A DNA stretch of 64,000 bases from Candidatus Eiseniibacteriota bacterium (lineage in GTDB: Bacteria; Eisenbacteria; RBG-16-71-46): the NCBI GenBank assembly GCA_963707915.1, contig OY970178.1:416001-480000 (forward strand), read 5' to 3'. The translations under genes were made by a program, and so were the position numbers. This document shows, one piece after another, positions 1 to 64,000 of this stretch. Positions within the stretch are counted from its first letter, which is position 1; every line of letters starts with the position of its first letter. The notes under the pieces were generated by a model. The model had not been told where the DNA came from and searched no databases. It saw nothing but the letters and a program-made list of their open reading frames with translations.

Positions 1-773
1 ATGGACAGCGATCCCAGGTCGAACCCGGTGACCGGGAAGCTGACCGGGGCGGCTTCGCCGGCGGCGCCGGCCGCGTAGAGCAGAGGCAGGTAGTGGTCGG
101 GCGTCGGGTGGGACATCCGGCCGTTCTCGTCGTCGAGGGCGCGTGCCAGGAAGGCGTGGTCGTGCGTCTCGAGCGCGCGGGCGATCGTGGCGTCGAAGGC
201 GCTCGCCCACGCGGGCGTCGAGTGGTCGCCGCGCGCGTGGCTGCGCATCGCGTGGCCGAGGTTGTGCACGAGGTTGCCGCTGCCCATCACCAGCACGCCC
301 TCGTCGCGCAGCGGCGCGAGCGCGCGCCCGAGCGCGAGGTGCGCCGCGGCCGGCAACCCGTCGTGGACGCTGAGCTGCACCACCGGGACGTCCGCCGCGG
401 GGCGCAGGTGGAGGAGCACGGACCAGGTGCCGTGGTCGATCCCCCACTCGGTGCTGGGCGCCACGTGCGCCGGGCCGACGAGTTCCACGATCCGGCGCGC
501 CAGCCCGGGGTCGCCCGGTGCCGGGTACTGCACCGCGTAGAGCGCGGGCGGGAACCCGCCGAAATCGTGGATGGTCTCGGGGCGCTCGTTCGCTCCGACC
601 CAGGTCCCCGGCACGAACCAGTGCGCCGAGACGCAGAGGATCGCCTTCGGCGGGGGCAGCCGCCCGGCCAGCGCGCGGAAGGCCCGGCTCCACTCGTTGT
701 CCTCGATGGCGTTCATCGGCGAGCCGTGGCCGACGAACAGCACCGGCATGCGGGGCGGCGGGCCGGACGTCAC
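1..773 (-). CDS. ygiD: 4,5-DOPA extradiol dioxygenase (LigB family); 3' end runs off the window
   Basis: Manual translation gives MPVLFVGHGSPMNAIEDNEW...HPTPDHYLPLLY...GSLSM. Start is GTG 773 (overlaps the upstream TGA) or ATG 749. Not in the ORF track. Confidence 0.9.
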   Translation of the reverse strand, partial: MTSGPPPRMPVLFVGHGSPMNAIEDNEWSRAFRALAGRLPPPKAILCVSAHWFVPGTWVGANERPETIHDFGGFPPALYAVQYPAPGDPGLARRIVELVGPAHVAPSTEWGIDHGTWSVLLHLRPAADVPVVQLSVHDGLPAAAHLALGRALAPLRDEGVLVMGSGNLVHNLGHAMRSHARGDHSTPAWASAFDATIARALETHDHAFLARALDDENGRMSHPTPDHYLPLLYAAGAAGEAAPVSFPVTGFDLGSLS

Positions 774-1330
774 GAGACGGCCCCGGGCGTCGGGCGGGGG
801 TCCGCGAGCGCCGCGCGTCGGCCCACGAACGCGAAGACCAGCAGGATGCCGCCGGTCAGCCAGCCCCCCGCGCTGAACGGGGCGCGCACGTAGAGCCCGA
901 GCGCGAGGCCGAGCGTGACCAGCAGGCCGCAGAGGACGGCGAACTGGCGCATGCCGTACAGGAACACGAACGGCAGGTAGTGCGCCCCGAGCAGGATCAT
1001 GAACGATGGATAGAACCAGTCCGCGCGGTGCAGCGTCGCCGCACCCACCAACGGCAGCCCGAGCGGGAGCGTGAAGGCGACCTGCATGGCGAGACCGTTG
1101 AACGGATGGCCCGGCGGGAGCGAGGCGGGGCGTCGCATCGCGCGCAACACGGCCTGCGTCAGCGGGAAGATGAAGAAGCCGCCGACCACCAGGGCCAGGA
1201 TGGCCTGGCGCGGCGAGCCCCAGGTCCCCAGCGCCGCGGACAGCAGCCAGAGCGCGCCGGAGACGAGCTGCCCGGCGAATCCCCCCAGGAAGGTCGAACG
1301 GACGTCGCGCTGCGCATCACGGACCAGCAT
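770..1330 (-). CDS. Small multi-pass membrane protein (DUF7010-like)
   Basis: 186 aa, about 6 hydrophobic segments, GAHYLPF motif, GAGGAGG RBS. Confidence 0.7.
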   Translation of the reverse strand: MLVRDAQRDVRSTFLGGFAGQLVSGALWLLSAALGTWGSPRQAILALVVGGFFIFPLTQAVLRAMRRPASLPPGHPFNGLAMQVAFTLPLGLPLVGAATLHRADWFYPSFMILLGAHYLPFVFLYGMRQFAVLCGLLVTLGLALGLYVRAPFSAGGWLTGGILLVFAFVGRRAALADPRPTPGAVS

Positions 1331-1486
1331 GGCTTCCTCCTCCTCGGGGCCGCCGCCATCCTACCGCAGGATGCCCGGCATGGCGGATGCGGGGGGCCGA
1401 CCGGGGTCGGGTGATTCCCGGCCTGGCCCCGCGCATCGTACCCGAGGATGCCGCGCCCCAGGGATCCTGGAAGGGGCATCGTCGCG

Positions 1487-4336
1487 CTACCGGGCCGGCG
1501 ATCCCGCCTCGGGCAGCAGCGTGATGACCGTGTAGCGGTCGAGCGGGAAGTACTTGCGGAAGGTCTCCCGCAGATCCGCCGTCGTCAGCCGGTCGATGCG
1601 CTCGCGGCGGCTGGCGATGCGGCGCGGGTCCCAGCCGAGCCGGTTCACGACCTGCAGAGCACCCAGCCAGTAGCCATTCTCCCGCAACGAGGTCTCCAGC
1701 TCGCGGCGCTGGATCTCCTGCTCGCGCTTCAGGTCGGCGTCCGATGGTCCGGCGTCGCGCAGCTGCCGCACCTCCTCCAGCGCCGTAGCCACCATGGAAT
1801 CCACCCGTGCGGGGTCGCAACCGAACTCGATCGACATCGTGGCGTACCCGGGCAGTGGACTGAGGTAGGAGAACGAGGCCGCGGCGCTGTAGGTGCCGCC
1901 GAGCAGCTCGCGAAGCGACTGGCGCAGGTGCTCGGTGAGGATCGAGGCGCACGAGCGCGCGCGGTGCAGGTCCAGTTCCTCGAGACCGTCGTTGATGAAG
2001 AAGGTGATCCTCGTGCTGCTCTGCGGCTCGACGCCCTTGTGCACCGCGACCTGTCGCACCCCGGCGGGGTAGCGCGGTCCCCGGGCCACGTACGCCGACG
2101 TGCGGCGGCCCGTCGAGGGCAGCGAGGCCAGGTATCGTTCGATCAGCGGCGCCACCGAATCCACCTGGAACGAGCCGACCATGAAGAACGTAAAGTCCGC
2201 GGCGTTGGCGAAGAGCCGGCGGTGGAAGGCGAGCGCGTCCTCCAGCCGGACCGCGTCCAGCTCGGCCACGGTCGGGACCCGATCGAGGTAGAAGCCGCCA
2301 CTGTTCACGGCGATCAGCGTGTCCTCGAACGCCGCGTCCGGGCTGTTCGCGCGCTGGAGCAGGAAGCCGTGGAAGCCCCGTTGCATGGAGATGAACGAGG
2401 CGGAATCCGAGGTGAGATGCGTGAACTCCAGGTGGGCGAGCTGCAGGGCGGTCTCGAGGTCCGCCGGACGCGCCGCGCCCGACAGGCCGTGCACATAGGC
2501 CTCCATGTTTGTCCCCGCGCTCGCGATGCGTCCGGCGAGCAGCTTCTGCACATCGGTCGAGGTGAAGCCGCCGACGCCGCAGCGCCCCACGACGACGGAC
2601 GAGAGGCCGGCGGTGAGGACGGCGGCGGAATCGGCGAGCGAGGTTCCGCCCGGGGCCTCGGCGCTGAAGACGATCTCGTCGGCCTTGAAGTCGGTGGGCT
2701 TGAGCCACACCTCGACCCCGTTCGACAGGGTGAGCACCGTGACGCCGATTTCGTCGAGCGACCGGCGCGAGACGATGCGGCCCGGCGCGGGCAGCGTCTT
2801 CATCAGCACGCTGCCGGCGATGTCGTCCCGCCACGCGGCGAGTGGCCGCTGGCCGGTGCGGGCGGCGAGCGCGCGCAATGTCGCCTCGGCGGGCACGGCC
2901 ACGCCCGGCTTCTCGGGCGAAGAGGCCAGCACGACCCGCCCCTCATCGGGCATCAGCGTGGCGCTGAGCGCGTTGACCTCGTCGAGCGTGATGCCGCCGA
3001 TCAGGGCCTGGGTGATCGTGTGCCGGGCCTCGATCCCCGGCACGGGAACCCCGTTCAAGAAGCCTCTCACGTAGGCTCCGGCGAAGCCCGGGCTCTCGCT
3101 CTTGTCGCGTTCCGCCCAGGCGCGCTCGTCCGCCGCGCGCTGGCTCTCCCGGGCGCGCTCGAGCTCGCTGGCGAGGAACCCGTGCTGGCGGACGCGCGCC
3201 GTCTCCTCGAGGAGCACCGCGAGGCCCTTCTCGATGCCGCCATCCTGCACGGTCGCATACACCAGCCACCCCTCGATCGTGCGGCCGAGCGCGGTGCTGG
3301 ACGCGCCCGCCCACATGATGGGCGAATCCGCCCGGCGCGAGACCTCCGCCAGCCGGGCATTGAGCATCGCCGCATAGAGCCCCACGGCCAGGTCGTTCCG
3401 GAAGTCCGCCACCGTGCGCGTCAGCTCGAGCGGTCGCTTGAAGTACAGCGTGACGTTGGACAGGGTCAGTTCCTTGTCGGTCGCCACCGACACCAGCGTC
3501 TCGCGGTGGAGCGGGATGTCGAAGCGCGGACGGGCCAGCGTGCGGGCCGGCCGCTTCAAGCCGGCGAAGTGCACGTGCAGCAGGCTGTCCATGCGCGCCG
3601 GGTCGACGTCACCCACGATCACGACGGCCATCCGGTCAGGCGTGTACCAGGTGCGGTAGAAGTCGCGAAGCCGCGCCGCTGGAGCGTGCTCGATGATCTC
3701 GGGCCGGCCGATCGGCAGCCGGTCGGCGTAGCGCGAACCGTGATAGAGCACCGGATACTGCTTGCGGGAAACGCGCTCCTCGGCGCCGCGACCGAGACGC
3801 CACTCCTCGAGCACGACGCCCCGCTCCTTCTGGATCTCCGCGTCGGCGAACGTCGCGCGCCCGGCGAAGTCCGCCAGGGCCATCAGGCCGCGGTCCAGCA
3901 GCGTGTCGCGATCGGTGGGTACCTCGAGGCGGTAGACCGTCTCGTCGAACGAGGTGTAGGCGTTCGCATCCGATCCGAAACGCAATCCGATCGCCTCGAG
4001 GTAGGCGATCATCTCCTCGGGCTTGAAATGCTCGGAGCCATTGAAGTCCATGTGCTCGGCGAAATGCGCGAGGCCGCGCTGGTCGTCGCGCTCCGCGGTG
4101 GAGCCCGCGGCGATCGCGAGCCGCAGGGAGACCCGGGCCGCGGGCCGGTCGTTGTGGCGGATGTAGTAGCGCAGTCCGTTGTCGAGCGTCCCGGTTCGCA
4201 CCGCCGGGTCGAAGCGCAGCGAGTCGCCGAGGGCGGGGACGGCCGCGGCGGCCGGGGTCGCATCTGCGGCGCAACCGAGCGCGACGACAGCGGCGAGGGC
4301 GAGGACACGGAGCGGGCGCGGCGGTCGGTTCGTCAC
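1487..4336 (-). CDS. pqqL: M16 family zinc protease (PqqL-like), exported
   Basis: Inverted zinc motif HFAEH, LDNGLRYYI, NAYTSFDETVY. GTG start at 4336 with GGAGG RBS, then a signal peptide. Confidence 0.85.
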   Translation of the reverse strand: MTNRPPRPLRVLALAAVVALGCAADATPAAAAVPALGDSLRFDPAVRTGTLDNGLRYYIRHNDRPAARVSLRLAIAAGSTAERDDQRGLAHFAEHMDFNGSEHFKPEEMIAYLEAIGLRFGSDANAYTSFDETVYRLEVPTDRDTLLDRGLMALADFAGRATFADAEIQKERGVVLEEWRLGRGAEERVSRKQYPVLYHGSRYADRLPIGRPEIIEHAPAARLRDFYRTWYTPDRMAVVIVGDVDPARMDSLLHVHFAGLKRPARTLARPRFDIPLHRETLVSVATDKELTLSNVTLYFKRPLELTRTVADFRNDLAVGLYAAMLNARLAEVSRRADSPIMWAGASSTALGRTIEGWLVYATVQDGGIEKGLAVLLEETARVRQHGFLASELERARESQRAADERAWAERDKSESPGFAGAYVRGFLNGVPVPGIEARHTITQALIGGITLDEVNALSATLMPDEGRVVLASSPEKPGVAVPAEATLRALAARTGQRPLAAWRDDIAGSVLMKTLPAPGRIVSRRSLDEIGVTVLTLSNGVEVWLKPTDFKADEIVFSAEAPGGTSLADSAAVLTAGLSSVVVGRCGVGGFTSTDVQKLLAGRIASAGTNMEAYVHGLSGAARPADLETALQLAHLEFTHLTSDSASFISMQRGFHGFLLQRANSPDAAFEDTLIAVNSGGFYLDRVPTVAELDAVRLEDALAFHRRLFANAADFTFFMVGSFQVDSVAPLIERYLASLPSTGRRTSAYVARGPRYPAGVRQVAVHKGVEPQSSTRITFFINDGLEELDLHRARSCASILTEHLRQSLRELLGGTYSAAASFSYLSPLPGYATMSIEFGCDPARVDSMVATALEEVRQLRDAGPSDADLKREQEIQRRELETSLRENGYWLGALQVVNRLGWDPRRIASRRERIDRLTTADLRETFRKYFPLDRYTVITLLPEAGSPAR

Positions 4337-4650
4337 GGGGGCCTCCTGGCGAATGCCGGTATCTCGGCGACCGGCGGGGGCGATCGGTGGCCCCGGCGCT
4401 GGCGGCCCCATCCTATCACCGTCGGCGCTCCGGCCGCCGCGGCCGCGGATCGGGCGCGAGGCACGAGACGGCCGAACAATGTTCGGCGGGGCGGGAGCTG
4501 CTCCGGCCCGGTCGCGGGGGCTGCCGCCCTCGCCCGGGGCGGCCCCGCCCGCGTGCGCGGAGGGGCCCCTTTCCGCTATCTTCTCCCGACGTAGTCAGCA
4601 CCTGCGTATCCGCGGCCGATTGGCATCTTGGGAACCAAGGAGAGTCGACG

Positions 4651-6046
4651 ATGCCCAGCGTGGAAGAGAAGCCCAAGCCGTTCCTGGTACCCGAGTACTG
4701 CAAGGGTTGCGGCCGGTGCGTGAACGTGTGCACCAAGGGCTGCATCGCCTTCTCCGACGAGATCAATCCCGTTACGGGACTCGTTCCGATCGTGCTGGAC
4801 CTGGCGAACTGCACGGGCTGCGGCCTCTGCATCGACGCCTGTCCGGAGCCCTACGGCCTGCGCGCCATGGAGCAGGGCGAGAACTACGAGCTGCTGGATC
4901 CCGCGAAGCTGTTCGGGGCCAAGCCCGAGCCCGTCGCCGCGCCGGTCGACATCCCCGCCCGCCGGATCCCCCTGCCGAAGACCCAGCCGCTCATCATCAA
5001 GGGCAACTACGCGGCCGCCGTGGGCTCGCTGCTGGCCGGCTGCCGCCACTTCTACGGTTATCCCATCACCCCCTCCACCGAGGGCGCGGAACTGATGGCC
5101 AAGCTGCTGCCCAAGCTGAACGGCGTCTTCCTGCAGGCGGTCTCCGAGGTCGCCACCGTGAACCACATGTACGGGACCGGCGGCGCCGGGCTCGGCTCCC
5201 TGACGTTCACCTCCGGCCCCGGCTTCTCGCTGATGCTGGAGGGGATCTCCTACATGGTGGGCTCCGAGCTGCCGGGCGTGTTCGTGAACGTCATGCGCGG
5301 CGGGCCGGGCCTCGGGAACATCGCTCCCGAGCAGTCCGACGTGAAGCTGGCCTGTCACGGCCTGGGTCACGGGCACACGCAGTGCATCACGCTGATGCCC
5401 AGCACGCCGCAGGAGATGCTGGACTACGCCATCCTGGCGTTCGAACTCAGCTTCAAGTACCGGAACCCGGTCGTGATCCTGGCCGACGGCTACCTCGGCC
5501 AGATGACCGGCAAGGTCCAGCTCCCCGACTACATGGTGAAGCCGGGGATCCCCGCGTGGGCGGTCTACGGCGACAAGGGCCACCGCGGCAACCTGGTCTC
5601 CTCCATCCAGCTCCTCGAGCTGGACCTGGAGAAGTTCAACACGCACCTCGAGGAGAAGTACCAGTCCATGAAGGCGGAGGCCCGGGCCGAGTCCTACATG
5701 ACCGATGACGCCGAGGTGCTGCTGGTGGCCTGCAACACGCCCGCCCGCGCCGCCAAGGGCGCGGTGAAGAGCCTGCGCGACGCGGGCGTGAAGGCGGGGT
5801 TGTTCCGCCCGATCACGATCTGGCCCTTCCCGGTCGCAGCAGCTCGAGGCGCTGCTCCCCAGGATCCGGCGCATCGTCGTGGTCGAGGCCAACGCGGGCG
5901 GCCAGATCATGGACGAGCTGCGGCTGAGCATGAGCAAGGCGGGCGTGGAGAAGCTGCCCCCCCTCACGCACGTGCGACGGTTCGGCGGGATGCTGCCCCA
6001 GCAGACCGAGATCGTCGACCACGTCCACTCCATCCTCGGCAAGTAG
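4651..6046 (+). CDS. 2-oxoacid:ferredoxin oxidoreductase, ferredoxin (delta)-alpha fusion; apparent +1 frameshift near 5836
   Basis: Two CxxCxxCxxxC motifs, then YGYPITPSTE and TSGPG. After WPFPV the conserved C-terminus (RIVVVEAN...GGMLP...GK*) continues in another frame to TAG 6046. Confidence 0.85.
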
Positions 6047-6056
6047 GGAGGCACTC

Positions 6057-7490
<1,434 letters not shown>

Positions 7491-7504
7491 CCGCTTCACC
7501 GTCG

Positions 7505-7534
7505 ACGAGGGCCCGGCGCACGCCGGGCCTTCGT
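7505..7534 (+). terminator. GC-rich hairpin after the oxidoreductase operon
   Basis: ACGAGGGCCCGGCG-CA-CGCCGGGCCTTCGT stem; no clear U tract. Confidence 0.5.
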
Positions 7535-7636
7535 GTCGGGGCGAGGAGTGAACGCTTCGTCCCGGTCGGCGGTTGTCCTATCATCGTCGGGCAGAGGTTC
7601 CGTCGGCTCCGACCCCGCACCCGGAGAATCCCGCCC

Positions 7637-9454
7637 ATGCTGCACTCCCGCCATCGCCTCGCCCGGGTCTTCCCGCTGCTCGCCCTCGCCACCCTCGCTC
7701 TCGCCCCCGCGGCCTCGGCCGCGAGCCTCGGGATGGAGAAGATCGACCCCTGGGTGGTCCAGCGCGCGGCCGCCGAAGGGCAGGCGGAGTTCATCGTGGT
7801 GCTGGGGGAACAGGCCGACCTGTCGCCGGCGGCGCGGCTGGCGGACAAGGCGGCGAAGGCCCGCTTCGTGCGTGACGCCCTGTACGCCAAGGCGCAGGCC
7901 ACCCAGGCCCCGCTGCTGGCGACGCTGCGCGCACAGGGGGCGGCGGTCCGCCCGTTCTTCATCGTCAACGCGGTGCTGGTGACGGGACCGCTGGCGCTGG
8001 CGCAGGCCGTCGCGGCCCGGTCCGACGTTGCGCGCATCGACGGCAACCCGGAGCTGCCCGCGCTCCAGCCGGTCGAGCTCACGCTCGAGGAGGTCGAAGC
8101 GGCGGCGCGGAGCGCGATGGCCCCGCAGGCGATCGAGGCGGGGGTCAGCGCCATCCGCGCGCCCGAGGTCTGGGCGCTGGGCTCGACCGGGCAGGGGATC
8201 GTCATCGGCGGCGCGGACACCGGGGTGAAGTGGGACCACGCGGCCCTGGTCGACCACTACCGCGGCTGGAACGGCGTCTCCGCGGACCACGACTACAACT
8301 GGCACGACAGCGTGCACAGCGGCGGCGGGGTCTGCGGTCCCGACTCGCCGTTCCCGTGCGACGACCATGGCCACGGCACGCACACCATCGGCACCGCGGT
8401 CGGTGCGGATGCGAGCGGCGTCAACCAGATCGGCGTGGCGCCCGGGGCGAAGTTCATCGCCTGCCGGAACATGGGGCAGGGGGTCGGAACGCCGGCGCGC
8501 TACCTCGAGTGCATGGAGTGGTTCCTCGCGCCCTACCCGGTCGGCGGGACCCCGGCCGAAGGCGACCCGTCCCGGGCCCCGGACATCACCACCAACTCGT
8601 GGGGGTGCACGGCCTCCGAGGGCTGCGGCCCGGCGACGCTGCAGATGGCGGTCGAAGCGCAGCGGGCCGCCGGGATCCTGTTCGTCGCCGCAGCCGGGAA
8701 CGGCGGGCCGGGCTGCAGCACGGTCTCCGAGCCCGCGGCCATCTACGACGCCGCCTACTCGGTCGGGGCCTACAGCGCCGGCACCGGGACCGTCGCGTCG
8801 TTCAGCAGCCGCGGACCCGTGACGGTGGACGGCAGCAACCGGCTCAAGCCCGACATCGCGGCGCCGGGCGTTTCGGTGCGCTCAGCCTACGTGACGGGCG
8901 GCTACTCGGTGATGAGTGGCACGTCGATGGCGGCTCCGCACGTGGCGGGGGCGATCGCGCTGCTGTGGTCGGCCCGCCCGGGGATGCGCAACGACATCGA
9001 GGAGACCGAGTACATCCTCGACCAGTCGGCCGTGCCGGTGAGCTCGACGCTCTGCAGCAGCGCGGGCGTCCCCAACAACACCTACGGCTGGGGCCGGCTC
9101 GACATCAAGGCGGCGGTCGACCTCGGCTCGACGGTGGCCGTGGAGCCGGGCCTGCCGGACTCGCCGGTCTCCGGCGGCATCTCGCTGGCCCCCGCCTCCC
9201 CGAACCCGGCGCGCCGGTCGACCGCGATCCGCTTCCAGTTGCCGCGCGACGGGTCGATCGATCTCGCGGTGTTCTCGAGCGGCGGTCGGCGAGTGCGCAC
9301 GCTCGCAGCGGGGACGGTCCCGGCGGGCGAGCACGCCTTCCGCTGGGACGGCAGCGACGCGCGCGGCGTGACCGCGCCGCCCGGCGTCTACCACGTGCGG
9401 CTCCGCGTCGGGGACGAGGGCGTGACCCGCAAGGTGATCTGGCTCGGCCCCTAG
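7637..9454 (+). CDS. Secreted S8 subtilase with C-terminal FlgD-Ig/T9SS-type domain
   Basis: Signal peptide; triad motifs ADTGV, HGHGTHTIG, GTSMAAP; C-terminal SPNP...GRRVRTL...WDG...PGVY. Confidence 0.9.
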   Translation: MLHSRHRLARVFPLLALATLALAPAASAASLGMEKIDPWVVQRAAAEGQAEFIVVLGEQADLSPAARLADKAAKARFVRDALYAKAQATQAPLLATLRAQGAAVRPFFIVNAVLVTGPLALAQAVAARSDVARIDGNPELPALQPVELTLEEVEAAARSAMAPQAIEAGVSAIRAPEVWALGSTGQGIVIGGADTGVKWDHAALVDHYRGWNGVSADHDYNWHDSVHSGGGVCGPDSPFPCDDHGHGTHTIGTAVGADASGVNQIGVAPGAKFIACRNMGQGVGTPARYLECMEWFLAPYPVGGTPAEGDPSRAPDITTNSWGCTASEGCGPATLQMAVEAQRAAGILFVAAAGNGGPGCSTVSEPAAIYDAAYSVGAYSAGTGTVASFSSRGPVTVDGSNRLKPDIAAPGVSVRSAYVTGGYSVMSGTSMAAPHVAGAIALLWSARPGMRNDIEETEYILDQSAVPVSSTLCSSAGVPNNTYGWGRLDIKAAVDLGSTVAVEPGLPDSPVSGGISLAPASPNPARRSTAIRFQLPRDGSIDLAVFSSGGRRVRTLAAGTVPAGEHAFRWDGSDARGVTAPPGVYHVRLRVGDEGVTRKVIWLGP

Positions 9455-9843
9455 GCCGGGGCGGGCAACGAAGCGGCGACGGCCCAGGGCCGAGCCGAGG
9501 CGCCGTGCGCCCGGCCCCGGGCCGTCGCCGTTTCGCCCGATCCGCCCGGACGCGCCGATCGAGCGGTCCGACCGGGCTCTTCCGCGGGTGGCGGGGGCCG
9601 TGAGCCGGCCGGGACCGGCAACGCTCCCGGCCCGTCTTCCGGGGTTGCAGCCTGCACGGTCGGGCGCCGTCCACCCCGGGCGCATGGCGGCGGTGCCTGT
9701 CCTTCCGGTCGCCGCCCGAAGTATCATCAACGGAACCATTCCACGCGAGTGCCGGCAGGAGCAGGACGCGGACCGACCGCAGCATCCGGGCGACGTCGGG
9801 CAGGTCCGGCCCGCACGGGCCGCGTGGGCCCACCCCGAAAGGC

Positions 9844-12066
9844 GTGCCCCCATCCGTGCGAAACCTCCCCGCGCTGTTCGTGGCCGCGATGTTCGCGGTG
9901 TCCGTCGCCGTGACCCCGGCCCGCCCGGGCGTCCTCCTCTCCGAGCTGTGCGATCCTGCGAGCAACTACACCACCGATCGCTTCATCGAGATCTACAACA
10001 CCGGCCCCGACGCGGTGGACCTCACGAGCTGGTCGGTGGTCGCGGTGGCGAACGGCGGGGACGGCACCACCTGGGCGCTCTCGGGCACCATCGCCCCGGG
10101 ACAGGCGAAGGTGCTGGGCTACACGACGCCGACGACCGCCTTCACCGTGAACTTCCCGAACGCCGCGTGGAACGCCAACAGCAGCTCGGGCGGCGCCTAC
10201 AACTGGAACGGCAAGGTCGGTGACGGCGCGAAGCTGAAGAACGCCGGCGGCACGGTGATCGACATCGTGGTGGCGACCGGGACGCTGTTCGAGAACTCGT
10301 CCCTGGCCCGCAACGCGAGCGTCACCAGCCCGAACTCCGTCTACACGCCCTCCGAGTGGACCGCGACCGCCGTGACGCTCGCCACCGACGCGACCCCGGG
10401 GTCGCACAACGGCTCGCAGGTCACCGCCGCGGGACCGAGGATCGCGAACCTCGTGACCGACCCCGCGGTCCCGGTGGCGGGGGCCGGGGTGGCGGTGCAG
10501 GCGAGCGTGGTGGACACCAGCGGCGCGATCGCGTCGGTGACGCTGTCCTGGGGCACGGCCCCGTCGTCCCTGCCCAACGCCATCGCGATGACGCTGCTGT
10601 CGGATTCCACCTACCGGACGAGCGCCGCGATCCCGGCGCAGTCCGCCGGGGCGACGGTCTACTACCAGGTGACGGCGGTGGGCGCATCGGCCAGCAGCAC
10701 CTCGTCGGTGCTGAGCTACACGCTCGGCGGCGGCGGGAGTGGGGCGCCGACCCTCCTCTGGGTGTACGAGACCAGCGACTCGACGCTGCTGGTCCAGTTC
10801 AGCGAGCCGGTGGAGGAGACCAGCGCCGAGACCCCGGGCAACTACACGGTGGGTGCGCTGGTCGGCGTCGACGCGGTGCGCGACCCGGCCCAGACCTCCC
10901 AGGTGCTGGTGACCGTCCGCGGCATCCCCGCGGGAACGCGCACGCTGGCCGTGAACGGCGTGGCCGACCTGACCGCCAGCGTGGCGTACGGTGCGACCTG
11001 CAGCTTCAACTACGTGGACGTGAGCATCCCGGCCGGCTATTACGCCGGCACCGCCGGACTCAAGGGCTCGGCGCTGCGCGTCGCGCTCCACAACATCATC
11101 AAGAACCACACGGTCCAGAGCTACGCGTACGCGCTCACGGCCTTCGGGACCACCGACGTCAAGCCGAACGGCAGGATCTGGGACATGTACTCCGACGTGC
11201 CGGGCGGCACGCCGCCCTACGAGTACGCCGTCGGCGGGACCGGGCAGGGCGGCTCCGAGGGGCTCGGCTACAACCGCGAGCACTCCTGGCCGCAGTCCTG
11301 GTTCAACGGCGTGTCGCCGCCGTACTCGGACCTGTGGGTCCTCTATCCGACCGACTCCTACGTGAACAACTACCGCGGGAACTACCCGTACGGCGAGGTC
11401 GCCGGCGCCACCTACACCTCGCTCAACGGCAGCCAGCTCGGATCGAGCGCCAGCGCCGGCTACTCCGGCACGGTGTTCGAGCCGATCGACGCCTTCAAGG
11501 GCGACCTCGCGCGCAGCACGTTCTACGTCTCGACGCGGTACTTCAACGAGGACGCCAGCTGGGCGAGCAGCGGGTCGGCCAACCGCGCCGAGTTGCTGGG
11601 CTGGGCGGTCGATCAGTACTCGGCCTGGAACACGGCCGACCCGGTGAGCTGGAAGGAGCGCATGCGCAACGGGGCGATCTACGTCATCCAGCACAACCGG
11701 AACCCCTTCGTCGACCATCCCGAGTACATCGCCATGATCTACGATTCGAGCTCGGTGGTCGGCGTGGGTGACGTCGCGGCGGCGAACGCGGTGCGCCTGC
11801 GTCCGAACCTGCCGAACCCGTTCGGCGCGCAGACCACCATCGCGTTCGACCTCGCCCGCCGGGAGCGCGTCACGCTCCGGATCTACGACGTCACCGGGCG
11901 CCTGGTCCGGACCCTGGCCGACGGCAGCGAGCTGGAGGCCGGCGGTCACCGGGTCGAGTGGAACGGGCGGGACGAGGGCGGCGCGCAGCTCGTGGCGGGG
12001 CTGTACTTCTGCCGGCTGGTCGCCGGCCCGGCGAGCGAGACCCGACGGATGGTGCTCGCGCGGTGA
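9844..12066 (+). CDS. Secreted endonuclease I family nuclease with lamin-tail-like N-terminus and FlgD-Ig C-terminus
   Basis: YNREHSWPQSWF, KGDLARSTFY, QHNRNPFVDHPE; C-terminal PNPF...IYDVTGRLVRTL...WNG...GLYF. Confidence 0.85.
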   Translation: MPPSVRNLPALFVAAMFAVSVAVTPARPGVLLSELCDPASNYTTDRFIEIYNTGPDAVDLTSWSVVAVANGGDGTTWALSGTIAPGQAKVLGYTTPTTAFTVNFPNAAWNANSSSGGAYNWNGKVGDGAKLKNAGGTVIDIVVATGTLFENSSLARNASVTSPNSVYTPSEWTATAVTLATDATPGSHNGSQVTAAGPRIANLVTDPAVPVAGAGVAVQASVVDTSGAIASVTLSWGTAPSSLPNAIAMTLLSDSTYRTSAAIPAQSAGATVYYQVTAVGASASSTSSVLSYTLGGGGSGAPTLLWVYETSDSTLLVQFSEPVEETSAETPGNYTVGALVGVDAVRDPAQTSQVLVTVRGIPAGTRTLAVNGVADLTASVAYGATCSFNYVDVSIPAGYYAGTAGLKGSALRVALHNIIKNHTVQSYAYALTAFGTTDVKPNGRIWDMYSDVPGGTPPYEYAVGGTGQGGSEGLGYNREHSWPQSWFNGVSPPYSDLWVLYPTDSYVNNYRGNYPYGEVAGATYTSLNGSQLGSSASAGYSGTVFEPIDAFKGDLARSTFYVSTRYFNEDASWASSGSANRAELLGWAVDQYSAWNTADPVSWKERMRNGAIYVIQHNRNPFVDHPEYIAMIYDSSSVVGVGDVAAANAVRLRPNLPNPFGAQTTIAFDLARRERVTLRIYDVTGRLVRTLADGSELEAGGHRVEWNGRDEGGAQLVAGLYFCRLVAGPASETRRMVLAR

Positions 12067-12107
12067 CCGGGAACGCCCCCGAATCGAGGCACGGCTGCTG
12101 ATCTCCT

Positions 12108-12133
12108 GGCGGCCACCCGCGCGGGTGGCCGCC
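12108..12133. repeat. 26-bp perfect palindrome (possible terminator or binding site)
   Basis: GGCGGCCACCCGCGCGGGTGGCCGCC, intergenic. Confidence 0.6.
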
Positions 12134-12244
12134 GCACTCCGGACGGTTCGTCGCGCGGTTGCGCCACGCGGTCCCATGCGCTAGAAGGAGGCGAGCGGTC
12201 GGCGACCGGTCGCCCGCGCGCCCCCTCTTCCCGAGCGAGGAGCC

Positions 12245-13162
12245 ATGACGGCTGTGCATCCTGAACTCGTGGTCATGGCCGCCGGCGTGGGTTCGCGCTT
12301 CGGCGGCCTCAAGCAGCTCGAGCCGGTCGGTCCGGGCGGCGAGAAGCTCATCGATTACTCGATCTACGACGCCCTGCGCGCGGGCGTGGAGCGGGTCGTC
12401 TTCGTCATCCGCCCCGAGATGGAGGCCGACTTCCATGCGCTCGTCGGCGCCCGTTTCACGGGGCGCGCGGAGGTCGTCTACGCGCACCAGGCGCTCGGCG
12501 ACCTGCCGGACGGCCTCGTCCCGCCGGCGGGGCGCGTCAAGCCGTGGGGGACCGCGCACGCGATCCTCGCCGCGCGGCGGGTGGTGCGCGCGCCCTTCCT
12601 GGTCATCAACGCGGACGACTTCTACGGCGCCGCGGCGTACGGCGCCGCGGCCGCCTTCCTGCGTGCGCCGGCCGGCGCGCCGCCGGAGCGCTGGGCGATG
12701 GTCGGCTACCACCTCGCCAACACGCTGTCCGCGCACGGCGCCGTCTCGCGCGGCGTGTGCTCGGTCGGGTCCGGCGGCCTGCTGCGCGACATCGTCGAGC
12801 GCACCGCGCTCACCCCGTGCGACGGTGGCGCGCGCGAGACCGGCCCCGACGGTGCCGAGCGCCGCTACCCGGGCGACACGCCGGTCTCGATGAACTTCTG
12901 GGCGTTCACGCCCGCGATCTTCGGCCACCTGACCGAGCGGTTCGCGCGCTTCCTGGAAGGGCGGGGGCAGGACCTCAAGTCCGAGTTCTACATCCCCGCC
13001 GCGGTCAAGGAGTTGATGGACGAGGGCCGCGCGACGGTACGCGTGCTCGATTCTCCGGACCCGTGGTTCGGCCTGACGTATCGCGAGGACCGCGACGCGG
13101 TGGCGGCCCGGCTGCGCGAGCTCGTCGCCCGGGGCGACTACCCGGCGCGGCTCTGGGGGTAG
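12245..13162 (+). CDS. Sugar-phosphate nucleotidyltransferase (NTP_transferase family)
   Basis: LVVMAAGVGSRFGGLKQ, KPWGTAHA, VINADDFYG. Confidence 0.85.
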   Translation: MTAVHPELVVMAAGVGSRFGGLKQLEPVGPGGEKLIDYSIYDALRAGVERVVFVIRPEMEADFHALVGARFTGRAEVVYAHQALGDLPDGLVPPAGRVKPWGTAHAILAARRVVRAPFLVINADDFYGAAAYGAAAAFLRAPAGAPPERWAMVGYHLANTLSAHGAVSRGVCSVGSGGLLRDIVERTALTPCDGGARETGPDGAERRYPGDTPVSMNFWAFTPAIFGHLTERFARFLEGRGQDLKSEFYIPAAVKELMDEGRATVRVLDSPDPWFGLTYREDRDAVAARLRELVARGDYPARLWG

Positions 13163-13173
13163 GGGACCGCCCG

Positions 13174-14049
13174 ATGGGGGCGTCCGACCGGCCGCTCGCC
13201 ACCGCCGTGCTCGCGTCGCTCGCCCTGGCCGCCTTCGCGGCCAACTCGGTGATCTGCCGCGCGGCGCTGGGCGGCCGCCTGATCGACGCTCCCGGGTTCG
13301 CGGCGATCAGGATCGCGGCCGGCGCCGTGACGCTGCTCCTGCTCCAGGGCGGGTCGCGCCGCAGCCTCCGGCCCGGGTCCGACCTGGTGCAACCGGCCAT
13401 GCTCTTCGTCTACGCGACGGCCTTCGCCTTCGCCTATCTCCGCCTGGGAAGCGGCACGGGCGCCCTCCTCCTGTTCGGCGCCGTCCAGGCCACGATGATC
13501 CTGGCCGCGTTCCGCTCGGGGGAGCGCTTCCGGCCGATCGAGGCGATCGGGCTGGTCCTGGCCCTCAGCGGGCTCGCCTGCCTGGTCGCTCCGGGCGTGA
13601 CCGCGCCTTCCCCGGGCGGCGCGGCCATCATGGTCGCGGCCGGCGTCGCCTGGGGGATCTACTCGCTGCGGGGCCGGGGCAGCGTGGACCCGCTGGGCGA
13701 CACCACGCGCAACTTCGTCCTCGCGGTGCCGCTGTCGCTGGTCGTGGTCGGATTCGCGCTGCGCGATTCCCACTTCACGCCGCCGGGCGTCGGGTTGGCC
13801 GTGGTGTCGGGCGCGATCACCTCGGGGCTGGGCTACGTCGCGTGGTTCGCCGCGCTGCGCGGCCTGACCGCGATCCGTGCCGCCATCGTCCAACTGGCGG
13901 TGCCGGCGCTCGCCGCCGCCGGGGGCGTGGCCTTCCTCTCCGAGCGGGTGTCCCTGCGTCTCGTCCTGTCGGGTCTGCTGATCCTGGGAGGCGTCGCGCT
14001 GGCGATCGCGGGGCGGTCGCGATCGGGCGGGGGCCGCGCCGCGGCCTAG
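13174..14049 (+). CDS. DMT/EamA family transporter
   Basis: About 10 TM segments; AFAANSV and TSGLGY motifs; ATG 13174. Confidence 0.85.
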   Translation: MGASDRPLATAVLASLALAAFAANSVICRAALGGRLIDAPGFAAIRIAAGAVTLLLLQGGSRRSLRPGSDLVQPAMLFVYATAFAFAYLRLGSGTGALLLFGAVQATMILAAFRSGERFRPIEAIGLVLALSGLACLVAPGVTAPSPGGAAIMVAAGVAWGIYSLRGRGSVDPLGDTTRNFVLAVPLSLVVVGFALRDSHFTPPGVGLAVVSGAITSGLGYVAWFAALRGLTAIRAAIVQLAVPALAAAGGVAFLSERVSLRLVLSGLLILGGVALAIAGRSRSGGGRAAA

Positions 14050-14103
14050 GCACGGGCCGGGCGCGGCGACGTGCAGCGGCGGGCCCGGCGTCCGCGACCT
14101 AGC

Positions 14104-15164
14104 TGTGGAGTCTCACTAGGTTGTTCACAGGTTGAGACTGTTCAACCGGGGTCCTTCTGACAGATGTTGGTGGTGTTCGAAGCCGTCAACGTCTGACCAG
14201 CGAGGAACCCCGGATGAACCTCCACAGTGGAGCACGGACCTGCCCTGCCAGTCGAGCACTGCTTGTTGGCCGGGTACGGGAGTCGGGCTGGAGCGTGACC
14301 CGAGCGGCCACGGCCGCAGGGATCAGCCGCCGGACGGCCCACAAGTGGCTGGGCCGCTACCAGGCCGAGGACTCGGCCAGCCTGCAGGACCGCAGCTCGC
14401 GGCCTCGGCGCCACCCCCACGCGACCCCGATCGAATGGCGGGAGATGATCCTGCTGCTGCGGCGCACGAGGATGACCGGGCCGCAGATCGCCCGGGACCT
14501 GAAGCGTCCGCGGGCAACGGTGGCGCGGGTGCTCAAACGCGCCGGGCTGGAACGGCTCCAGAAGCTCGAGCCGCAGGAGCCCGCGAACCGCTACCAGCAT
14601 CGTCGCCCGGGGGACCTGCTCCACTTCGACGTCAAGAAACTGGGGCGGATCAGTGGCTTCTACGGTCACCGCATCACCGGAGACCGCCGGCGACGGGGTC
14701 ATCGGGTGGGCTGGGACTACGTGCACGTCGCCATCGACGACCGCAGCCGGATCGCCTATGCCGAGGTGCTGCGGGACGAGACCGGCGTGACCTCGGCAGC
14801 GTTCCTGCGTCGTGCTGTGGCCTGGTTCCGCACCTTGGGCATCCGCATCCGCCGAATCCTCAGTGACAACGGCTCGGGCTACCTCGCGCGCTGCTTTGCT
14901 CACGAGGTGGAACGGCTGCGCTTGGTCCACAAACGTACGCGGCCCTACCGCCCGAGGACGAACGGCAAGGCCGAGCGCTTCATCCAGACCCTGATCCGCG
15001 AGTGGGCCTACGGGGCCGCCTACCTGACCTCCGAGGTCCGGGCCCGCGTCCTGCCCCGCTGGCTTCGCTACTACAACCAGAGACGTCCACACGGTAGTCT
15101 GGACGGCCTACCACCCTTCAGTCGGTTGCGACCCCGGGTGAGAACAACGTCCTGAGACTCCACA
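14104..15164 (+). mobile_element. IS481-family insertion sequence, intact
   Basis: Terminal IRs TGTGGAGTCTCA / TGAGACTCCACA; 6-bp target duplication CCTAGC at 14098-14103 and 15165-15170. Confidence 0.95.
14214..15155 (+). CDS. IS481-family DDE transposase
   Basis: HFDVKKLGRI, AIDDRSR, SDNGSGY, TNGKAERF. Confidence 0.95.
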   Translation: MNLHSGARTCPASRALLVGRVRESGWSVTRAATAAGISRRTAHKWLGRYQAEDSASLQDRSSRPRRHPHATPIEWREMILLLRRTRMTGPQIARDLKRPRATVARVLKRAGLERLQKLEPQEPANRYQHRRPGDLLHFDVKKLGRISGFYGHRITGDRRRRGHRVGWDYVHVAIDDRSRIAYAEVLRDETGVTSAAFLRRAVAWFRTLGIRIRRILSDNGSGYLARCFAHEVERLRLVHKRTRPYRPRTNGKAERFIQTLIREWAYGAAYLTSEVRARVLPRWLRYYNQRRPHGSLDGLPPFSRLRPRVRTTS

Positions 15165-15165
15165 C

Positions 15166-16122
15166 CTAGCGGGCCGACCTCGCCAGCGGGTGGAAGTCGC
15201 CGGTCAGCCCGACCGGGCCGGACGTGCGGATGCGATGCGCCAGCTCGATCGCGGGGCGCGCGTCGCGCACCCCGAACCCCCGGCCCTCGAGCATCTCGCG
15301 GTAGCAGGCGGTGTGCAGGTCGGCGAAGCCCTCCGAGAACTCGATCGCCTCGCCGTCCAGCGTGAGGGAGCGGAAGGTGGAGCGGCCCCCGGCCTCGGCG
15401 GGCAGGTCGGCGCGGTCGAGGGAGAGGAACCAGCGCACGCGCGCCCGCTTCAGCTCGATGAAGCCCGCCATCTTGTCAGGTCGCGCCAGGTGGACGCGCT
15501 GGTCGAGCACCGGCCCGAAGACCCAGGCGAGCATGTCGAAGAAGTGGATGCCGATGTTCGTGCCGATGCCGCCGGAGCGGCTCTCGTCGCCCTTCCAGGA
15601 GACGAAGTACCACGGGCCCCGCGAGGTGATGTAGGTGAGATCGAGGTCGTGGACGCGGCCGTCCGGCTCCGCCGCGATGCGCCGGCGGAGGTCCACCATC
15701 GCCGGGTGCAGGCGGAGCTGCAGCAGCGCGTAGACGCGCCGCTGGTACTCCGTCTCCAGCTCCTCGAGCGCGTCGAGGTTCCACGGGTTGAGCACCAGCG
15801 GCTTCTCGCAGAGCGCGTCGGCGTGGATGCGCAGCGCGAAGCGGATGTGCGCGTCGTGGAGGTAGTTCGGGGAGCAGATCGAGACGACGTGGATCCGCTG
15901 ATCCGGATCCATGCGGCGCAGCTTCTCCGCGTGGCGGTCGAAGCGCTCGAAGTCGACGAAGAACCGCGCCTGGGGGAAGTGGCGGTCGAGGACGCCCACC
16001 GAGTCCGACGGGTCCAGGGCGGCGACCAGGCGCTGGCCGGTGTCCTGGATGGCCTGCAGGTGCCGCGGGGCGATGTAGCCCGCGGCGCCGGTGAGAGCGA
16101 AGTTGCGAGGGGACGTTTCCAT
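15166..16122 (-). CDS. wbpB: Gfo/Idh/MocA oxidoreductase, WbpB/WlbA-like UDP-GlcNAcA 3-dehydrogenase
   Basis: FALTGAAGYIAPRHL, ICSPNYLHDAH, CEKPLV, SWKG, NIGIHFFD, EFSEGFADLH. Confidence 0.8.
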   Translation of the reverse strand: METSPRNFALTGAAGYIAPRHLQAIQDTGQRLVAALDPSDSVGVLDRHFPQARFFVDFERFDRHAEKLRRMDPDQRIHVVSICSPNYLHDAHIRFALRIHADALCEKPLVLNPWNLDALEELETEYQRRVYALLQLRLHPAMVDLRRRIAAEPDGRVHDLDLTYITSRGPWYFVSWKGDESRSGGIGTNIGIHFFDMLAWVFGPVLDQRVHLARPDKMAGFIELKRARVRWFLSLDRADLPAEAGGRSTFRSLTLDGEAIEFSEGFADLHTACYREMLEGRGFGVRDARPAIELAHRIRTSGPVGLTGDFHPLARSAR

Positions 16123-16319
16123 GGGTCCATTCTCCAGCGACGCGTGAGCCCGACCGCCGGCTCGCAAGCGTCGGGACGGGGCAACTGCGGCATCCTACCA
16201 GATGCGCAGGAACGTGCGGCACCCGTCGTGACCTCGCCCCCGCGGCCGAGCCGCTCCGGCACCTGGGCGCGGCAAAGGTGCGGCCGTCCCGCCGTCGGGT
16301 CCCGGAGGGATCCCGCCGC

Positions 16320-16961
16320 CTACCCGCCGAACAGGGCCTGCGGCTTTACGCGGAACGACTCGTTGAACAGGACGACCACGAGGCCGACGTACGCCGCGAG
16401 CCCCAGGACGATCAGCCACTGAGCCGTGGACGTCTTCTGGATGGCCTGCCGCGATCCTGCGTCACACGTCTCTCCAGGGCAGTACTGCGCCTTCTCGCGA
16501 TAGACCAGCGAGTAGACCTTGCAGCCGAGGCAGATGCCGAAGGCGGTCTCGAAGAACAGGAAGATGAGGCAGGCGAGACAGATGAGGCCGGAGATCATGC
16601 CGTAGGTGTTCATCACGTTCACGAGGACGAACATCGCCGAGACCAGGACCACGCCGATGATCCAGGCGAACCGCTTCTGCTGCGCGCCGACGTATTCGGG
16701 GACCTGGTTCCTGACGATCAGCCGGCCGAGGATCAGCGAAGGGGAGAACCGGGGATTGATGAAGACGCGGATCATGATGTCCGGGAGGAAGATCGCGACC
16801 GCGTACTTCAGGAGCAGGAAGTTCTCCTTGAGGCCGGCGGCCATCACGGAGATGAACATCATCAGGAACAGCAGGCCGGCCGCCGCGCGGATCTCCCGCT
16901 GGTTCAATACGGGGATGCGATACCCTTCCACGTCCTCTCCGAACCTGAAGATCCTGCTCAT
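16320..16961 (-). CDS. DUF4395-family membrane protein
   Basis: PVLNQREIRAAAG, QKRFAW, FETAFGICLGC; ATG 16961. Confidence 0.75.
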   Translation of the reverse strand: MSRIFRFGEDVEGYRIPVLNQREIRAAAGLLFLMMFISVMAAGLKENFLLLKYAVAIFLPDIMIRVFINPRFSPSLILGRLIVRNQVPEYVGAQQKRFAWIIGVVLVSAMFVLVNVMNTYGMISGLICLACLIFLFFETAFGICLGCKVYSLVYREKAQYCPGETCDAGSRQAIQKTSTAQWLIVLGLAAYVGLVVVLFNESFRVKPQALFGG

Positions 16962-17138
16962 GCGGCGTTCCCTTTCCACCGATGGACTGCGCAAGTGCGG
17001 GCGACTCCTGGCGCCCCTGGGCGAACGTCCATCATGCAGGATAGCCGGGTCGACCGGCGCCCCGAAAGTGACCGGCGCGAGGTGCGATCCGTCGAGCGCG
17101 GGGTCCCGCGGGATGTCCGAGCAGCGGGCCTTCGCCGG

Positions 17139-18374
17139 TCAGTCTTCCTGCGGCCAGCCGTACTCCCGCGCGATCGCCCGGACGATCTCCATGGCGAGCA
17201 GGTTGCCCTTGGCGCCGTTGGTCATGACGACCGCCCCCTGGCCGGACTCCGGATAGCCGACCAGCCAGCAGGTCGCGCCGGGCCAGTTGTCGCCTGGATG
17301 GAGGAAGGACAGGCCCGGCCCCCGGCCGTGGAGCAGGATTCCGAGTCCGTCGGACAGGGGCATCCCCAGCAGCTCGGGGTCGAGTTCCACCTGCGGCTGG
17401 AACATCTCCCGGGCGGTCGCCTGCGAGAACAGCCGCTCCGAGCGCCCCTGCCGGGCGAGCATCAACTCGATCGTGAAGCGAGCCAGGTCGGAGGGGGTCG
17501 TCATCAGGCCGCCCTGGGCCAGGGCGGTCGGGTGCATCGCCGGCTCCTGGACCGCCCCCTCCTGGTCGTGCGGCAAGGCCTCTTCGGCGCGCAGCCTCGG
17601 CGCCAGCGGATAGATGAAGGTGCTGGACCGCATGCCCAGCGGCCGGAAGACGATCTCGTCCACGATGCGTGTGAGCGGCCTTCCGGTGACGTCTTCCAGG
17701 ATCATCTGGATCACCGCGTAGCCGACGTTCGAGTACTCCCAGCTCGTGCCGGGGACCGTCCCCACGATCGCGGGCTTGTTCCGGGCGGGGGGCTCGCCGT
17801 TCAGGACCTGGACCAGCGTGGGCGGCGTGTCGTCCCAGCCCATGTTGGTCGAGGGCAGGCCGGCCTGGTGCGTCAGCAGCAGGCGCAAGGTGACCTTGTG
17901 GTCCCGCGTGAGGTCGCTGGCGGGGGTCCGCCAGGACTTCAGGTAAGTGTCGACGTCCGCGTCGAGGTCGAGTTGGCCGCGTTCGACCAGATGCATGACG
18001 GTCGCCGCCACCACGGCCTTGCTGGTCGAAGCGGCTTCGAAGCGGGAGTCCGGAGTCGCCGGCGCGCGACCGCCGGCCTGGAGAAGCCCGTATCCCTTGG
18101 CCCACTGGATCCGGAAGCCGTCGATGACGGCGATGCTCACCCCCGGAATGCGGTAGAACGCCATGCGCTCGGACAGCGTCGCAGTGTTCGCCGGCCCCCG
18201 GCCGGCGGAGTCGGCGGATGCCGGTGCGCCCGCCGACAACCCGTTCTCGATGCGCCATGCCCGCTGTTCGGGCCGTGGCGCCGGCACATCGAGCGCCCGC
18301 GCCTCGAGAGTCGAGCACGAGGCGAAGGCGATCACGGCGGCGAGCAGGTGGGGCGGGGAGATCCGCGGCATCAT
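17139..18374 (-). CDS. Serine hydrolase, beta-lactamase/AmpC-like family, exported
   Basis: SxxK (ASTSK), LLTHQAG, YSN, HPG motifs; start uncertain. Confidence 0.85.
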   Translation of the reverse strand: MMPRISPPHLLAAVIAFASCSTLEARALDVPAPRPEQRAWRIENGLSAGAPASADSAGRGPANTATLSERMAFYRIPGVSIAVIDGFRIQWAKGYGLLQAGGRAPATPDSRFEAASTSKAVVAATVMHLVERGQLDLDADVDTYLKSWRTPASDLTRDHKVTLRLLLTHQAGLPSTNMGWDDTPPTLVQVLNGEPPARNKPAIVGTVPGTSWEYSNVGYAVIQMILEDVTGRPLTRIVDEIVFRPLGMRSSTFIYPLAPRLRAEEALPHDQEGAVQEPAMHPTALAQGGLMTTPSDLARFTIELMLARQGRSERLFSQATAREMFQPQVELDPELLGMPLSDGLGILLHGRGPGLSFLHPGDNWPGATCWLVGYPESGQGAVVMTNGAKGNLLAMEIVRAIAREYGWPQED

Positions 18375-18674
18375 GGGAGCCTCTCGAGTGGCTTGGGAAT
18401 TGGCGACCGCCCGCCGGATGGCGCCGGCGGGCCGTTCCGGCGGCCGGTCCGCCGGCGCTGTAGCGACGGACCCGCCCCGGGCTGGATGTGGGACCGCATG
18501 GATGGACCGCGATCGCGCGGCGAGAGGTTTCGGCGCGACCCGGATCGTCCACGAACGCACCCTTTCCGATGACGGGTGCACGGGGTACGGCCTTCACTCT
18601 CCTGTGCGCCCGCGGTGCAGAAGCGGACCGAGCCAATCACCGGCGGCACCCGCGACCCGCGAACCTGCACGGCC

Positions 18675-18842
18675 TCGAATGACGAGGCCGAGTTCGAAGA
18701 GAAGGGCATGCGGGTCATCGAGCGCCTCTACGTGGTGGGTTCGACCGAATTCCAGCGGGTCGCGGCCGTGCCTCACGGGGACGACTGGAAGCTCGGCAAC
18801 TTCCTCGATTCGTTCCAGATCACTCGCTGGCTGCGGCGGTGA
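18675..18842 (+). pseudogene. Possible C-terminal remnant of a gene
   Basis: Codon usage looks coding (EAEFEEKGMRVIERLYVVG...FLDSFQI) but there is no credible start; abuts the att-like site at 18853. Confidence 0.3.
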
Positions 18843-18852
18843 TCCACCAGGA

Positions 18853-18864
18853 TGGCGTCCCCAA
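18853..18864. repeat. Copy of tRNA-Glu 3' end (outer att-like site)
   Basis: TGGCGTCCCCAA is identical to 41645-41656 and is followed by a degenerate GGATTTCGAACC. Confidence 0.55.
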
Positions 18865-19174
18865 GATTCAGGATTTCGAACCGGGTCGCCCGCTGGCTGC
18901 GAAGGATGGATGCGCTTCGGCAGGCGATCAGCACCGCGGCCTGGGTCTGCGCCAGCGTCAAGGTAGTGGCAACGGGAGGGTCCGCGCCCCGGTGCCGGAC
19001 AGCGGCGCCCGCCCGCCCGAGATGTCCGCCCGCCGCTCGGGAAAGCCATGCGCGGATCCGTGCGGGCCTCGCCTATCTCCCGCCCGGGTGTGACGCGGAG
19101 GCCGTTGCTGTCTCCAAGCGGTGTCCACGATGCCGTGCACGTCCACCCGCCTGCATCCCGATGTGAGGAGCGTC

Positions 19175-22100
19175 ATGTCTGAAATCCACCTGGGGATATC
19201 CGGCCGTCGTTGCGCCCTCGGGCTGTTCCTGCTGTTGTCGCTCGGCGTTGTCTTCGTGGGGATCCAGGCCTGGTCCCGGGACAGGCACCACGGACGACCG
19301 CGCTCCTCGCCGCTGCCCGGGGGAAGGGCGATTCCGGCCAGTTGGTGGGCCCAGGTCCAGCAGCGCATTGCGGCCGAGGAGTACAACGCGACCCCACAAG
19401 CGGGCTTGCTCCAGGCCCCGAATCGCGCGCAGGGCTTCCGTACGATCTTCACGAGCGAGGGAATCGAGGTCGTGCCCCGGGTCGGTGCGGCGGAATGGCG
19501 CCTGCGCTGGCGAACCGTGTCGTGGGGCCGGGAAGGCGCACTTGCCACCGTGGCCACCGTGCCCCCTCGCGCACAGGAGGCGCGGGTCGAGTACGAGCGC
19601 GGGCCGCTCGTCGAGTGGTACGAGAATCGGCCCGAGGGGGTCGAGCAGGGTTTCACGATCTCGGGCCGTCCGCGAGGGGAAGGCGGGGTGCGCATCCGGG
19701 GGCGGTTCAAAGCCGAGGGATTCGAGCTGCAGCCCGCCGCGAACGAGCGAGGCCTGACGTTGCGGAACCGCGTGGATGCAGCGGTGCTCACGTACGCCGG
19801 GCTGGTCGCGCGGGACGCGCGCGGAATCGAGCTGCCCTCGCGACTTGACCTGCGGGGAAGCGACGTCGAACTGGTCGTCGACGACCGGAGCGCGCGTTAC
19901 CCCGTCACGATCGATCCGCTGCTCTCGGCCCCTTCGTGGACGCACGAGGGCGACCTGGCCAATGCCCAGTACGGCTTCTCGGTGGCGACGGCGGGCGATG
20001 TGAACGCCGACGGCTTCAGCGACCTGCTCGTGGGCGCCCCGGGCTACGACAACGGTGCCCTGAAGAGCCTCGGTCGCGCGTTCCTCTACCTGGGTGCGGT
20101 CGACGGCCCGTCCGTGGTCGCCGATTGGAGCGCGCAAGCCGGCTTCCTCGGCGGTCCGGGCGCGTTCGGGGAGTCGGTGGCGTCGGCGGGCGACGTGAAC
20201 GGCGATGGCTACTCCGATGTGATGATCGGGGCGCCCCAGATCTCGAACGGTCCGGAGGCCTCCGAGGGGCACGTGTACCTGTGGCTCGGCGGACCGAGCG
20301 GTGGCGCAGGAGGTGCCTCCGGAATGGGCGCCAACGGCACGGCAGCGAACGCCGACTGGTTCGCCCAGGCCGACCTGCACGACGCGCGCCTCGGTTACTC
20401 GATCGCGTTCACCGGCGACCTGAATGGTGACGGCTACGACGACGTCGCACTCGGCGCGCCCGGCTACTCGAACGGTGAAGCGAGCGAGGGCATGGTGTTC
20501 GTATGGTTCGGCGCCGCCACCGGCTTGGGAGCCAATGGGACGCCCGCGAACGCCGACTGGTCCGCCCAGGGCAACGCGGCGAACATCGCGTTCGGCCACT
20601 CGGTCGCGGGCGCCGGCGACGTGAACGCGGACGGCTACGCCGACCTGCTGGTGGGCGCACCGCTCGCCAACTTCGCGTTCCTCTACCTGGGCAGCGCCAC
20701 CGGGCTGGGCGCCCCGGGCACGCCGCTCAACGCCGACTGGTCGGCGAACGGCACGCAGGCCGGCGCGCAGTTGGGTTACAGCGTGGCGACGGCCGGCGAT
20801 GTCAATGCCGACGGATATTCCGACGTGATCATCGGCGCGCCCTACTACGACGATCCGACGCTCGACGAGGGCAAGGCGTTCGTCTGGCTCGGCGGACCGA
20901 GCGACCTCGGCGCCAATGGCAACCCCGCGAACGCGGCGTGGTCGTATCGCGGAGGCACCAACGCGGCAAGATGCGGATGGAGCGTGGCGACGGCGGGCGA
21001 CGTGGACGGCGACGGGTTCGCCGACGTCGTCGTCGGCGTCCCCGGGTACTCGGGCGGCCAGGACAGTGAAGGGCGCGTGGTGGCGTTCCGCGGCTCGGGC
21101 TCGGGGCTGGGCACGCTGTCGTTCTGGAGCTACCAGAGCAACCAGTCGGGCGCGCAGCTCGGCGCGTCGGTCGCGACGGCCGGCGACGTCAACGGCGACG
21201 GGTTCGCGGACATCGCCGTCGGCGCCTGGCTCTTCCACGGCGACCTCTCCGACGAGGGTCAGGCGGCCGTGTTCTTCGGCCGCGCCTACGGGCCTGAGAC
21301 AACGGCGTCCTGGATCGGCGAGAAGAACGTGGCCGGGGCCCGGCTGGGCGAGCGCGTGGCTGCCGCGGGCGACGTGAACGGCGACGGCTACAGCGATGTC
21401 CTGGTGGCCGCGCCCTACTATGACGGCGGCAACGCGGACGAGGGGCGGGTCTACCTGTTCGTCGGACAGCCCACCGGGCTGGCGCTGAACCACTCGTGGA
21501 GCGCCGAGGGCAACCAGACCTCCGCGTTCCTCGGCGGCGGGATCGGCGCGGCCGGGGACGTGGACAACGACGGCTACGACGATGTGCTGATCGGCGCCCC
21601 CCTCTACGACAGCGGCGGAATGCAGGACAACGGCGCGGTGTTCCTGTGGCGCGGCGGGCCCGCGGGGCTCGGCGTGGACGGCACGCCTGCGAACGCGAGC
21701 TGGAGACAGGACGGCACGCAGAGCGGCGAGTACCTCGGCCTGTCCGTGTCCGGTGCGGGCGACGTGAACGGGGACGGGTTCGCCGACGTGGTCGTGGGCG
21801 GCTACGGGTGGAGCAACGGCCAGGCGGGCGAGGGACACGCGCTCCTCTTCCTCGGCGCCAGCACTGGCCTGGCGGCCGCACCCGCGTGGTCGGCCGAGGG
21901 GAACCAGGCGGGGATGAGGTTCGGCTACACCGTCGCCAGCGCGGGCGACGTGAACGCCGATGGGTTCGGCGACGTGATCGTCGGCGCACCCGAGTACTCG
22001 GGGGGGCAGGCTTCGGAGGGCCGCGCGTACGTGTTCCTGGGCGTACAGGGCGGGCTCGCGGTCGTCGCGCAGTGGACTGCCGAAGGGAACGTGGCCCAGG

Positions 22101-23338
22101 CCTATTTCGGGCACTCCGCGGCCTCGGCGGGTGACGTGAACGGCGACGGCTACTCCGACGTGATCGTCGGCGCCTACGGCTACGATGGCGATCAGGTGGC
22201 CGAGGGGCGCGCGTTTGTCTACCACGGCTCCGCCGTGGGAGTCGGCGCCGCCCCCGCCTGGACCGCGGAAAGCAACCAGTCGGCCTCGCAATTCGGCATC
22301 TCCGTCTCGTCGGCAGGAGACGTGAACGGGGACGGCTACAGCGACATCGTGGTGGGCGCTCCCGGTTACCAGACCGGCGGCGTGTCCACGGGAAGCGCCT
22401 TCATCTGGCTCGGAGGCTCCAGCGGGCTGGGCGCGAACGGTTCGCCGCTCAACGCCGACTGGAACGACAACGGCGCCCAGTTGGGCGTCCAGGGCATGAG
22501 CTTCGGTGACGCGGTCGCATGCGCGGGCGACGTGGACGGCGACGGCTTCAGCGACGTCATCATCGGCGCGCCATACGCCGACGACGGCGAAGTGGATGAG
22601 GGCGCCGCGTTCGTGTTCTACGGGAACCTCGGTCACGGCATGGACCGCGCGGTGCAGCAGCGGCGCCACGACGACGCCAGCCGTGTCGGCCTGCAGAACT
22701 TCTCGAGCTCGGAGACGGCGTTCCGCATCCGCTCGCTCGCGCGCAGTGCCGGCGGCCGGGCGCACGTCCGGCTCGAGTACGAACTCCGCTCGCTCGGGGG
22801 GCCGTTCGAGCCGGGCAACGCCGGGCGAAGCCCGGCATGGAGCTCGACCGGGGTCCCGGGCGCGCGGGGGAGCGTGATCGCGCTGGACGACTACGTCGGG
22901 CTGCCGGAGGGGGGGGGTGTGATCCGCTGGCGCACGCGCGTGGTGACCGATTCTCCGCTATTCCCGCACGGCCCGTGGCTCTCGATCCCCGGCAATGGCC
23001 GTACGGAGGGCGACATCCGGCTGTTGAACGGCGTGCTGGCCGTCGGTCCACTCGCCGCCGGGGAGCTGTCGTTCGCGCTCGCCGGTCCGAACCCGTTCCG
23101 CGACCGTCTCGCGCTGTGCTTTGTCCTGCCCGCGCCCAGCCATGTACGGCTCGAAGTGTTCGATGCCGGCGGCCGCAGAGTGACCACGCTGGTGAACGGT
23201 GCGCTGCCGGCGGGAGTGCACGCAGCGGCCTGGAACGGACGAGACGACGCCGGGCATCCGTCGCCCACCGGGATCTACTTTGCGAGGCTCACCGCGGGTT
23301 CGGTTTCGCGCACGTTGAAGACGATTCGCGTCAGCTAG
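19175..23338 (+). CDS. Large secreted FG-GAP (integrin-alpha-like) repeat protein with FlgD-Ig C-terminus
   Basis: 14 AGDVNGDGxxD...GAP-type repeats; N-terminal EWY..GVEQGF..YPVTIDP domain; GAGGAG RBS before ATG 19175. Confidence 0.9.
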   Translation: MSEIHLGISGRRCALGLFLLLSLGVVFVGIQAWSRDRHHGRPRSSPLPGGRAIPASWWAQVQQRIAAEEYNATPQAGLLQAPNRAQGFRTIFTSEGIEVVPRVGAAEWRLRWRTVSWGREGALATVATVPPRAQEARVEYERGPLVEWYENRPEGVEQGFTISGRPRGEGGVRIRGRFKAEGFELQPAANERGLTLRNRVDAAVLTYAGLVARDARGIELPSRLDLRGSDVELVVDDRSARYPVTIDPLLSAPSWTHEGDLANAQYGFSVATAGDVNADGFSDLLVGAPGYDNGALKSLGRAFLYLGAVDGPSVVADWSAQAGFLGGPGAFGESVASAGDVNGDGYSDVMIGAPQISNGPEASEGHVYLWLGGPSGGAGGASGMGANGTAANADWFAQADLHDARLGYSIAFTGDLNGDGYDDVALGAPGYSNGEASEGMVFVWFGAATGLGANGTPANADWSAQGNAANIAFGHSVAGAGDVNADGYADLLVGAPLANFAFLYLGSATGLGAPGTPLNADWSANGTQAGAQLGYSVATAGDVNADGYSDVIIGAPYYDDPTLDEGKAFVWLGGPSDLGANGNPANAAWSYRGGTNAARCGWSVATAGDVDGDGFADVVVGVPGYSGGQDSEGRVVAFRGSGSGLGTLSFWSYQSNQSGAQLGASVATAGDVNGDGFADIAVGAWLFHGDLSDEGQAAVFFGRAYGPETTASWIGEKNVAGARLGERVAAAGDVNGDGYSDVLVAAPYYDGGNADEGRVYLFVGQPTGLALNHSWSAEGNQTSAFLGGGIGAAGDVDNDGYDDVLIGAPLYDSGGMQDNGAVFLWRGGPAGLGVDGTPANASWRQDGTQSGEYLGLSVSGAGDVNGDGFADVVVGGYGWSNGQAGEGHALLFLGASTGLAAAPAWSAEGNQAGMRFGYTVASAGDVNADGFGDVIVGAPEYSGGQASEGRAYVFLGVQGGLAVVAQWTAEGNVAQAYFGHSAASAGDVNGDGYSDVIVGAYGYDGDQVAEGRAFVYHGSAVGVGAAPAWTAESNQSASQFGISVSSAGDVNGDGYSDIVVGAPGYQTGGVSTGSAFIWLGGSSGLGANGSPLNADWNDNGAQLGVQGMSFGDAVACAGDVDGDGFSDVIIGAPYADDGEVDEGAAFVFYGNLGHGMDRAVQQRRHDDASRVGLQNFSSSETAFRIRSLARSAGGRAHVRLEYELRSLGGPFEPGNAGRSPAWSSTGVPGARGSVIALDDYVGLPEGGGVIRWRTRVVTDSPLFPHGPWLSIPGNGRTEGDIRLLNGVLAVGPLAAGELSFALAGPNPFRDRLALCFVLPAPSHVRLEVFDAGGRRVTTLVNGALPAGVHAAAWNGRDDAGHPSPTGIYFARLTAGSVSRTLKTIRVS

Positions 23339-23700
23339 GAGCCGGTCCGAGCGCTCGCAAGCGCGGCGCGCATGATCCGAGGATCCGGATGGTGCGCGCC
23401 GATCTTCATTCCGGCTCGTCGGGGAGCGAGTCGGAGGCGGTGCGGGCAGCGGGCGAACTCGCCGTGCGCCGCGGTGGGCGCAGGCGAGCCGCCATTCATG
23501 CGGGCCTCCACGCGACCTTGAGCTTCAGCAGGTTCGTGCACCGTGCAGACCAGCGACCACTCCTGACCGACCCGCTCCACGCCGCGCCACGATCACCTGC
23601 GCCCGATCGTCCAGCGACGCCTTCGCCGCCATCCGCCGCGGCCCGTACGTCACCGTGCGGTACGCGTTCAACAGCAGCGTCACCATCAGCCAGCGCGGCG
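23339..23700 (-). mobile_element. Internally deleted, degenerate IS1182-family remnant
   Basis: Minus strand gives LMVTLLLNAYR...RRMA (N-terminal-like) joined to RGVERVGQEWSLVCTVH/NLLKL (C-terminal motif, 1-nt shift). End GAGCCGGTCCGA lies next to CTAG at 23335-23338. Confidence 0.6.
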
Positions 23701-23827
23701 CTCGCGACGGAACCGCGAATGACATATAGTCGAGTGTGGCGGTGAGGGCCGTCGCCGCCGACTGGGCATCCCCCGGTGGCCGAACCGACTGCAGTCGTCG
23801 CGCCTTCGGAGCGATGCGAACAGTGGA

Positions 23828-26719
23828 GTGTCGGCCGTGCGCCTGGTCGTAGAGCTCGGACTGCTGCTGCTATCGGGTGCCACGTGTCTGCCGCGTGCGA
23901 CCCTCGCGGTCGCGGCGCCCGCCGCGGTGGCCGAAGCGGACTCGCTCGCCCGCGGAGGCCATGTGCCTGCCGCGCTCGCCACACTCGATCGCCTCCTGCG
24001 TCAGCTGCACCCGCCGGCCGATGCGCCCACGCGCCGCCGGGCCTTGCTCCTGGAGGCGCGCCTGCTGGCGCTCAGCGGGCATTCCGGGGCGGCCGAGGCC
24101 GCGGCGCGCGAGGCGCTTGCGGGCGCCGAGGCCACGGGCGACTCGGCCCAGCTCGGCGAGGCGCTGCGCTGGATGGCCTATGGCGCCGGCGCGCAGGGCC
24201 GGGTCGCCGACGCGGCCGCGCTCTGGTCTCGACTCCTGAACGTGGCGCGGGCGCGCGGGGACCGCGAGCGAGTGGGCTACGCCCATTATGGGCTGGGCTA
24301 CGCCGCCCAGATTGCCCGGGACCTGCCGCGGGCGCGTCGCGAGTACGCGCACGCGGCGGAGGTGTTCCGCGCGCTGGAGCTGGCGCCCTTCGACCAATGG
24401 GCCCTGGCGGCCCACGCCAGCGCCTGTGCTTCGCTCGGAGATTTCGGCGCCGCCCGCGCCGGCTACCGCGAGGCGATCGCGCTGGGCCGGCGGCGCGGGG
24501 ATGCGATGGGCGAGGGGAGGGCGCTCAACGATCTCGGCGCGCTCGAGTTCGAGTTCGGAGATCCGGCGTTGGCGCTCGGGCTCTACGAGCGGGCGCTGGT
24601 CGTCGCTCGTGGCCGCGGCGATGCGGCCGGCGCTCTCACTCCGCTGCGCAATGTCGCTGTGGCGCTCACATACCTCGGCCACCTCGACGATGCCGCCGCG
24701 CGGATCGAAGAGGGTCTCGGGACGAGCGGCCGGCTCGGACTGGCGGTGCAGACCTCCGAGCTGCTGGAGCAGCTGGCGTACGTCCGCGGCCAGCAGGTGC
24801 GCCTGCACGAGGCCACCCGGCTGTTCCGTCGCTGCATCGCTCTGGACGACTCGCTGGGACGGCAGGACAACGCCGAGCCGGTGCTCGGTTTGGCGGCCTG
24901 CCTCGGGGTGATGGACAGCACCGACGCCGCGCTCGAACTGCTTCGCACCCGTCTCGAGCCTCGGCGCGGGGAGCTCGGCGAGTACGATCGGCTGAAGCTC
25001 GACCGGCAGTGGGCGGAGCGGCTGGAGGAAGCCGGACGCTACCCCGAGGCGCTGGCCCATTCCCGCGCCGTGGAGCGGGCGGCGCAGCGGCTCGGGGTCG
25101 CGAGCATTCAGTTCTCGGAGCGCACGACGGCGGCGCGATGCGAACGGGCGCTTGGCAGGCCGGACCGAGCGCTCGCTCAGCTTCGGCGCGGGGCGCGCGA
25201 TTGGGAGGAATTGCGCACCACCCAGCGCGAGCCCGAGTGGCGCGAGCGCCTCGGCGACGAGCGCCGCGAGCTGTACACCGAGCTGGCCGACCTGCTGATC
25301 GAGTACCCGGCCGAACTCCCGGCCGGGGAGCGGATACGACGCGCGCTCGAGGCCGTTCAACGATTCAAGGCGCGCACGCTCTACGAACGGGCGCGCGGGC
25401 CGGCGGCAGCACCTCTGCCACCGGCAGCGTACGAAGCGGTTGGCTTGCGCGAACTGCAGACCGCTGTGCTTCGACCGGGCGAGGCGCTGGTGGATGCCTA
25501 CATCGGCCGCCGGTTGGGCATCGTCTTCATCGTCACGCGCGATACCTGCCTGGCGCGGCGGGTGCCGATCGCCGCCAGTGGTCTGGGGATGCGGCTGCGG
25601 CGGTTCCGGGAGTACCTGGCCACCCCGCCTGCCGGCGCCGGGCTCGACGGCGCGGCGCCCGGGTCCGCCGCATCGCACTCGCTCCTCACGCCCGCTGCGA
25701 AAGCGCGGCGGACGATGCTGGCCAGCGCCGCTCGCGGGATACGCCGCGAGTTGTTCGGGGATGATGCACCATGGCTCGCGCGCCAGCGTCGGCTGCTGTT
25801 CTGCCTCGACGGTCCGCTCACGGCGATTCCGCCGGGTGTGTTGATCCCGGGGAGCCCGGAGGCCGGTCCGCTCATTGGGAGCCCCGAGGTGGTGGTCGTG
25901 CCCTCGGCAACGTTGCTCGCCGAGTCGCGGCGATCTGCCACGGGCCCGCTTGTGCGCAAGCCCGGTGCCCTGCTGTTACTGGCATCGGGCTCGGGTCCAG
26001 GGCGCACCGTCCTGCGCGGCGCCGAACGCGAGGCGCGCTGGTTGGCCGGGCGATTCACGACCATCGCATCCGAGAGCCTGGCCCGCATCGCGAAGGGCCC
26101 GGATTCCGCTCCGCCCCGCTGGTTGCGCGGGTGCGCGGCGCTCCACGTGGCCGCCCACACGGAGCTCGATGACCAGCGTCCATGGCGGTCGGGTATCCGG
26201 CTCCCCGGGGTCGCGGATGCGTCCGGGGATTCGCTGCTGCGTGCCGGACGCATCGCGCTGCTGCGGCTTCCGGTCGGGCTTGCGGTGTTGTCCGCATGCG
26301 AGACGGCCGGTCAGCGCGCGCCATCCGGCGAGGGCATGCTCGGGCTTTCCAGCGGCTTCCTCGCTTCCGGCATCCCCGCGGTCGTCGCCAGCCTGTGGCC
26401 GGTCAGCGATCTTGCGACCGCCCAGCTCATGGAAGTCTTCTACGATGGACTCGACCGCGGCCTGAGTGTGGCCGCGGCGCTGCGCCGGGCGCAGCTCGCG
26501 CTGGCCGGTCGCGACCCGACCCGGGACCCGTTCTACTGGGCGGGCTTCGTCGTGATCGGCGAGGGTGACGCCCGCGCCGTGCTGCGACGCCGCCGGATCC
26601 CATCGCCGGCCAACGCGGCGGCAGCGCTTGTCCTTGCGCTGGGGGGGATTGCGGCCGTGCGCGGATGGCGAAGGCGGACGCGTGTGACGGGGCGTGTCGC
26701 TGGGACTCCAATGCTATGA
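23828..26719 (+). CDS. TPR-CHAT (caspase-like) protease with signal peptide and C-terminal TM anchor
   Basis: TPR helices, KARTL, LHVAAH and VLSACETA dyad, GEG, VVASLWPVSD, PFYWAGF; hydrophobic N- and C-termini. Confidence 0.9.
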   Translation: MSAVRLVVELGLLLLSGATCLPRATLAVAAPAAVAEADSLARGGHVPAALATLDRLLRQLHPPADAPTRRRALLLEARLLALSGHSGAAEAAAREALAGAEATGDSAQLGEALRWMAYGAGAQGRVADAAALWSRLLNVARARGDRERVGYAHYGLGYAAQIARDLPRARREYAHAAEVFRALELAPFDQWALAAHASACASLGDFGAARAGYREAIALGRRRGDAMGEGRALNDLGALEFEFGDPALALGLYERALVVARGRGDAAGALTPLRNVAVALTYLGHLDDAAARIEEGLGTSGRLGLAVQTSELLEQLAYVRGQQVRLHEATRLFRRCIALDDSLGRQDNAEPVLGLAACLGVMDSTDAALELLRTRLEPRRGELGEYDRLKLDRQWAERLEEAGRYPEALAHSRAVERAAQRLGVASIQFSERTTAARCERALGRPDRALAQLRRGARDWEELRTTQREPEWRERLGDERRELYTELADLLIEYPAELPAGERIRRALEAVQRFKARTLYERARGPAAAPLPPAAYEAVGLRELQTAVLRPGEALVDAYIGRRLGIVFIVTRDTCLARRVPIAASGLGMRLRRFREYLATPPAGAGLDGAAPGSAASHSLLTPAAKARRTMLASAARGIRRELFGDDAPWLARQRRLLFCLDGPLTAIPPGVLIPGSPEAGPLIGSPEVVVVPSATLLAESRRSATGPLVRKPGALLLLASGSGPGRTVLRGAEREARWLAGRFTTIASESLARIAKGPDSAPPRWLRGCAALHVAAHTELDDQRPWRSGIRLPGVADASGDSLLRAGRIALLRLPVGLAVLSACETAGQRAPSGEGMLGLSSGFLASGIPAVVASLWPVSDLATAQLMEVFYDGLDRGLSVAAALRRAQLALAGRDPTRDPFYWAGFVVIGEGDARAVLRRRRIPSPANAAAALVLALGGIAAVRGWRRRTRVTGRVAGTPML

Positions 26720-27306
26720 CTGGACCGGAATCACGACAGGTCCCCGATGCAGAGCTGGTGCGTCTTGCGCAGGCCGAACGGGGCCACGCGCGGGGACGCG
26801 CGGCGGCCGAGCAGCTCTTCGGTCGCTATCATGGGCGGGTCTTCGCGTGGTGCCTGAGGCGGGTGCGAAATCGGGACGAAGCCTACGACCTGGCGCAGGA
26901 CGTGATGTTGAATGCCTACAGGGCGCTGCCGGCCTTTGCCGGCGAGTCGAGCTTCTCGACCTGGCTCTACGTGATCGCGCGCAATCGTTGTGGGCGTGCG
27001 ATGAGGAGGATGAGCTTGGTGCGCGACGAGGCGCAGGAGCCGGACGCCCTGCCTTCCAGCGGAGCCTCTCCCGATGACGAGGTGTCGGGGCGATTGGAGC
27101 AGGAGGCCGTGCTCGACCTGATGCGCCGGCACCTCGAGCCGCGGGAGCAGATCGCACTCTGGCTGCGCTGCTACGAGGGGATGGACGTGGCGCAGATCAC
27201 TGAAGCACTCGGTATTGCCACGGCCTCGGGCGCACGTGGCATGTTGCAGACGGCGCGACGCAAGCTGCGCGCGGCGCGCGAGCACCCGTCCACGCAAGGG
27301 GAATGA
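26716..27306 (+). CDS. ECF RNA polymerase sigma factor
   Basis: DLAQDV, FAGESSFSTWLYVIARN, region-4 HTH; ATGA overlap with the CHAT gene. Confidence 0.9.
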   Translation: MTGPESRQVPDAELVRLAQAERGHARGRAAAEQLFGRYHGRVFAWCLRRVRNRDEAYDLAQDVMLNAYRALPAFAGESSFSTWLYVIARNRCGRAMRRMSLVRDEAQEPDALPSSGASPDDEVSGRLEQEAVLDLMRRHLEPREQIALWLRCYEGMDVAQITEALGIATASGARGMLQTARRKLRAAREHPSTQGE

Positions 27307-27310
27307 CGCC

Positions 27311-28036
27311 ATGGACGACCGCTGTCCTTCCGATCCGGAATTCGCGGCAATGATCGAGCTTCCCGAGGGCGATACCGGACGCGCTCACGTGGAACGCTGT
27401 CCGCGCTGTCAGGCGCGCCTGATCGACCTGAACGCATTCCTTCGGCCCGCCACAGAAGCGGAGATCCCCGGACTCGCGTCCGTCGAACGGCGGATGGCAG
27501 CCGCGCTCGAAGCCGAGATGGAACGGGACGCGGCGTCCGCGGCCCCGCGTCCCGTCCCATCCGGGCCCGCCGATACGGCTTCAGCGCGGCCGACCCGCAC
27601 CGGGGCGCTCGTGCACCTCTGGAACCGGCCGGCCTGGGTGATGGCTGCCGCTGCTGCCGCGCTCGTGATGGTCGCCGGAGTGTTCGCGCTGTGGCCGCAT
27701 GCGCCGGGCGGCGATGCACTGAGAGGGACCTCGGGTCCCGGCAACGCCGCGAACCGTCAGGTGCACGTGTTCCCGGCCCGCATCGAGGGCGCGCGGGCCA
27801 TCCTGCGCTGGAGGGCGGTCCCCGGTGCCGACTCGTACCTGGTGAGCCTGTTCGGCTCCGACCTGGCCGAACGTGGGCGGCTCGGCCCGCTGGCCGGTAC
27901 GGCGATCGGACTTCCGCTCGACACGCTTGCCGCCGGGGGCGGACCGGCCGGACCGCTGGTGTGGCAGGTCATCGCGCTGAGAGCCGGGGACGAACTCGCA
28001 CGCTCGGCGCTGCAGACGGCGCTGCCAGAACGCTAG
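27311..28036 (+). CDS. Putative zinc-binding transmembrane anti-sigma factor
   Basis: HVERCPRC (HxxxCxxC), one TM helix, then a C-terminal extracytoplasmic domain starting DALRG. Confidence 0.8.
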   Translation: MDDRCPSDPEFAAMIELPEGDTGRAHVERCPRCQARLIDLNAFLRPATEAEIPGLASVERRMAAALEAEMERDAASAAPRPVPSGPADTASARPTRTGALVHLWNRPAWVMAAAAAALVMVAGVFALWPHAPGGDALRGTSGPGNAANRQVHVFPARIEGARAILRWRAVPGADSYLVSLFGSDLAERGRLGPLAGTAIGLPLDTLAAGGGPAGPLVWQVIALRAGDELARSALQTALPER

Positions 28037-28412
28037 TGAACAAGACTCTCTTGGGCACACTTGGCATGATGGCCCCCGGTTGGACGGTGCCCGAGTTGGC
28101 GGGCGCTCGTGGCTCCATGGGGTGCGGCTGCCCCGCCTGCCCCGATCAGGCGCCGGACCGCCGTATCAGGGAAGCGTGCGGGCCGTGGCCTCGCTCCAGG
28201 CGGCGATCGGAGCCGCAGTCTGAGCGCGGAGCAGCGCGCCGGGATGCTCCCGTTCCATGCTTTCGGGACAGGGACGCTCCATCTGGCGCTCCGCTCGCGG
28301 TCCCGGCGCCGCGATCCCGTGCCGGCGTGGCTGGGATTTGCCGGGCCGGGAGAGTCGGTCCTGGAGTAGAATAGAGGTCCCAACGAAGCCCTCTGACCCG
28401 GGAGGTCGCGCC

Positions 28413-29873
28413 ATGCGCAAGGCTGGAACGTTCCTTCTCGTCTGTGCCGGGATTCTGTGCCTGCTGCACGAGACCGTCGACGCGCAAGTGCCGCCTGCTC
28501 CCCGAGGCGCAGAGCAACCAATGCTGGCTTCGCTGGATTGGCGCAACGTCGGCGGACACAACTATGTCAGCGGCGTTCGCGACCAGGGACAGTGCGGCTC
28601 CGACTGGGCCTTCGTGACGGTCAGCATGCTCGAGTCGGCGCTGATGATCCGGCTCGGACTGCCCGACGTCGACCTGGACTACTCCGAACAGCGCCTCCTT
28701 TCCTGCGGCATTCCCTATAGCGGCTGTAATGGCGGCCAACCGTCCGGTGCTCTGAACTACCTTCGGGACACCGGCACGCCGCGCGAGACGTGCTTCCCGT
28801 ACCAGGCGAATGACCAGGTGCCCTGCAGTGCGGCTTGCGCGGACGCCGCGAACCAGATCCGGCGTCTGCAGAGCTGGCGGTGGGTCGGCGGGTACACGGG
28901 AGCGCCCATCGATTCCCTGAAGGCGGCGCTCGCTTACGGGCCGATCGGGGTCTGGATGGACGTCTACGACGACTTCTACCACTACGCGGGCGGAGTCTAT
29001 TGGCATGTTCCGGGAGGAAGCCCCGTGGGTAGCCACTATGTCCTCGTCATCGGCTATGACGACGCCCAGCAGTACTGGATCGTGAAGAACAGCTGGGATA
29101 CCTGGTGGGGCGACCAGGGCTTCTTCCGCATCGCGTATGTGAACAATTGCAGGTTCGGGGACTGGGCGACGGCATGCACGGCGGCGATTCCCCCGATCAA
29201 CTGGTGCAACCTGCAGTGGCCGCCGGCGTTGAACGCGACCGCCGGTGTGGCGAGCGACCTGGTCTTCGGGCAGCTGTGGATCGATGTCGTGACGAGTCAC
29301 CCGGGCGCGACGCCCGAACTCGTGGCCGAACTGGGCTACGGACCGGACGGGAGCGATCCGTCCGCGGACCCGGCCGGATGGCAGTGGACGCCGGCCGCGT
29401 ACAACCTCGACGTCGGCGCCAACGACGAGTTCATGGCCAGGGTCACCGTGGCCACGCCCGGGGAGTACGACTACTGCTACCGTTACTCGTACTTCGGCGG
29501 ACCGTGGCGGTACGCCGACCTGGACGGCACCAACAACGGTTACTCGCCGGCCCAGGCCGGGGCGCTCACCGTGACCTCGGCGAGTGCGGCGGAGGACGGA
29601 CTTCCGGCACAGCTGTCGTTCGCGCTGCAGGGCGGAAACCCGTTCGTCGGATCCGCGCGATTCCGCCTCGGACTGCCGCAGCGGACCAGGGTCGAGCTCT
29701 CGATCCACGACGTGACCGGCCGGCGCCTGGCGACACTGGCGTCGGGCGAACTCGACGCCGGCTATCACACGCTGACCTGGGAGGGCGAAGGCACGGTGCA
29801 GGCGGGAGCGTACTTCGCCCGGCTCCACGCCGACGGCAGATCGTTCACACGGAAACTCACGGTGCTGCGTTAG
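28413..29873 (+). CDS. Secreted papain-fold (C1) protein with catalytic Cys replaced by Asp, a central beta-domain and a T9SS-type C-terminus
   Basis: LDWRN, DQGQCGSDWAF, GSHYVLVIGY, WIVKNSW; NWCNLQWP...GYGP...NDEF domain; GNPF...DVTGRR...GAYF. Confidence 0.85.
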   Translation: MRKAGTFLLVCAGILCLLHETVDAQVPPAPRGAEQPMLASLDWRNVGGHNYVSGVRDQGQCGSDWAFVTVSMLESALMIRLGLPDVDLDYSEQRLLSCGIPYSGCNGGQPSGALNYLRDTGTPRETCFPYQANDQVPCSAACADAANQIRRLQSWRWVGGYTGAPIDSLKAALAYGPIGVWMDVYDDFYHYAGGVYWHVPGGSPVGSHYVLVIGYDDAQQYWIVKNSWDTWWGDQGFFRIAYVNNCRFGDWATACTAAIPPINWCNLQWPPALNATAGVASDLVFGQLWIDVVTSHPGATPELVAELGYGPDGSDPSADPAGWQWTPAAYNLDVGANDEFMARVTVATPGEYDYCYRYSYFGGPWRYADLDGTNNGYSPAQAGALTVTSASAAEDGLPAQLSFALQGGNPFVGSARFRLGLPQRTRVELSIHDVTGRRLATLASGELDAGYHTLTWEGEGTVQAGAYFARLHADGRSFTRKLTVLR

Positions 29874-29965
29874 GCCGCGCGGAAGTCCGACGTCGATCGC
29901 CACATCGGGGCGGCCGCCTCGTCCTGGCAGCGGACGGGAGAGACGCGGGGGGTTCTGCGAGCGCC

Positions 29966-29994
29966 TGCGGTTGGCGTCGCCAACGGGATTCGAA
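29966..29994. repeat. att-like direct repeat of tRNA-Glu 3' end
   Basis: TGCGGTTGGCGTCGCCAACGGGATTCGAA matches 41639-41667 at 28 of 29 positions. Confidence 0.9.
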
Positions 29995-30079
29995 TCGGAA
30001 CCACCGCTGGGACCAAATGTAAGCAAGGAGAACCAAGCGAATAGCACCAAGGACTTGGCTTCTCGCGGGGGAGGGGACT

Positions 30080-30466
30080 GTGACCCCTAGTGCCCCTTGG
30101 TGCGCACCCGTTCCCGCACAGTTCCCACACAGCGGACGAGAGATCGCACGACTTCCGTGGGCCCGCTGCGACTTCTGCGGGCGGTTGTTCCCGCTGGCCC
30201 GGTGGAACGGTCGCACCTGCCCAAGATGCACCAGGATCGGCGCTCCAGATCAATCCACGCTGCCTTGGCCGGAGTACCTCCGCCGAGCTCGTCGCTTCCT
30301 GCGGTCCACCGGCCGGCTCGCGCCTCTCGCCGGCACCGCTGCCCAGCTCGAGGCGCATGCGCTGGCGCGAGTGAGCGTCCATGGACCTCCATCACAGCGG
30401 CGAATCTCCCCCACGACGGGCGACCGCCCTCTGGCGAGGGTGTCGGGCTTCCCGGCTTCCCGGTAG
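30080..30466 (+). CDS. Possible small zinc-ribbon protein or remnant
   Basis: CDFCG...TCPRC pair; GGAGGGG upstream of GTG; otherwise weak support. Confidence 0.3.
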   Translation: MTPSAPWCAPVPAQFPHSGREIARLPWARCDFCGRLFPLARWNGRTCPRCTRIGAPDQSTLPWPEYLRRARRFLRSTGRLAPLAGTAAQLEAHALARVSVHGPPSQRRISPTTGDRPLARVSGFPASR

Positions 30467-31113
30467 GGCTCAGAACGGGGAATCGCACCAGGTCGATTCG
30501 GTGCTGCCAGGGGGAGGCCGGCTCATTGGCGAGCGGGGGGACCCCGGTCGGAGCGCGGGTCTAGGAGAGGGGGTCTCCGCACATTCGCGTTTCCTTCGCG
30601 GCCCCGGAGAAATGGGTCCCACTGGCAGGTGCCGTTCCGAATGGGCCCCCTGGTTTGAGTCCTGTGGATGGGACCCAGGGAGCGGTGGTCATCGGGACGG
30701 GGGCTTCTGCAAACCGCTGGCAGGCTCGCCCCGCCTTCGTGTGCGGCGGTCCTGAAATCGCGCTCCTGGTCCGTCCGATGACCGCAGTACGCTCCGGGTC
30801 GAGTACTTTGCTCCGCCTGCCCGAGCGTGACCGCATGGCGCGCTCCATGCGTAGTGGTGGGCTCTTCTTGCTCCGCAGCGAACTAATCGTAAGCTCCTCC
30901 GACGGTCGCCTGTCGCTTTCCACCTCCCCCGAGCCTGGGCCGCTGCCGGGTACCCCTTACCCGGAGGCTTGCCATGAACCGCACCAGGTCATTCTTCTTC
31001 GTCTGCGCGGGGTTGTTTGGCATCGCGCTCTTGCTGCCGCGCCCGGCGGCTGCGGCCTGGCCCACCGATCCTAGTGAACCGCGCCGGGTTCTCCGGAGAG
31101 CTCCGGACTTGAG

Positions 31114-32342
<1,229 letters not shown>

Positions 32343-35308
32343 GACTCCATCCTCTCAGGCAATGGAGCCTCCGGGAAACCCGGCGCGGTTCACTAGCGTG
32401 AACGTGCCAATCTGCACCGCCGATAGCGCGCAGTAATCCGCCACCATCGTCTCAGATGGAGCGGGTGGGGCCATCGTCGCCTGGGAGGACTGGCGCAACG
32501 GCAACTGGGACATCTACGCTCAGCGCATCTCGGCCACCGGCACACCACTGTGGTCGGCCAACGGCGTAGCGATCAGCACCGCCACCAACTATCAGACGCG
32601 CCCCGCCATCGCCTCGGACGGCGCAGGCGGGGCCATCATCGTCTGGACAGACTACCGTAACGGCATCGACAACACCGACATATACGCCCAGCGGATCTCA
32701 GCCGATGGCATGGTCCAGTGGACGGCCAACGGCGTGGCCCTCTGCACCACCAGCAGTTACAACTATTCCGGCCTGATTGCCCCGACCATCACTTCGGACG
32801 GCGCGGGCGGCGCCATCGTCGCCTGGGGCGACTACCGAAACCGCGGCGCGGACTTCTACGCCCAGCGGATCTCGGCCGCCGGCGAGGTTCAGTGGACGGC
32901 CAACGGCGTATCGATCAGCACCGACACCAATGGGCAGGGAGTCGCCATCGCCTCGGACGGCGCAGGCGGGGCCATCATCGCCTGGGGCGCCAACCCCCTA
33001 GACATAGATGGGGACCGCGCTTTCGCCCAGCGGGTCTCGGCCACGGGCGCGGTCCTGTGGGCTGTCGGTGGCGTGCTGCTATCCACCGATATGTGGGGCC
33101 GGAAGCTCCCCACCATCGTTTCGGACGGTGCCGGCGGGGCCATCGTCAGTTGGTGTGACGAAGACGCCTGCGCCCAGCGGATCTCGGCCACCGGTACGCT
33201 CCTATGGACGACCGCCGGCGTGAGACTCGGCCGCAGTTCTTATATTAATGGTCATAGTCCACGTATCGCCTCGGACGGCACGGGCGGGGCCATCGTCACC
33301 TGGTACGACCGCCGCGATGGAGTGCCCCCTGTCATCTATGCCCAGCGGATCTCAGCCGATGGCACGGTCCAGTGGACGGCCAACGGCGTGGCCCTCTGCA
33401 CGCCCACCTACCGGGACCAGCGCTGCCCCACCATCGTCTCAGATGGAGCGGGTGGGGCCATCGTCGCCTGGAGGGACAACCGCGAACTCAGCATCTACTT
33501 CGACATCTACGCCCAACGCATCTCTGCTGAAGGCACGGTCCAGTGGGGGGGCGACGGGGTGGCCCTCACCGCTCCCGGCAATCAGGGATACATTTATCAA
33601 TACCCCCCCATCACCTCGGACGGCGCAGGCGGGGCCATCGTCGCCTGGGGCGACTGCCGAAACGGCAACTGGGACATCTACGCTCAGAACGTGAAGGCGA
33701 ACGGCCAACTCGGCGGCGACGTTCCCACCCCCGTGCTGCTCTCGTTCGTCAGCGTCGAGACGGACGCGGACGGCATCCAGCTCACGTGGTTGGCGGGCGG
33801 GAGCATGAGCGCCGTGGCTACCGTCTACCGGTCCGCCGTGGGCGGCGAGTGGACGCGGGTCGCGGAAATCACGGCGGATGGCACGGGCTACCTCCGCTAC
33901 ACGGACCCCATCGACGCCACTGCCACCCGCGTGGGCTACCGGCTCGGCATCGTCGAGGCGGGCGTCGAGGGCTTCTACGGCGAGACCTGGGTGGACCTGC
34001 CGACGGGCGAAGCCTCACTCGCGTTCGCTCTCGACCCCGTGCGCCCGAATCCCTCACGCGGCGGCACGCTGACGGTCCGCTTCTCGCTGCCGACCAACGC
34101 ACCTGCGCGGCTCGACCTTCTCGACGTCGCCGGTCGCCGCATCGCCTCGCATGATGTCGGCATGGGCCAGCACACGCTCGACCTGGGAGCGGGCCAGCAC
34201 CTCGCACCCGGGCTGTACCTGGTGCGCCTGACGCAGGGCGCTAACACGCGCACGACGCGGGTGGCGGTGATCAGATAGTGTGAGGGCCGCAGGATCAGCG
34301 AGAACCGCAGCATCTTACAGCGACAATCACCCCTTCGGAGGCCGCCCATGCACAAGCGTTTCTTCGTTGCGCTCCTCGCCATCCTCCTCGCAGCCGCGTT
34401 GCTCCCCGCCACGGCCAGCGCACAGACACCTCCACCGTACCTCACCCAGTGGGGCACGCAAGGCAGCGGGAACGGGCAGTTCAACGGCCCAGTCGGCGTG
34501 GTGGTGGATGGCAATGGCAGCGTCTACGTGGCGGACCATGGCAACGACCGCATCCAGAAGTTCACCGGCACCGGCACGTACCTCACCCGGTGGGGCACGA
34601 GCGGCACCGGGGACGGGCAGTTCATCGGCCCGAATGGCGTGGCGGTTGACGGCACCGGCAATGTCTACGTGTCGGACTCCGGCAACAAACGCATCCAGAA
34701 GTTCACCAGCGACGGCACGTATCTCACCCAGTGGGGCACGAGCGGCACCGGGGACGGGCAGTTCTTCCGCCCGCAGGGCGTGGCAGTGGATGGCAACGGC
34801 AACGTCTACGTGGCGGACGCCCTCAACTTCAACGACCGCATCCAGAAGTTCACCAGCGACGGCACCTACCTGACGCAGTGGGGCACGACCGGTAGCGGGG
34901 ACGGGCAGTTCAACAACCCATCGAACGTGGCCGTGGATGGCAACGGCAACGTCTACGTGTCGGAATGGGGCAACCACCGCATCCAGAAGTTCACCAGCGA
35001 CAGTACGTACCTCGCCCAGTGGGGCTGGTTCAGCGCCCCGTCTGGCGTGGCGGTTGACGGCAGTGGCAATGTCTACGTGACGGAGTACCAGAACCACCGC
35101 ATCCAGAAGTTCACCAGCACGGGCACCTACCTCACCCGGTGGGGCACGAGCGGCACCGGGGACGGGCAGTTCATCGGCCCGTATGGCGTGGCGGTTGACG
35201 GCAGTGGCAATGTCTACGTGGTGATCCGCTCCCCGTTTCCTGGAGCAGCGGGACTGTCGCAATGAGCTAACCTCGGGGCCTCCTGAACCGCAAGGAGGAG
35301 GACCCAGG

Positions 35309-35575
35309 ATGAAGACCAGCAAGTTCACGGTCGAGCAGATTGCCCAGGCCCTGAAGCGGGTCGAGGGCGGGGTGGTGGTCGGGGAGGTCTGCCGGGAGCT
35401 GGGCATCACCGAGACCACGTTCTACCGCTGGAAGAAGAAGTTCGGTGGGATCTCCTCACCGGAGCTGCGGGAGCTGCGGCAGCTGCGGGACGAGAACCGA
35501 CGCCTCAAGGCCGTCGTCGCGGACCTGACGCTGGACCGGACGATGCTGCAGGAGGCGCTCCGAAAAAAGTGGTAA
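35309..35575 (+). CDS. IS3 transposase OrfA
   Basis: SKFTVEQI, TFYRWKKKFGG; A6G slippery site at 35563-35569. Confidence 0.9.
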   Translation: MKTSKFTVEQIAQALKRVEGGVVVGEVCRELGITETTFYRWKKKFGGISSPELRELRQLRDENRRLKAVVADLTLDRTMLQEALRKKW

Positions 35576-36450
35576 GGCCGGTCGAGCGCCGCGCCGTGAC
35601 CCGCTGGATGCAGGAGGCCTACCGCGTGAGCTTGCGCAAGGCCTGCCGCGCCTCGGGAACGGCAATGTCCTCGATGCTGTACCGCCCGGTCCGGCCGGAT
35701 CAGACCCCGCTGCGCCAGAGGATCAAGGAGATCGCGACGACCCGGGTGAGCTACGGGTATCGCCGCGTGCAGGTGTTGCTGCGTCGGGAAGGCTGGAAGG
35801 TGAACGCCAAGCGGACGTACCGGCTATATCGGGAAGAAGGGCTCTGTCTGCGGTCGAAACGGCCCAAGCGGCGCCGCAGTGCGGTGCGCCGGCAAGAGAC
35901 ACTCACGGCCACCGGGACCAACCAGCTCTGGGCGATGGACTTCGTGAGCGATGCGCTGGCGGATGGCCGGAAGCTGCGGGTGCTGACGGTGCTCGACACG
36001 TTCACCCGCGAGTGCGTGGCCCTCGAGGTCAGCGGCTCATTCGGCGGCGCCGAGGTCGCCCGGGTGCTGACGCGCGAAGGTGTACGGCGCGGGTTGCCGG
36101 CGGTGATTCACGTGGACAACGGGACGGAGTTCACCTCGAAGGCGTTCGACCACTGGGCCTACGTCAATCACGTGCGGCTGGACTTCAGCCGTCCGGGCAA
36201 GCCGACCGACAACCCCTTCATCGAGAGCTTCAACGCCCAGCTGAGGCGTGAGTGCTTATCGCAACACTACTTTCTGTCTGTCATCGACGCCCGGGTGTCG
36301 CTCGACGCCTGGCGGGAGGAGTACAACAACCGACGGCCCCACGGGAGCTTGGGGCAGCGGACCCCGGCGGAGTATCGTGCCGAGGTCGAAGGAGCCGAGG
36401 CGCCCGAGGAACTCGCTTCGAGCGTGCCCGGCTGCTCCAGTGGCGGGTAG
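35569..36450 (+). CDS. IS3 transposase OrfB
   Basis: YGYRR, WAMDF, VDNGTEF, GKPTDNPFIESFN. Confidence 0.95.
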   Translation: MVRPVERRAVTRWMQEAYRVSLRKACRASGTAMSSMLYRPVRPDQTPLRQRIKEIATTRVSYGYRRVQVLLRREGWKVNAKRTYRLYREEGLCLRSKRPKRRRSAVRRQETLTATGTNQLWAMDFVSDALADGRKLRVLTVLDTFTRECVALEVSGSFGGAEVARVLTREGVRRGLPAVIHVDNGTEFTSKAFDHWAYVNHVRLDFSRPGKPTDNPFIESFNAQLRRECLSQHYFLSVIDARVSLDAWREEYNNRRPHGSLGQRTPAEYRAEVEGAEAPEELASSVPGCSSGG

Positions 36451-36507
36451 CGGATCAGGAACTCGCTTTGAGCGTGCCCGGCTGCTCCAGTGGCGGGTAG
36501 CGGATCA
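36408..36507. repeat. 50-bp tandem duplication of the IS right end
   Basis: 36408-36457 and 36458-36507 differ by one base. Confidence 0.95.
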
Positions 36508-36586
36508 AGAGCACGAGCTGGGGCCGCATCAAGGCGCTGTACCGGTAGCAGCGGTTGCACTGTGTGGAGGCCCCTAAGGAGACGCG

Positions 36587-37186
36587 ATGCCGAGGCTCAT
36601 CATGCAATTCGAACTTGACAGGTGCCCGCACTGCGCAGTCCACAGACCGAGGCTTGCCCGTGTATGGGCTACTACCACCACCGAACACTCGGGGGACCAT
36701 AGGCGCACGTGGGCTGTCTACTGCTGCGCGACCTGCGGCTCTCTCGTGACGGCGTGGGCGTACGGGGAGACGGGTGACGTAATCGATTGGTACCCCAAGC
36801 GTGCCGCAATTGAAGAGTCGGTGCCGAAGGAAGTAGCGCATTACCTCCAGCAGGCTCTGGATACGCTTCACTCACCGGATGGATCCATCATGCTCGCTGC
36901 TTCGGCGGTCGATGCCATGCTCAGGTTAAAGGGGTTGGTGGATGGTTCCCTCAACAGCCGAATCGACAAGGCTGCTAAGGACCATCTCATCACCGAGGAC
37001 ATGGCGCTCTGGGCTCACGACGTGCGGCTCGACGCGAATGCGACGCGGCACGTGGACCCACAGGCCTCTCCCCCCACTTTCGATGACGCCAAGCGAGTCG
37101 CGAACTTCGCCCAGACGCTCGCCGACCTTCTGTTCGTGCTCCCGGAGCGCGTGACACGGGGCCGCAAGTCTCCCTCGGATTCATAG
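36587..37186 (+). CDS. DUF4145-like (HEPN-related) protein with N-terminal zinc ribbon
   Basis: CPHC...CATC; SLNSRIDK, HDVRLDANATRH; AAGGAG RBS. Confidence 0.75.
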   Translation: MPRLIMQFELDRCPHCAVHRPRLARVWATTTTEHSGDHRRTWAVYCCATCGSLVTAWAYGETGDVIDWYPKRAAIEESVPKEVAHYLQQALDTLHSPDGSIMLAASAVDAMLRLKGLVDGSLNSRIDKAAKDHLITEDMALWAHDVRLDANATRHVDPQASPPTFDDAKRVANFAQTLADLLFVLPERVTRGRKSPSDS

Positions 37187-37215
37187 GCCGCTCCCCGCGA
37201 TTAGAGTTCTTGGCG

Positions 37216-37244
37216 TAGACGCCCTCCCCTGCCCGGCGTATCCT
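37216..37244 (+). promoter_or_regulatory. Putative sigma70-type promoter
   Basis: TAGACG-17 nt-TATCCT upstream of 37320. Confidence 0.4.
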
Positions 37245-37319
37245 TACTGCTGGCGGGAGTCGCTTGCCCCTGCGACCGGACCGCGCCCGCCCGGTCGGTT
37301 TCATCCTCGGAGGCCGCCA

Positions 37320-37934
37320 ATGCGTGCCGCTCGCTCTCTAGCTTGCGCTTTACCTCTCGCCTTCGCTCTGCTTCTTGCCGCAGGCGTCCACGGCGAGCCT
37401 CTTCAGGTCGGTCCGGGCTACTTCGGCCCCACCTCCCACCTAGTCAACTTCGACACTAGCCCGGGAGGAACGCAGATTCCCAACCACGCCGTCCTCGGAA
37501 GTATCTACGCCGAGTGGGGCGTCACCTTCGGGGCCAACGACGGGGTCACCAACTGGCCAAACATCGGGACGTCGCTGCCCAACATGGCGTGGGGAAGTTC
37601 TGACGGACTCGAACCGATTGACTGCCTCTTCCCTTCCGGGGTCTACGCGGTCGGTGCCTATGGCTTCGACTTCGCCTTGGAGGCCTTTGACTCGGAAGGC
37701 GGACTCATCTACCGCGTAGCCTACACAGACGGCACAGCGGGTCTCTACAGTCCCAATGAAATCGGGTTCCTAGGTATCGCCAGTGACGTCCCGATTCACC
37801 ACGCGCGCTTCTCGCGGTACTGGTCCGCCCAGTGGGCATTCGGCTTTGAAATTGACGACCTGCGTTTCACCACGGAGCAGCCGGTGCCCACGCGGTCCAC
37901 GACTTGGGGCCGCATCAAGTCCCTGTACCGCTAA
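37320..37934 (+). CDS. Secreted protein with C-terminal TTWGRIKSLYR motif
   Basis: Signal peptide; lectin-like beta domain (FLGI...IDDLRF); PVPTRSTTWGRIKSLYR*. Confidence 0.8.
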   Translation: MRAARSLACALPLAFALLLAAGVHGEPLQVGPGYFGPTSHLVNFDTSPGGTQIPNHAVLGSIYAEWGVTFGANDGVTNWPNIGTSLPNMAWGSSDGLEPIDCLFPSGVYAVGAYGFDFALEAFDSEGGLIYRVAYTDGTAGLYSPNEIGFLGIASDVPIHHARFSRYWSAQWAFGFEIDDLRFTTEQPVPTRSTTWGRIKSLYR

Positions 37935-37945
37935 CGGAGACCGTC

Positions 37946-38359
37946 ATGCACAAGGCAAGAGCGTTCTTCTTCGTCTGCGCGGGAATCTTCCTGCTTGCCA
38001 TCACCTACCACCTTGGAGCGCGGAGTGCGGGGGCGCAGGCGGGTGCCGCCACTGCGAGTGAGGTGGCCGTCGTTTCTGGAACCGCTCATGACATGGACGT
38101 TCTTCCGCTTCCCACATACTCCGATGGCACGGTAGCCAGTGAGAGCGAGTGTCGCTGGATAGTGAGCCTGTACAGCGTGACGTATTATGCTCACTGGGGC
38201 CAGTCGCTCTGTTATACAACAGGGCTCACGGTGCATATTCAGAGTTCTAACGGAGACAACACCGTAAGCTATCTGATCATCGCCACCCGGGGGGCGGCTC
38301 CGCCGACTCCCGCGCAGAGTGTCTCCATCGGCCGACTGAAGGCGAAGTACGCGAAGTGA
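37946..38359 (+). CDS. Small exported protein with FFFVCAG leader and SIGRLKAKYAK tail
   Basis: GGAGA RBS; MHKARAFFFVCAGIFLLA...; PTPAQSVSIGRLKAKYAK*. Confidence 0.75.
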   Translation: MHKARAFFFVCAGIFLLAITYHLGARSAGAQAGAATASEVAVVSGTAHDMDVLPLPTYSDGTVASESECRWIVSLYSVTYYAHWGQSLCYTTGLTVHIQSSNGDNTVSYLIIATRGAAPPTPAQSVSIGRLKAKYAK

Positions 38360-38430
38360 ACGGCGGCTCAAGCCTCGGCGAGTGACCGCGCACCTTGGGT
38401 CATGCAACAAGGACGTGCAAGGAGGAAGAT

Positions 38431-38925
38431 GTGAGCGAAGCGACTTCCGTCACCAGGAGTAGTCCGCAGCCGCCTAGTCTCGAACACCAACTTGAACTTA
38501 TCGTGTCCTCGCGAGTAGGTGTGGACCAGGTAACATGGACCATCTTCAGCATCTTCTGGGCAGCACAGATTCTTCTCATTGGCGTGTTGTTTCAGGGGTC
38601 CGGCTTTCCGCCCAATCCTATGCTTGGGCTCATCGCTTCCGTTCTGGGTATCTTTATGTCGGTGGCTTGGGCTGTCGCACAGAGTCGAGCCTTGTTGCAC
38701 CTTGAGCGATTAGAACATCTCATGGAGTCGGTTGAGAGTGAGCTGCAGCAGACGGGGCATCTTCGCTTTGAGCATCGCATACTCAAGAATCCGACATTTC
38801 CTGGCGTGAAGGCGAGAACCGTGATGCGCATGTGCGCCTGGGGTGCCGCATGTGTCTGGCTAGTGAGCGCTGTGGCGTTCTTGATCTGCGTAATGTGCCC
38901 CGGCGGGTGCTGCCAGCCCCAGTAG
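38431..38925 (+). CDS. Small 3-TM membrane protein, function unknown
   Basis: AAGGAGG RBS before GTG 38431; three hydrophobic helices; lower GC. Confidence 0.7.
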   Translation: MSEATSVTRSSPQPPSLEHQLELIVSSRVGVDQVTWTIFSIFWAAQILLIGVLFQGSGFPPNPMLGLIASVLGIFMSVAWAVAQSRALLHLERLEHLMESVESELQQTGHLRFEHRILKNPTFPGVKARTVMRMCAWGAACVWLVSAVAFLICVMCPGGCCQPQ

Positions 38926-39090
38926 GGGGGCCGCACGGCACCTAGAGGGCCGGGACGCGGGTGGGCGGTGCGGTGTGCTTGGGACCTGAGAGGACGCTGA
39001 GACCGGGACTCGAACGGCGAAGGAAGGACAGCGGCATCAGAGACCGCTGCCCGAACGCGGGGCACACATATGGAAGGTAGGGAGAGAGCG

Positions 39091-39801
39091 ATGATTCCGG
39101 ACTGGTTGTTGACTCTCATCTTGGCCGCATTCAGCCTGATTGCGGGAGGTGTGGGGTTCTATTTCTGGAGGGAGGGGGGGAAGACTGCCGGTCTCTGGAT
39201 CTGGTTCGCGGCGGGGGTCTTGCTTCTGCTTTGGGTGACCCTCCAGATTCAGAAGGGCATTCTCACTGGACGGAATCTCGCTGACACGGCCGTATTCCAC
39301 GGACGACTCGTCCCCGCGAACGAGGAGACGCCCAACGTGCCGGTAGATGCCTGGGTGCTCATGCTCGGGGACAGCTTGCAGGTGCGGACGAGAACCGCGA
39401 GCAACCTACGAGTGTTTACTAAGAATGGCCGCCCATTCTTGAAGCTACGAGTCGTCGATGGCCAACTCCTGGTGTCGGCGTCGGTGATTGACAGCAAGGG
39501 TGACCGCATCGTCCAGATTGTCGACAACGAATTTCAGGCCAGCCAAGAGCGTGCATTCAACCCAAAACAGCCGGATCCAAGTACTCTGGTTGTGCGCGAT
39601 TGCGACGGCGTCGAAGTGCTCAACATTCGTTACGTGAACCCTCGTGTGATTCGAATCGTGGGTCGTTTCTGCCTCCCAGGATACGACGCGCCTGTTGAGA
39701 TTCTCGCGGCCGACGGGATACGTTGGCCTGGGGGAGGAGGCTTGAGTAGCATGACTCTGGAAATGGCGGGCGGAGGGAAGGGTAGCGTGATTGCGTTCTG
39801 A
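39091..39801 (+). CDS. Hypothetical protein, two N-terminal TM helices plus a beta-rich domain
   Basis: Open frame; GGAGAG upstream of ATG 39091; lower GC. Confidence 0.7.
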   Translation: MIPDWLLTLILAAFSLIAGGVGFYFWREGGKTAGLWIWFAAGVLLLLWVTLQIQKGILTGRNLADTAVFHGRLVPANEETPNVPVDAWVLMLGDSLQVRTRTASNLRVFTKNGRPFLKLRVVDGQLLVSASVIDSKGDRIVQIVDNEFQASQERAFNPKQPDPSTLVVRDCDGVEVLNIRYVNPRVIRIVGRFCLPGYDAPVEILAADGIRWPGGGGLSSMTLEMAGGGKGSVIAF

Positions 39802-39958
39802 GTCGTCGCTTTTGGCTAGAACAGGAATATCTCAAGGTCACGGGGCCGGAGCCAGCATGACGGGCAGTGGTCCGTTGTTGTGCAGCGCAGGTTTGCGCGG
39901 CTGAGTCGCGAGTCGGCGAAGCGGTGTGGCGGAGAGACTCACGAAAGCAGGGGGGGCC

Positions 39959-40052
39959 GTGGCTGGTAGACGAGCAAGGTGGCGGTGGTCGGCGGCGCTG
40001 CTGGTGGTCGCCGTCGTGGGCGGCACGGTCGGGTGCGCATCCCAGGAGGATC
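39959..40052 (+). pseudogene. 5' fragment of a lipoprotein gene truncated by IS3
   Basis: MAGRRARWRWSAALLVVAVVGGTVGCASQED (basic region, hydrophobic core, lipobox Cys) ends exactly at the IS. Confidence 0.5.
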
Positions 40053-40125
40053 TGACGTAGCCCCCGGAAGCTGACACAGAACGAGTAGCCAGTCCTCTGC
40101 TAGCCTGAACGGCACGGAGGATCTC

Positions 40126-40395
40126 ATGGCGAGCACGGGGAAGCGTTACAGCGAAGAGCAGATCATCGCGATCCTGAAGGAGGCGGACAGCGCCGGGAAC
40201 GTCGGCGAGCTGATCCGGCGCCACGGGATCTCCGCCCACACCTACTACCGCTGGAAGAGCAAGTACGGTGGCCTGGAGGTGAGCGAGGCGCGGCGGCTCA
40301 AGCAACTCGAGGACGAGAACCGCCGACTTAAGCGGATCGTCGCCGACCAGACGCTGAACATCCAGATCCTGAAGGAAGCGCTGGGAAAAGACTGA
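40126..40395 (+). CDS. IS3 transposase OrfA
   Basis: RYSEEQIIAILKE, YYRWKSKYGG, LEDENRRLK; GGGAAAAG near the end. Confidence 0.9.
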   Translation: MASTGKRYSEEQIIAILKEADSAGNVGELIRRHGISAHTYYRWKSKYGGLEVSEARRLKQLEDENRRLKRIVADQTLNIQILKEALGKD

Positions 40396-40475
40396 CGACG
40401 GCTGCGGCCCGGCGCGCCGCCGTCCTGGAAGCCCGTTCACGCCATGCCGGACTCTCGGAGCGACGCGCCTGCACG

Positions 40476-41243
40476 GTGCTGGGTACGCCGCTGTCGGGCC
40501 AGCGCTATCGATCACGTCGCGCTCCGCAGGAGGCGCTGCGCCAGCGGCTGCGCGAGCTGGCGCTGATCCGGCTGCGCTGGGGCTATCGGCGGTTGCATCG
40601 CGTGCTCACGCGCGAGGGGCTGCGGGTGAACGTCAAGCGCGTCTACCGCCTGTACCGCGAGGAGGGTCTGGCCGTGCGGCGGCGGAAGCGCAAGCGGGTG
40701 GCGGTGGCGCGGCAACCGATGCTGGTGCCGACGCGGCTGAATGAGTGCTGGGCGATGGACTTCATGTCGGACGTGCTGTCGAGCGGACGACGCTATCGGG
40801 TGTTCAATGTGGTTGACGTGCTGAGCCGCGAGGCGCTCGCCGCCGAGGTCGACACCAGCCTGCCGGCGGCTCGGGTGATCCGGGCGCTGGAGGAGATTGC
40901 GATCATGCGAGGCTATCCGGCGCGGATCACGCTCGACAACGGGCCGGAGTTCCGCAGCATGGCGCTGGACACCTGGGCGTACGAGCACGGGGTGGTGCTC
41001 GACTTCATCCAGCCCGGCAAGCCGATCCAGAACAGCATGGTGGAGAGCTACAACGGTCGGATGCGTGACGAGCTGCTCAACCTGCACTGGTGGCGGAGCA
41101 TCGGCGAAGCGCGCGACGCGATCGACGCCTACCGGCAGGACTTCAACGAGGCCCGGCCACACAGCGGCCTCGGTCACAAGACGCCGAGCGAGTTCGCCCG
41201 GCACTATGCGGTAAACTCGAACCCGCAGCGGCTGGCCTCTTGA
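40476..41243 (+). CDS. IS3 transposase OrfB (probably expressed as a frameshift fusion)
   Basis: WGYRRL, WAMDF, DNGPEF, GKPIQNSMVESYN. Confidence 0.92.
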   Translation: MLGTPLSGQRYRSRRAPQEALRQRLRELALIRLRWGYRRLHRVLTREGLRVNVKRVYRLYREEGLAVRRRKRKRVAVARQPMLVPTRLNECWAMDFMSDVLSSGRRYRVFNVVDVLSREALAAEVDTSLPAARVIRALEEIAIMRGYPARITLDNGPEFRSMALDTWAYEHGVVLDFIQPGKPIQNSMVESYNGRMRDELLNLHWWRSIGEARDAIDAYRQDFNEARPHSGLGHKTPSEFARHYAVNSNPQRLAS

Positions 41244-41270
41244 TCTGTACCAGCGTTGGGGGCTACGTCA

Positions 41271-41575
41271 CGGTGCCACTCGCCCCCGAGTTGCTTCAGG
41301 AGGTAGCCGCCCACGTCGGGAGGCTGGTTCCGTTCCGCGAGGCTGACCCCGGCACGTTCAGTTGGCACGTTCGCCAGATGAGCGGGGTAGAGAGGTTCCA
41401 CCCGCACATGCTGCGTCACACGTTCGCCTGCCGGTGGATTGAGCGTGACGGGAGCCTGCCAGCCTTGCAGCAGATTCTGGGCCACGCCTCGATTGCCACA
41501 ACCCAGCGCTACGCCAGGCTGGGTGACGCGGTGGTGAAAGAGCAGGCCTTGAGGGTGCTGGGCGGGACGCTGTAG
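41271..41575 (+). pseudogene. C-terminal fragment of a tyrosine integrase
   Basis: HMLRHTFA, LQQILGH, TTQRY catalytic motifs; N-terminus missing. Confidence 0.9.
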
Positions 41576-41644
41576 CAAATGCGTAGCAAGGGCACGCAGG
41601 GCAGGGGCGCATGTAGCAGGCAGGATTCCCTAACCGCTTGCGGT

Positions 41645-41720
<76 letters not shown>

Positions 41721-41803
41721 GCAGATGCTGCGGGGGCGGCACACCTTAGATGCGCCCGTGGCCCCCGCGCAAGTCGCAGGGCCCGCGGGCGCGGCGCCGC
41801 GGG

Positions 41804-43636
41804 TCATGGCCTGGCGCGGACCGTGCGGGCGATGACCCGCGCCTCGTCGATCGTACCGCCGGAGACCAGTTCGCCGGCCTTGCGCTCCGCGGTGTCGCGA
41901 TCCGAGAACGCTCCGACGATGACGGCGTACATCGTCACGCCTTCCCTGCGCAGGTCGGTGATCCGGCCGGTCAGCCCGCTCGCCCCGCTGATGCGCGCGA
42001 GTTCCGCCTCGGCCCGGGCACGGTCGAGGTAGGTCCCCACGGAGAGGCTGAACTCCTGGGTCGTGGGCGGCGTTGGCCGCGAAGCCGCGACGACGGGTTT
42101 GGCGACCGCGCCCGGCGCAGGCGTCACGACGGGCGCCGGCATCACCTCCGGTGCGCGGGCGGAGAGCAGCGTGTCGATCCCGGAGGCCGTTGCCCCGGAG
42201 GTGTCGGCCAGGGTGGAGTCGGCGACCTGCACCATGGCGGTCGAGTCGATCGACGCGATCGCCATGCTGTCGGCCAGCAGGTTCGCCGCGGACGGAGGCA
42301 CCGGCACCGCCGGCTTGGCCCAGGGTCCGAAACGGAACATGAGGATCGCCGCGATGGCGACCAGTGCGGCGATCGCGATCCCGATGAGCAGCTTGAACCC
42401 CAGGTTCGAGGGCTTCTTGGGCTCCTCGTCGCGCATGCGGTCGTACAGACGCGATGGCAGCGCGTCGGCGCGCGGCGCGTGCGGGCGTGCCGTCCGTTCG
42501 GCGGGCGACGGGACGCCGGGGGCCGGGGGCACGAGCGCGCTCTCGGCGGCGTAGCGCGTTCCCGGGCCGGCCGGTGGCGGCTGCGCCGGTGGTTCCGGGG
42601 CGCGCGGGACCTCGATCCTCGGCACCTCCTCCAGCGCCAGCGGGGGCGGTGCGGGCACCTCGGGCGTGGCGTTGGCGCTCGGCGGTGGCGCCGGCGCGGG
42701 CGATTCGACTGCCGGCGCGGGCGCTTCGACCGCGGGCGCCGGCGGGTGGGGCGCGGGCAGCGGCAAGGCCGAGGGCCACGCGGGGAGTGGCGCGAGCAGC
42801 GGCCCGGTCTCGCTCGCCGGGATCACGCCGTGGAAGGTGGCCTCCTGCGCGGCGGAGCGCACGTGCTGCGGGCTCACGCTGGCAACGCCCTCGACGTAGG
42901 CGTCGAGCATGGCCTGTGCGCAGATCTGGTTGATCTCGCGCGGGATGCCGTGCGTGACGGCGTGGACCTCGGCGCAGGTCTCCGACGGGAACAGGCGGGG
43001 CGCGTCGCCGCCGGCGACGGTGACGCGATGACGGATGTAGCGTTCGGTCTCTTCGAGGGTCAGCGGGCTCAGTCGGTAGTGCACGGGAATCCGCTGGCGC
43101 AACTGGCGCAACTCGGGCAGCGTGAGCTTGGCCTCGAGCTCCGGCTGGCCGACGAGGATGATCTGCAGCAGGTTCTCGCCGCCGGCCTCGAGGTTCGAGA
43201 ACAGCCGGATCTCCTCGAGCAGCTCGCGGTCGAAGTTCTGCGCCTCGTCGAGCAGCAGGATGGCGCGCTCGCCGCGTCCGCGCAGCGCGAGCAGGTGCTG
43301 CTCGAGCAGGGCCATGGCCTGCGGCTTCGAGGCGGGCTGCGGGACGCTGACCCCGAATCGCAGGCAGATCTCCTCGAGCAGTTCGCCCCGGGTCAGCGCG
43401 GAGTTGGTGATGAGCGCGACCGAGACCCGCGTCTGCAGCTCGACGACCGCCTCGAACAGGGCGGTCGTCTTGCCCGTGCCGACCTCGCCGGTGATGAGCA
43501 CGAACGGCTCGAGGTTGCCGATGCCGTAGCGCAGGTGGGCCAGCGCCTCCTGGTGCTCGTGACTGGGGTACACGAAACGCGACTGGTGGCCCGAGGCGAA
43601 CGGGTTCTCGCGCAGCCCGAAATGACTCTCGAACAT
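41804..43636 (-). CDS. ExeA/GspA-family AAA ATPase with Pro-rich linker, TM helix and C-terminal SPOR domain
   Basis: FGLRENPF, GEVGTGKT, LLLDEAQ, LVGQPEL, GIPREIN; SPOR-like C-terminus. Confidence 0.88.
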   Translation of the reverse strand: MFESHFGLRENPFASGHQSRFVYPSHEHQEALAHLRYGIGNLEPFVLITGEVGTGKTTALFEAVVELQTRVSVALITNSALTRGELLEEICLRFGVSVPQPASKPQAMALLEQHLLALRGRGERAILLLDEAQNFDRELLEEIRLFSNLEAGGENLLQIILVGQPELEAKLTLPELRQLRQRIPVHYRLSPLTLEETERYIRHRVTVAGGDAPRLFPSETCAEVHAVTHGIPREINQICAQAMLDAYVEGVASVSPQHVRSAAQEATFHGVIPASETGPLLAPLPAWPSALPLPAPHPPAPAVEAPAPAVESPAPAPPPSANATPEVPAPPPLALEEVPRIEVPRAPEPPAQPPPAGPGTRYAAESALVPPAPGVPSPAERTARPHAPRADALPSRLYDRMRDEEPKKPSNLGFKLLIGIAIAALVAIAAILMFRFGPWAKPAVPVPPSAANLLADSMAIASIDSTAMVQVADSTLADTSGATASGIDTLLSARAPEVMPAPVVTPAPGAVAKPVVAASRPTPPTTQEFSLSVGTYLDRARAEAELARISGASGLTGRITDLRREGVTMYAVIVGAFSDRDTAERKAGELVSGGTIDEARVIARTVRARP

Positions 43637-43730
43637 GGGTCAGCTTCCTCGGGCGATGGAACGTGGAGACGAGCGTGCCGGCGCTGCGGTCATCGGCGGG
43701 GACTTCCGGGAGCTCGACATCGGACCGGGG

Positions 43731-44324
43731 TCAGCCCCGCTCCGCGGGCAGCAGGTCGTTCACGGTGAAGAGCGGGGTGAACGGGTAGCCGCGCTGCTGG
43801 AAGACCTGCGCGGCGCCCTGGTTGCGGTCCACCACCGAGACGATGCGCACCACCTGGGCCCGGTAGGACTCGACCGCCTCGACGGCGACCAGCGCGCTCT
43901 CGCCGCTGGTGATGAGGTCGTCGAGGACCGCCACGCGCTTGTGACCGGCGAGGTTGCCCTCGACCTGGCCGAGCGCGCCGTGGTCCTTGGGGGCGCGTCG
44001 CACGAGGAAGCCGTCCAGCGGACGGCCCGCCTGCAAGCTGTGAAGCATCAGGCCGGCGACGAGCGGGTCGGCACCCATGGTGAGCCCCCCGACGGCGGTG
44101 ATCCCTTCCGGCTCCAGCAACTCCCAGAACAGCCGCGAGATCAGCTGCAGCCCCTGCGGGTGGAGGCTGGTCTTGCGGACGTCGATGTAGTAGTTGGACG
44201 TGATCCCCGAGCTGAGCACGAACTCGCCGAAGCGCATGGAACGTTCGAGCAGCATCCGGCGGAGTTGGTCGCGGTCCGCACTCTCCAAGGCTCCCTCCGT
44301 GGGCAAGTTCGCAGCGTCGTCCAT
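43731..44324 (-). CDS. pyrE: Orotate phosphoribosyltransferase
   Basis: FGEFVLSSG.TSNYYID, GGLTMGADP, VLDDLITSG PRPP loop. Confidence 0.92.
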   Translation of the reverse strand: MDDAANLPTEGALESADRDQLRRMLLERSMRFGEFVLSSGITSNYYIDVRKTSLHPQGLQLISRLFWELLEPEGITAVGGLTMGADPLVAGLMLHSLQAGRPLDGFLVRRAPKDHGALGQVEGNLAGHKRVAVLDDLITSGESALVAVEAVESYRAQVVRIVSVVDRNQGAAQVFQQRGYPFTPLFTVNDLLPAERG

Positions 44325-44459
44325 TGGACGGCGGCCGAGTGTGCCCGCCGCCCCCGGCTGGCGTCAAGCGCGGGGCGGGTCGGCCGCAGACCCGCCTTGA
44401 CCGCGCTCCGAGGCGCTCCCTAGACTTCTGGGGGTGGCGTGGCCGGGCCCGCCCGTTCC

Positions 44460-47400
44460 ATGCGGGCGGCCGCGCGCCTTGTCGGGGTGACCGTGCGTTC
44501 TGCCGTCGCTGTCCTGATGCTGCTCACCCTGGTGGTCCCGCGGAGCGCGCGGGCCCTCGATCTGCCCGTGCGCGACCCGCGCCGCGAGTCGGTGAGCGGG
44601 CCGTCGTATGCGGCCGACCGCCTCGAGATCCGGCTGGCCCCCGCGGCGGCGCAGCGGGCGCGGGCCGCCCGCGCGACCGGGGCCGTGCCCGCGGGCGTCG
44701 TTCACCCGCGACTGGGGCTCGCAGCCCTCGACGCGGTGGCGGCCGGGTTGGGCGCCTGGTTCGAGCCCGAGTTCCGCGGCGAGACGCCGCCGCCGCCGGG
44801 CTCGGTGGATGCCGACTTCACGGCGTTCTACATCGCGCACCTGCCGGAGGGCGCGGACCTCGAGGGGGCGCTGGCGAGCCTGGCCGGCCTGGCCGACGTG
44901 CAGAGCGCTCAGCCCATCGCGGTGCTCCCGGTCAGCGCGGTGCCGAACGACTCGCTGTGGAGCGCCTCGTGGTGGCATGACCAGGTCGCGGGTCACTGCA
45001 TCCACGCGCCCCAGGCGTGGGACGTCACCACCGGCGACACGTCCGTGGTGGTGGCGATCCTCGACACCGGCGTGATCCCGTATCACCCGGACCTGGGCGG
45101 GACGGTCGCCGGGCTCCCCGGCCAGATCTGGACGAATTGGGCGGAGCGGGGCGGCGTGCCCGGGGTGGACGACGACGGCAACGGGTTCGTGGACGACACC
45201 TGGGGCTGGGACTTCGTGAACCTGGCGAGCGGCAGCTTCGTGTCGCCCTTCGAGGACTGGCGGGACCAGGACAACGACCCCAACGACTACGCCGGCCACG
45301 GCACGCAGGTGGCCGGGATCGTGGGCGCGCTGGCGGACAACGGCATCGGCGTGGCGGGCACCGCCTGGCGGGTGGCGCTCATGCCGCTGCGCATCGGCTG
45401 GGCGGAGAACGCCTACCCGCTCGGGTTGGTGGACATGTCCTTCGCGGCCCAGGCGGTGCGTTACGCCACGCGCATGCGGGCGGACGTGATCAATTGCTCC
45501 TTCGCGAGCCTCAACCAGAACGGGCTGGGCGTGGCGCTCGACGCCGCGATCGCGGCGGGCGTGACGGTGGTCGCCGCGTCCGGCAACAACGGCGCGCCGA
45601 ACTACATCGGCGCGCGCGGGGACGTCGTCGCGGTGGCCGCCACCGACCCGAGCGACCAGGTCGCGGCGTTCTCGAATCTCGGCAGCTGGGTGGACTTCGC
45701 GGCGCCGGGCGTGGGGATCTTCTCCACCTTCATCACCCGCGCGGTCCCGGCGAGCGACAGCCTGGGCTACCGCCAGCCGGCCTACAACGCCCCGGCGGGG
45801 CTCAGCGGCACGTCGTTCTCGGCGCCGCTCGCGGCGGGCGCGGCCGCGTTGCTCCAGGCCCGGCAGCGGCAGCTCGGACGGCGATCGCTGACGCCGCGGG
45901 GGGTGCAGCTCAGGCTGCGCGAGACGGCGGACGACATCTCGTCGCTGAACGGCTCCACCACGGGCTACGGCACCGGCCGGCTCAACGCGGCGCGGGCGCT
46001 GAGCGACCGGCTGACCTCGACCGCTTGGCGCGCCGCGAGCGCCACCGTCGGTCCGGACGTGCCGATCCCGCTCAGCGGTCCGGCCCGGAAGCTCGCCTGG
46101 GTGACGACGGCCACGCAGTTGCTGATCCAGGACTGGGTCACCGGCGACACGCTCGCCGTGGCCGACCTGGGGGCCGGCCCGGCGCGCCAACTGGCGGCCG
46201 CCGACATGGGTGGCGGCCACGGCGTGTGCCTCTTCGTCGGTATGCTGGACGGCACGCTGGCCGGGTTCGACACCACGGGCGCCGCGCTTCCCGGCTTCCC
46301 GGTGAGTCCCGACGAGATCTCGGTGCTGTCGGGCGGTCCGGCGCTGGGTGACATCGACGGCGACGGCGAGCTCGAGATCGTCTGCGGCCGGGACGACGGG
46401 CGACTCTTCGCCTGGCGGGCGGACGGGTCGGGCGTGCCGGGCTTCCCGGTGGTGACCGACGTCTCGGGGGTCAGCGCTCCGGTCGCGCTCGCCGACCTCG
46501 ACGGCCAGCCCGGGGAGGAGATCGTTGCGGCGGCGGTGGGTGGCGCGGTCTACGTCGTGAAAGGCAACGGGACGTTCGCGCCGGGCTGGCCGGTGACGCT
46601 CGACCCGCTCCCGAAGGCGCCGGTGGTGGCGGAGTTCGGTGGCGAGCCGGTCGTGCTGGTGGCGGCCGGCACGCAACTCGTCGGGCTGCGGCCGGACGGC
46701 AGCGAGCGCTGGCGCTGGTCGCTGGGCGCCAGCGTCGCGGGCGACCCCGCGCTGGGCGACCTCAACGGGGACGGGGCGGACGAGATCGTGCTGCCGGCCA
46801 CCGCACCCAACCAGGTGATCGTGCTGGACTCCACCGGGGTGGCGCCCGCCGGGCTGGGCTGGCCGTTCGCGCTGGCGGCCGCGCCGCAGGGCCCGCCGGT
46901 GCTGGGCCACCTCGAAGGCGGCGGGCCGCCGGGCGTGATGCTGATGCAAGCCGGCGGGCTCGTGGCGCTCAACGACAGCGCGAAGGTCCTGGGTCGCTTT
47001 CCCAAGCCCGGGGGCGCCGGGATGTCCCCGACGCTGGCGGACCTCGCCGGCGACGGCGCGACGAGGATCGCGGCCGGCTCGGGATCCGACCTGCTGCTGT
47101 ACGTCTACGACGCGGGCGCGGGCAGTTCGGCGGCCGCGCGGCAGACCTGGGCCACCGCGCGCGGCAACTTCGCCCGCACGGGCACCCCGGCCGACACGCT
47201 GCCGCCCGCCACGGTCGGCGACCTCGCGGCGGTGCGCTGCGCGCCGGACTCGGTGCGGCTGAGCTGGACGGCGCCCGGGGACGACGGCGGGACCGGCCGG
47301 GCGGTGGCCTACCGGCTGTGGGCCACGACGATGAGGTCGGCGATCGGGAGCGCGGACGCGGGCGCCGTGCGCCTGGCCGCACCTGCGCCGGGCGTGGCCG

Positions 47401-47816
47401 GATCGAGCGAAGTCGTCACCGTCCCGGCTCCGGAGCCCGGGGTGACGGCCTGGTACTGGTTGTTCGCCAACGACGAGGCGGGGAACGCCAGCGGTCGCTC
47501 GAATGTCGTCGGGTTCACCCAGCCGCTGGGCCCCGCGGGCCCGGACGGCCAGGCCGGACTCGCGTTGGAGGTGCGGCAGCGGCCGTCACGGGTGCCGGTC
47601 CTGCTGGCCTGGAGCGGTGCCAACGCCGAGGCCATCCGGCTCTACGACGTCTCGGGGCGGCTCGTGCGCACGCTGCGGCTCGCCCGGGGCGGGCATGACA
47701 CGGAGCCATGGGACGGCCGGGACGAGAGTGGAAGCCTCGTCCCGGCCGGTCTCTACTTCGCGCGTCTGACGGGTGGCCCCCAGCACGCTCAGGCGCGCAT
47801 CGTGTTCCTGCCCTGA
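44460..47816 (+). CDS. Secreted S8 subtilase with FG-GAP/VCBS repeats, FnIII-like domain and FlgD-Ig C-terminus
   Basis: LDTGV, GHGTQVAG, GTSFSAP; GDIDGDG repeats; YDVSGRLVRTL...WDG...GLYF; start uncertain. Confidence 0.88.
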   Translation: MRAAARLVGVTVRSAVAVLMLLTLVVPRSARALDLPVRDPRRESVSGPSYAADRLEIRLAPAAAQRARAARATGAVPAGVVHPRLGLAALDAVAAGLGAWFEPEFRGETPPPPGSVDADFTAFYIAHLPEGADLEGALASLAGLADVQSAQPIAVLPVSAVPNDSLWSASWWHDQVAGHCIHAPQAWDVTTGDTSVVVAILDTGVIPYHPDLGGTVAGLPGQIWTNWAERGGVPGVDDDGNGFVDDTWGWDFVNLASGSFVSPFEDWRDQDNDPNDYAGHGTQVAGIVGALADNGIGVAGTAWRVALMPLRIGWAENAYPLGLVDMSFAAQAVRYATRMRADVINCSFASLNQNGLGVALDAAIAAGVTVVAASGNNGAPNYIGARGDVVAVAATDPSDQVAAFSNLGSWVDFAAPGVGIFSTFITRAVPASDSLGYRQPAYNAPAGLSGTSFSAPLAAGAAALLQARQRQLGRRSLTPRGVQLRLRETADDISSLNGSTTGYGTGRLNAARALSDRLTSTAWRAASATVGPDVPIPLSGPARKLAWVTTATQLLIQDWVTGDTLAVADLGAGPARQLAAADMGGGHGVCLFVGMLDGTLAGFDTTGAALPGFPVSPDEISVLSGGPALGDIDGDGELEIVCGRDDGRLFAWRADGSGVPGFPVVTDVSGVSAPVALADLDGQPGEEIVAAAVGGAVYVVKGNGTFAPGWPVTLDPLPKAPVVAEFGGEPVVLVAAGTQLVGLRPDGSERWRWSLGASVAGDPALGDLNGDGADEIVLPATAPNQVIVLDSTGVAPAGLGWPFALAAAPQGPPVLGHLEGGGPPGVMLMQAGGLVALNDSAKVLGRFPKPGGAGMSPTLADLAGDGATRIAAGSGSDLLLYVYDAGAGSSAAARQTWATARGNFARTGTPADTLPPATVGDLAAVRCAPDSVRLSWTAPGDDGGTGRAVAYRLWATTMRSAIGSADAGAVRLAAPAPGVAGSSEVVTVPAPEPGVTAWYWLFANDEAGNASGRSNVVGFTQPLGPAGPDGQAGLALEVRQRPSRVPVLLAWSGANAEAIRLYDVSGRLVRTLRLARGGHDTEPWDGRDESGSLVPAGLYFARLTGGPQHAQARIVFLP

Positions 47817-47838
47817 GTCGCGGAGTCCGGGTGCCCGG

Positions 47839-48315
47839 TTACGGCCTGATCTTGAGGGTGATGCCGTCGCCGGGTTCGGGATCGCTCCCGAGCGGGGCGC
47901 CGACCGTGACCTCGATGGTCGCAGACCACGCGCTCTCCACCCCGGCGGTCGACGTCGCGCGCAGGCGGTAGTACTCGGTGTCCTGCGTCATCCGCGGGAG
48001 GACGTACTGCGTCGTGCCCGAGTCGGTCTGGCCGATGAGGACGTAGGCGCTCTCCAGGGCCGGGTCCGGCGAGTACTGGTAGACTTGGTAGCTGGCGACG
48101 TTCGCCGAGGAACTCGGGGTCCACTCGAGCGTGCCCCGGCTGGTCGCGCCGTTCCAGTCGCTGACGATCTGCGCCGGGACTGCCGGCGGAGCCTGGTCGA
48201 GCGCGGGAGCGGCGGCGTCGAGTCCCGTGGGGGACGTGTTCTTGCTGCAGCCGCTCAACATCGCGGCCAGCGTCAGCGCAAGCAGAATCGGAGCGACGTG
48301 CTTGAGGGACTTCAC
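47839..48315 (-). CDS. Small lipoprotein with FnIII-like domain
   Basis: Lipobox LSGC, GGAGG RBS, LEW...YQVY...YYRLRA. Confidence 0.8.
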   Translation of the reverse strand: MKSLKHVAPILLALTLAAMLSGCSKNTSPTGLDAAAPALDQAPPAVPAQIVSDWNGATSRGTLEWTPSSSANVASYQVYQYSPDPALESAYVLIGQTDSGTTQYVLPRMTQDTEYYRLRATSTAGVESAWSATIEVTVGAPLGSDPEPGDGITLKIRP

Positions 48316-48409
48316 GACCGGACCTCCTTGTGCGACAAGGTTGTTCCTGCTGGGGGGGACTCCCGAGCGGAGTCAGTCCACGCTTCCTGCCACAGGTTCG
48401 CGTTGCACG

Positions 48410-48425
48410 AGCAATCCGGGTGCCA
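48410..48425 (-). promoter_or_regulatory. Sigma54 (-24/-12) promoter
   Basis: Minus strand TGGCAC-CCGGA-TTGCT matches TGGCAC-N5-TTGCW, about 95 bp upstream of the lipoprotein gene. Confidence 0.7.
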
Positions 48426-48608
48426 ACCGGCCTCTGCGCTCGCCTGTCAGGGGATACCCGGCACGGGCCGGGCACGGTTGGGGGGGGAGGGTATGCAAAG
48501 CCCAAGGACCGGCGCCGCGAAGGATGCGGAATGCAACGGGGCTTTCTCGGGAGCCGGGGCACGGCGGGTGGATTCGCGTGCGCGCGCCCTTCGTGGTGGA
48601 GTAGCGCC

Positions 48609-50423
48609 ATGAGGCGCGCTGGCGGTGCGGAGGCGGGGAGGGCGCGCGCGTCCGTGGCGCTGGGCGTCCTGCTCTGCTGCGTCTGCGCCGCCGGGGACGG
48701 GCTCGCCGCCCAGGCGCCGGACACCTCCCGGGCACAGGTGAGCGCGCCCCGGTACTTCCCGCCGCTGGATCGCCCGCCGCTCGATCCTCCGCTGCGGCTC
48801 TCGGGCAGCTTCGGCGAGTACCGTCCCGGCCACTTCCACGCGGGGCTCGACTTCGCCACCGGGGAGCGTACCGGCCTGCCGGTCTATGCCTCCCTCGCCG
48901 GCCGCGTCGTGCGGGTCCGGGCCTCGGGGACCGGTTACGGCCGCTCGGTCTACCTCCAGTCGGACGACGGGCGGCTGCTGGTCTACGCGCACCTCGACGC
49001 GTTCGACGAGCCGCTGGCCTCGTACGTGTCGGCGGCGCAGGACTCGGCCGGCGAGTACGAACAGGACCTCTGGCCGGAGCCGGCGCGCTTCCCGGTGGAT
49101 TCCGGGCAGCGCCTGGGCTGGAGCGGCCGCAGCGGCACGGACGCGCCCCACCTGCACTTCGAGATCCGCCGCGGTGATGTCGCGTACAACCCCCTGCTGG
49201 CGGGCGTGAGCGTGGCGGACACGGTGGCGCCGCTCATCCCGCGGGTGGCGCTGGTGCCGGTGCGCTCGCGCGCCGACGCCTCGTGGGAGGGCCAGCCGGA
49301 GACGGTCGTGTGCACCGGGAAGGACACGGCGCTGATCACCGGTGAGGAGCGGCTCGTCGTCGAGGCGGTGGATGCGCGCGCCGATGGCCGGTTCACGATG
49401 GCGCCGTGGCGCATCGCGCTGGAGGGCGGCGGCATCGCCGTCGAGTGCCGCTTCGACAGCGTCTCCTGGGCCGAGGGGATGAGCGAGGTGGAGTTCGTCT
49501 ACGACCGCGGGCGCGCGCTGCCCGCCGGGCGCCACGCGGTCGTGCTCGGGGCGCCGCCCGGCTTCCGGCCGCACGTCCTGCGCGCCGGCGGGCCGATCGG
49601 GGCCGGGGCGGGGGGCGTGACGGTGCCATCGAGCGGCCGGCCCTTCACGGTGCGGCTGACCGCGCAGGACGTGGCGGGCAACGTGCGGACCGAGACGCTG
49701 GCGCTCGGGCCGGCGCCGGCCGGCGGGCGCGGCGCGACGGCGCCCCCGGGCACGTGGGTGGCGCCGGACTCGGCGGCGCAGGGCGGGATCGCGGGATTCG
49801 CCTGGAGCGTGACTGCGGGCACGCTGTTCGAGACCGTGCGCCTCTCGCTGGCCGACCTCGGGCACCCCGAGGCGCCGGAGGAACTCGAGGCCCGCAGCCA
49901 CGTGTTCGCACTGGGGCCGGCGCTGACGCCCCTGCGCGGGCCGATGCGCGTGGCGGTCGAGCCGCGCGGGGTGCGGCGCGGGCCGGCCGGGAGCGCGGAG
50001 ACGGCGGCGAGCGCGCTCTACCGCGATACCGGGAGCGGCTGGGAGATGCTGGGCGCGGACCGCGCGCTGCGGGCCGGCTGGATCGGCGCCGAGACGCGCG
50101 CGCTCGGGCGCTTCGCGCTGTTCCGCGACCGCAGCGCGCCGCGGGTGCGGCTCCTGCCGCCGGCGCGCGGAGCGGCGGCGGGACCGGGCGCGCGCTGGGC
50201 GCTCGAGGCGCGCGTCACCGAGGAGGGGAGCGGGGTGGACGCGCGCGCATCGGCGTTCGTCGTGGACGGGCGCCGGGTGCCGAGCGAATGGGACGCGGTC
50301 GAGGGCACGCTGCGCTGGCGGCCGGCGCGGAGGCCGTCGAGCGGGCGGCACGCGGTGGAGATCGTGGTCGCCGACCGGGCCGGAAACCTGCGCCGCCGGC
50401 ACGCGGACTTTGTGCTAGATTGA
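48609..50423 (+). CDS. M23 family metallopeptidase
   Basis: SFGEYRPGHFHAGLDF, YAHL, PHLHFEIR. Confidence 0.88.
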   Translation: MRRAGGAEAGRARASVALGVLLCCVCAAGDGLAAQAPDTSRAQVSAPRYFPPLDRPPLDPPLRLSGSFGEYRPGHFHAGLDFATGERTGLPVYASLAGRVVRVRASGTGYGRSVYLQSDDGRLLVYAHLDAFDEPLASYVSAAQDSAGEYEQDLWPEPARFPVDSGQRLGWSGRSGTDAPHLHFEIRRGDVAYNPLLAGVSVADTVAPLIPRVALVPVRSRADASWEGQPETVVCTGKDTALITGEERLVVEAVDARADGRFTMAPWRIALEGGGIAVECRFDSVSWAEGMSEVEFVYDRGRALPAGRHAVVLGAPPGFRPHVLRAGGPIGAGAGGVTVPSSGRPFTVRLTAQDVAGNVRTETLALGPAPAGGRGATAPPGTWVAPDSAAQGGIAGFAWSVTAGTLFETVRLSLADLGHPEAPEELEARSHVFALGPALTPLRGPMRVAVEPRGVRRGPAGSAETAASALYRDTGSGWEMLGADRALRAGWIGAETRALGRFALFRDRSAPRVRLLPPARGAAAGPGARWALEARVTEEGSGVDARASAFVVDGRRVPSEWDAVEGTLRWRPARRPSSGRHAVEIVVADRAGNLRRRHADFVLD

Positions 50424-50483
50424 GCGGCGAAGGGACTCGCGCGTGACCCGCGCGCCACGCATGACCCTCAGCCAGGGCGCGCA

Positions 50484-53400
50484 ATGAAGTTCGCCGAATT
50501 CGTCCACCTGCACAACCACAGCGACTACTCGCTGCTCGACGGCGCCATCACGGTCCAGGCGATGGTCGAGCGGGCGGCGCAGATGCACATGCCCGCGCTC
50601 GCCCTCACCGACCACGGCGCCATGTTCGGCGCGGTCGAGTTCTACCAGGCGGCGAGCAAGGCCGGGGTCAAGCCGATCGTCGGCATGGAGGCCTACGTCA
50701 CGCGCGGGCGGCGCACGGAGCGCACGCGCGAGACCGGGATGCACCACCTGGTCCTGCTGGCGCGCGACGAGACCGGCTTCCGCAACCTGATGCGGCTCTC
50801 CTCGCTCGCCTTCCTCGAGGGCTTCTACTACAAGCCCCGCGTGGACCACGAGCTCCTGGCGCAGCACTCGCAGGGGTTGCTGGCGCTCTCGGCCTGCCCG
50901 CAGGGCGAGGTGGCGGCCGACCTGCTGGCGGACGACGACGATGCGGCGGCGCGCACGGCGCTGCTCTACCGGGAGATGTTCGGCGCGGAGAACTACTTCC
51001 TCGAGATCATGAACCACGGGATCGAGATCGAGGACAAGATCCGCGGGAAGATGCGGGCGCTCTCCTCGCGCACCGGCATCCCGATGGTCGCGACCAACGA
51101 CAACCACTACCTGGAGCGCGACCACTGCGAGGCGCAGGAGGTCCTGCTCTGCATCCAGACCGGGAAGACGATGGACGACCCGAAACGGATGCGGAGCATC
51201 GAGAACCTGCACTTCCGCTCGCCCGAGGAGATGGCGCAGGCCTTCGCCGACTTCCCCGACGCGCTGCGCAACACGATCGCGGTGGCGGAGCGCTGCAACC
51301 TGCAGATGGCGTTCGGGCGGCCGCTGCTGCCGGCGTTCCCGCTGCCGCCGGGGGAGGGCAGCCCCGAGGAATACCTGCGCGGGCTCGCGTGGGCCGAGCT
51401 CGGGCCGCGCGTGCCCGAGGTCACGGAGGAGGTGCGCAAGCGCTTCGAGTACGAGCTCGACGTCATCTGCCGCATGGGCTTCGCCTCGTACTTCCTGATC
51501 GTGCGTGACTTCATCGCGTTCGCGCGCGCGCGCGGCATCGGCGTGGGGCCCGGGCGCGGCTCGGTCGCCGGCTCGCTGGTGGCCTACGCGCTCCACATCA
51601 CCGACATCAACCCGCTGGAGCACGGGCTCATCTTCGAGCGCTTCCTGAATCCCGAGCGCGTGACCATGCCCGACATCGACATCGACTTCGACGACCTGCG
51701 GCGCGGCGAGGTCATCGAGTACGTGAAACAGCGGTACGGCGAGGCGAACGTCACGCAGATCATCACCTTCGGCACCATGGGCGCGAAGGGCGTGCTGCGG
51801 GACGTCGGGCGCGCGCTGGGGATCGCCTTCGCGGACGTGGACCGGGTGGCGCGCATGGTGCCCGACGGGCTCGGGATGACGCTGGCGCGCGCGTTCGAGC
51901 TCTCGCCGGACCTCAAGAACCTGCCGCAGCGTGGCGAGCCGTACGCGCGGCTGCTCAAGAACGCGCGGGTGCTGGAGGGCATCGCCCGGCACGCCTCGAC
52001 GCACGCGGCGGGCGTGCTCATCACTCCGGGCGCGCTGCTCGACCACGTGCCGCTCTACCGGCAGAAGGACGAGTCGGTGACCACGCAGTGGGACATGAAG
52101 GCGGTCGAGAAGGTCGGCCTGCTGAAGATGGACTTCCTCGGACTGCGCACGCTCTCGGTGCTCGAGGAGGCGGTGCGGCTGATCGCCGAGAAGACCGGCG
52201 AGCGCCCCGACCTCTCCCGCCTGCCGCTGGACGACGCCCCGTCGTACGAGGTCTTCCAGAAGGCCGAGACGGTGGCGATCTTCCAGTTCGAGTCGGCCGG
52301 GATGCGCGACTACCTGCGCAAGCTCAAGCCCACGGTGTTCGAGGACCTGGTGGCGATGAACGCGCTCTACCGCCCCGGGCCGATGGAGAACATCCCGTAC
52401 TTCATCGACTGCAAGCACGGCCGGCAGGTGGTGCGCTACGAGCACCCAGCGCTCGAGCCGATCCTCCAGCGGACCTACGGTGTCTTCGTCTACCAGGAGC
52501 AGGTGATGGAGGCGGCCCACCGGCTCGCGGGCTTCTCGCTCGCCCAGGCGGACGAGCTGCGGCGGGCGATGGGCAAGAAGCTGATCGCCGAGATGGAGAA
52601 GAAGCAGAAGGCCTTCCTCGAGGGCTGCGCGAAGCACAGGATCCCCGCGCCGAAGGCGCTGAAGATCTTCCAGACCATGGAGAAGTTCGCGGGCTACGGC
52701 TTCAACGCCTCCCACAGCGCCGCCTACGCGCTGATCGCCTACCAGTGCGCGTGGCTCAAGGCGCACCACCCGGCGGAACTGATGGCCGCGACCCTGACCA
52801 GCGAGATGTCGGACTCCAGCCGGATCGTCACGCTCATCGCGGAGTGCCGCCACATGGGGATCGAGGTCCTGCCGCCCGACGTGAACCGGTCGCAGTGGCG
52901 CTTCTCGCTCGAGGACGGCAGCATCCGCATGGGCCTCGGCGCGGTGCGGAACGTGGGGCAGGCCGCCGTCGAGGGCCTGGTGGCGGCCCGCGAGCGGGCC
53001 GCCGGGCAGGACGCGGAAGCGGCGCCGGGCGGGCCGTTCCGCGACCTCTTCGACCTGGCGCAGCGCGTGGACATCCGCACGCTGAACCGCCGCGTGCTCG
53101 AGAGCCTGGTGGCGGCGGGCGCCTGCGACGGCCTGGGGGCCGAGCGCGGACGGATGTTCGCCGGCGCGGGCCGGGCGCTCGACCAGGCGGCGGCGCTGCA
53201 CCGCGACCGCGAGCGCGGGCAGTCCTCGCTGTTCGGCGACGAGGGCCGCTCGGTCGGGGTGGTGGCGGCCCCGGACCTGCCGGCTGCGCCGGCCTGGTCG
53301 AGCCGCGAGCGGAGCGCCCGGGAGAAGGAGGTGCTGGGCCTGTACCTCTCGGAGCACCCGCTCGAGCCGTTGCGGGCCGAGCTCGGGCGGCTCGCCACCC

Positions 53401-53945
53401 ACGCGGTGGGCGACCTGCTGCAGCTCCCGCACGGCAGCGAGGTGCGGGTGGGCGGCCTCATCGGCGAGGTGCGCACGATCAATACGCGCGCCGGGAAGCT
53501 CATGGCCGCGGTGACGATCGAGGACCTGACCGGGCGGATCGAGGGTACGATGTTCCCGGACCTCTACGAGTCCTCGCGCGGCTGGCTGGTGGCGGACGAG
53601 ATCGTGGTGGTCTCCGGGCGGATCGAGACGCGGGACGACCGGGGCGCGAAGCTGCTGCTGACCGAGGTGCGCCGCCTCGACGAGGCCCGCGCGGCCTGGG
53701 CGCCGTGCCTGCACGTCGAGGTGCGGGCGGAGGACATCTCGGTGAAGTGGCTGGAAGAGGTGGACGAAGTGCTGTCATCCTGCCCGGGCAGTTCGGAGGT
53801 CTACCTGCACGTCATCATGCCGGACTTCTCGCGCAAGGCGAGGCGATCGCGGCGGTATCGCGTCGCGGAGGACAGCCCGGTGGCCGACGCGTTGCGGCAC
53901 CGGTTCCCGGGCCTGCGCGCGTTCTGGGGAAAGGGGGCGTCGTGA
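50484..53945 (+). CDS. dnaE: DNA polymerase III alpha subunit
   Basis: HLHNHSDYSLLDG PHP domain, GRGSVAGS, MPDIDIDF, FAGYGFN. Confidence 0.98.
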   Translation: MKFAEFVHLHNHSDYSLLDGAITVQAMVERAAQMHMPALALTDHGAMFGAVEFYQAASKAGVKPIVGMEAYVTRGRRTERTRETGMHHLVLLARDETGFRNLMRLSSLAFLEGFYYKPRVDHELLAQHSQGLLALSACPQGEVAADLLADDDDAAARTALLYREMFGAENYFLEIMNHGIEIEDKIRGKMRALSSRTGIPMVATNDNHYLERDHCEAQEVLLCIQTGKTMDDPKRMRSIENLHFRSPEEMAQAFADFPDALRNTIAVAERCNLQMAFGRPLLPAFPLPPGEGSPEEYLRGLAWAELGPRVPEVTEEVRKRFEYELDVICRMGFASYFLIVRDFIAFARARGIGVGPGRGSVAGSLVAYALHITDINPLEHGLIFERFLNPERVTMPDIDIDFDDLRRGEVIEYVKQRYGEANVTQIITFGTMGAKGVLRDVGRALGIAFADVDRVARMVPDGLGMTLARAFELSPDLKNLPQRGEPYARLLKNARVLEGIARHASTHAAGVLITPGALLDHVPLYRQKDESVTTQWDMKAVEKVGLLKMDFLGLRTLSVLEEAVRLIAEKTGERPDLSRLPLDDAPSYEVFQKAETVAIFQFESAGMRDYLRKLKPTVFEDLVAMNALYRPGPMENIPYFIDCKHGRQVVRYEHPALEPILQRTYGVFVYQEQVMEAAHRLAGFSLAQADELRRAMGKKLIAEMEKKQKAFLEGCAKHRIPAPKALKIFQTMEKFAGYGFNASHSAAYALIAYQCAWLKAHHPAELMAATLTSEMSDSSRIVTLIAECRHMGIEVLPPDVNRSQWRFSLEDGSIRMGLGAVRNVGQAAVEGLVAARERAAGQDAEAAPGGPFRDLFDLAQRVDIRTLNRRVLESLVAAGACDGLGAERGRMFAGAGRALDQAAALHRDRERGQSSLFGDEGRSVGVVAAPDLPAAPAWSSRERSAREKEVLGLYLSEHPLEPLRAELGRLATHAVGDLLQLPHGSEVRVGGLIGEVRTINTRAGKLMAAVTIEDLTGRIEGTMFPDLYESSRGWLVADEIVVVSGRIETRDDRGAKLLLTEVRRLDEARAAWAPCLHVEVRAEDISVKWLEEVDEVLSSCPGSSEVYLHVIMPDFSRKARRSRRYRVAEDSPVADALRHRFPGLRAFWGKGAS

Positions 53946-54904
53946 CGACCACGCTGGGATTCGAGAAGCCGGTGCTCGAGCTGGAGCAGCGGATCCAGGA
54001 ACTCAAGACGCGCGCCGCGGACAGCGGGCTGGAGGTGGGCGCCGAACTGGCGGAGCTCGAGCGCAAGGCGGACGCGCTGCGGCGCGAGATCTACGCCGGG
54101 CTCACGCCGTTCCAGCGGGTGCAGCTGGCGAAGCACCCCCGGCGCCCGTTCAGCCTCGACTACATCCAGGCCTGCTTCAGCGACTGGATGGAGCTGGCCG
54201 GGGACCGGCACTACGCCGACGACCCGGCGATGATGACGGGGCTCGCGCTGCTGGACGGGCGCCCGGTCATGCTCGTGGCGCAGCAGAAGGGGCGCGACAC
54301 GAAGGAGAACCTGTATCGCCGCTTCGGCATGTCGAATCCCGAGGGGTACCGCAAGGCGCTTCGCGTGATGAAGCTGGCCGAGCGCTTCGGGGTGCCGGTG
54401 ATCACGCTGGTGGACACGCCCGGGGCCTTCCCCGGGCTGGGCGCGGAGGAGCGCGGCCAGGCCGAGGCGATCGCGGTCAACCTGCGCGAGATGGCGCGCC
54501 TGCGCGTGCCGATCGTCACCGTCGTCATCGGCGAGGGCGGCTCGGGCGGGGCGCTGGGCATCGCCGTGGCGAACGTGGTGCTGATGTTCGAGAACTCGAT
54601 CTACTCGGTGATCTCGCCCGAGGGCTGCGCGGCGATCCTGTGGCGCGACCGGGCGCGCTCCGCCGACGCGGCGGAGGCGCTGAAGCTCACCGCCACCGAC
54701 CTGGTCCAGCTCGAGGTGGTGGAGGGCGTGCTGCCGGAGCCGCTGGGCGGGGCGCACCGCGACCCGGCGGCGGCGGCCGCCACGCTCAAGGCCGCGCTGA
54801 TCGAGCAACTGGATCGCCTGGCGTCGCTGAGCCCGGATCAACTCGTCGACCAGCGCCTGGCGCGATACCGGCGGATGGGGGTCTATCGGGACGACCGCGT
54901 TTGA
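53942..54904 (+). CDS. accA: Acetyl-CoA carboxylase carboxyltransferase alpha subunit
   Basis: PEGYRKALR, VDTPGAFPG, AEERGQ, GEGGSGGALG; GTGA overlap with dnaE. Confidence 0.97.
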   Translation: MTTTLGFEKPVLELEQRIQELKTRAADSGLEVGAELAELERKADALRREIYAGLTPFQRVQLAKHPRRPFSLDYIQACFSDWMELAGDRHYADDPAMMTGLALLDGRPVMLVAQQKGRDTKENLYRRFGMSNPEGYRKALRVMKLAERFGVPVITLVDTPGAFPGLGAEERGQAEAIAVNLREMARLRVPIVTVVIGEGGSGGALGIAVANVVLMFENSIYSVISPEGCAAILWRDRARSADAAEALKLTATDLVQLEVVEGVLPEPLGGAHRDPAAAAATLKAALIEQLDRLASLSPDQLVDQRLARYRRMGVYRDDRV

Positions 54905-55070
54905 CCGGCGGAAAACGCGGTTGCTAGACTGACGACACGCTGCGCCGACGCGATGGCCGGGGCCGCGCGGATGCTCCGGGCCGCACCGGGAGGACGACCG
55001 GCTCCCGCGATCGGGCGGCGCGCCTCCCGGGCGCAGTCCACGACGACAACGCGATCGACCGAGGGAACCG

Positions 55071-55238
55071 ATGCCGCTCAGTCCCGAACTGCTCAGCATC
55101 CTGGTGTGCCCCGCGTGCAAGGGCGACCTGGTCTACGAAGAGAGCCTGCAGCGCCTGACCTGCAACGCCTGCCGGTTGCGCTACCGCATCGTGGACGACA
55201 TCCCGGTGATGCTGGTCGAGGAAGCGGAGAAGTTCTGA
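55071..55238 (+). CDS. Trm112/YcaR family small protein
   Basis: [20 protein letters not shown]...[24 protein letters not shown]; 55 aa, not in the ORF track. Confidence 0.9.
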
Positions 55239-55279
55239 CCACCCCTGGCGGTACGCCTCCCGGGGCCCGGCGCCGCGCC

Positions 55280-58200
55280 GTGTCCGGCCCGGGCCTGCTC
55301 GCGCTCGCGCTGCTGATCGGCGCCGGGGCGCCGGGCAGCGCGGTCGCGCAGTTCCAGGGCGTGAAGCTCGCGGCTGCCGGCGACGCCACGATCCGCTTCG
55401 AGCTGGCCGTGCCCGCACCCCGGTTCGAGGCCGTGCCGTCCGCGGACGGCACCGGGGCCGCCACGCGGCTCGTCCTCGACGGTCACGAGAGCGGCGTGGG
55501 GGCGGGGGACCGCGCGCTGCCGGGGCGTATCGTGGTCGTGGCGGTGCCGCCGCTGGGGGACGTCCGGGTGAGCGCGGTCGGTGGCGAGCCCGAGGTCCAC
55601 GAGGCGTTCCGGCTCGCGCCCGTGCCCGGCGCGCCGTCCGGCCCCGCGGCCGCCGGCGGCGGGGTGCGCGCGGAACTGCTGGGCGTGGGCTGGCTGCGCA
55701 ACCAGCGCATCGCACGGATCGCCGTCCACCCGGCCGACTACGACGCGGGCTCGCGCCGCCTCGTGGTCTACCGGCGCGTCGAGGTCACGGTCGCGGTCGA
55801 TCCGGCGGGCGACCTCGGCCCGCCGGCCGAGAGCCCGGACCCGTTCGAGGAGGTCTACCGGGGCGCGTTGCTCAACTACGAGCAGGGGCGAGGCTGGCGC
55901 CGGCCCGCGACCCGCCGGCTGCTCGCGGGCGCGGCCCTGCGGCCGGAACGGCTCGCCGCCTTCGCGGCCGCGGTGCCGGAGACCAGCATCTACGTCGGCC
56001 GGCAGTGGATCAAGATCGCGGTGCAGCAGAGCGGGTTCTACAAGGTGGAATACCGGCTGGTGCGGAACCTGTCGCTGTTCTCCGGCGACGTCGACGTGGA
56101 CGCCTCCGCGCCGCTCGACAGCCTGCGGCTGTTCAACTGGCCGGGAGTCCCGGTGCTCCCGGTGGACTCCTACTGCGACAGTTGCGACTACCGCGAGGTG
56201 GCCATCGCCTTCCAGGACGACGGCGACGGGCGCTTCGGGACCAACACCGACGCGTTCTACTTCTTCGCCATGGGGCCGAGCGACTGGGCCAGCCTCTACG
56301 ACGCGTCGAGACCGGAATCGATCTTCGTCGACCATCCGTACGAGACCAACAACTACTACTACCTGGCCCGCTCCACCCCCGAGGCGCCGATGGGCGGGAC
56401 GCCGATGCGGATCGCGTCCGTGAACGGCACCATCACCGACCCGTCGCTGTCCGCGTCCACCCCGGTCACCTTCCCCGCCCGCGGCCACTTCGAACAGGAC
56501 CTGGAGTACTGGCCCAACGCGTCGCCGCTCTACTCGATCAACGACCGGGCACGCTTCTGGGAGAAGTGGTTCTGGCAGGGCGTCTCCCCGGGCGGGAGTT
56601 CCACCGCCGTGCCGCCGGTGGACCTGCCGGGCGCCGACGTTGCGCAACCGTTCCGCCTGCGCGCGCTGGCCTGGGGCCTCAACGCGCCCGACGACTACCC
56701 CCTGCACGCCGTGTCGGCCGACTTCAACGGCCTGAGCCTCGAGCCGGCGCCGCGGGTGTTCTACGGGATGCTCGAGCAGGTCTACGACGTCACGCTCGCG
56801 AACCTGCAGACCGCCGGGAACCAGTTCATGATGCGGGTGCCGACGACGGTGAGCCAGAAGACCGGGCTGGCCTGGTACGACCTCTATTACCGGCGGGCCT
56901 TCCAGCCGGTGGGCGAGTGCCTCGCCTTCGACACGCCGGCGGGTGGGAACGGCGGCGTCATCTACCGTCTCGGACCGTTCGCTCACGCTGCGCCGCCATT
57001 CGTCTTCGACGTCACCGACCCGGTCCGGCCGGTGCAGGTGTTCATCCCCGTGGACACCACGCAGTACGCGCCGCGCCCGGACGGGTACTACCTGAGCTTC
57101 CAGGTCGTGGAGACGTCCCGGCGGCGCTACCGGGTGGTCGGCACGGACAGCATCACCTCGGTGCCGCAGCCGAACATCCTGGAGGCGCCGCTCACGAGCT
57201 TCGAGAACCTGCGATCCTTCACCGAGCGGGCGGACTACATCATCATCTACTACGACGGCTTCCGTGCCGCCGCCGACTCCCTGGCGGCGTGGCGGCGGGA
57301 GCACCTGCCCCTGGCGGGCGCGACGGCGCCGTTCATGGCGAAGACGGTGCCGATCTCGGCGCTGTACGACCAGTTCTCGGGCGGGCGCACGGACCCGGCG
57401 GCCATCCGCAACTTCCTGCGCGCGGCCTTCTACAACTGGAACGGGGGCGGCGATCCGCGTCGGCCCTCCTTCGTGACGCTGCTCGGGGACGCCTCCTACG
57501 ACTTCAAGAACATCACCGGCCGGGCGCCGGCGGGCCAGCCCGGTTGCCTGGTGCCGACCTACGAGGACAACTTCGACTACGGCGTGATGCGGCAGTTCGT
57601 CACCGACGACTGGATGCTCAACGTGGACTCCGCCGCGGTCGTGATCCCCGACTTCAACGGCGGGCGCCTGCCGGTCGGGGACCCGGCCACGGCGCTCGCG
57701 GTGGTCGTGGGCAAGGTGCTGGCCCACGAGCGCAGCTCGCCGCTCGGAGAGTGGCGCAACCGGCTCATGCTGATCGCGGACGACGACATGCAGGGAGCGA
57801 AGCCGGACCCGCTGCTCTGGACGCACCTGAAGCAGACCATGCGCCTGGACGCCTGGTTCACGCCCCCGCACATCGACCGGGAGTACGTCTACCTGCACAC
57901 CTATCCGACCGGTCCCGGGGCCAGCAAGCCGGGCGCCAAGGCGGCGATCCGCCAGGGGATCAACGACGGCGTGTCGCTGGTGAACTTCGTGGGGCACGGC
58001 AGCCCGTTCCAGCTCGCCGACGAGCGGGTGATGCTCGACAGCGACGTCGGTGCGCTGACGAACGCGCCGCGCTTCACGGTGCTGGTCGCGGCGTCCTGCG
58101 ACGTGGGGAAGTTCAGCGATCCGACGGTGCAGAGCCTGGGCGAGCGGCTCATCACCAGCACCGCCGGGGGCGCGGTCGGGGTCATCTCGGCGACCGAGCT

Positions 58201-59518
58201 CTCGTTCAGCGGGCAGAACGCGACGTTGAACCAGGACGTCTACCGGCAGCTGTTCTCGCGCGACACGATTTGCCAGTACCACACGCCGCTCTCGGCGGCC
58301 CTGCTGGCGACCAAGACCGGCGCGGTCAACCCGCAGAAGTACCAGCTCATGGGCGACGGGGCGACCCAGATGGCGCTGCCGCGGCTGTGGGTGGACATCG
58401 CGGTGGTGGACTCGACCGGGGCGCCGCTGACCGCGGTGAAGCGCGGACGGACGCTGGCCTTCCGGGGGCGCGTGCTGACCTGCCCGGGCGGCGGGGCGGT
58501 GCCCCTCGACGGCGTGGTGCGGCTGCTGATCGAGGACTCCCAGCCGATCGATTCGGTGATGACCGACGTGGTCTACGAGGGCGAACGCTACGTGGACTCG
58601 ACCCACTACTACTACCGGGCCGGCGCCATCTATCGCGGCGACGTGGGAGTGGCGAACGGCGAGTTCCACGGCCGCTTCGTGGTGCCGATGGAGGCGCGCG
58701 AGGGCGACCGGGGCCGCCTGCGGGCCTACGTCCAGGGGCGTGCGGCGGGCGAGGGCTTCGACACCGACGGCGTCGGGTTCTCGGCCACCGCGGTGGACTC
58801 GGGCGCGGCGCCGCCGGGCGACGTCACGGGGCCGCGGATCGGGCTCTCGTTCGTGGGAGGGGCGACCTCGGTGCGGGCCGACGCGGTCCTCCAGGTGGAC
58901 CTGTACGACGAGAACGGCATCCTCACCACGGACCACTCGCCGCGGAACGGCATCATCGTGACGGTGGACGACAACAGCGCGAGCCGCGTGGACATCACGG
59001 AGTCCTTCCGCTACGCGGCCGACTCCTACCAGTCGGGCCGGGCGACCTTCCAGCTCCCCGACCTGGCGGCGGGGCCGCACAAGGTCGGCGTGAGCGCCGC
59101 CGACAACCAGGCCGCGGGCCTGGGCGCCGGGCTCCACCGCTCGGAGGCCAGCCTCGACTTCATCGTGGTGGATCAGCCGAACCTGAGGATCACGAGGGCC
59201 CGGTTGTTCCCCAACCCGACCCAGTCCCGCGCGGACGGCGGCGGCGGCGGGCAATTCGTGGTGGACGCGCCCGGCGACTCGGTCAACACCCTGCTGCGCA
59301 TCTACACGGCTTCGGGCCGGCTCATCCGCACGCTCACCGTGTTCGGCGGGCTGGAGCAGGTGCAGGTGCCATGGGACGGACTGGACGAGGAGGGCGATCC
59401 GTTGGCCAATGGCGTCTACTTCTTCCGGGTGCACATCAACCCGCGGGATCCGGATGGCAGGAGCAGCCCGAGCCAGAAGGCCCACGCCGACGGACGTTTC
59501 GTCATTGTTAACCGGTGA
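55280..59518 (+). CDS. porU: Peptidase C25 (gingipain-fold), PorU-like, with FlgD-Ig C-terminus
   Basis: WIKIAV..SGFY, LYDQFSGG..DP.AIRNFL, LLGDASYD, NFVGHG and ASCDVG dyad, FPNP tail; start uncertain (55235-55280). Confidence 0.8.
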   Translation: MSGPGLLALALLIGAGAPGSAVAQFQGVKLAAAGDATIRFELAVPAPRFEAVPSADGTGAATRLVLDGHESGVGAGDRALPGRIVVVAVPPLGDVRVSAVGGEPEVHEAFRLAPVPGAPSGPAAAGGGVRAELLGVGWLRNQRIARIAVHPADYDAGSRRLVVYRRVEVTVAVDPAGDLGPPAESPDPFEEVYRGALLNYEQGRGWRRPATRRLLAGAALRPERLAAFAAAVPETSIYVGRQWIKIAVQQSGFYKVEYRLVRNLSLFSGDVDVDASAPLDSLRLFNWPGVPVLPVDSYCDSCDYREVAIAFQDDGDGRFGTNTDAFYFFAMGPSDWASLYDASRPESIFVDHPYETNNYYYLARSTPEAPMGGTPMRIASVNGTITDPSLSASTPVTFPARGHFEQDLEYWPNASPLYSINDRARFWEKWFWQGVSPGGSSTAVPPVDLPGADVAQPFRLRALAWGLNAPDDYPLHAVSADFNGLSLEPAPRVFYGMLEQVYDVTLANLQTAGNQFMMRVPTTVSQKTGLAWYDLYYRRAFQPVGECLAFDTPAGGNGGVIYRLGPFAHAAPPFVFDVTDPVRPVQVFIPVDTTQYAPRPDGYYLSFQVVETSRRRYRVVGTDSITSVPQPNILEAPLTSFENLRSFTERADYIIIYYDGFRAAADSLAAWRREHLPLAGATAPFMAKTVPISALYDQFSGGRTDPAAIRNFLRAAFYNWNGGGDPRRPSFVTLLGDASYDFKNITGRAPAGQPGCLVPTYEDNFDYGVMRQFVTDDWMLNVDSAAVVIPDFNGGRLPVGDPATALAVVVGKVLAHERSSPLGEWRNRLMLIADDDMQGAKPDPLLWTHLKQTMRLDAWFTPPHIDREYVYLHTYPTGPGASKPGAKAAIRQGINDGVSLVNFVGHGSPFQLADERVMLDSDVGALTNAPRFTVLVAASCDVGKFSDPTVQSLGERLITSTAGGAVGVISATELSFSGQNATLNQDVYRQLFSRDTICQYHTPLSAALLATKTGAVNPQKYQLMGDGATQMALPRLWVDIAVVDSTGAPLTAVKRGRTLAFRGRVLTCPGGGAVPLDGVVRLLIEDSQPIDSVMTDVVYEGERYVDSTHYYYRAGAIYRGDVGVANGEFHGRFVVPMEAREGDRGRLRAYVQGRAAGEGFDTDGVGFSATAVDSGAAPPGDVTGPRIGLSFVGGATSVRADAVLQVDLYDENGILTTDHSPRNGIIVTVDDNSASRVDITESFRYAADSYQSGRATFQLPDLAAGPHKVGVSAADNQAAGLGAGLHRSEASLDFIVVDQPNLRITRARLFPNPTQSRADGGGGGQFVVDAPGDSVNTLLRIYTASGRLIRTLTVFGGLEQVQVPWDGLDEEGDPLANGVYFFRVHINPRDPDGRSSPSQKAHADGRFVIVNR

Positions 59519-59701
59519 CGTGCCCGCCCTGCCGGCCCATCCGGGGGGCTGGCAAAGGGTTCGGGTCGGTGGAACGGGGCGCTCGTCGATCGGCCGGGCT
59601 CCCTGGTCCGAAATGCGTGGAACGTTCGGCGGGGCTCTAGTGTAGTATGTTGGACCGCTCGCGCGGGGGGACTGACCGTACTGACGGAGGAAGAACCCAA
59701 A

Positions 59702-60679
59702 ATGCGCTTCAATAACGCGACCGCAACCGCACTCATCGCCGGGCTCCTCTTCGCGGGGCCGGTTTTCGCGCAGGGGGCCGGCCGTTCTCTCGACATCCAG
59801 CCGGGTGCCCGGGAGAACGGGATGGGAGGGGCGGGAGTGGCCCTTGCCGACGATGCGACGGGGATGACCTGGTGGAACCCGGCGGGCCTGGGGTTCGCCA
59901 AGCGGTCCGCCATCCAGATGACCAACGCCAAGCTGGTGCCGGGCCTGGCGGACGACGTGGCCTACAACCACCTGGCCTACACGCTGCCCATGCAGGGCTG
60001 GGGCGGATTGGCCCTCTCGCTCGCCTTCCTCTCGTACGGGACCAGCATGGCCACCTCCACCGAGGGCGCCAACCTCGGGGAGTTCACCTCCTACGAGGCC
60101 TCCTCGGGGCTCTCCTACGGGGTGGACCTGCTGCCCGACCTGGCCGTCGGCGCCAGCGTCAAGTACATCCACATCCAGTTGTCGCCCGGGGGCATGGCGG
60201 GCGTGGAGAAGGGCGTGGCCTCGGCGCTGGGCTTCGACCTCGGGTTCCTCTACCGCCTCCAGCCGGCCCGGTTGCGCCTGGGAGCCACCATCCAGAACCT
60301 CGGGCCGAGCGTGGTGTTCATCGCCGAGGACCAGGCGAGTCCGCTCTCGCGGAACATCAAGGCGGGTTTCGCCTGGGAGCCGCTGCGCAGCGGCGGCGGC
60401 ATCACCTCGACGATCATCGGGGACTTCAACCAGTCGCTCGTGACCGAGGAATTCCGCACCTACAACGGCGGGATCGAGCTGAAGTACTCCAGCGAGACGG
60501 GCCAGGGGATCGGCCTCGCCGGGCGCGTCGGCTACTACTACGACCCGCTGGGTGAGATCAAGAACATCACGTACGGGCTGGGACTCAACTGGGGGAGGCT
60601 GGCGCTGGACTACGGTTCGGTCCCCCAGGCCACCACGCTCCCGTACGTCGATAAGTTCAGCCTGGGCTACCGCTTCTGA
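59702..60679 (+). CDS. porV: PorV/PorQ-family outer-membrane beta-barrel
   Basis: LDIQPGARENGMG, WWNPAGL, GATIQNLG, terminal LGYRF; follows the porU-like gene. Confidence 0.8.
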   Translation: MRFNNATATALIAGLLFAGPVFAQGAGRSLDIQPGARENGMGGAGVALADDATGMTWWNPAGLGFAKRSAIQMTNAKLVPGLADDVAYNHLAYTLPMQGWGGLALSLAFLSYGTSMATSTEGANLGEFTSYEASSGLSYGVDLLPDLAVGASVKYIHIQLSPGGMAGVEKGVASALGFDLGFLYRLQPARLRLGATIQNLGPSVVFIAEDQASPLSRNIKAGFAWEPLRSGGGITSTIIGDFNQSLVTEEFRTYNGGIELKYSSETGQGIGLAGRVGYYYDPLGEIKNITYGLGLNWGRLALDYGSVPQATTLPYVDKFSLGYRF

Positions 60680-60708
60680 GGGGTCCCGGCCCAATCGGAA
60701 AAGGATTC

Positions 60709-63700
60709 ATGCGCGGCGCCTTCCTGCCGGTCCTGCTGAGCCTGGTGCTGCTGCATTCGGCGGCACCCTCGGCGCAGGCCGCGGGAGCGCTGACGGTGCG
60801 CCGGGTCGCGGGCCCCGAGGAGGTCGCCCGGCTGCGGCGCCTCGGCCTGCCGGCTCCGGCCGAGGCGCGCCCCGCGGAGATGCGCATCCAGGCCGAGCTC
60901 GAGCGGCGCTGGCGCGCGACCCGCGACGTGCTCACCGCTCCCGGGGTGGACTGGTCGCTGCGCGGGCAGCGCCGCGCGAGCTGGCGCCCCGACGGGCGGC
61001 CGGCGCGTGACCCGCGGGCGGCGGCCGCGCGCGCGGTCGGGGTGGTCGCGGACGCGCCGCCGGAAACCCTGCGGGTGGCGTTCATCCGCATCGACTTCCT
61101 CGCGGACCGCGGCGGCGCCGCATCGACCGGTGACGGGCGCTTCGACCTGTCGCCCCTCGACACCAGCGCGAGCGCGATCCCGATCGACCCGCCGCCGCAC
61201 AACCGCGCGTTCTTCCAGGCCCACTTCGAGGCGCTCCGGCGCTACTACGCCGCCACCTCGTACGGGCGCGTGGTCCTGGTCGGCGAGGTCTGGCCCCGCG
61301 ACCCGAACGCGGCCTACTCGCTCAGCGACATGGCGGACTACGGCCCCTGGACCTTCGGCCAGGAGATCTACGGCGCGGCGGTGCGCATGTTCCGCGACAT
61401 GTTCTTCGCCGCGGACTCGCAGTCGGTGGCGCGCGGCGACGCCATCCCGTGGCGCGACTACGATCGCTTCTTCCTGATCCATGCCGGCAGCGACCTGCAG
61501 AGCGACGTGCTGCAGGACAGCAAGGAGGACATCCCGTCGTTCACCATCGGCGTGGACGGGGCCGACCGCGTGGTGTTCCGCGACACCACGGTGATCGGCG
61601 AGACCACCGTCATCGACTCGACGGTCATCGACCGGGCCACCATCGTGCCCGAGCTCGCCGCGCAGGACGGCTACTACGGCGCCATCAACGGAGTGATCGC
61701 GCACGAGGGCGGACACAACCTGCTCGGTCTCGCGGACCTCTACAACGTCGACACCGGCTACCCGGTGGTGGGCTTCTGGAGCCTGATGGACAGCGGCAAC
61801 CTGCTGGGCTCGCAGGTCACGCTGCGGGACGGCACCGTGATCTACGCCACCGGGCTGCTGCCCCCCAGCGTGGACCCCTGGCAGCGCGCCTTCACGACCG
61901 ACGTCCTGGCCTTCCCCGAGGCGGACTACGCCGCCGACACGATCGCCCTCGCGAACAGCGAGCGCCACCCGGACGTGCAGCGGGTCACGCTCTCGAGCGA
62001 CGAGTACCTGCTGCTCGAGAACCGCTACCTCGCGCCCGCGGACACGGTCCGGCTGGACCAGGACTCGACCAGCCGCGTCATCCTCGGCCCGCTGCGGCCC
62101 GGACCGGATGGAGTACGACGCGCTCCTGCCCGGCAGCGGGATCCTGGTGTGGCACATCGACGAGAGCGTGATCCCCTTCACGACCTCGCTGCGCGTCAAC
62201 CCGGGATACGGCTACAACACCAATCCCGATCGCCTGGGGATCTCGGTCCTCGAGAGCGACGGGCTCCAGGACCTGGGCGACCCGGGCTCGCCCTACTTCC
62301 TCGGCGCGCCCTTCGACCCGTGGTTCCGCAGCTTCAACCGGACGCTCTCGGACACGACCTTCCCGAACCTGATCCCGCACATCGGGACGCGGCCGCACGC
62401 GCGCCTGGACTTCTTCGACGATCCGGACTCGGTGATGCACTTCGGCGCCCGGCGTTCGTGGGCGCTGCCGGGCTGGCCGGTGGCCGCGGACTTCCCGCCC
62501 GGCGGGCCCGACCTGCTCGCGGTGGACGCGGACGGCGACCGGGCTCTCGAGGTCTGCTGGGCGGGAGGGCGCGATTCGCTCGACGTCCTGATGCCCGGCA
62601 ACCCGGACTCGATCATGCGGGTGGAGAACCCCGACCGCGCCGCGCTCTTCGCGGTGCGCCCCGACGGGGCCGCGCTCGACGGCTCGTACGCGTTCGCGCA
62701 CCTCGACGGCGTGCCGCGGCCCGAACTGGCCGCGCTCCCGATCGGCGAGGCGGGCCTGCCCGCCGCCGGCCCCGCCTGGTTCGCGGTCTCGACCTACGCG
62801 GCGGGCGCCGACACCAGCAGCCCGGGCGGGCGCGTGCTGCTGCTCGACCACCACGGCCAGGTGCGGCCCGGATGGCCGCCGGCCCTGTCGTCGGTCGTGA
62901 CCACGCCGCCGGTCATCGCCGGTGCCTACCCGGGCGCGGAGGTCTTCGTCGGCTGCGCCGACGGCACCGTCTACGGCCTCGACCTCGACGGCGCGGTCGT
63001 CGACTCCTTCCGCGTCACCGACCAGGCGAGCGGCCCGGTCACGGGCCGGCTCGCGGCGGTGCCCGCGCCGGGAGCGGGGGACGCGTGGCGGGTCGCGGCG
63101 GGCACCCGCGACGGCTGGATCGCCACCGGTCTTGCGCGCCACGCGACCAACGACCACGCCGCGGTGCGCGAGCTGTCGGTGGACCTCGGCGTCGCGGGAC
63201 TCGCGCCCGACTTCCTCTGGAACCCGTTCGACGGTGCGCTGCGTCCCGGCTCGGCCGGCGCGGGTGTGCGGGGCGCGGGGGTGGTGTGCGGCGCCGGCGA
63301 GTTCGCGCTCGTCGTCCACCACGCCGACCGCCTGTGGGCCTTCTGCCCGGACGGCACGCCGCTGGCCGGTTGGGGACGCTCCTTCGGCGACACGCTGGTG
63401 GCCGGGCTGGGAGCGGGCGATCCGGACGGCGACGGCCTGCCGGAGGTGCTCACGCAGAGCGTCCGCTCCGGGCTCGCGTTCGTGAGCCGGGGAGGCTATC
63501 CCTCGCCGGGGTGGCCGAAGCGCGGCACCACCGAGGACCTGCGCACCGGCAGCCCGCCGCTGGCGCTCGACGTGGACGGCGACGCCCGCAGCGAGATCGT
63601 CGGCATGAACGCGAGCGGCATCGTGGCGGCGCTGCGGGCCGACGGCAAGGTCCCCGAGGGCTGGCCGCTGGGCAGCGGCAGCGGCGCGACCGGCTCGCCG

Positions 63701-64000
63701 GTCGCGGCCGACCTGGATCGCGACGGCTCGCTCGACCTGGTGGCGCCGGACCGGCTCGGCCGGCTCTTCGGCTACTCGCTGCCGGTCGCGGCCGGCGACC
63801 CGGTGGCGACGTCGTGGACGATGATGGGCGGCGACGCGGGACGCAGCTCGGCGCTCGGCGCGCTGGCCACCCCGCTGGTCCCGCTGCCCTCGTCGGGGCC
63901 GCTGGTGCGCGGCTCGCTCAAGGTGTTCCCGAACCCCGCACGGCGGCAGCCGGTCAGCTTCGCCTACCGGCTCACGGAGCCCGCGGACGTGGAGTTCCGC
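60709..64000 (+). CDS. M6 (immune inhibitor A-like) metalloprotease with FG-GAP repeats and T9SS-type tail; +1 frameshift near 62098-62101; 3' end runs off the window
   Basis: Signal peptide, IHAG, AHEGGHNLLGLADLY, WSLMDSG, LLENR; after the shift GILVWHIDE, GDPDGDG and KVFPNP at the window end. Not in the ORF track. Confidence 0.8.
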   Translation, partial: MRGAFLPVLLSLVLLHSAAPSAQAAGALTVRRVAGPEEVARLRRLGLPAPAEARPAEMRIQAELERRWRATRDVLTAPGVDWSLRGQRRASWRPDGRPARDPRAAAARAVGVVADAPPETLRVAFIRIDFLADRGGAASTGDGRFDLSPLDTSASAIPIDPPPHNRAFFQAHFEALRRYYAATSYGRVVLVGEVWPRDPNAAYSLSDMADYGPWTFGQEIYGAAVRMFRDMFFAADSQSVARGDAIPWRDYDRFFLIHAGSDLQSDVLQDSKEDIPSFTIGVDGADRVVFRDTTVIGETTVIDSTVIDRATIVPELAAQDGYYGAINGVIAHEGGHNLLGLADLYNVDTGYPVVGFWSLMDSGNLLGSQVTLRDGTVIYATGLLPPSVDPWQRAFTTDVLAFPEADYAADTIALANSERHPDVQRVTLSSDEYLLLENRYLAPADTVRLDQDSTSRVILGPLRPGPDGVRRAPARQRDPGVAHRRERDPLHDLAARQPGIRLQHQSRSPGDLGPRERRAPGPGRPGLALLPRRALRPVVPQLQPDALGHDLPEPDPAHRDAAARAPGLLRRSGLGDALRRPAFVGAAGLAGGRGLPARRARPARGGRGRRPGSRGLLGGRARFARRPDARQPGLDHAGGEPRPRRALRGAPRRGRARRLVRVRAPRRRAAARTGRAPDRRGGPARRRPRLVRGLDLRGGRRHQQPGRARAAARPPRPGAARMAAGPVVGRDHAAGHRRCLPGRGGLRRLRRRHRLRPRPRRRGRRLLPRHRPGERPGHGPARGGARAGSGGRVAGRGGHPRRLDRHRSCAPRDQRPRRGARAVGGPRRRGTRARLPLEPVRRCAASRLGRRGCAGRGGGVRRRRVRARRPPRRPPVGLLPGRHAAGRLGTLLRRHAGGRAGSGRSGRRRPAGGAHAERPLRARVREPGRLSLAGVAEARHHRGPAHRQPAAGARRGRRRPQRDRRHERERHRGGAAGRRQGPRGLAAGQRQRRDRLAGRGRPGSRRLARPGGAGPARPALRLLAAGRGRRPGGDVVDDDGRRRGTQLGARRAGHPAGPAALVGAAGARLAQGVPEPRTAAAGQLRLPAHGARGRGVP

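Follow-up and report, generated by a model that had tools for sequence, protein, structure and literature searches.

The window analysed here, a stretch of 64,000 nucleotides from a Candidatus Eiseniibacteriota bacterium, contains at 23828–28036 three forward-strand genes encoding, in order, a TPR-CHAT protein of 963 residues, an ECF sigma factor and a zinc-type anti-sigma factor (Table 1). The original prediction described these genes as tightly linked by an ATGA overlap and then a 4-bp gap. This was borne out by the open reading frame coordinates and the junction sequence: the TGA stop of the CHAT gene shares bases with the sigma ATG at 26716, and 4 bp lie between the sigma end at 27306 and the anti-sigma ATG at 27311. 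Longer starts called by the ORF tool for the sigma factor (26665) and the anti-sigma factor (27215) find no support, as the alignments with homologues begin at the first residue of the shorter proteins. The CHAT gene more likely starts at GTG 23837, which follows a GGAG at a distance of 8 nt, than at 23828.

Table 1. Features of the locus and its immediate neighbours, in window coordinates
Feature	Position	Strand	Basis
Exported TPR-CHAT protease, 963 aa	23828..26719	+	Pfam, AF2, Foldseek, hydropathy, homologue comparison
Catalytic region: His773 + His777 (26144-26158), Cys824 (26297-26299)	26144..26299	+	Translations HVAAHT, LSACET
Protease C-terminal membrane anchor	26609..26665	+	Hydropathy, AF2 helix, homologue rows
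ECF sigma factor, 196 aa	26716..27306	+	Pfam, TIGR02937, junction sequence
Single-pass anti-sigma factor, 241 aa	27311..28036	+	AF2, Foldseek, conserved Cys/His
A-L-R-G, candidate site-1 cleavage motif	27716..27727	+	Conservation, disorder, membrane distance
Upstream FG-GAP repeat protein, FlgD_ig / T9SS-type C-terminal tail	19121..23338	+	Pfam
Downstream papain-family (C1) cysteine protease, FlgD_ig / T9SS-type tail	28257..29873	+	Pfam

Pfam matched the first protein to CHAT (2.8e-47, residues 651–912) and to TPR_12, and its AF2 model has a mean pLDDT of 83.6 and a pTM of 0.79. The protein consists of a signal-like N-terminus (1–37), about 11 TPR-like helix pairs (~40–520), the CHAT domain, a C-terminal helix (~928–946) and a basic tail. 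A His/Cys dyad had been predicted, and all 35 full-length CHAT rows keep its His777 (26156–26158) and Cys824 (26297–26299); H773 and D861 are likewise unchanged in every row. The His and Cys motifs align with those of DdvA chain 8rot_B. The invariance of the dyad and its neighbouring residues suggests that catalysis is under selection. When the model was searched with Foldseek it matched Csx29, DdvA and separase; Csx29 chain 8eey_B ranked first (4.2e-13), and DdvA too was among the top matches. With a profile of the CHAT domain only, DdvA (8rot/8rw5) was matched at 5e-12, separase at 1e-6 and Csx29/craspase at 0.004–0.008. Of the solved structures, the CHAT domain of DdvA is the closest relative by sequence. 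Csx29/Csx30, the comparison first offered for this locus, does share the fold, but DdvA/DdvS is much closer and had been overlooked.

Hydropathy of the protease gives hydrophobic segments at residues 1–21 and 928–946, and AF2 places helices at 4–15 and 927–954. The C-terminal membrane helix followed by RRR that had been predicted is present in the window protein, where RRRR also stands on the near side, but it is not universal: 26 of 35 CHAT rows have it by threshold, 2 are borderline and 7 are without it. About 17 residues separate the CHAT domain from the start of the anchor, which would thus hold the catalytic domain near the outer face of the membrane. If the topology were reversed, a cytoplasmic, tail-anchored TPR-CHAT would cut either the sigma factor or the anti-sigma factor within its cytoplasmic portion, as Csx29 cuts Csx30. 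A Glu within the hydrophobic core of the window N-terminus and basic residues flanking the C-terminal helix at either end would fit this arrangement, and export was called from hydropathy, AF2 helices and homologue comparison. We nevertheless consider it highly improbable. The predicted signal-like N-terminus held up as a hydrophobic segment in 35 of 35 rows, and many homologues have a positive n-region and an A-x-A site (for example AHA/A, ASA/A and VRA/Q, the slash marking the site). The 7 rows without a C-terminal helix fit a soluble periplasmic protein. These members still have the basic cluster that elsewhere precedes the helix, so that it must be counted with the CHAT domain, as its last part. 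In addition DdvA is periplasmic, and the invariant Arg described below falls outside the membrane.

The second protein matched Sigma70_r2 (1.7e-16) and Sigma70_r4_2 in Pfam, and TIGR02937 sigma70-ECF at 1.1e-22. A Pfam search with the third gave no family, and its match to the NCBIfam 'antisigma' model (E 0.005) falls below the model cut-off. The HxxxCxxC, single membrane helix and exposed ALRG linker that had been predicted for this protein were all recovered: the motif reads HVERCPRC and makes up a CHCC set with Cys5, the helix spans residues 107–127, and ALRG falls inside a disordered linker (129–145) with pLDDT <50. The family is made up of hundreds of clusters at 50% identity; within it H26, C30 and C33 do not vary, and C5 hardly does. 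The CHCC/ZAS helices (5–76) are cytoplasmic, and the AF2 model (mean pLDDT 80.9) shows an outer domain (150–238) that is a confident beta-sandwich and matched Fn3 domains in Foldseek.

Arg138 in the linker (codon 27722–27724) lies 11 residues past the membrane helix. We found that this column is Arg in 142 of 142 representatives of the anti-sigma family, a count with a mild circularity, for one column among 236, because the representatives were chosen with a profile that was already Arg-invariant. The preceding residue is Leu in 113 of the 142 and the following one Gly in 120, so that the consensus reads V-L-R-G, and the acidobacterial anti-sigmas read [V/A]-[Y/F]-R-[S/T] and keep the Arg. Columns flanking the motif are variable, with the commonest residue reaching only 15–30%. 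Measured across the family, the Arg stands 8–18 residues (median 12) outside the membrane segment. Judged by this conservation the invariant Arg looks like a cut site. An invariant Arg in a disordered L-R-G linker looks less like a docking surface than like the P1 site of a clan CD protease. Separase is reported to cut after Arg in an unstructured motif, and Csx29 after Leu or Met (PMC11506125).

The three-gene unit is kept across an uncultured phylum. The genome of the window holds two paralogous trios, the one described here included. Of the 25 loci of relatives that were retrieved around anti-sigma matches, 16 have an adjacent CHAT (13 CHAT-sigma-anti, 1 CHAT-anti, 2 sigma-anti-CHAT), and a same-strand CHAT match was found in 19 of 20 loci from seven other families (13 before the pair, 6 after), these being strong matches chosen before their neighbours were seen; in both counts loci from related genomes are not independent. 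All three families also occur together at two Acidobacteria loci, where CHAT is encoded on the other strand. Recurrence in dozens of loci and in two gene orders is more than chance would give, and conservation of both the trio and the LRG motif was as the original prediction had expected. CHAT genes occur in 157 of 206 phylum genomes, with up to 11 or more per genome, and the anti-sigma family in 117; because CHAT is so common, co-occurrence at the level of genomes is uninformative.

The Arg is kept in 7 of 7 anti-sigmas that have no CHAT in the fetched span (L026, L028, L033, L034, L035, L040, L043), whose genomes have 2–11 CHAT matches each. Thus the motif needs no CHAT encoded in cis, and either a CHAT encoded elsewhere serves these loci or another protease reads the motif. 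It may be that CHAT is an output of the system, driven by the sigma factor and acting on other envelope or secreted proteins (T9SS cargo maturation, cell death or defence), and that a housekeeping periplasmic protease cuts at the conserved Arg. Such a role would agree with these seven anti-sigmas, with the greater frequency of CHAT than of the anti-sigma family in the phylum, and with trios that lie amid secreted-protein genes, a tail-bearing ORF being found in the flanks of 25 of 46 loci. Co-transcription with the sigma factor would also place CHAT in an autoregulated regulon. We think this unlikely since DdvA joins TPR-CHAT to the outer side of an anti-sigma in one polypeptide, which argues for a direct functional tie and not a downstream effector, and since adjacency holds in either gene order and extends to a second phylum. 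Moreover, the membrane tether sets the catalytic domain beside the linker, and a predicted complex of the two proteins passed, weakly, with every control at 0.00.

That complex was predicted for CHAT residues 40–922 and anti-sigma residues 128–241, from alignments built for this analysis. It scored 0.45 (runs 0.52, 0.45, 0.41) against 0.00 for the best of three controls and was graded 'weak support'; among reference pairs, 116 of 157 solved complexes and 2 of 215 mismatched pairs score high enough to pass, and scores passing at 0.60 or under came from only 18 of the 157 solved complexes plus both passing mismatches. The runs share at least 72% of contacts, and partner pLDDT is at least 67. Modelling of this pair, proposed along with the original prediction, gave a weak pass that bears on binding; it yielded no contacts that would place the Arg in the active site. 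TPR-CHAT might be a co-receptor that binds the Fn3-like domain, comparable to RseB on RseA or to the DdvA TPR-CHAT that blocks RseP; a signal would free it, RseP or another protease would act, and the dyad would serve autoprocessing or another substrate. A prediction that concerns binding suits this role, and for DdvA the published work demonstrates steric shielding but not proteolysis (PMC11506125). The co-receptor role is quite improbable in our view, because the dyad and nearby residues are invariant and because the Arg in its disordered linker is P1-like.

In Myxococcus xanthus DdvA/DdvS, TPR-CHAT is fused to a ZAS anti-sigma and is periplasmic (PMC11506125; PDB 8rot, 8rw5). Its authors propose that TPR-CHAT cuts the linker in trans as the site-1 protease, describe dyad mutants that behave like wild type and autoproteolysis as not demonstrated, and find that DdvA minus its TPR-CHAT part becomes an RseP substrate (PMC11506125). 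Since a periplasmic TPR-CHAT on a ZAS anti-sigma already has a proposed site-1 role there, our locus is not a wholly new idea. The DdvA fusion can be read as a 'Rosetta stone' that links CHAT and anti-sigma at this locus. The N-terminal half of the anti-sigma has no detectable sequence match to DdvA, so the kinship is one of the CHAT domain alone.

We put at slightly better than even the chance that the locus is a split, two-protein version of a DdvA/DdvS-type sigma switch, with CHAT as the site-1 protease in trans. The ECF sigma factor would be kept at the membrane by the cytoplasmic zinc-binding domain of the single-pass anti-sigma. TPR-CHAT would be exported, and in most members the C-terminal helix would tether the caspase-like domain just above the membrane. 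When the TPR array meets its signal, probably a protein or peptide, CHAT would be activated and would cut the anti-sigma after the invariant Arg of V-L-R-G. This would strip off the Fn3-like outer domain, and an RseP-type site-2 protease would complete the job and free the sigma factor. This proposal is supported by the linkage of the genes, a comparative case for export of the protease, the unvarying His/Cys dyad, the equally unvarying Arg of the disordered linker, the relation of the CHAT domain to that of DdvA, and an M50 protease gene in the genome (6.7e-57). The original interpretation as a whole is partly supported. The locus would offer a testable two-protein form of a switch that until now was known solely as a single fusion protein of Myxococcus.

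Both systems have an ECF sigma factor, a single-pass anti-sigma with a cytoplasmic CHCC zinc domain, a periplasmic TPR-CHAT (predicted to be so at this locus) that carries a His/Cys dyad, and a flexible juxtamembrane linker as proposed cut site, followed by RseP. Unlike in DdvA, TPR-CHAT here is a separate protein that has an export signal and, in most members, a membrane anchor of its own, the anti-sigma outer domain is small and Fn3-like instead of TPR-CHAT, and the family has a defined invariant Arg motif. The neighbours are T9SS-type secreted proteins, not CBASS or CRISPR genes. In the available text of PMC11506125 the fused form is described from some Myxococcota and a single Comamonas only, compared with the hundreds of clusters here.

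In type III-E craspase (Csx29/Csx30, CASP-sigma/RpoE), TPR-CHAT cleavage of a sigma-binding protein, which we only propose here, is reported likewise to control an ECF-type sigma factor (PMC10028731); however, Csx29 is cytoplasmic, Cas7-11-bound and RNA-activated, and beneath the common overall fold its sequence relation to the window CHAT is weak. In canonical regulated intramembrane proteolysis of anti-sigmas (RseA/DegS/RseP, RsiW/PrsW), an outer cut by a signal-activated site-1 protease precedes an M50 site-2 cut in the membrane (PMC11506125). The single-pass anti-sigma and the M50 gene are shared with these systems, whereas the proposed site-1 enzyme here is an operon-encoded cysteine protease of caspase fold in place of PrsW or a serine protease of the DegS type and, unlike in RseA and RsiW, the proposed site is a fixed Arg-Gly. 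Separase, of clan CD, shares the TPR-like array and the CHAT-type caspase domain with its dyad but is eukaryotic and cytoplasmic or nuclear; securin and phosphorylation control it, and it is not known to be tied to sigma factors. Actinobacterial ECF54 has genes for CHAT, subtilase and carboxypeptidase near the ECF gene and is described without an anti-sigma and with proteolytic control proposed (PMC8999054, PMC7826278). A CHAT-domain protein near an ECF sigma is common to both, but our locus is in a different phylum and has a clear ZAS anti-sigma, invisible to Pfam.

The annotated neighbours in the window include no cas genes. The upstream neighbour matched FG-GAP (1.1e-110) and FlgD_ig (4e-10), and the downstream neighbour matched Peptidase_C1 (1.5e-47) and FlgD_ig (8.5e-06). 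A search for a shared promoter motif found none. Flanking secreted genes had been suggested as targets of the sigma factor, and in agreement with this ORFs with a T9SS-type tail are enriched beside trios. Once freed, the sigma factor would probably drive its own operon and the neighbouring T9SS-type genes; we infer that both tail-bearing neighbours are candidate members of the regulon. At the CHAT-less locus L040 a subtilase lies beside the sigma/anti-sigma pair.

Three genes of the window, encoding a TPR-CHAT protease, an ECF sigma factor and a single-pass anti-sigma factor, are closely linked. The TGA of the CHAT gene and the ATG of the sigma gene overlap as ATGA, and 4 bp lie between the end of the sigma gene and the start of the anti-sigma gene. 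The sequence together with the Pfam and NCBIfam calls thus bore out the arrangement of the original prediction. The genome is a single contig of 3.62 Mb, the G+C content of the window is approximately 71%, and a second CHAT gene in the same genome is the first gene of a paralogous trio with overlaps identical in kind. Since the anti-sigma factor is invisible to Pfam, surveys of ECF systems would count these sigma factors as lacking an anti-sigma.

Features of the trio and of the sequence downstream of it (positions in the window)
Feature	Position	Strand	Remarks
TPR-CHAT ORF	23828-26719	+	Pfam CHAT 2.8e-47 (residues 651-912) and TPR_12
ECF sigma gene	26716-27306	+	Sigma70_r2 and Sigma70_r4_2 (Pfam); TIGR02937, ECF superfamily (NCBIfam)
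Anti-sigma gene	starts 27311	+	no Pfam family; NCBIfam 'antisigma' at E 0.005, below the cut-off
ALRG	27716-27727	+	inside the low-confidence (pLDDT <50) stretch of the anti-sigma model
IS3-family insertion sequence	30989-32342	-	3 kb downstream of the trio; transposase orfA, HTH_Tnp_1 2.4e-10
ALIL frameshift pseudoknot (Rfam)	31948-32064		110.6 bits, at the orfA/orfB junction
Second transposase gene	35569-36450		integrase core (rve)
tRNA gene	41648-41720	-	end of the lower-G+C patch

The AF2 model of the anti-sigma factor (mean pLDDT 80.9) contains four N-terminal helices (span 8-76) bearing C5, H26, C30 and C33, a membrane helix at 107-127, a stretch of pLDDT <50 at 129-145 and a confident beta-sandwich at 150-238. 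In an alignment of anti-sigma relatives H26, C30 and C33 are invariant and C5 is nearly so. Model and alignment therefore agree with the predicted HxxxCxxC motif, single transmembrane helix and outer domain. With this motif and these helices the third protein is a candidate class I (ZAS) anti-sigma factor and a putative sigma-binding protein. HxxxCxxC is found in 111 of 142 representatives and is missing from 31. The zinc ligands of this motif are lost from four anti-sigmas of the fetched loci (L026, L031, L040 and L042), in which the membrane helix, Arg motif and Fn3-like domain are retained. The outer domain is a seven-strand beta-sandwich with pLDDT >90 over most of 150-238; Foldseek matched it to numerous Fn3 domains (target-normalised TM-scores 0.5-0.66), and its sequence profile gave sub-threshold E-values of 0.1-0.5 against Fn3.

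The ALRG motif was predicted to lie in an exposed linker, and it does sit in the low-confidence stretch 129-145. In 19 aligned relatives five columns are invariant, and this Arg is among them. The anti-sigma profile was searched exhaustively against 1.84 billion representatives and matched 12,656 proteins at E <=1e-3, 2,696 at 1e-10 and 733 at 1e-30. From these we aligned 142 proteins of 200-280 aa, which comprise 141 of the 150 listed matches and one protein from a separate search, after removing nine giant repeat proteins that match through Fn3-like repeats alone. All 142 have the Arg, with mild circularity in that the profile selecting the representatives already had this Arg fixed, as one column among 236. 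It is preceded by Leu in 113 and followed by Gly in 120, so that the anticipated conservation of LRG is complete at the Arg. The commonest residue in the linker columns around it reaches only 15-30%, and equal invariance is seen elsewhere only at Trp167 of the Fn3 core. The distance of the Arg from the end of the membrane segment is 8-18 residues (median 12). The acidobacterial motif is [V/A]-[Y/F]-R-[S/T] instead of V-L-R-G and retains the Arg. Where no CHAT gene occurs in the fetched span the anti-sigma keeps the Arg in 7 of 7 cases, which indicates that retention of the motif needs no CHAT encoded in cis.

The nine giant proteins (P0011, P0015, P0029, P0032, P0048, P0071, P0079, P0103 and P0142 of the profile search) are 2,484-6,828 aa long and carry their outer-domain matches in 22-42 tandem stretches. 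This suggests that the Fn3 subtype of the anti-sigma doubles as a repeat unit, presumably in surface proteins.

The original prediction held that the trio would be conserved in homologous loci, and in this it was right. With the anti-sigma as query we obtained matches at 29 places in 13 of 41 related genomes, and fetched 25 of the 27 places outside its own genome, the two omitted being short partial matches. By local tblastn a CHAT gene was adjacent in 16 of these 25 loci; the order was CHAT-sigma-anti in 13, sigma-anti-CHAT in two, and CHAT-anti with the sigma undetected in one. In this last locus (L037, genome and contig G016:C14, 1364-5687) the anti-sigma directly follows CHAT, with approximately 200 nt between the matches. 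Among the nine loci without CHAT, contig ends limit one side in four (L033, L034, L035 and L043), L047 matches only weakly and in the C-terminal domain alone, and in L026, L028, L040 and L048 the pair lies beside other genes, including secreted proteins with the same T9SS-type tail and a subtilase.

A wider sample of 20 places, each in a different genome and together covering seven other families, was drawn from the strongest profile matches before their neighbours were seen. At 19 of the 20 places a CHAT-profile match lies beside the pair on the same strand (before it in 13, after it in 6); this CHAT is full length in one frame in 15, cut by a contig end in one and fragmentary or frame-split in three, and the twentieth contig ends immediately after the anti-sigma. 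In L127 (G119:C12), L132 (G055:C3) and L147 (G059:C67) the CHAT gene is frame-split or matched piecemeal, perhaps as a pseudogene or through an assembly error. With the sigma protein as query, a scan returned three further trios of the same lineage, a duplicate of one known locus, and two loci from Acidobacteria (Bryobacteraceae) in which the three families occur together and CHAT is on the opposite strand; in a third acidobacterial locus the anti-sigma adjoins a contig end. The Bryobacteraceae loci L053, L056 and L079 have the same anti-sigma family, and their opposite-strand CHAT has a signal and a C-terminal anchor. Adjacency is thus kept through gene reordering and found in a second phylum, which argues for a functional tie. 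The anti-sigma family forms hundreds of 50%-identity clusters with several copies per genome; by profile search it occurs in 117 of 206 genomes of the phylum, at most ten copies in each (G119, for one, has ten matches). CHAT genes occur in 157 of the 206, and since they are near-ubiquitous their co-occurrence with the anti-sigma family at the level of genomes is uninformative.

The CHAT alignment has 35 full-length rows from 34 distinct loci, of which two are nearly the same as one another. None of the 35 rows departs at H773, H777, C824, D861 or G911, which include the His/Cys dyad of the original prediction. All 35 rows likewise have a hydrophobic N-terminal segment where a signal-like sequence had been proposed, many with a positive n-region and an A-x-A site. 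The claim of a C-terminal transmembrane helix stood for most homologs: the AF2 model (mean pLDDT 83.6, pTM 0.79), which consists of a long TPR-like solenoid, a CHAT fold and a terminal helix at 927-954, contains it, and a hydrophobic helix followed by basic residues is over the threshold in 26 rows and borderline in two, but seven rows stop 15-29 residues past the CHAT domain and have no such helix. Since the basic cluster before the helix is also found in these seven, it is part of the domain end. From the N-terminal segments and C-terminal helices we read the CHAT protein as exported and usually anchored, which places the catalytic domain, in prediction, outside the cytoplasm and approximately 17 residues from the membrane. 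A PEP-CTERM-like sorting tag was considered for the C-terminal helix and rejected, as it had no NCBIfam match and the tails of the homologs share no motif; we read the helix as a plain membrane anchor. A lipoprotein signal at the N-terminus was also rejected, given the Thr at -1 before Cys20.

The nearest solved relative by sequence was not the craspase protein named in the original prediction. When a CHAT-only profile was searched against the PDB the best match was DdvA, an anti-sigma of Myxococcus xanthus (8rot/8rw5, 991 aa; chain 8rot_B; 5e-12), followed by separase (~1e-6) and the craspase TPR-CHAT proteins (0.004-0.008). Kinship to TPR-CHAT Csx29 holds in structure, as Foldseek of the CHAT model matched Csx29, DdvA and separases at 4e-13 to 1e-9, but DdvA is closer by sequence. 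Whole-length searches are dominated by the repeats: phmmer with the whole CHAT protein against the PDB matched TPR proteins alone, and a whole-length profile ranked DdvA 51st behind TPR matches. Type III-E craspase (Csx29/Csx30/CASP-sigma) is cytoplasmic and associated with Cas7-11/gRAMP, and the trio departs from it in having FG-GAP and papain-type secreted proteins as neighbors and a conserved export signal.

According to the available portion of the study of DdvA and its sigma factor DdvS, the DdvA anti-sigma crosses the membrane once and joins a CHCC zinc domain, through a long flexible linker, to a periplasmic TPR-CHAT domain that has a His/Cys dyad; its authors proposed that a signal induces cutting of the linker in trans and that RseP acts next (PMC11506125). 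The same portion demonstrates RseP-dependent loss of truncated DdvA, describes dyad mutants that behaved as wild type, and reports the fused architecture from some Myxococcota and one Comamonas only (PMC11506125). The trio shares with DdvA/DdvS an ECF sigma gene beside the anti-sigma, a CHCC-type N-terminal domain with one membrane helix, and a homologous CHAT with a His/Cys dyad outside the cytoplasm, a location that is predicted here. The difference is that TPR-CHAT is a separate gene in the window and in every locus examined, whereas it is fused in DdvA. The trio is therefore a variant of the published fused form, with the same parts divided over two polypeptides. By Rosetta-stone reasoning, their fusion in DdvA speaks for a direct connection of CHAT with the outer side of the anti-sigma. 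The genome also encodes an RseP-type Peptidase_M50 (6.7e-57), the family of site-2 proteases.

The anti-sigma protein and its profiles matched no anti-sigma structure and no DdvA among PDB sequences, and no sequence match was detectable between its N-terminal half and the N-terminal domain of DdvA. A word-index search of longer relatives, which is weak evidence, returned no fused anti-sigma; the one long open frame checked, L126, spans 1354 codons around an anti-sigma match and was rejected, since nothing in it matches CHAT and the end of the anti-sigma falls in a different frame. Full-text searches of the available literature found no description of a split form of a DdvA-like system. ECF54 of Actinobacteria has CHAT genes nearby and, in the parts of its descriptions available, no anti-sigma (PMC8999054, PMC7826278); being from another phylum and described there without an anti-sigma, it was set aside as a match.

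We modelled a complex of CHAT residues 40-922 with anti-sigma residues 128-241, using custom alignments and obtaining a score without contacts as output. The result was graded 'weak support' at 0.45 (runs 0.52, 0.45 and 0.41), with contact agreement of at least 72% and partner pLDDT of at least 67, and the best of three controls scored 0.00. Among solved complexes 116 of 157 attain the mark for this score, as do 2 of 215 mismatched pairs; with a score of <=0.60 only 18 of the 157 attain it, along with both of the mismatches that pass. The multimer check thus favored the pair over its controls, but it did not place the Arg in the active site. Cleavage after Arg is known among clan CD enzymes, as in metacaspases, gingipain R and clostripain. 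Separase also cleaves after Arg, as stated in the available portion of PMC11506125. The proposed mechanism, in which CHAT cuts the anti-sigma, agrees with every computable test while staying an inference. We lean slightly toward reading the trio as a DdvA-like switch in split form, in which CHAT would act in trans as the site-1 protease, the enzyme of the first, outer-side cut, and would probably be specific for Arg.

Whether a periplasmic CHAT is the site-1 protease of an anti-sigma, and what triggers it, is the central question of the DdvA study in its available portion (PMC11506125). DdvA unites protease and substrate in a single dimeric membrane protein, so cleavage is hard to assay; the separate proteins of the trio, with one invariant Arg in a disordered linker and a small substrate domain, make such an assay straightforward.

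The trio is flanked by genes for an FG-GAP repeat protein and a papain-family protease, each carrying a terminal FlgD_ig / T9SS-type tail, consistent with the flanking secreted genes of the original prediction. Using a home-made profile of this tail we counted 32 tail-bearing ORFs near trios, in 25 of 46 loci (387 kb including the trios), and 97 in 3,624 kb of the trio's own genome. T9SS-type tails are thus enriched beside trios. The family also gives a hint of the way in which an uncultured phylum with abundant T9SS-type cargo may control its secreted enzymes. Dyad enumeration in 13 and then 34 upstream regions gave no promoter motif above shuffled controls, and the 490-bp gap upstream of the trio holds no convincing candidate for a small secreted peptide gene. 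A more far-reaching model, which we offer tentatively and consider rather doubtful as a whole, is that Eisenbacteria and some Acidobacteria run parallel insulated channels, up to approximately ten per genome, in each of which a periplasmic caspase-like protease would sense an outside protein or peptide through its TPR array, make an Arg-specific site-1 cut in trans at the fixed V-L-R|G of its own anti-sigma, and so switch on T9SS-secreted enzymes encoded in a local island. If this model is true, it would give ECF signalling its first demonstrated site-1 protease of the caspase fold, and the biochemical proof still wanting for the mechanism proposed for DdvA would be supplied.

The window holds 6 of the 61 Pfam FlgD_ig matches of the genome (at approximately 9224, 11830, 23111, 29655, 47625 and 59231), approximately 6 times the average density. 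An IS3-family element with an ALIL pseudoknot lies downstream of the trio. The second transposase gene is followed by a patch of lower G+C (0.60 at 38-40 kb versus ~0.71) whose ORFs have no Pfam family and which ends at a tRNA gene; the segment 35569-41720 may be an island inserted at this tRNA.
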